DNA of 15,310 nt from an uncultured archaeon. GTDB taxonomy: Archaea; Thermoplasmatota; Penumbrarchaeia; JASLWR01. The stretch spans positions 1 through 15,310 of the forward strand of contig CAYSHM010000037.1 in assembly GCA_964430885.1 (NCBI GenBank), given 5' to 3'. Below are positions 1-15,310 of the stretch, in pieces; position 1 is the first letter of the stretch, and each line of letters starts with the position of its first letter. A program made the translations under genes and the position numbers. Under the pieces are notes generated by a model. It was not told the origin of the DNA, searched no databases, and saw only the letters and a program-made list of their open reading frames with translations.

Positions 1-95
1 GGGTGGATTGAAATTGCCCGAATTTCTGCACAAATTTGTGTGAGGAGCCAAAAAACTAACCATTTGATTTCTGGCTAATATCATCCCCATCTTTT

Positions 96-254
96 TTTGA
101 AAATATATTCAAAATTATTTTTGAATTCTGTTCTGGTATTTTTATATAACATCAAGCTATTTAGCAAAGGTTATATTGAGGTAAAAAATCATTGGTATTG
201 CCATAAATAATTGGAATGCTTGATTTGTATCAGAACATTTGAAAATAAATTCAA
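96..254. promoter_or_regulatory. Two copies of a palindromic operator-like motif TTGAA-N6-TTCAA
   Basis: TTTGAAAATATATTCAA (96-112) and TTTGAAAATAAATTCAA (238-254): 16/17 identical, both dyad-symmetric, one on each side of the candidate TATA pair. Confidence 0.45.
140..178. promoter_or_regulatory. Candidate back-to-back (divergent) archaeal TATA boxes
   Basis: Plus strand CAAAGG-TTATATTG (165-178); minus strand GTTATATAAAAA (ends ~139-150). ATATAAC (144-150) and GTTATAT (170-176) form an inverted pair. Confidence 0.4.
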
Positions 255-320
255 TGATCTGATCTGAGCTTATACCATTGTGATGCCGTCAGTGTAATAT
301 AGAAGAAAGAGGCTGTTAAT

Positions 321-3300
321 ATGAGGAGTGAGAGCAGAGTATTCTTTACAATTTGGATGTCCTTTGTCCTTTTAGGGACTTTTTTTGTAAGTGTGGATTT
401 AAATTTTTTAGGTGATTTCAATCCTGTGACTACAGGTAATGCAGCAACCATCATAGTTGATGATGACCCAGGTCAGGATTATACAACAATTCAGAGTGCA
501 GTTAATAATGCCGATGATGGCGATACGATTGAAATATATCCTGGAGATTATTACGAGAGTGTTTCAATATCTGGAAATAATCTAAATATTATCGGTTCGG
601 GGATTGATCTGACCACCGTTGATTCCAGCGGTGTGATCACTTTCTATATCTCCGGTGACAATAATGTTATATCAAACCTACATGCGACAGGAGGATTCAG
701 CGGGTTCTTTTTCGATTTCGCTATCAACAACACGATATCCGGATGCAAAGTTACTGGACATGCAGATGCAGGGGTTTACTTCGATGACTCACAGAACAAT
801 ACGGTAATAAACTGCAATCTATCCGACAATCTTGTAGGTGCTACTTTCCAGCATTCCAGCAAGAACAATACTTTGATTTATAGTGAAATCAATGAGAATG
901 ATTATAATGCGATTACAATGAAAGGGTTCGGAAATAATAGTATTCTAGCTAACAATATTATGGAAAACAATGATCTTGGAGGTGCACAGAATTATCCAAC
1001 CATATGGATCGAGTCCCATAATAATACAATTTCAAAGAATTATATATATGACCAATTGGCAACAGGTATATTTGTCTCTGAAGCCAGGAACAATTTGATA
1101 GCTTTCAATGATGTAGGACTGAACCTCCGAGGATTTACCGTAACAGATGGCAGTACTCTCAATAAGATAGTCAATAATACTATATTCTCAAATTATTTCA
1201 ATGGAGTAGAACTGAAGGAATCAAGCTCAAATAATACCCTAGCCGGCAACAGTTTCTATGATAATAATTTCCTGGGAGGTAATGATTATCCCGCAGTTTG
1301 GGCTGATACAGCTAACAATTCCATGATAGATAACCAAATAGACGCAGGAGGTTACACCGGAATATTTATCAGGGATACTTCAAATAATTATTTGGATAAC
1401 AACACTGTATCGAATTCCATTCACGGTATTTATTTCTTCAATACCTTCGATATGCATCTGTCCAATAATACATGCGTCCATGCTTCATTGGATGGAGTAT
1501 TTGTGGAGGATTCGGAAAACATCACACTTGAAAATAATTTTTGCCATTTCAACAACCGTTACGGAATTGAATTGATCAATACACCAAATAATAAGATCAG
1601 TAGGAATAATCTCTCTTATAACTATATGGATACTTATTGGGGTGAGGTCAGGGGAACAGGTTTTGAGGATGATAATGATGAAGGCTGGGTTCACGGAGGT
1701 GCCCAAGACACATGGGAGAGAGGAACACCTTCCTTCGGACCCAATGGCGCCAACAGCGGTTCTAATGCCTGGGGTACTGACCTGAACAGTTATTATGAAC
1801 CAAATTCCGATTGTTCCCTTTATATGCCGGGTTTTTATGCAGAGGATCATTCAGTTCTGCAGTTCTATCACTGGTATTCAATGGAGAACGGCTGGGATAC
1901 AGGCAAAGTGGAATTTAGTCAGGACGGAGGGATAACCTGGGGCCTACTAGTAGCTTATACTGGGTCTTCCAACGGCTGGCAGGAAGTGAACATTCCTTTG
2001 GATGATTATCCTGGTGATGTAATTATAAGGTTCAGATTCACTACCGACGGTAATGTGGAGCTCGATGGGTGGTTTATTGATGACCTTAAGATATTGAACA
2101 GTGGTCTTCAGGATTTTGATAGTTCAGGAGATGACGGCTGGACACACTCCGGAACTGGCGACATGTGGGAGCATGGTGTTCCTTCACAGGTCCCAGGTGC
2201 CCACAGCGGTGATAGAACATGGGCCACCAACCTGAACGATAAATACGACAATGATACCGAATGTTCATTATATTCTCCCGAGATCAGTATCACAGGAGAT
2301 GAATCACTGGTGTTCTGGCACTGGTATGAGATCGAAGAGGGTTGGGACCGTGCTTATCTGGAGATAACGGATAATGGAGGGGGAGACTGGGATACCTTGA
2401 ACTGGTACGATGATAATTCTGACGGTTGGCTGAGAGAGGAGGTTGCTCTAGATGGATACACCGGGAATGTACAAATCAGGTTCAGGTTCACATCTGACGG
2501 GTCTGTTACCTTCCGAGGCTGGTACATCGATGATGTATTTCTTCTTGGCGGTGGAGGGATGAAGATCTTTAACAGCAGCATTAACGAGATAATATCGAAC
2601 AGAATCATGCATTCCAGCGGTAATGGAATATTCATGAATGCAACCCACACAAACCTTCTTTACGATAATTACGCAAATTACAACAGAGACGATGGAGTAC
2701 ATCTAATGAATTCCTTCAGGACCACTGTAAATACAAGTACATGTGAAAATAACTTGAATAACGGAATAGAAGTAATAAATTCAATGAACACCACCTTGGG
2801 GAATAACACCCTGGTCGGCAATATCAATGGATTGGTACTGGCTGCCGGTTCTCACAGGGCAGTTGTTACGGGAAACCTGATAGAGGACAATCTGGACATG
2901 GGTCATTATCAGCAAAGATCCTCTAGCGCTGTCATATCCGGGAATACTGTGACGGATAATATCAATATGGGTATCTATATCGATACATCTCACCAGAATC
3001 ATATCAGCAGCAATACTGTCACATTCAATGATAACGGCCTTGAACTCTACATTTCTGACGAGAACACCATAGACCGAAATGTTTTCTCAGAGAACTGGGG
3101 GAATGGAATTCAAATGCAGTTCTCCAGTTTCAACAATATCACCAACAACGAAATCAATACCAACTGGGATAATGGTGTCTTTGTTAATTATTCCAATTCC
3201 AACAATTTAATTGATAATATCATTCAGGATAACTGGTGGGACGGGATTCTGATGGATTATTCCGAATATAACAGTTTTATTGGCAATAGTGTTGATTTGA

Positions 3301-6300
3301 ACTGGGATGACGGATTCCAGGCCAACAATTCCAATTTCATAAACATTCTGAACAGTACATTCCTGAGCAACTGGTATAATGGTCTTGTAATCGATAATTC
3401 TTATGGGTACAATATCATCAACAATAACATATCCCTGAACAATGACGGGATTCACAGCTATTATGCCGATTATTTGTACATCATCAATAACACTTTCATG
3501 GATAACTGGGATGACGGAATCAGTCTGAATTATTCGTGGTATGATGTAATATCTGGGAACCTCATCAGCGGAAATGGATATGGTCTTTTCCTGAATTATC
3601 GTTCCGCATATAATTGGATAGATAATAATACCGTGACCGGAAATGTCTACGGGATGCTGGTATTAAAAGAATGCTGGACCAGCATTATTGAGAACAATAC
3701 GATAACAGCCAATGGTATGGGTATTTACCTGGCTGATGATATTGATTTCTTTACCATTAGGTTCAATCATCTCCTCTACAACCAGTATTACGGTGTGGTT
3801 ATAGCGGATAATGAGTCAGAAGGTAATCTGATACATCATAATAATTTTATTGGGAACAACGGCAGCAGCTATCAGGCCTATGACGACGGAATTGGAACCA
3901 TTTGGGATAACGGAGCCGAGGGCAATTTCTGGTCTAATTATACCGCTCTTTATCCTCAGGCAACTCATAATGGTGTAGTATGGGATATTCCATACAAGCC
4001 AACAGGCATTTCCTTGAGCGCAGACCGGTATCCTTTGGTATATTGTGCCCCCGGTCTTGATGAACAGCTTCCGGGAGTGTTGTCCGACAACACACCTATC
4101 CAGGCTACTACCGGGGATCCCTTCAGATTCTCAGTTGAGCTGGGTGATGATCTCGGGATCGTATATGCCAACATCCTTTATTCCTTTGACGGTGTGACTT
4201 TCTTAAATGAGTCCATGCTCATTTCACAGAATGGGGAATGGTACTATGATATTATGGTTCCGAGTGATGCATTGGACCTTTATTACATGTTCTATATGAT
4301 CGATTTCGGAAGGAATCAGGTTACAACGTCTGAGGTCAGCATTCCCGTTGTTGACAATGACGATCCTGTTTTCATTGTAGACAATACGCCATCAACTGCA
4401 TATACCGGAGATGTGATCACCTTCTCGTTAACTGCTGGAGATAATATACTCGTAACAAGTGTCAGCGTTTTCTATTCCTATGATAGTACTAATTATTACG
4501 AATTGGTATTGACTCCTGGAGATGCGGGTCTATGGAGCGGGGACCATCAGATAAATGATCAAGCTGCCCAAATGGATTACTATTTCAGAATAACCGATGG
4601 CTTGAACGAAATAAATACCAATGTTTCCGTGATCACCATCACCGACAATGACCTCCCGAGCATCGAGGGTGACGAGACCGATGAGATAGCCTACACGGGG
4701 GATTACTTCGGATTCAAATTGAACATAGAAGACAATATTGGTGTGGATAGTGTTTGGGTCAACTATACATTTAATAGTTTGGATATTTTGACCCTTGAGC
4801 TTAACTCTTCCAGGGCCGATACCTTTAGGGGTTCATTGCTGATCCCAGATTCTGCACAGTGGCTGGAATACTATCCGGTGGTTTTGGACCTAACTGGAAA
4901 TATGCTAATTGGTAACCTCACCAATATTTCTGTAGCCGACAATGATATACCCCTAGCTGATGCAGGTGACGATCTGGAACTGGATCAGGGCACCTCCTAC
5001 ATACTGAACGCAGGAAACAGTACTGATAATGTTGGTATAGTCAATTATTCCTGGTATATAGTGCTTGAAGGGGATGATTGGGAATTGACCGGAGAACAAG
5101 CAGAATTTGTCTTTGAACTGAATGGCGATTATTTTATAACTCTTGTAGTTAGCGATGAGGCTGGAAATTTAGCATCAGACAGCATCAATGTAACTGTGCT
5201 TGACCGTATTGAACCCACGGCAGCTGCAGGGGATGATTTAATAATTGATCAGTATGAAACGGTAGAACTCAACGGCAATGGCAGCATTGACAATGTTGGG
5301 ATAAAAACATTTACCTGGGATTTCATTTATCAGGGCCGGGAAGTCACTCTAGAGGGCATGAAAACCACCTTTGTTTTCAATATGCCCGGAGATTACTTGA
5401 TCACTTTGACCGTTACAGATGAAATGGGTTATTCGGACAATGATACATTGCTTCTGATAGTGAGAGATATCGAATCGCCGATTGCCAATGCTGGTTCGGA
5501 TATTATTATTGAGAAAGGCACCACTCTTTCATTAGACGGAAGCAACTCCACTGACAACATGGGGATCAAAACTTACAGGTGGTATTTTGAATATGATGGA
5601 TCTGAGGAAATACTTAATGGTGAAATCAATTCATTCATATTTGATATTGCCGGAAATTATAATATTACTCTGAATGTATCCGACGGAGCTTTTAATTTCG
5701 GTGAGGATACCATCCGTGTAAAGGTCATTGACCCGTCTTCTTCTGATGATGATACCACAGGAGATGATGATAATGTTCCTGATGGTAATGAACAGGACGA
5801 CGACAGCAAGAGCTGGCTTGATAGTTCATGGGCGATTATCCTGATAATTATAATAATAATAATCCTGATCAGTCTCTTCCTTTTCCTGGTAATATTCAGG
5901 CGTAGAAAGAAAGAGGATAAAGAAGAAGAAATCGAGACCGATCTGGGATATATCGGTGAGGATGGAACCGGCGATGATGACGAAGTGGAAGTGGATATTA
6001 CAGGGGACTTGATCGAACCTGAAAGGGAGCAACTTGAAGAGAAGTTCACTGAACTTGAGAATCTTTATTATTCCTGTCAGGAGATGGGTATGGATCTTTC
6101 TGAACATGAGAGAGATTACCAGAGCATCAATGACAGGATTGGAGGAGAAGCGTCTGATCCCAAGCTTTATAAGGATATGCTGGCATTGATGAATGTACTT
6201 GACGTGAAGAAGAACGAAATGGAAGAAGGGGCCAAAGAAGGGTCAAAAAAGATTCACAATGAGATTGACGGATTGTTCATAGAAGCTTCCAAGGCAGGTG

Positions 6301-6794
6301 TTGACATTTCATATCATCAAACAGATTACGAGTCTGCCATATCATACTTCAAACAGGGCGATTACGTAAGATCAAAAGCACTCTTCAGCAATGTTCTGAA
6401 TCACCTGAAAAGAGACATGGGGAAAAACAATGACGGGGATATGGATACTTCATTGGAAAACCGACAGAGTGATCTGCATGTTGGAACAGAAGAAGGTATT
6501 GATGTCGGGGAATCCTATGAAGGTCAATTTGCATTACCTCAGGGTGATGAGATGAAATCTAAAGAGACCGAAGAAGATATCGATGACGACATTGGTGATA
6601 TTGATGGAATTTACGACGAAGATATTTCGGATGAGGACCTTAATATGGAGGATCTTGATGAGCTCTTCGGCGACCTTGATGATCTTGAAGACTTAGAAGA
6701 ACTTGAAGAGTTGGATGAAGTTGACGATTCAGATAAATCAGAAGAATTGGGCGACCTCGATGAAATCGAAATAGTCAATGAAAATGAAGAGTGA
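321..6794 (+). CDS. Large membrane-anchored cell-surface protein (NosD/CASH-type parallel beta-helix, 2 MAM-like jelly-roll domains, 3 Ig-like repeats, 3 PKD domains, C-terminal TM, acidic tail)
   Basis: 2157-aa ORF. Hydrophobic N-terminal signal (VFFTIWMSFVLLGTFFV) then ATIIVDDD..DYTTIQSAVNNADDGDTIEIYPGDYYE, a typical beta-helix cap. Many GI.l..S.NN.I..N.I..N rungs; closing motif GNFWSNY...DIPY...DRYPL. Three P.A.AG.D...L.G..S.DN.GI..Y.W PKD repeats. TM WAIILIIIIIIILISLFLFLVIF followed by RRRKK. Confidence 0.9.
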   Translation: MRSESRVFFTIWMSFVLLGTFFVSVDLNFLGDFNPVTTGNAATIIVDDDPGQDYTTIQSAVNNADDGDTIEIYPGDYYESVSISGNNLNIIGSGIDLTTVDSSGVITFYISGDNNVISNLHATGGFSGFFFDFAINNTISGCKVTGHADAGVYFDDSQNNTVINCNLSDNLVGATFQHSSKNNTLIYSEINENDYNAITMKGFGNNSILANNIMENNDLGGAQNYPTIWIESHNNTISKNYIYDQLATGIFVSEARNNLIAFNDVGLNLRGFTVTDGSTLNKIVNNTIFSNYFNGVELKESSSNNTLAGNSFYDNNFLGGNDYPAVWADTANNSMIDNQIDAGGYTGIFIRDTSNNYLDNNTVSNSIHGIYFFNTFDMHLSNNTCVHASLDGVFVEDSENITLENNFCHFNNRYGIELINTPNNKISRNNLSYNYMDTYWGEVRGTGFEDDNDEGWVHGGAQDTWERGTPSFGPNGANSGSNAWGTDLNSYYEPNSDCSLYMPGFYAEDHSVLQFYHWYSMENGWDTGKVEFSQDGGITWGLLVAYTGSSNGWQEVNIPLDDYPGDVIIRFRFTTDGNVELDGWFIDDLKILNSGLQDFDSSGDDGWTHSGTGDMWEHGVPSQVPGAHSGDRTWATNLNDKYDNDTECSLYSPEISITGDESLVFWHWYEIEEGWDRAYLEITDNGGGDWDTLNWYDDNSDGWLREEVALDGYTGNVQIRFRFTSDGSVTFRGWYIDDVFLLGGGGMKIFNSSINEIISNRIMHSSGNGIFMNATHTNLLYDNYANYNRDDGVHLMNSFRTTVNTSTCENNLNNGIEVINSMNTTLGNNTLVGNINGLVLAAGSHRAVVTGNLIEDNLDMGHYQQRSSSAVISGNTVTDNINMGIYIDTSHQNHISSNTVTFNDNGLELYISDENTIDRNVFSENWGNGIQMQFSSFNNITNNEINTNWDNGVFVNYSNSNNLIDNIIQDNWWDGILMDYSEYNSFIGNSVDLNWDDGFQANNSNFINILNSTFLSNWYNGLVIDNSYGYNIINNNISLNNDGIHSYYADYLYIINNTFMDNWDDGISLNYSWYDVISGNLISGNGYGLFLNYRSAYNWIDNNTVTGNVYGMLVLKECWTSIIENNTITANGMGIYLADDIDFFTIRFNHLLYNQYYGVVIADNESEGNLIHHNNFIGNNGSSYQAYDDGIGTIWDNGAEGNFWSNYTALYPQATHNGVVWDIPYKPTGISLSADRYPLVYCAPGLDEQLPGVLSDNTPIQATTGDPFRFSVELGDDLGIVYANILYSFDGVTFLNESMLISQNGEWYYDIMVPSDALDLYYMFYMIDFGRNQVTTSEVSIPVVDNDDPVFIVDNTPSTAYTGDVITFSLTAGDNILVTSVSVFYSYDSTNYYELVLTPGDAGLWSGDHQINDQAAQMDYYFRITDGLNEINTNVSVITITDNDLPSIEGDETDEIAYTGDYFGFKLNIEDNIGVDSVWVNYTFNSLDILTLELNSSRADTFRGSLLIPDSAQWLEYYPVVLDLTGNMLIGNLTNISVADNDIPLADAGDDLELDQGTSYILNAGNSTDNVGIVNYSWYIVLEGDDWELTGEQAEFVFELNGDYFITLVVSDEAGNLASDSINVTVLDRIEPTAAAGDDLIIDQYETVELNGNGSIDNVGIKTFTWDFIYQGREVTLEGMKTTFVFNMPGDYLITLTVTDEMGYSDNDTLLLIVRDIESPIANAGSDIIIEKGTTLSLDGSNSTDNMGIKTYRWYFEYDGSEEILNGEINSFIFDIAGNYNITLNVSDGAFNFGEDTIRVKVIDPSSSDDDTTGDDDNVPDGNEQDDDSKSWLDSSWAIILIIIIIIILISLFLFLVIFRRRKKEDKEEEIETDLGYIGEDGTGDDDEVEVDITGDLIEPEREQLEEKFTELENLYYSCQEMGMDLSEHERDYQSINDRIGGEASDPKLYKDMLALMNVLDVKKNEMEEGAKEGSKKIHNEIDGLFIEASKAGVDISYHQTDYESAISYFKQGDYVRSKALFSNVLNHLKRDMGKNNDGDMDTSLENRQSDLHVGTEEGIDVGESYEGQFALPQGDEMKSKETEEDIDDDIGDIDGIYDEDISDEDLNMEDLDELFGDLDDLEDLEELEELDEVDDSDKSEELGDLDEIEIVNENEE
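1656..2546 (+). repeat. Two tandem ~147-aa MAM-like/immune-inhibitor-A-like jelly-roll domains inside the beta-helix
   Basis: Units ~1656-2096 and ~2106-2546 share GW.H.G..D.WE.G.PS..P.GA.SG...W.T.LN..Y.....CSLY.P...L.F.HWY..E.GWD......DGG..W......S.GW....LD.Y.G.V.IRFRFT.DG.V...GW.IDD. Confidence 0.8.
4056..4937 (+). repeat. Three ~98-aa Ig-like stalk repeats
   Basis: Repeated D...P....D.T...A.TGD...F.....D..G/L....V.Y(S/T)(F/Y) pattern: DNTPIQATTGDPFRF, DNTPSTAYTGDVITF, DETDEIAYTGDYFGF. Confidence 0.7.
4938..5732 (+). repeat. Three PKD domains
   Basis: PLADAGDD..LNAGNSTDNVGIVNYSW, PTAAAGDD..LNGNGSIDNVGIKTFTW, PIANAGSD..LDGSNSTDNMGIKTYRW, each ending G.Y.ITL.V.D. Confidence 0.85.
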
Positions 6795-6944
6795 TTTGAG
6801 ATATATATTTGATGGACTGCCGTCAGCAAGAAATCAAATTGATAGTTCGTACGCTACAAAACCATCTCGCTAATCCTAGCGGCCTTATGACGAAATCTCA
6901 TTGAAATTGTATTGGTGTTACTCAATAGATAATGGACTGATATC

Positions 6945-7712
6945 ATGTTTTTTCAACCATTATTCAAAAAACCCATACTCAATGTCGAGAATGGGGACCA
7001 CCGCATCCTATTATTCGGCGATCTGCATATTGGCCGTGAGTTTCGCGACCGGAAAAAGGGATTGATCCTAAGATACGACATTCAGAACTTCGTTTCTGAC
7101 CTTGTAAATGTTCTAGATGAAATTCAGGCGGATATAATTGTTCTTCTCGGGGATATTAAGGATGATGTGTATAGAAGCGAAAGTGTAACTAACAACCACT
7201 TGATATTGTTATTCAGTCAAATTCTCGCAAAATGCCCAAGACTAGTATTGGTAAAGGGAAATCACGATGGATTGATCGAAAAAGACCTTCCTGAAAATAT
7301 TGAATACATTGGACCGACTGGAGGCGTGGTGGAGGGTATTGGTGTTTTTCATGGGCATGCTTGGCCGTCAAAAGAAGTTTTGTGCTCGAAACTCGTTGTA
7401 ACAGCACACAATCATACCACCTTTGCTTCAGAGCTTAATAGTCGATCTAGTCATTATTATAGATGCTGGATAAAAGGAAAATTGGATTTTCAGAAAGTTG
7501 GTGAATATTACGCCGGCATGAAAAAAGAAACTTTAATAAAATCCGATTTTATTGTCCTTCCCTCATTCAGAAGATTTGGACAGGGTGTAGTGATTAATGG
7601 GGATGATGATTTCATAGGACCAGTACTCAAGAACGGTTTATTAGATCTTGAGAAATCCCATATTTTTCTTCTGGACGGAACAGAACTAGGGCGTCTTTCA
7701 GTCTATAGATGA
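6945..7712 (+). CDS. Calcineurin-like metallophosphoesterase (archaeal COG1407/ICC-like family)
   Basis: 255 aa with ordered metal-binding motifs GDLHIG, LLGDIK, KGNHD, HGH, AHNH and C-terminal IVLPSF...FLLDGT.LG, typical of archaeal members. Confidence 0.85.
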   Translation: MFFQPLFKKPILNVENGDHRILLFGDLHIGREFRDRKKGLILRYDIQNFVSDLVNVLDEIQADIIVLLGDIKDDVYRSESVTNNHLILLFSQILAKCPRLVLVKGNHDGLIEKDLPENIEYIGPTGGVVEGIGVFHGHAWPSKEVLCSKLVVTAHNHTTFASELNSRSSHYYRCWIKGKLDFQKVGEYYAGMKKETLIKSDFIVLPSFRRFGQGVVINGDDDFIGPVLKNGLLDLEKSHIFLLDGTELGRLSVYR

Positions 7713-7719
7713 TATAAGT

Positions 7720-7764
7720 AAAAAAATATAAAAATAAAAAATGGCCGGGAATTCAACCCAGCCA
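7720..7764 (-). terminator. Hairpin plus T-tract terminator for the 2417-aa gene
   Basis: Minus strand TGGCTGGG-TTGAATT-CCCGGCCA (8-bp stem, one G:U) followed by long T-rich tract, ~36 nt after the stop, in the convergent intergenic gap. Confidence 0.75.
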
Positions 7765-7800
7765 ATAACGTCTTCCAGTCAATCATTCAAAATAGCGTAT

Positions 7801-10800
7801 TCACTGCTCTATCTGCACCTCAAAGAGCTCGTTGTCCTTGGTCTTCAGTGCGAAGTAGTATCCAGCTCTGGCCTCACCGGGATCGGGAGTACCGTCGTAG
7901 TTCTCATGGTCCTCGCTCTTGATGATGAACCGGTCACCCGTGGACAGATATCCGTCATGGTCGCCGTCATGGAAGGACACGATTGTCTCGTTGTCGATGG
8001 ACTTGCCGTAGATGGCTGTCACCTTGTGCTGACCCATGCTTTTATCGACCTTGTTCCCGTCCATTAATGAGAACTCCAGGTCCTCAACCGAGAATTCTTT
8101 ATCTTTCACGTTCTCGATGATGAGCTGGTAGTCGTTCTGAAGTGTTGGGCTTTCCCAAGCGGTATCAACATACTCGATATCGTTGCTCTTCTGCGTATCC
8201 ACAAGTCCCGATACCCAGAGCCAGAGAACACCGGCAAGGACGATGGTTATGGCAACCATGAGAATGATGGCAATGACAGGTGAAACACCGTCCTTGTCTT
8301 TCTTTCTCTTCCGTCCCTTTTCATCGCCCCAGGAATAGAGGCTGGCTATGACCGCTCCGGCAAGGAGGGCCAGAACCATTATTGTCATTCCTGGAGCAAA
8401 TGACGGAGTCTCGGATGCAGGTGGAGCAGCCACAGCGTGGAGCTCTATGAGTGTGGAATCATCTTCTTCGTTCCACTGGAAATCACCCATGTCAGCTCCG
8501 CCTGCAATATCGACGATCTCGACCTTGAGGTAGTTAAGGTTGTCAGAGTTGACATTGTCGTAGTTCAGAGCACCTGCCATGCTTTCAAATGGTATAAGAG
8601 CGCTGTATTCTCGCACCCCTTCCTGATTGGAATGCAGATAGAGAAGTCTGAAGGTACCATTGGGTGCCCCGCTGGTGTGAATAACATGTCCGGGTCCTTC
8701 TTCATTGCCATCCAAATTGACCTCATGATAAACTGTGCATTTCACGAGTAGCTGAAGATTGTCTGGGAAAGAATCCTCAGGGGTCTTGTAATGAACAGGC
8801 ACACGCAGTTCATAAGGTGTATCCAATAAGAATTCTGTGGCACTCAGCTCTTCCCTGACTAGCCAAACATTCAGACGGTTGTAGACCCTGACGGGAATCT
8901 CGAGAGTTACTTCACCATCAAGGAATTCATCTACATCAACGGCAGTAACGATCACATTACCATTGAGGAATGAATACTCTCCTTCCAGAACTCCATGCGA
9001 ATCCTCTAAACTGAAGAAATCCACAGCCTGGAATACATTATCGTCCATCATTCCAATTATTTCATCAGCATCCCATTCGGTGATCTCAAGGTCCGTTACC
9101 GGATTACCCCATTCATCAAAACCTACCACATCGAAACTCTGACTTCCACTGACTGGTATCAACAGCCTCCCGTCTGCGGCATTCTGGACATCTAGTATCG
9201 AAGGATCGGGGATTGGCGTCAATTCTGCCAAGGGTCCTGCTCTAACTTCCATTTCCAGCTTACCATTTATAGCATGGTTGATTCCTGATTTCATAGAAAT
9301 ATCCAGCGCATCAGTTGCCTGGTAGAATATGAATTCGGTCAACTGATCCGCCGGCAGCACTTCGCCATCAACCATTTCCATAATGATGTTGGAAGGTGAG
9401 CTTTGCCACGGTTGAGGTTCAAGGATACCGGTAGCCCCGGAATTATGTTCCACTATTATCGGTGCGTCATAGGATGAAGAGACGTGGTCGCCCTGATCCA
9501 CAGCCAGAACATCCAGATAAAGGGTTTCTCCGGCATAGATATAGTTATCAGGTCTCGGAGCAACCCCCATCTCATCCCAATCGGGTGTAACGATCAAATG
9601 ATGAACCGGTCCTGCATCAACCACCAAGGATACATCAGCACTTAAACCTGCGATGGTTTCGAAGTGGATAATGGTATCCCCGTCACCCATGTATGTCCAC
9701 GGTGTGATAAAGAAGGTATGCAGAGCTCTATCCGCTGGCGTGAACTCGTAGTATAACCATCCATCATGGGATCCACCGTCGTCCTCTATTTCTACCTCTT
9801 CAGAGAAATCTACTTCACCTGCATCTAACCGGATGTACATCTTACCCGTCCAGTCCACAGCTTCATTTCCGTAATCATCCTGCACAGCAATGGTAAGAAT
9901 ATCAGTCATACTGTACATATATGAATCCAGTGGGGTTACGATTGCTGTAGAAGCAGGACCTGATGTCAGGGTGATTGGTAGAACAAAGGTATCCCCTGTT
10001 CCTCTGGCAGCTCCATGGGTTACTGTAATTGTACCAGTGTCACCAGGTTCTCCACCATTGATATTCAGGATCTTCTGGTGACTGGAAGCAGTGTCCATGA
10101 GTTCATAGCTGTCAACTGTGGGTAGATCTACCTGCCAGCCATGGTATTGCTGGGCCGGCATTTCTCCAGCGGGATCCAGATCATCATATGCCACAAGGGT
10201 GATGAGGTTCTCTTCACCTGGAACTTGTCCATGATTATTAGCTATGAAAGTAGAATCCTCACTGAACTCAGCATACGAGAATTCCTGAATTCTTAGGTAA
10301 GGAGATTCGAGATCCATATCGACTATCTCATTATCCCATGAGATATATTGGAGATTGAAATCGCCGATTTCTCCCGCAAAACCCACGGGAGAAGAAATGG
10401 TGAAAACTATCTCGAACTCATCGCCCATGAACACCGCATCGTCCTCAGGATATTCATCTGCAGAAGACCAGGTGATCTGGGTTATTCCGGGATCATTGTC
10501 CAATACAATTCCATCGGCTCTATCGTAGGTGAACCTAACCTCATTGGCTACGGGATCACCGCCTCCAAGGTAGGTGAACTTGACATTTCCGTGACCATTG
10601 TTTGTTCCCTCGAGATTTTCCTGGTTCTCTCCATCGTTGTAGGAACCTCCTCCTCCTCCGCCAGTGCTGGACCAATCAACAGTTCCGGTTCCACCGGAAT
10701 AACCACCGCCCCCAGCTCCACCACCGCAGTTACCATGGGTTCCTCCCCCACCGCCGAATCCGCCCCAGGCACCGCAATAGTTCTGGTTTCCTCCGACTCC

Positions 10801-13800
10801 ACCCTGCATATATCCTTGACCTGCACTTCCATAAGAATTCTGACCACTGCTGAAGAAACCACCGCCACCACTTCCTGAGTTGCCTGTTTGAATCTGGCCA
10901 CCTTGTCCGTCACATCTCGTCATAATACCTGTGGAGCAAGTTGTTGCGGATCCGGGATATCCGTTTCCTCCTCCATATGCATTGGATCCTCCACCGCCTC
11001 CTGCGATAAGCAGGGGTGTGTTATCATTCCTAACAACATAGGAACCGCCTCCAGCTCCCGGACATGTACAGGCATTGCCACCCATCTGTCCGACAAGCAC
11101 ATTAATTATATCTCCAGCTTCAAATTCGAACTCTCCCAGGATACTGGCCCCGTTGCCACCTGTTTGATTGCCGTTACCGGCTTTAGCTCCTAGAGCGTGT
11201 ACTTGGTATATTCCTGCATCAGGTACCATCCACTGCTGTATTCCGTTTCCAATACGAGTAACAATTCCATCCAAGGCTGAACCGGAATAGGCGGAATTGA
11301 TCTGAGCCTGACTTGGGCCGTATCTTCCGGTTTGTCCGCAGTTAGTAAATTCGTAAACCACAGGATCAGCTCGTGTTTCGCCTTCAGCTGGTGCACCGCC
11401 CAATCCATCAATACTGATTGTAACTGTTGCTACGTCCGGTTCACCCTGCCCTTCAGCATAAATTCTGAATGGGTCCTCAGGATCTGTTTCCATCTCAACA
11501 CTTAGGTACGGCACCTCAAAGATGAACTCTACTTCGGGGTTTGCCCTGAGTGTGATCTCATCCCATAGTATGGTCTCATCAGGGAAAGCACCGCTCCCGT
11601 ACTGCATGAATCTAATATACAGGTCTTCCTGAGAATCAACACTGTTTACAGGCAGTGCTGAAAGGAGATCGAGATCCTCATGCATACTCCAGCCATCTGG
11701 ACTGACTGGTGACCAGACCTTGTACCAGTTCATTCCATTGGTACTGACTGCTACACCGTCATATGTCATTTCATCGCCATTGCTGAAGACAGGGGGCATG
11801 GGATCGCAGTTACCGTAAATGGCTGCTGCGAAATCAAGTGTCAGGTCAGTTACATCCTCTTCACCAGCATCAAGACCTATATGAAGAGTTAGTTCATTGA
11901 GATTAGTATCTCTTACCGGTACCGGATTGTCCATCACCCAGCAATAAGGTCCCCTGTCCTCCTCTTCATAGGCATCAAATCCTGGGTCTTCCAAATCTTG
12001 ATACTGGGTTATGGTTACTTGTCCATGTCCTGAATTTGTATTTGCTGTATTTGACTGATTATCGCCGATATTATAGGAGCCCGCCCCTCCTCCGGGCCTA
12101 TGGTTGGAGTGATCATAGGACCCACCGCCACCACCGGAATAACCACCGCCGCCACCGCCGCCGCAGTTCCAGGATCGAGTGGCACCGCCCCCGCCAAACC
12201 CACCGTCAGAATTTCCATAACCGCCAGCTCCACCGTTGAGGAAACTGTCCCCGCCGCTTCCTGCCCATAGCGTACCGCTTCCGCCAGCATTGCTGCCATT
12301 CACACATCCATTTCCTCCAGCTCCACCAACACCACCGTACGATTGATTGCGCAGGTCCCCTCCGTCTCCGCAGAAACCAGCACCGCCAGCTCCTGCACCC
12401 TGACTACCTCCACCTCCGCCGCCGCCGTTATCTCCTCCCTTACCGCTATAATACTGATTTCCTGGCGGGGTACCACCAGATGTGGTTATCCTGCCGCCTT
12501 CTGCAGTACCTCCTCCGCAGCAGGCACCGCCTCCTCCTCCAGCAATGAGGAGTTTGGTATCATCAGACATAATGATATATGTGCCTCCTCCGCCTCCAGA
12601 AGCGTTTCCGCCGGTTCCACCTTGCTGTCCAACCAGTACCTTGATGACGTCCCCTTCATTCAGGTCAAATTCACCGCTCATAAAGGCACCGTTGCCGCCC
12701 TGGTAATTGCTGTAATTGCCACCTTTAGCTCCCCAAGCTTCTATTGTGTAGGTGGCAGTTGAAGGTATGGTGAATTCCTGAATTCCCTGCTGATTCACTG
12801 TAATGTTCCCCTCAAGATTTGATCCAATATAAGCTGTGTTCACATTAGCCTGTGTGGGACCGTATCTTCCAGTTGACCCGCAGTTTGTGAAATTATATTC
12901 GCCTACGACTATTACACCAGCTTCTGTGATGGCTCTCTCATTTCTTGCGCTCTCCAGTTCACTATCTCTTCTCCAAGCAGGTCCGAATTCTGAAGCATCG
13001 GCACCGAAAAGAGCTTCGGAAAATGTTTCATGATAAAATCTAGCAAGCGCTACCGGTGCTACAGCGATTATCACCTTTCCATGGTCTTCATTGGCTCCAG
13101 TTTGGTTATCTTGGTTGTCACCGTCGTTATAGGATCCTCCCCCCCCTCCATTACCCCAAGTGGCATCATGATAACCACCAGCTCCACCGGAATACCCGCC
13201 GCCTCCTCCGCCGCCTCCTGAATTACCATGGGTTCCACCGCCCCCTCCAAATCCGCCTCTGGCGCAGTAACTTGTATTTCCTCCATTACCGCCATTTGTA
13301 AAAGAAACACCTGGTGAACCATAAGAACCATTACCGCCATTTCCAGTAAGACCACCTCCACCGCAGGCCCCACCGCCTGTATCACCCTGCCCTCCTCCTC
13401 CGTTTGATCCGCCGTTCCTTCTATTAGTACTCTGACCATTTTCTTCTGTTGTGCCATGCTGATATGATTGAATGGAACCTTCCCATTGACCCCCACCACC
13501 GCCACCGGCAATGATCAGAGGCGTGTTGTCATTCAAAGTGACATATGATCCGCCACCCCCACCGCCGGAACCATAGCAGCTTTCACCTTGCTGGCCTACT
13601 AAAATCTTAAGTACGGTGCCTTCTTCAAGATAAAAATCGCCCTGCATATTGGCGCCTTTACCACCGTTGTCATAATTATCATCATGGCCAGCTTCCGCAC
13701 CGTAAGCTGTAATAGTGTATGTATTGGTTGAAGGAACTGTCCATCGCTGGATTCCATTATTTACCCATGTGACCTGACCCGCAAGATTGGTTCCTGAATA

Positions 13801-15054
13801 CTCTGAATTGATCTGTCCTTGATTAGGTCCGTACTGTCCGGTCCTTCCGCAATTTGTGAATTCATATGATTCGCCGGTTCCTTCCTCATATTCCATTCCG
13901 TATTCAGAACTGCCGGCTCCTTCAACAAAAGTGATCTTTACATATCCATGGTTATTATTTACACCTGCTTCAGTGGTACCATTTTCAACCCCATCTATGT
14001 AGGACGATCCCCCGCCACCTGATCCTCCCCAACCGCTTCCGTGTCTCTGGGATGACCCCGCACCGCCTCCGTACCATCCACCACCGCCTCCTGCTGTTCC
14101 GCAGTGGTAGTCTCCGCCTGCGCCGTCACCGCCTTTTCCGAAAGTCCCGGCTTCACCAGTGGAATACATATTGCCTCCTCCAGCACCACCTGCGTTCTGA
14201 GTTGCACCTTTTCCATTCCAGTTACGGCCGCCACTTCCATCAAGACCGTTCAAACCGCCTCCGCTGCCTCCATTAGATGTGGAACATCCGGCAGCCCCAC
14301 CACCCCCTGCACCGACGATTATTCTTGAAGGATTCTGGGCAGTTCCGATTTGCTGGGATAATCTGACGTCGGAAGCCCCACCACCGCTGGCCCTGTCCCT
14401 GCCTCCCCAACCATCTCCTCCACCATTGAAACCGCCATAGGTTATACCGCAGCAGTAATTTGGTCCAGTAAGCCCTCTTTGGCCCACAGCTATATAGATT
14501 GTATCGCCTTTGGTAAATTCATAATCTCCCTCGGCCCTACCGCCACTGCCAGGGGTTCCGGAATCATCTCCACCAATAGCGCCGACAGCTTCAATGTGAT
14601 AAATACCGTTCACAGGAATATCCCATTCCTGTAATCCGCTGACAGACGTTACTGAGCCATCCAGATTTGATCCTGAATAAGCAGAATTAATTTGACCCTG
14701 ATTAGGACCGTTCTGCCCGGTGGCACCGCAGTTAGTGAAGGAAAAAACCTCTCCTTCATCCACTCCTGCTCTGGTTCTCTCTTTTTGTTCGGACTCTGTT
14801 TTTATTTCAGAACCAATAGTATACAGATTAGAACCTATAGCTCCTATACTTCCGTCAGAAAATTTAGCAGCCATACCATAGCTCATGGTCTGGGCATCTA
14901 CCGTTTTTTCGTTCTGGTGGGGAAGGAAAACCACTTCCTCTACCGTTACATTCTCCGTGTTATCGCTTTCAAAAAGCGTACCTACCAGCAGTGCTAATCC
15001 TGTGAGGATCAAGGCACTGATTGCAAGTATCAATATCAATTTTTTCATGTTCAT
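7801..15054 (-). CDS. Giant surface protein with four ALK/LTK-like glycine-rich domains, a PGF-CTERM-like TM and a C-terminal archaeal type IV pilin
   Basis: 2417-aa ORF. N-terminal signal MNMKKLILILAISALILTGLALLVG with AGGAG 8 nt upstream. Four FTNCG.TG..GP.Q...HG.V modules. TPSFAPGMTIMVLALLAGAVIASLYSW-GDEKGRKRKKDKDG-VSPVIAIILMVAITIVLAGVLWLWV near the C-terminus. Confidence 0.9.
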   Translation of the reverse strand: MNMKKLILILAISALILTGLALLVGTLFESDNTENVTVEEVVFLPHQNEKTVDAQTMSYGMAAKFSDGSIGAIGSNLYTIGSEIKTESEQKERTRAGVDEGEVFSFTNCGATGQNGPNQGQINSAYSGSNLDGSVTSVSGLQEWDIPVNGIYHIEAVGAIGGDDSGTPGSGGRAEGDYEFTKGDTIYIAVGQRGLTGPNYCCGITYGGFNGGGDGWGGRDRASGGGASDVRLSQQIGTAQNPSRIIVGAGGGGAAGCSTSNGGSGGGLNGLDGSGGRNWNGKGATQNAGGAGGGNMYSTGEAGTFGKGGDGAGGDYHCGTAGGGGGWYGGGAGSSQRHGSGWGGSGGGGSSYIDGVENGTTEAGVNNNHGYVKITFVEGAGSSEYGMEYEEGTGESYEFTNCGRTGQYGPNQGQINSEYSGTNLAGQVTWVNNGIQRWTVPSTNTYTITAYGAEAGHDDNYDNGGKGANMQGDFYLEEGTVLKILVGQQGESCYGSGGGGGGSYVTLNDNTPLIIAGGGGGGQWEGSIQSYQHGTTEENGQSTNRRNGGSNGGGGQGDTGGGACGGGGLTGNGGNGSYGSPGVSFTNGGNGGNTSYCARGGFGGGGGTHGNSGGGGGGGGYSGGAGGYHDATWGNGGGGGSYNDGDNQDNQTGANEDHGKVIIAVAPVALARFYHETFSEALFGADASEFGPAWRRDSELESARNERAITEAGVIVVGEYNFTNCGSTGRYGPTQANVNTAYIGSNLEGNITVNQQGIQEFTIPSTATYTIEAWGAKGGNYSNYQGGNGAFMSGEFDLNEGDVIKVLVGQQGGTGGNASGGGGGTYIIMSDDTKLLIAGGGGGACCGGGTAEGGRITTSGGTPPGNQYYSGKGGDNGGGGGGGSQGAGAGGAGFCGDGGDLRNQSYGGVGGAGGNGCVNGSNAGGSGTLWAGSGGDSFLNGGAGGYGNSDGGFGGGGATRSWNCGGGGGGGYSGGGGGSYDHSNHRPGGGAGSYNIGDNQSNTANTNSGHGQVTITQYQDLEDPGFDAYEEEDRGPYCWVMDNPVPVRDTNLNELTLHIGLDAGEEDVTDLTLDFAAAIYGNCDPMPPVFSNGDEMTYDGVAVSTNGMNWYKVWSPVSPDGWSMHEDLDLLSALPVNSVDSQEDLYIRFMQYGSGAFPDETILWDEITLRANPEVEFIFEVPYLSVEMETDPEDPFRIYAEGQGEPDVATVTISIDGLGGAPAEGETRADPVVYEFTNCGQTGRYGPSQAQINSAYSGSALDGIVTRIGNGIQQWMVPDAGIYQVHALGAKAGNGNQTGGNGASILGEFEFEAGDIINVLVGQMGGNACTCPGAGGGSYVVRNDNTPLLIAGGGGGSNAYGGGNGYPGSATTCSTGIMTRCDGQGGQIQTGNSGSGGGGFFSSGQNSYGSAGQGYMQGGVGGNQNYCGAWGGFGGGGGTHGNCGGGAGGGGYSGGTGTVDWSSTGGGGGGSYNDGENQENLEGTNNGHGNVKFTYLGGGDPVANEVRFTYDRADGIVLDNDPGITQITWSSADEYPEDDAVFMGDEFEIVFTISSPVGFAGEIGDFNLQYISWDNEIVDMDLESPYLRIQEFSYAEFSEDSTFIANNHGQVPGEENLITLVAYDDLDPAGEMPAQQYHGWQVDLPTVDSYELMDTASSHQKILNINGGEPGDTGTITVTHGAARGTGDTFVLPITLTSGPASTAIVTPLDSYMYSMTDILTIAVQDDYGNEAVDWTGKMYIRLDAGEVDFSEEVEIEDDGGSHDGWLYYEFTPADRALHTFFITPWTYMGDGDTIIHFETIAGLSADVSLVVDAGPVHHLIVTPDWDEMGVAPRPDNYIYAGETLYLDVLAVDQGDHVSSSYDAPIIVEHNSGATGILEPQPWQSSPSNIIMEMVDGEVLPADQLTEFIFYQATDALDISMKSGINHAINGKLEMEVRAGPLAELTPIPDPSILDVQNAADGRLLIPVSGSQSFDVVGFDEWGNPVTDLEITEWDADEIIGMMDDNVFQAVDFFSLEDSHGVLEGEYSFLNGNVIVTAVDVDEFLDGEVTLEIPVRVYNRLNVWLVREELSATEFLLDTPYELRVPVHYKTPEDSFPDNLQLLVKCTVYHEVNLDGNEEGPGHVIHTSGAPNGTFRLLYLHSNQEGVREYSALIPFESMAGALNYDNVNSDNLNYLKVEIVDIAGGADMGDFQWNEEDDSTLIELHAVAAPPASETPSFAPGMTIMVLALLAGAVIASLYSWGDEKGRKRKKDKDGVSPVIAIILMVAITIVLAGVLWLWVSGLVDTQKSNDIEYVDTAWESPTLQNDYQLIIENVKDKEFSVEDLEFSLMDGNKVDKSMGQHKVTAIYGKSIDNETIVSFHDGDHDGYLSTGDRFIIKSEDHENYDGTPDPGEARAGYYFALKTKDNELFEVQIEQ
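7804..8286 (-). other. Archaeal type IV pilin domain (Pilin_N/DUF1628-like N-terminus), predicted mature length 161 aa, fused at the C-terminus of the 2417-aa protein
   Basis: G|VSPVIAIILMVAITIVLAGVLWLWVSGL matches the euryarchaeal pilin H-domain consensus ([22 protein letters not shown]). The downstream D.DHDGYLSTGDRF motif resembles the globular domains of such pilins. Confidence 0.85.
10567..14748 (-). repeat. Four glycine-rich modules (~264-299 aa) resembling the ALK/LTK TNF-like + glycine-rich supradomain (PF12810-like)
   Basis: Modules at ~13924-14748, ~13060-13869, ~12004-12900 and ~10567-11358. Each starts FTNCG.TG..GP.Q...N..Y.G, has G.Q....P....Y...A.GA..G, VGQ.G, GGGG runs and GGGG(Y/W), and ends HG.V. 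Confidence 0.85.
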
Positions 15055-15061
15055 GTTAGTA

Positions 15062-15070
15062 TCTCCTTTT
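15062..15070 (-). promoter_or_regulatory. Shine-Dalgarno site
   Basis: Minus strand AAAAGGAGA-TACTAAC-ATG (start codon 15054). Confidence 0.65.
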
Positions 15071-15140
15071 CTTTTTCAGATTGTTTCACTTCAGCTTTCA
15101 TTTACAGCAGCCGGAGTAAAATATCTAGAATCACAGGATT

Positions 15141-15155
15141 ATTTATAATTTGTTA
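15141..15155 (-). promoter_or_regulatory. Candidate archaeal BRE/TATA box for the 2417-aa gene
   Basis: Minus strand TAACAAA-TTATAAAT about 90 nt upstream of the ATG, just after the paralog terminator. Confidence 0.5.
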
Positions 15156-15160
15156 GAATA

Positions 15161-15193
15161 AAAAATAAAAAAAAAAGGGACCCTGAGGGCCCC
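15161..15193 (-). terminator. Hairpin plus T-tract terminator for the upstream paralog
   Basis: Minus strand GGGGCCC-TCA-GGGTCCC (7-bp stem, one G:U) followed by T10-A-T5, ~55 nt after the stop at 15249. Confidence 0.75.
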
Positions 15194-15248
15194 AGATGGA
15201 AAAACCATCCATTTCTTCAATAAAAACATTGATTAATCCATGTTTGCT

Positions 15249-15310
15249 TCACTGCTCGATCTGGACCTCAAAGAGCTCGTTGTCCTTTGTCTTCAGAGCG
15301 AAGTAGTATC
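15249..15310 (-). CDS. 3' end of an upstream paralog carrying the same pilin C-terminus (partial, runs off window)
   Basis: Reads (G)YYFALKTKDNELFEVQIEQ-stop, identical to the end of 7801..15054. 58/62 nt match 7801..7862 and all four differences are synonymous third positions. Followed by a hairpin/poly-T terminator. Confidence 0.85.
   Translation of the reverse strand, partial: YYFALKTKDNELFEVQIEQ

Follow-up and report, generated by a model that had tools for sequence, protein, structure and literature searches.

A conserved C-terminal cassette placing a prepilin behind a sorting-signal-like helix in giant surface proteins of Thermoplasmatota: a candidate adhesin-pilin precursor

The stretch of archaeal DNA analyzed here (15,310 nucleotides, hereafter the window) encodes a 2417-aa surface protein, P0001. 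Within one reading frame, this protein continues from a sorting-signal-like membrane helix into an entire type IV prepilin. We propose, with a probability of roughly 55%, that the helix belongs to an archaeosortase-type tripartite signal and that the precursor is processed into an adhesin and a pilin. The proposal draws on the observed anatomy of the gene, its conservation, the strong selection acting on its pilin module, and the enzyme genes found in the genome, from which we infer the topology, both cleavages, and the assembly of the pilin. The features of the locus are as follows.

Positions 7801-15054, minus strand: whole gene of P0001, a 2417-aa surface protein (stop codon 7801-7803 included)
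Positions 14971-15054, minus strand: N-terminal signal or signal-anchor, aa 1-28, MNMKK followed by a hydrophobic stretch (sequence; hydropathy segment aa 6-24)
Positions 13927-14610, minus strand: ALK/LTK-type glycine-rich domain, best Pfam stretch aa 149-376 (PF12810, 81.7 bits)
Positions 8398-8406, minus strand: P-S-F signature, P2217-S-F2219, inside a conserved TPSFAP (sequence; P[S/G/A]F.P kept in homologs)
Positions 8329-8397, minus strand: TM1, the first C-terminal membrane helix, A2220-W2242 (hydropathy)
Positions 8287-8328, minus strand: charged loop GDEKGRKRKKDKDG, aa 2243-2256 (sequence, DNA)
Positions 8212-8286, minus strand: pilin N-terminal hydrophobic helix VSPVIAIILMVAITIVLAGVLWLWV, aa 2257-2281 (Pilin_N and TIGR02537; profile match to 8fj5, 8gi2, and 9myg)
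Positions 7804-8211, minus strand: globular pilin domain, aa 2282-2417 (common to stand-alone 150-180-aa pilins)
Positions 7742-7764, minus strand: terminator-like hairpin followed by a T-run, 37 bases past the stop codon (consensus scan only)

Translation of the window DNA from 7801 to 15054 on the minus strand gives one uninterrupted frame of 2417 aa with zero stops. The single open frame and the residue numbers given in the preliminary description (P2217-F2219, G2256, and V2257) are exact; its start coordinate, 8410, misses the reading frame by a single base, since the codon boundary falls at 8409. A Kyte-Doolittle scan identified three hydrophobic segments in P0001 (aa 6-24, 2219-2237, and 2260-2278). 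Four repeats led by FTNCGxTGxxGPxQ can be read in the protein, and the PF12810 stretch at aa 149-376 is the first of these. Between TM1 and the pilin lies the loop G2243-DEKGRKRKKDKD-G2256, which contains 7 K/R and 4 D/E; it is basic, as had been claimed, and fits a cytoplasmic location. Because the loop is basic, TM1 would be a stop-transfer helix running from outside to inside. The predicted class III cleavage site follows G2256, after which come V2257-SPVIAIILMVAITIVLAGVLWLWV and 136 more residues, for a total of 161 aa. The layout of a class III signal is present, with a charged leader, a small residue at -1, and a long helix (KKDKDG↓VSPVIAIILMVAITIVLAGVLWLWV). Matches to the two models that had been suggested for a scan span aa 2254-2328 of P0001 and both exceed the cut-off: PF07790 (Pilin_N) gives 33.9 bits at aa 2255-2328 and 38.9 bits on a 202-aa fragment (cut-off 25.2), and NCBIfam TIGR02537 (arch_flag_Nterm) gives 36-40.2 bits (cut-off 20). 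The signal is therefore internal rather than N-terminal: a 2200-aa ectodomain and a membrane helix come before it, and it begins near residue 2243 of the 2417.

An arrangement of this kind could in principle be an assembly or frameshift artefact that joins two genes, or the pilin could be made from an internal start codon, and we consider both scarcely credible. With about ten copies in the genome, the cassette acts as a repeat at which short-read contigs break, and one copy ends at a contig end; in Logan contigs, positions 7880-8224 are fragmented, with a summed depth of 50-295 versus 11-18 in the flanks. Against an artefact, the frame is continuous in 10 paralogs that differ by ~10% in DNA, in 38 loci of other assemblies, and in one metagenome contig. 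In Logan contigs from two DNA runs, which may be the window's own source sample, positions 8224-9500 (class III site, loop, TM1, and PSF) are covered with 0 differences and 0 gaps, and no indels are listed within 7500-9500. A single 6829-base contig spans 8224-9500 without a difference. The continuity across 8280-8420 on which the earlier proposal depended is therefore upheld by these contigs and by dozens of continuous homologs, and an artefact is ruled out by the paralogs, the 38 foreign loci, the metagenome locus, and the bridging contig. Internal initiation is rejected because the DNA from TM1 to the cleavage site contains no in-frame ATG, GTG, or TTG; the only nearby methionines are M2223 and M2226, and initiation at these would keep TM1 on the product. 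In two metatranscriptome runs from the same study, short contigs match 7785-8058, 8323-8675, and 9057-9355, a weak hint that the gene is transcribed.

Of 80 related loci in named GTDB genomes, 38, mostly from Ca. Poseidoniaceae/Poseidoniales (Marine Group II MAGs), have the fused layout, as do 29 of 150 listed database representatives, for which a match from query residue 13 or earlier and a site at least 37 aa inside the protein were demanded. One more fused locus lies on a metagenome contig. Cleavage sites in the lists of database representatives, of the 38 loci, and of related genomes were collected with a regular expression demanding G, A, or S at -1, which other residues at that position would escape. 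Dozens of homologs are thus fused, and the two parts are not always split between genes. The ectodomains that precede the cassette include ALK/LTK glycine-rich, Kelch, BNR, and MAM types, among others. Judged by these comparisons, the last ~200 residues are a conserved and portable C-terminal cassette carried on unrelated ectodomains, and the adhesin-pilin fusion is conserved across two classes, from the window's own genome to Marine Group II.

A portable and highly conserved C-terminal module on unrelated ectodomains also resembles an anchoring or docking module. It is conceivable, if rather unlikely, that the cassette is never cut, in which case TM1 and the pilin helix would form a membrane hairpin and the pilin-like domain would remain outside as a conserved base. 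Through this base the adhesin would be docked to some partner, for example the pilus platform, an S-layer, or other copies, and the class III features would be inherited and unused. The conservation of the cleavage site argues otherwise. In alignment A1, all 13 rows have G or A at position -1 and V42-S-P-V-I46 is invariant, and in the listed rows [DN][DE]x[AG] precedes VSPVI in fused and stand-alone forms alike, whereas outside this neighbourhood the length, sequence, and even the charge of the loop vary freely. The D at -2, which had been raised as a caveat, is no longer a concern, since stand-alone pilins of the lineage also have [DN][DE]x[AG] ahead of VSPVI; one in the window's own genome reads KNDEA↓VSPVIA. 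The pilin domain, moreover, alternates between stand-alone and fused forms at similar divergence, which likewise speaks against an uncleaved anchor. It occurs in stand-alone pilins with an N-terminal signal such as P0013 (177 aa, 57% identity, E 3e-50), and genome G002 carries it in three tandem stand-alone pilin genes. A metagenome scan with P0013 returned two loci, and the one translated is the fused metagenome locus already mentioned. A split arrangement, in which a PSF-CTERM adhesin accompanies a separate pilin gene, was not seen around the three tandem G002 pilins or beside the two PSF-ending CARDB proteins of the window's own genome.

Some observations count against the processing model. 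The Marine Group II cassettes in the listed rows have a loop that is net acidic after an initial RR. In addition, no pilus genes were found next to the cassette gene in this window or at the Marine Group II locus L059, where the neighbours are housekeeping genes only. The lack of adjoining pilus genes also favours an uncleaved anchor, as does the consideration that a tethered leader may hinder the peptidase.

The window's own genome contains 14 Pilin_N matches, 10 of which sit 161-163 aa from the end of open frames of 1498-2424 aa and constitute a ten-member paralog family; PSF is present in P0001 and its nine paralogs. Across the 161 codons of the pilin module, the 36 pairs formed by nine complete paralogs show 1603 synonymous versus 92 non-synonymous codon differences (dN 0.009, dS 0.68, dN/dS 0.013), and dN/dS is 0.128 in the PSF-TM1-loop segment and 0.145-0.186 upstream. 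The pilin part is under extreme constraint and nearly invariant among the paralogs, as would be expected of copies that all supply a single polymer. The dS of 0.68 and the 1603 synonymous differences rule out recent gene conversion as the source of this near-identity; this dS is below the 1.5-2.7 found upstream, and some past homogenisation of the pilin parts may therefore have occurred. Strong purifying selection would also fit the conserved binding partner of an uncleaved anchor, but a plain anchor requires neither a conserved P[SGA]F nor a near-invariant 136-aa domain.

Processing into a free pilin would depend on a prepilin peptidase. PF01478 had no match in the window's own genome at E<=0.001 (best 14.8 bits, in a frame with a stop), and the regular expression G.GD[VIFLAM]K found nothing credible there. 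The peptidase was located via orthologues of weak matches in relatives, together with PF06847. The candidate at C5:80400-81530 scores 49.5 bits with Arc_PepC_II (cut-off 29.9) and matches a relative's weak PF01478 protein (phmmer, 1e-124); by these profile and homology matches it is a divergent archaeal A24 prepilin peptidase. The same genome holds 5 T2SSE and 7 T2SSF matches (pilus ATPase/PilC), so that the co-occurrence of peptidase and pilus genes anticipated for the fusion is found, and Arc_PepC_II and T2SSF occur together in 5 of 5 other cassette genomes tested. Contig C6 of the window's own genome encodes a 1718-aa protein adjoining PilC and ATPase genes that contains a unit of helix, basic loop, and KNG↓VSPVIG (Pilin_N, 78 bits) and a second internal unit of helix, loop, and QKA↓VSSVVG. 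Its middle unit is related to giant pilins whose signals are of the ordinary N-terminal kind. The sequence of this pilus-operon protein lends independent support to internal class III units.

The part upstream of the prepilin also looks like a signal in its own right. The P[S/G/A]F motif, TM1, and the basic tail resemble an archaeosortase-type tripartite signal: the order TPSFAP, 21-23 hydrophobic residues, and GDEKGRKRKKDKDG is present in P0001, and a signal of this design recurs in the 38 fused loci. The motif in P0001 is PSF rather than PGF, and homologs in G007 and G005 have TPGFDP and TPAFVP, respectively. The signal is not at the extreme C-terminus, as 161 residues come after it; a cut at G2256 would make it terminal and thereby a canonical sortase substrate. 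Two CARDB proteins of the same genome end in TPSF(E/A)P, a helix, and a basic tail, and ~17 classical SPGF tails are present as well. ArtA is encoded there (TIGR04125, 124.9 bits, cut-off 75), along with two further archaeosortase-family genes, one ArtC-like and a third member on C8 that adjoins a gene for a 1327-aa protein without a PxF signal. Archaeosortase-family matches number 2-6 per cassette genome (2 each in 5 of 5 other cassette genomes tested) and 0-1 in 24 f7 genomes, and G006, G008, G010, and G014 have 2-3 such matches and no clear cassette. The agreement between these counts and the cassette is thus loose, and it is confounded by kinship. The NCBIfam CTERM models did not match the cassette, and they say nothing about it because two classical SPGF tails of the same genome, used as positive controls, were missed too, except for one sub-threshold Heimdall-CTERM match. 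A search of four Marine Group II genomes and G003 for a PSFAP-coding DNA pattern gave counts near those of a reversed-pattern control. In the Marine Group II genome G031, four of the five extra Ser-coding pattern sites were translated and proved to be out-of-frame chance matches, and no further PSFAP-helix protein appeared. These results therefore provide no evidence for a wider PSF-CTERM set in Marine Group II.

Given the tripartite signal with its P[S/G/A]F motif and the archaeosortase genes, cleavage at PSF could lipid-anchor the adhesin while the remnant of TM1, loop, and pilin is either degraded or left as a small membrane protein with two helices, so that the pilin is never freed. A precedent is HVO_0405 of Haloferax volcanii, a fusion protein whose central PGF tripartite signal is, in the parts of the reports available, described as cut by ArtA to yield N- and C-terminal fragments (PMC7157517, PMC6098224). 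We nevertheless think it improbable that processing stops at this point, since the downstream part of HVO_0405 is, in those same parts, a strain-specific accident, whereas the pilin is the most conserved part here. The intact class III site and the peptidase gene also argue that the remnant is itself a substrate.

In the preferred model, in which both products are released, the giant ectodomain would be exported by Sec until TM1 halts transfer, leaving the basic loop in the cytoplasm. The pilin helix would then re-insert with its N-terminus inside and its C-terminus outside, the normal topology of a prepilin. The A24 prepilin peptidase would cut after G2256 and free the 161-aa pilin, which, being the same or nearly so from all ten paralogs, could enter a type IV pilus or pilus-like assembly. 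The loop GDEKGRKRKKDKDG would have two roles, closing the tripartite signal as its basic tail and opening the class III signal as its leader, and the adhesin would be left ending in PSFAP, a helix, and a basic tail, a canonical tripartite C-terminal signal. Because PSF, helix, and basic tail resemble a sorting signal, the adhesin may be processed again by an archaeosortase that replaces this signal by a lipid anchor. A broader proposal is more tentative: throughout marine Thermoplasmatota, including Marine Group II, such a dual-protease cassette might yield a lipid-anchored giant adhesin and the pilin of a common filament, with export and pilus supply coupled one to one, and internal class III signals behind stop-transfer helices might be a general pilin-making route. 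The C6 protein, with its two internal units, supports this idea.

The polyprotein reading of the preliminary description is supported in part, in that each of its sequence-level predictions put to the test held; the ten-member paralog family, the portability of the cassette, its conservation in Marine Group II, and the sorting-signal-like helix had been missed. To our knowledge, the leaders of characterised A24 peptidase substrates are free and N-terminal, an N-terminal position is taken to be part of the definition of class III signal peptides, and tools that list archaeal pilins examine N-termini only; cassette pilins would therefore go uncounted. If cut as proposed, P0001 would be a first in two respects, as a prepilin peptidase substrate whose leader is tethered to the membrane and as a natural precursor that matures through a prepilin peptidase as well as an archaeosortase, and adhesin export would be tied to pilus subunit supply. 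What is new here is a PSF helix and basic tail that look like an archaeosortase signal ahead of a prepilin. The literature searched, including the available parts of PMC4858521, PMC6461757, PMC7157517, and PMC6098224, describes neither class III signals at internal or C-terminal positions nor fusions of an adhesin with a pilin. Marine Group II archaea are described as the most abundant archaea in the plankton of surface oceans, and their surface adhesion is discussed, in the part of that report available, via archaeal flagella operon, thrombospondin, and flotillin genes (PMC6461757). The cassette in many Marine Group II genomes offers concrete, testable candidates for the attachment structures of this group.

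Among known systems, stand-alone Pilin_N pilins (PDB 8fj5; Natrinema PilA2, 8gi2) share with the cassette the helix [DE]x[AG]↓VSPVI(G/A)xILMVAITVxLA, and the cassette profile matches the solved pilins 8fj5 (2.8e-13), 8gi2 (2.2e-12), and 9myg. Thermoplasmatota pilins of 150-180 aa also have the globular domain of the cassette. However, their class III signal is N-terminal on a small precursor, whereas in the cassette a stop-transfer helix precedes it and it begins near residue 2243 of 2417. HVO_0405 resembles the cassette in that its polypeptide continues into another protein part after a tripartite sorting signal. It differs, as far as the available portion of the report describes it, in being a strain-specific fusion to a NifU-domain gene (PMC6098224) with a PGF motif, whereas the cassette fusion is conserved across two classes and carries PSF; the downstream part of the cassette is, in addition, a membrane-inserted prepilin with a protease site of its own. 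The PGF-CTERM substrates of archaeosortase A, such as the H. volcanii S-layer glycoprotein, likewise have a motif, a helix, and a basic cluster ending a large secreted protein, but the cassette signal would become C-terminal only once the pilin is removed, and its middle residue is S (G or A in homologs). Some modular type IV pilins carry grafted adhesive modules, bacterial examples being PilB/PilC of Streptococcus sanguinis. Like the giant archaeal pilins with N-terminal signals, these combine a pilin moiety and a large adhesive part in one polypeptide. In both, the pilin comes first, the module follows, and the product is one protein, so that one helix suffices; in the cassette the order is reversed, an extra helix is therefore needed, and cleavage would separate the two parts.

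The surface protein ends in a whole prepilin read in the same frame. The window is the entire 15.3-kb contig C37 of a 3.13-Mb genome (G000; 44 contigs, 91.6% complete), and the gene and its parts, all on the minus strand, are as follows.

Window 7801-15054, minus strand: surface protein, one open frame of 2417 aa (translation)
N-terminus: signal-like helix (sequence)
Ectodomain, ~2190 residues: four ALK/LTK-type glycine-rich repeats (PF12810, 81.7 bits; repeats by eye)
PSF at aa 2217-2219: TPSFAP motif (sequence)
After PSF, up to W2242: hydrophobic stretch, TM1 (sequence)
aa 2243-2256: loop GDEKGRKRKKDKDG (sequence)
V2257-SPVIAIILMVAITIVLAGVLWLWV, then 136 more residues: pilin start (sequence)

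Because this anatomy matches and both Pilin_N (PF07790) and TIGR02537 exceed their curated cut-offs at aa 2254-2328, the C-terminal string reported in the preliminary description (PSF, helix, loop, class III site, and globular domain) is correct to the residue. A terminator-like hairpin lies 3' of the stop codon. The four glycine-rich repeats (aa ~100-1400) each start with FTNCGxTGxxGPxQ, and PF12810 recognises one of them. The ALK/LTK glycine-rich domain is most familiar from animal receptor kinases.

The fused frame is real, not an artefact, and is a member of a family. Ten of the 14 Pilin_N matches in G000 fall within open frames of 1498-2424 aa, 161-163 aa short of the end: five in tandem on C26, two on C15, and single copies on C2, C37, and C1, the last truncated by the contig end. 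The PSFAP-helix-basic loop-G↓VSPVIA cassette (arrow, predicted cut) is common to all ten, and only three or four pilins in G000 have ordinary N-terminal signals. The preliminary description had left room for a stop or frameshift between helix and pilin; Logan contigs from two DNA runs are continuous over 8224-9500 of the window with zero differences, list no indels in 7500-9500, and are broken up at 7880-8224 at 5-20 times the depth of the flanks, as expected of a ten-copy repeat. These runs may be the window's source sample, and therefore the recurrence of the frame in other assemblies is the stronger argument against an artefact. With this recurrence, the ten copies in G000, and a loop (aa 2243-2256) in which no in-frame start codon was found, an artefact or internal start codon in place of a true fusion is hardly credible.

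The last 202 residues, used as query against 1.84 billion representative proteins, gave 609 matches (E<=0.001). In 29 of the 150 matches listed, the alignment starts at query residue <=13, at a point 37 to 2181 residues into the protein, and therefore takes in PSF and TM1; the remaining listed matches are mostly stand-alone pilins of 150-180 aa, aligned from query residue ~33. Scanning GTDB with one genome per species confirmed 553 loci, and layouts were read for the best 80. Fused layouts account for 38 of these 80, always with (V/T)PSF(A/T)P before the helix, mostly in Ca. Poseidoniaceae/Poseidoniales (Marine Group II, MGII) MAGs with frames of 2300 to >2880 aa; the other 42 are stand-alone pilins from Marine Group III, Methanomassiliicoccales, and other Thermoplasmata. 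L042 and L068 were rejected as fused loci, being false script calls from upstream alternative starts. The window's own class (37 genomes), distinct from that of MGII, holds fused forms in several families (G001, G003, G005, G007). Ectodomains before the cassette are unrelated, glycine-rich, Kelch, BNR, and MAM among them, and no source consulted for homologs gives the fused proteins a name. Three proteins of 195-220 aa from other metagenomes (P0124, P0147, P0151) have one or two membrane helices followed by DDEA↓VSPVIAVILMV, without a PSF motif, and are a further form of non-N-terminal class III signal.

In an alignment of nine fused and four stand-alone proteins, VSPVI, I49, L50, V52, T55, and W65 are invariant and position -1 is G or A in all rows. 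D at -2 had been flagged beforehand as atypical; this caveat falls, since acidic -2/-3 residues are the lineage norm, stand-alone pilins included (KNDEA↓V in G000, NDEQA↓V in many relatives). Outside these positions, both the length and the net charge of the loop vary: it is basic in the window's protein, and in MGII an acidic stretch follows RR. The class III site looks functional, and an uncleaved cassette serving as a two-helix anchor or docking module is rather unlikely.

Selection was estimated by Nei-Gojobori over 36 pairs of the nine complete G000 paralogs, the C1 copy being excluded because of its truncation. The 161-codon pilin part differs by ~10% in DNA with its protein almost unchanged (1603 synonymous vs 92 non-synonymous codon differences; dN 0.009, dS 0.68, ratio 0.013), and dN/dS rises to 0.128 in PSF-TM1-loop and 0.145-0.186 across the 500 upstream codons. 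No other part of the protein is nearly as constrained as the pilin, and all paralogs would yield the same 161-aa product.

A PF01478 profile search did not match the peptidase of the window's class, and a survey by PF01478 (Peptidase_A24) only would score G000 as peptidase-free. The peptidase and a pilus-operon protein are located as follows.

G000:C5:80400-81530, minus strand: prepilin peptidase orthologue, L130 (phmmer 1e-124 to a relative; Arc_PepC_II, PF06847, 49.5 bits)
G000:C6:139987-145143, minus strand: 1718-aa protein, L131, adjoining PilC and a pilus ATPase, with two internal helix-basic loop-class III units

Orthologues of the peptidase in relatives carry the GGADAK motif. G000 has five T2SSE ATPases and seven T2SSF matches, and Arc_PepC_II and T2SSF both occur in all five other cassette genomes tested. 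We place the odds slightly above even (about 0.55) that the ectodomain is exported through Sec, that TM1 would act as a stop-transfer helix leaving the loop cytoplasmic, that the pilin helix would re-insert in normal prepilin topology, and that cleavage after G2256 would free a pilin common to the paralogs. Such a fusion might provide one-to-one pilin supply, co-localisation with the pilus machinery, or pilin insertion coupled to completed export.

L131 runs from a signal through a 420-aa ectodomain, helix, and basic loop to KNG↓VSPVIG at aa 510 (Pilin_N 78 bits), then through an 880-aa ectodomain, helix, and basic loop to QKA↓VSSVVG at aa ~1451 and a 240-aa domain with weak DUF7266 and DUF7289 matches. 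Its middle unit has relatives in G006, G008, and G014, giant pilins that carry an ordinary signal at the N-terminus and are preceded by stop codons; the lineage has therefore joined prepilins behind putative stop-transfer helices more than once. Read in this way, L131 lends independent support to internal class III signals.

Another giant surface protein, of 2157 aa, is encoded at 321-6794 of the window (plus strand). It combines beta-helix/NosD repeats with two MAM-like and three PKD domains, followed by a single membrane helix and a cytoplasmic tail of ~350 aa that is very acidic and coiled-coil-like; neither a pilin cassette nor a PxF signal is present. A 255-aa calcineurin-like phosphoesterase, SbcD-related by weak NCBIfam matches (6945-7712, plus strand), is convergent with the adhesin gene. 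The ORF at 7741-8067 (plus strand), opposite the pilin region, has no family match and is probably not a gene.

PSF-TM1-basic loop also appears to be a second signal, unnamed in the preliminary description, with the motif, helix, and basic cluster that PMC6098224 gives for archaeosortase substrates; a cut at G2256 would leave precisely this kind of tripartite signal at the C-terminus of the adhesin. Homologous cassettes carry canonical TPGFDP (G007) or TPAFVP (G005), and G000 has ~17 classical SPGF tails, ArtA, and two more archaeosortase-family genes. Two paralogous CARDB proteins (557 and 609 aa) may show the unfused form of the sorting signal.

G000:C1:145645-147318, minus strand: CARDB protein L133, ending in a TPSF(E/A)P-helix-basic tail without pilin
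G000:C3:73395-75224, plus strand: CARDB protein L134, with the same type of ending, without pilin

At G000:C4, locus L015 1435-3648 (minus strand), an ArtC-like archaeosortase (82 bits, short of the 100-bit cut-off) is encoded immediately downstream of a VWA protein that ends in DTPEFPW-helix-RRRIKD, which looks like a PEF-CTERM-type pair. The sortase step is less secure than the peptidase step. The motif in the window's protein is PSF, not PGF, which counts against it, and the phyletic link between cassette and archaeosortases is loose. Curated CTERM HMMs do not discriminate here, matching neither the cassette nor, above cut-off, the SPGF control tails of G000, and no other PSFAP-helix proteins were found at four of five extra pattern sites examined in one MGII genome. 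Processing by sortase only is distinctly improbable; given peptidase cleavage, the adhesin has a chance somewhat below even of being cut next by an archaeosortase and lipid-anchored.

A conserved union of adhesin and prepilin, or internal class III signals behind a membrane helix, has no description in the openly available main texts searched. An adhesin with a tripartite signal and a prepilin are each of a known kind. HVO_0405, as described in PMC7157517 and PMC6098224, has a central tripartite signal cut by ArtA, placed as in the cassette, although its gene fusion is described as strain-specific.
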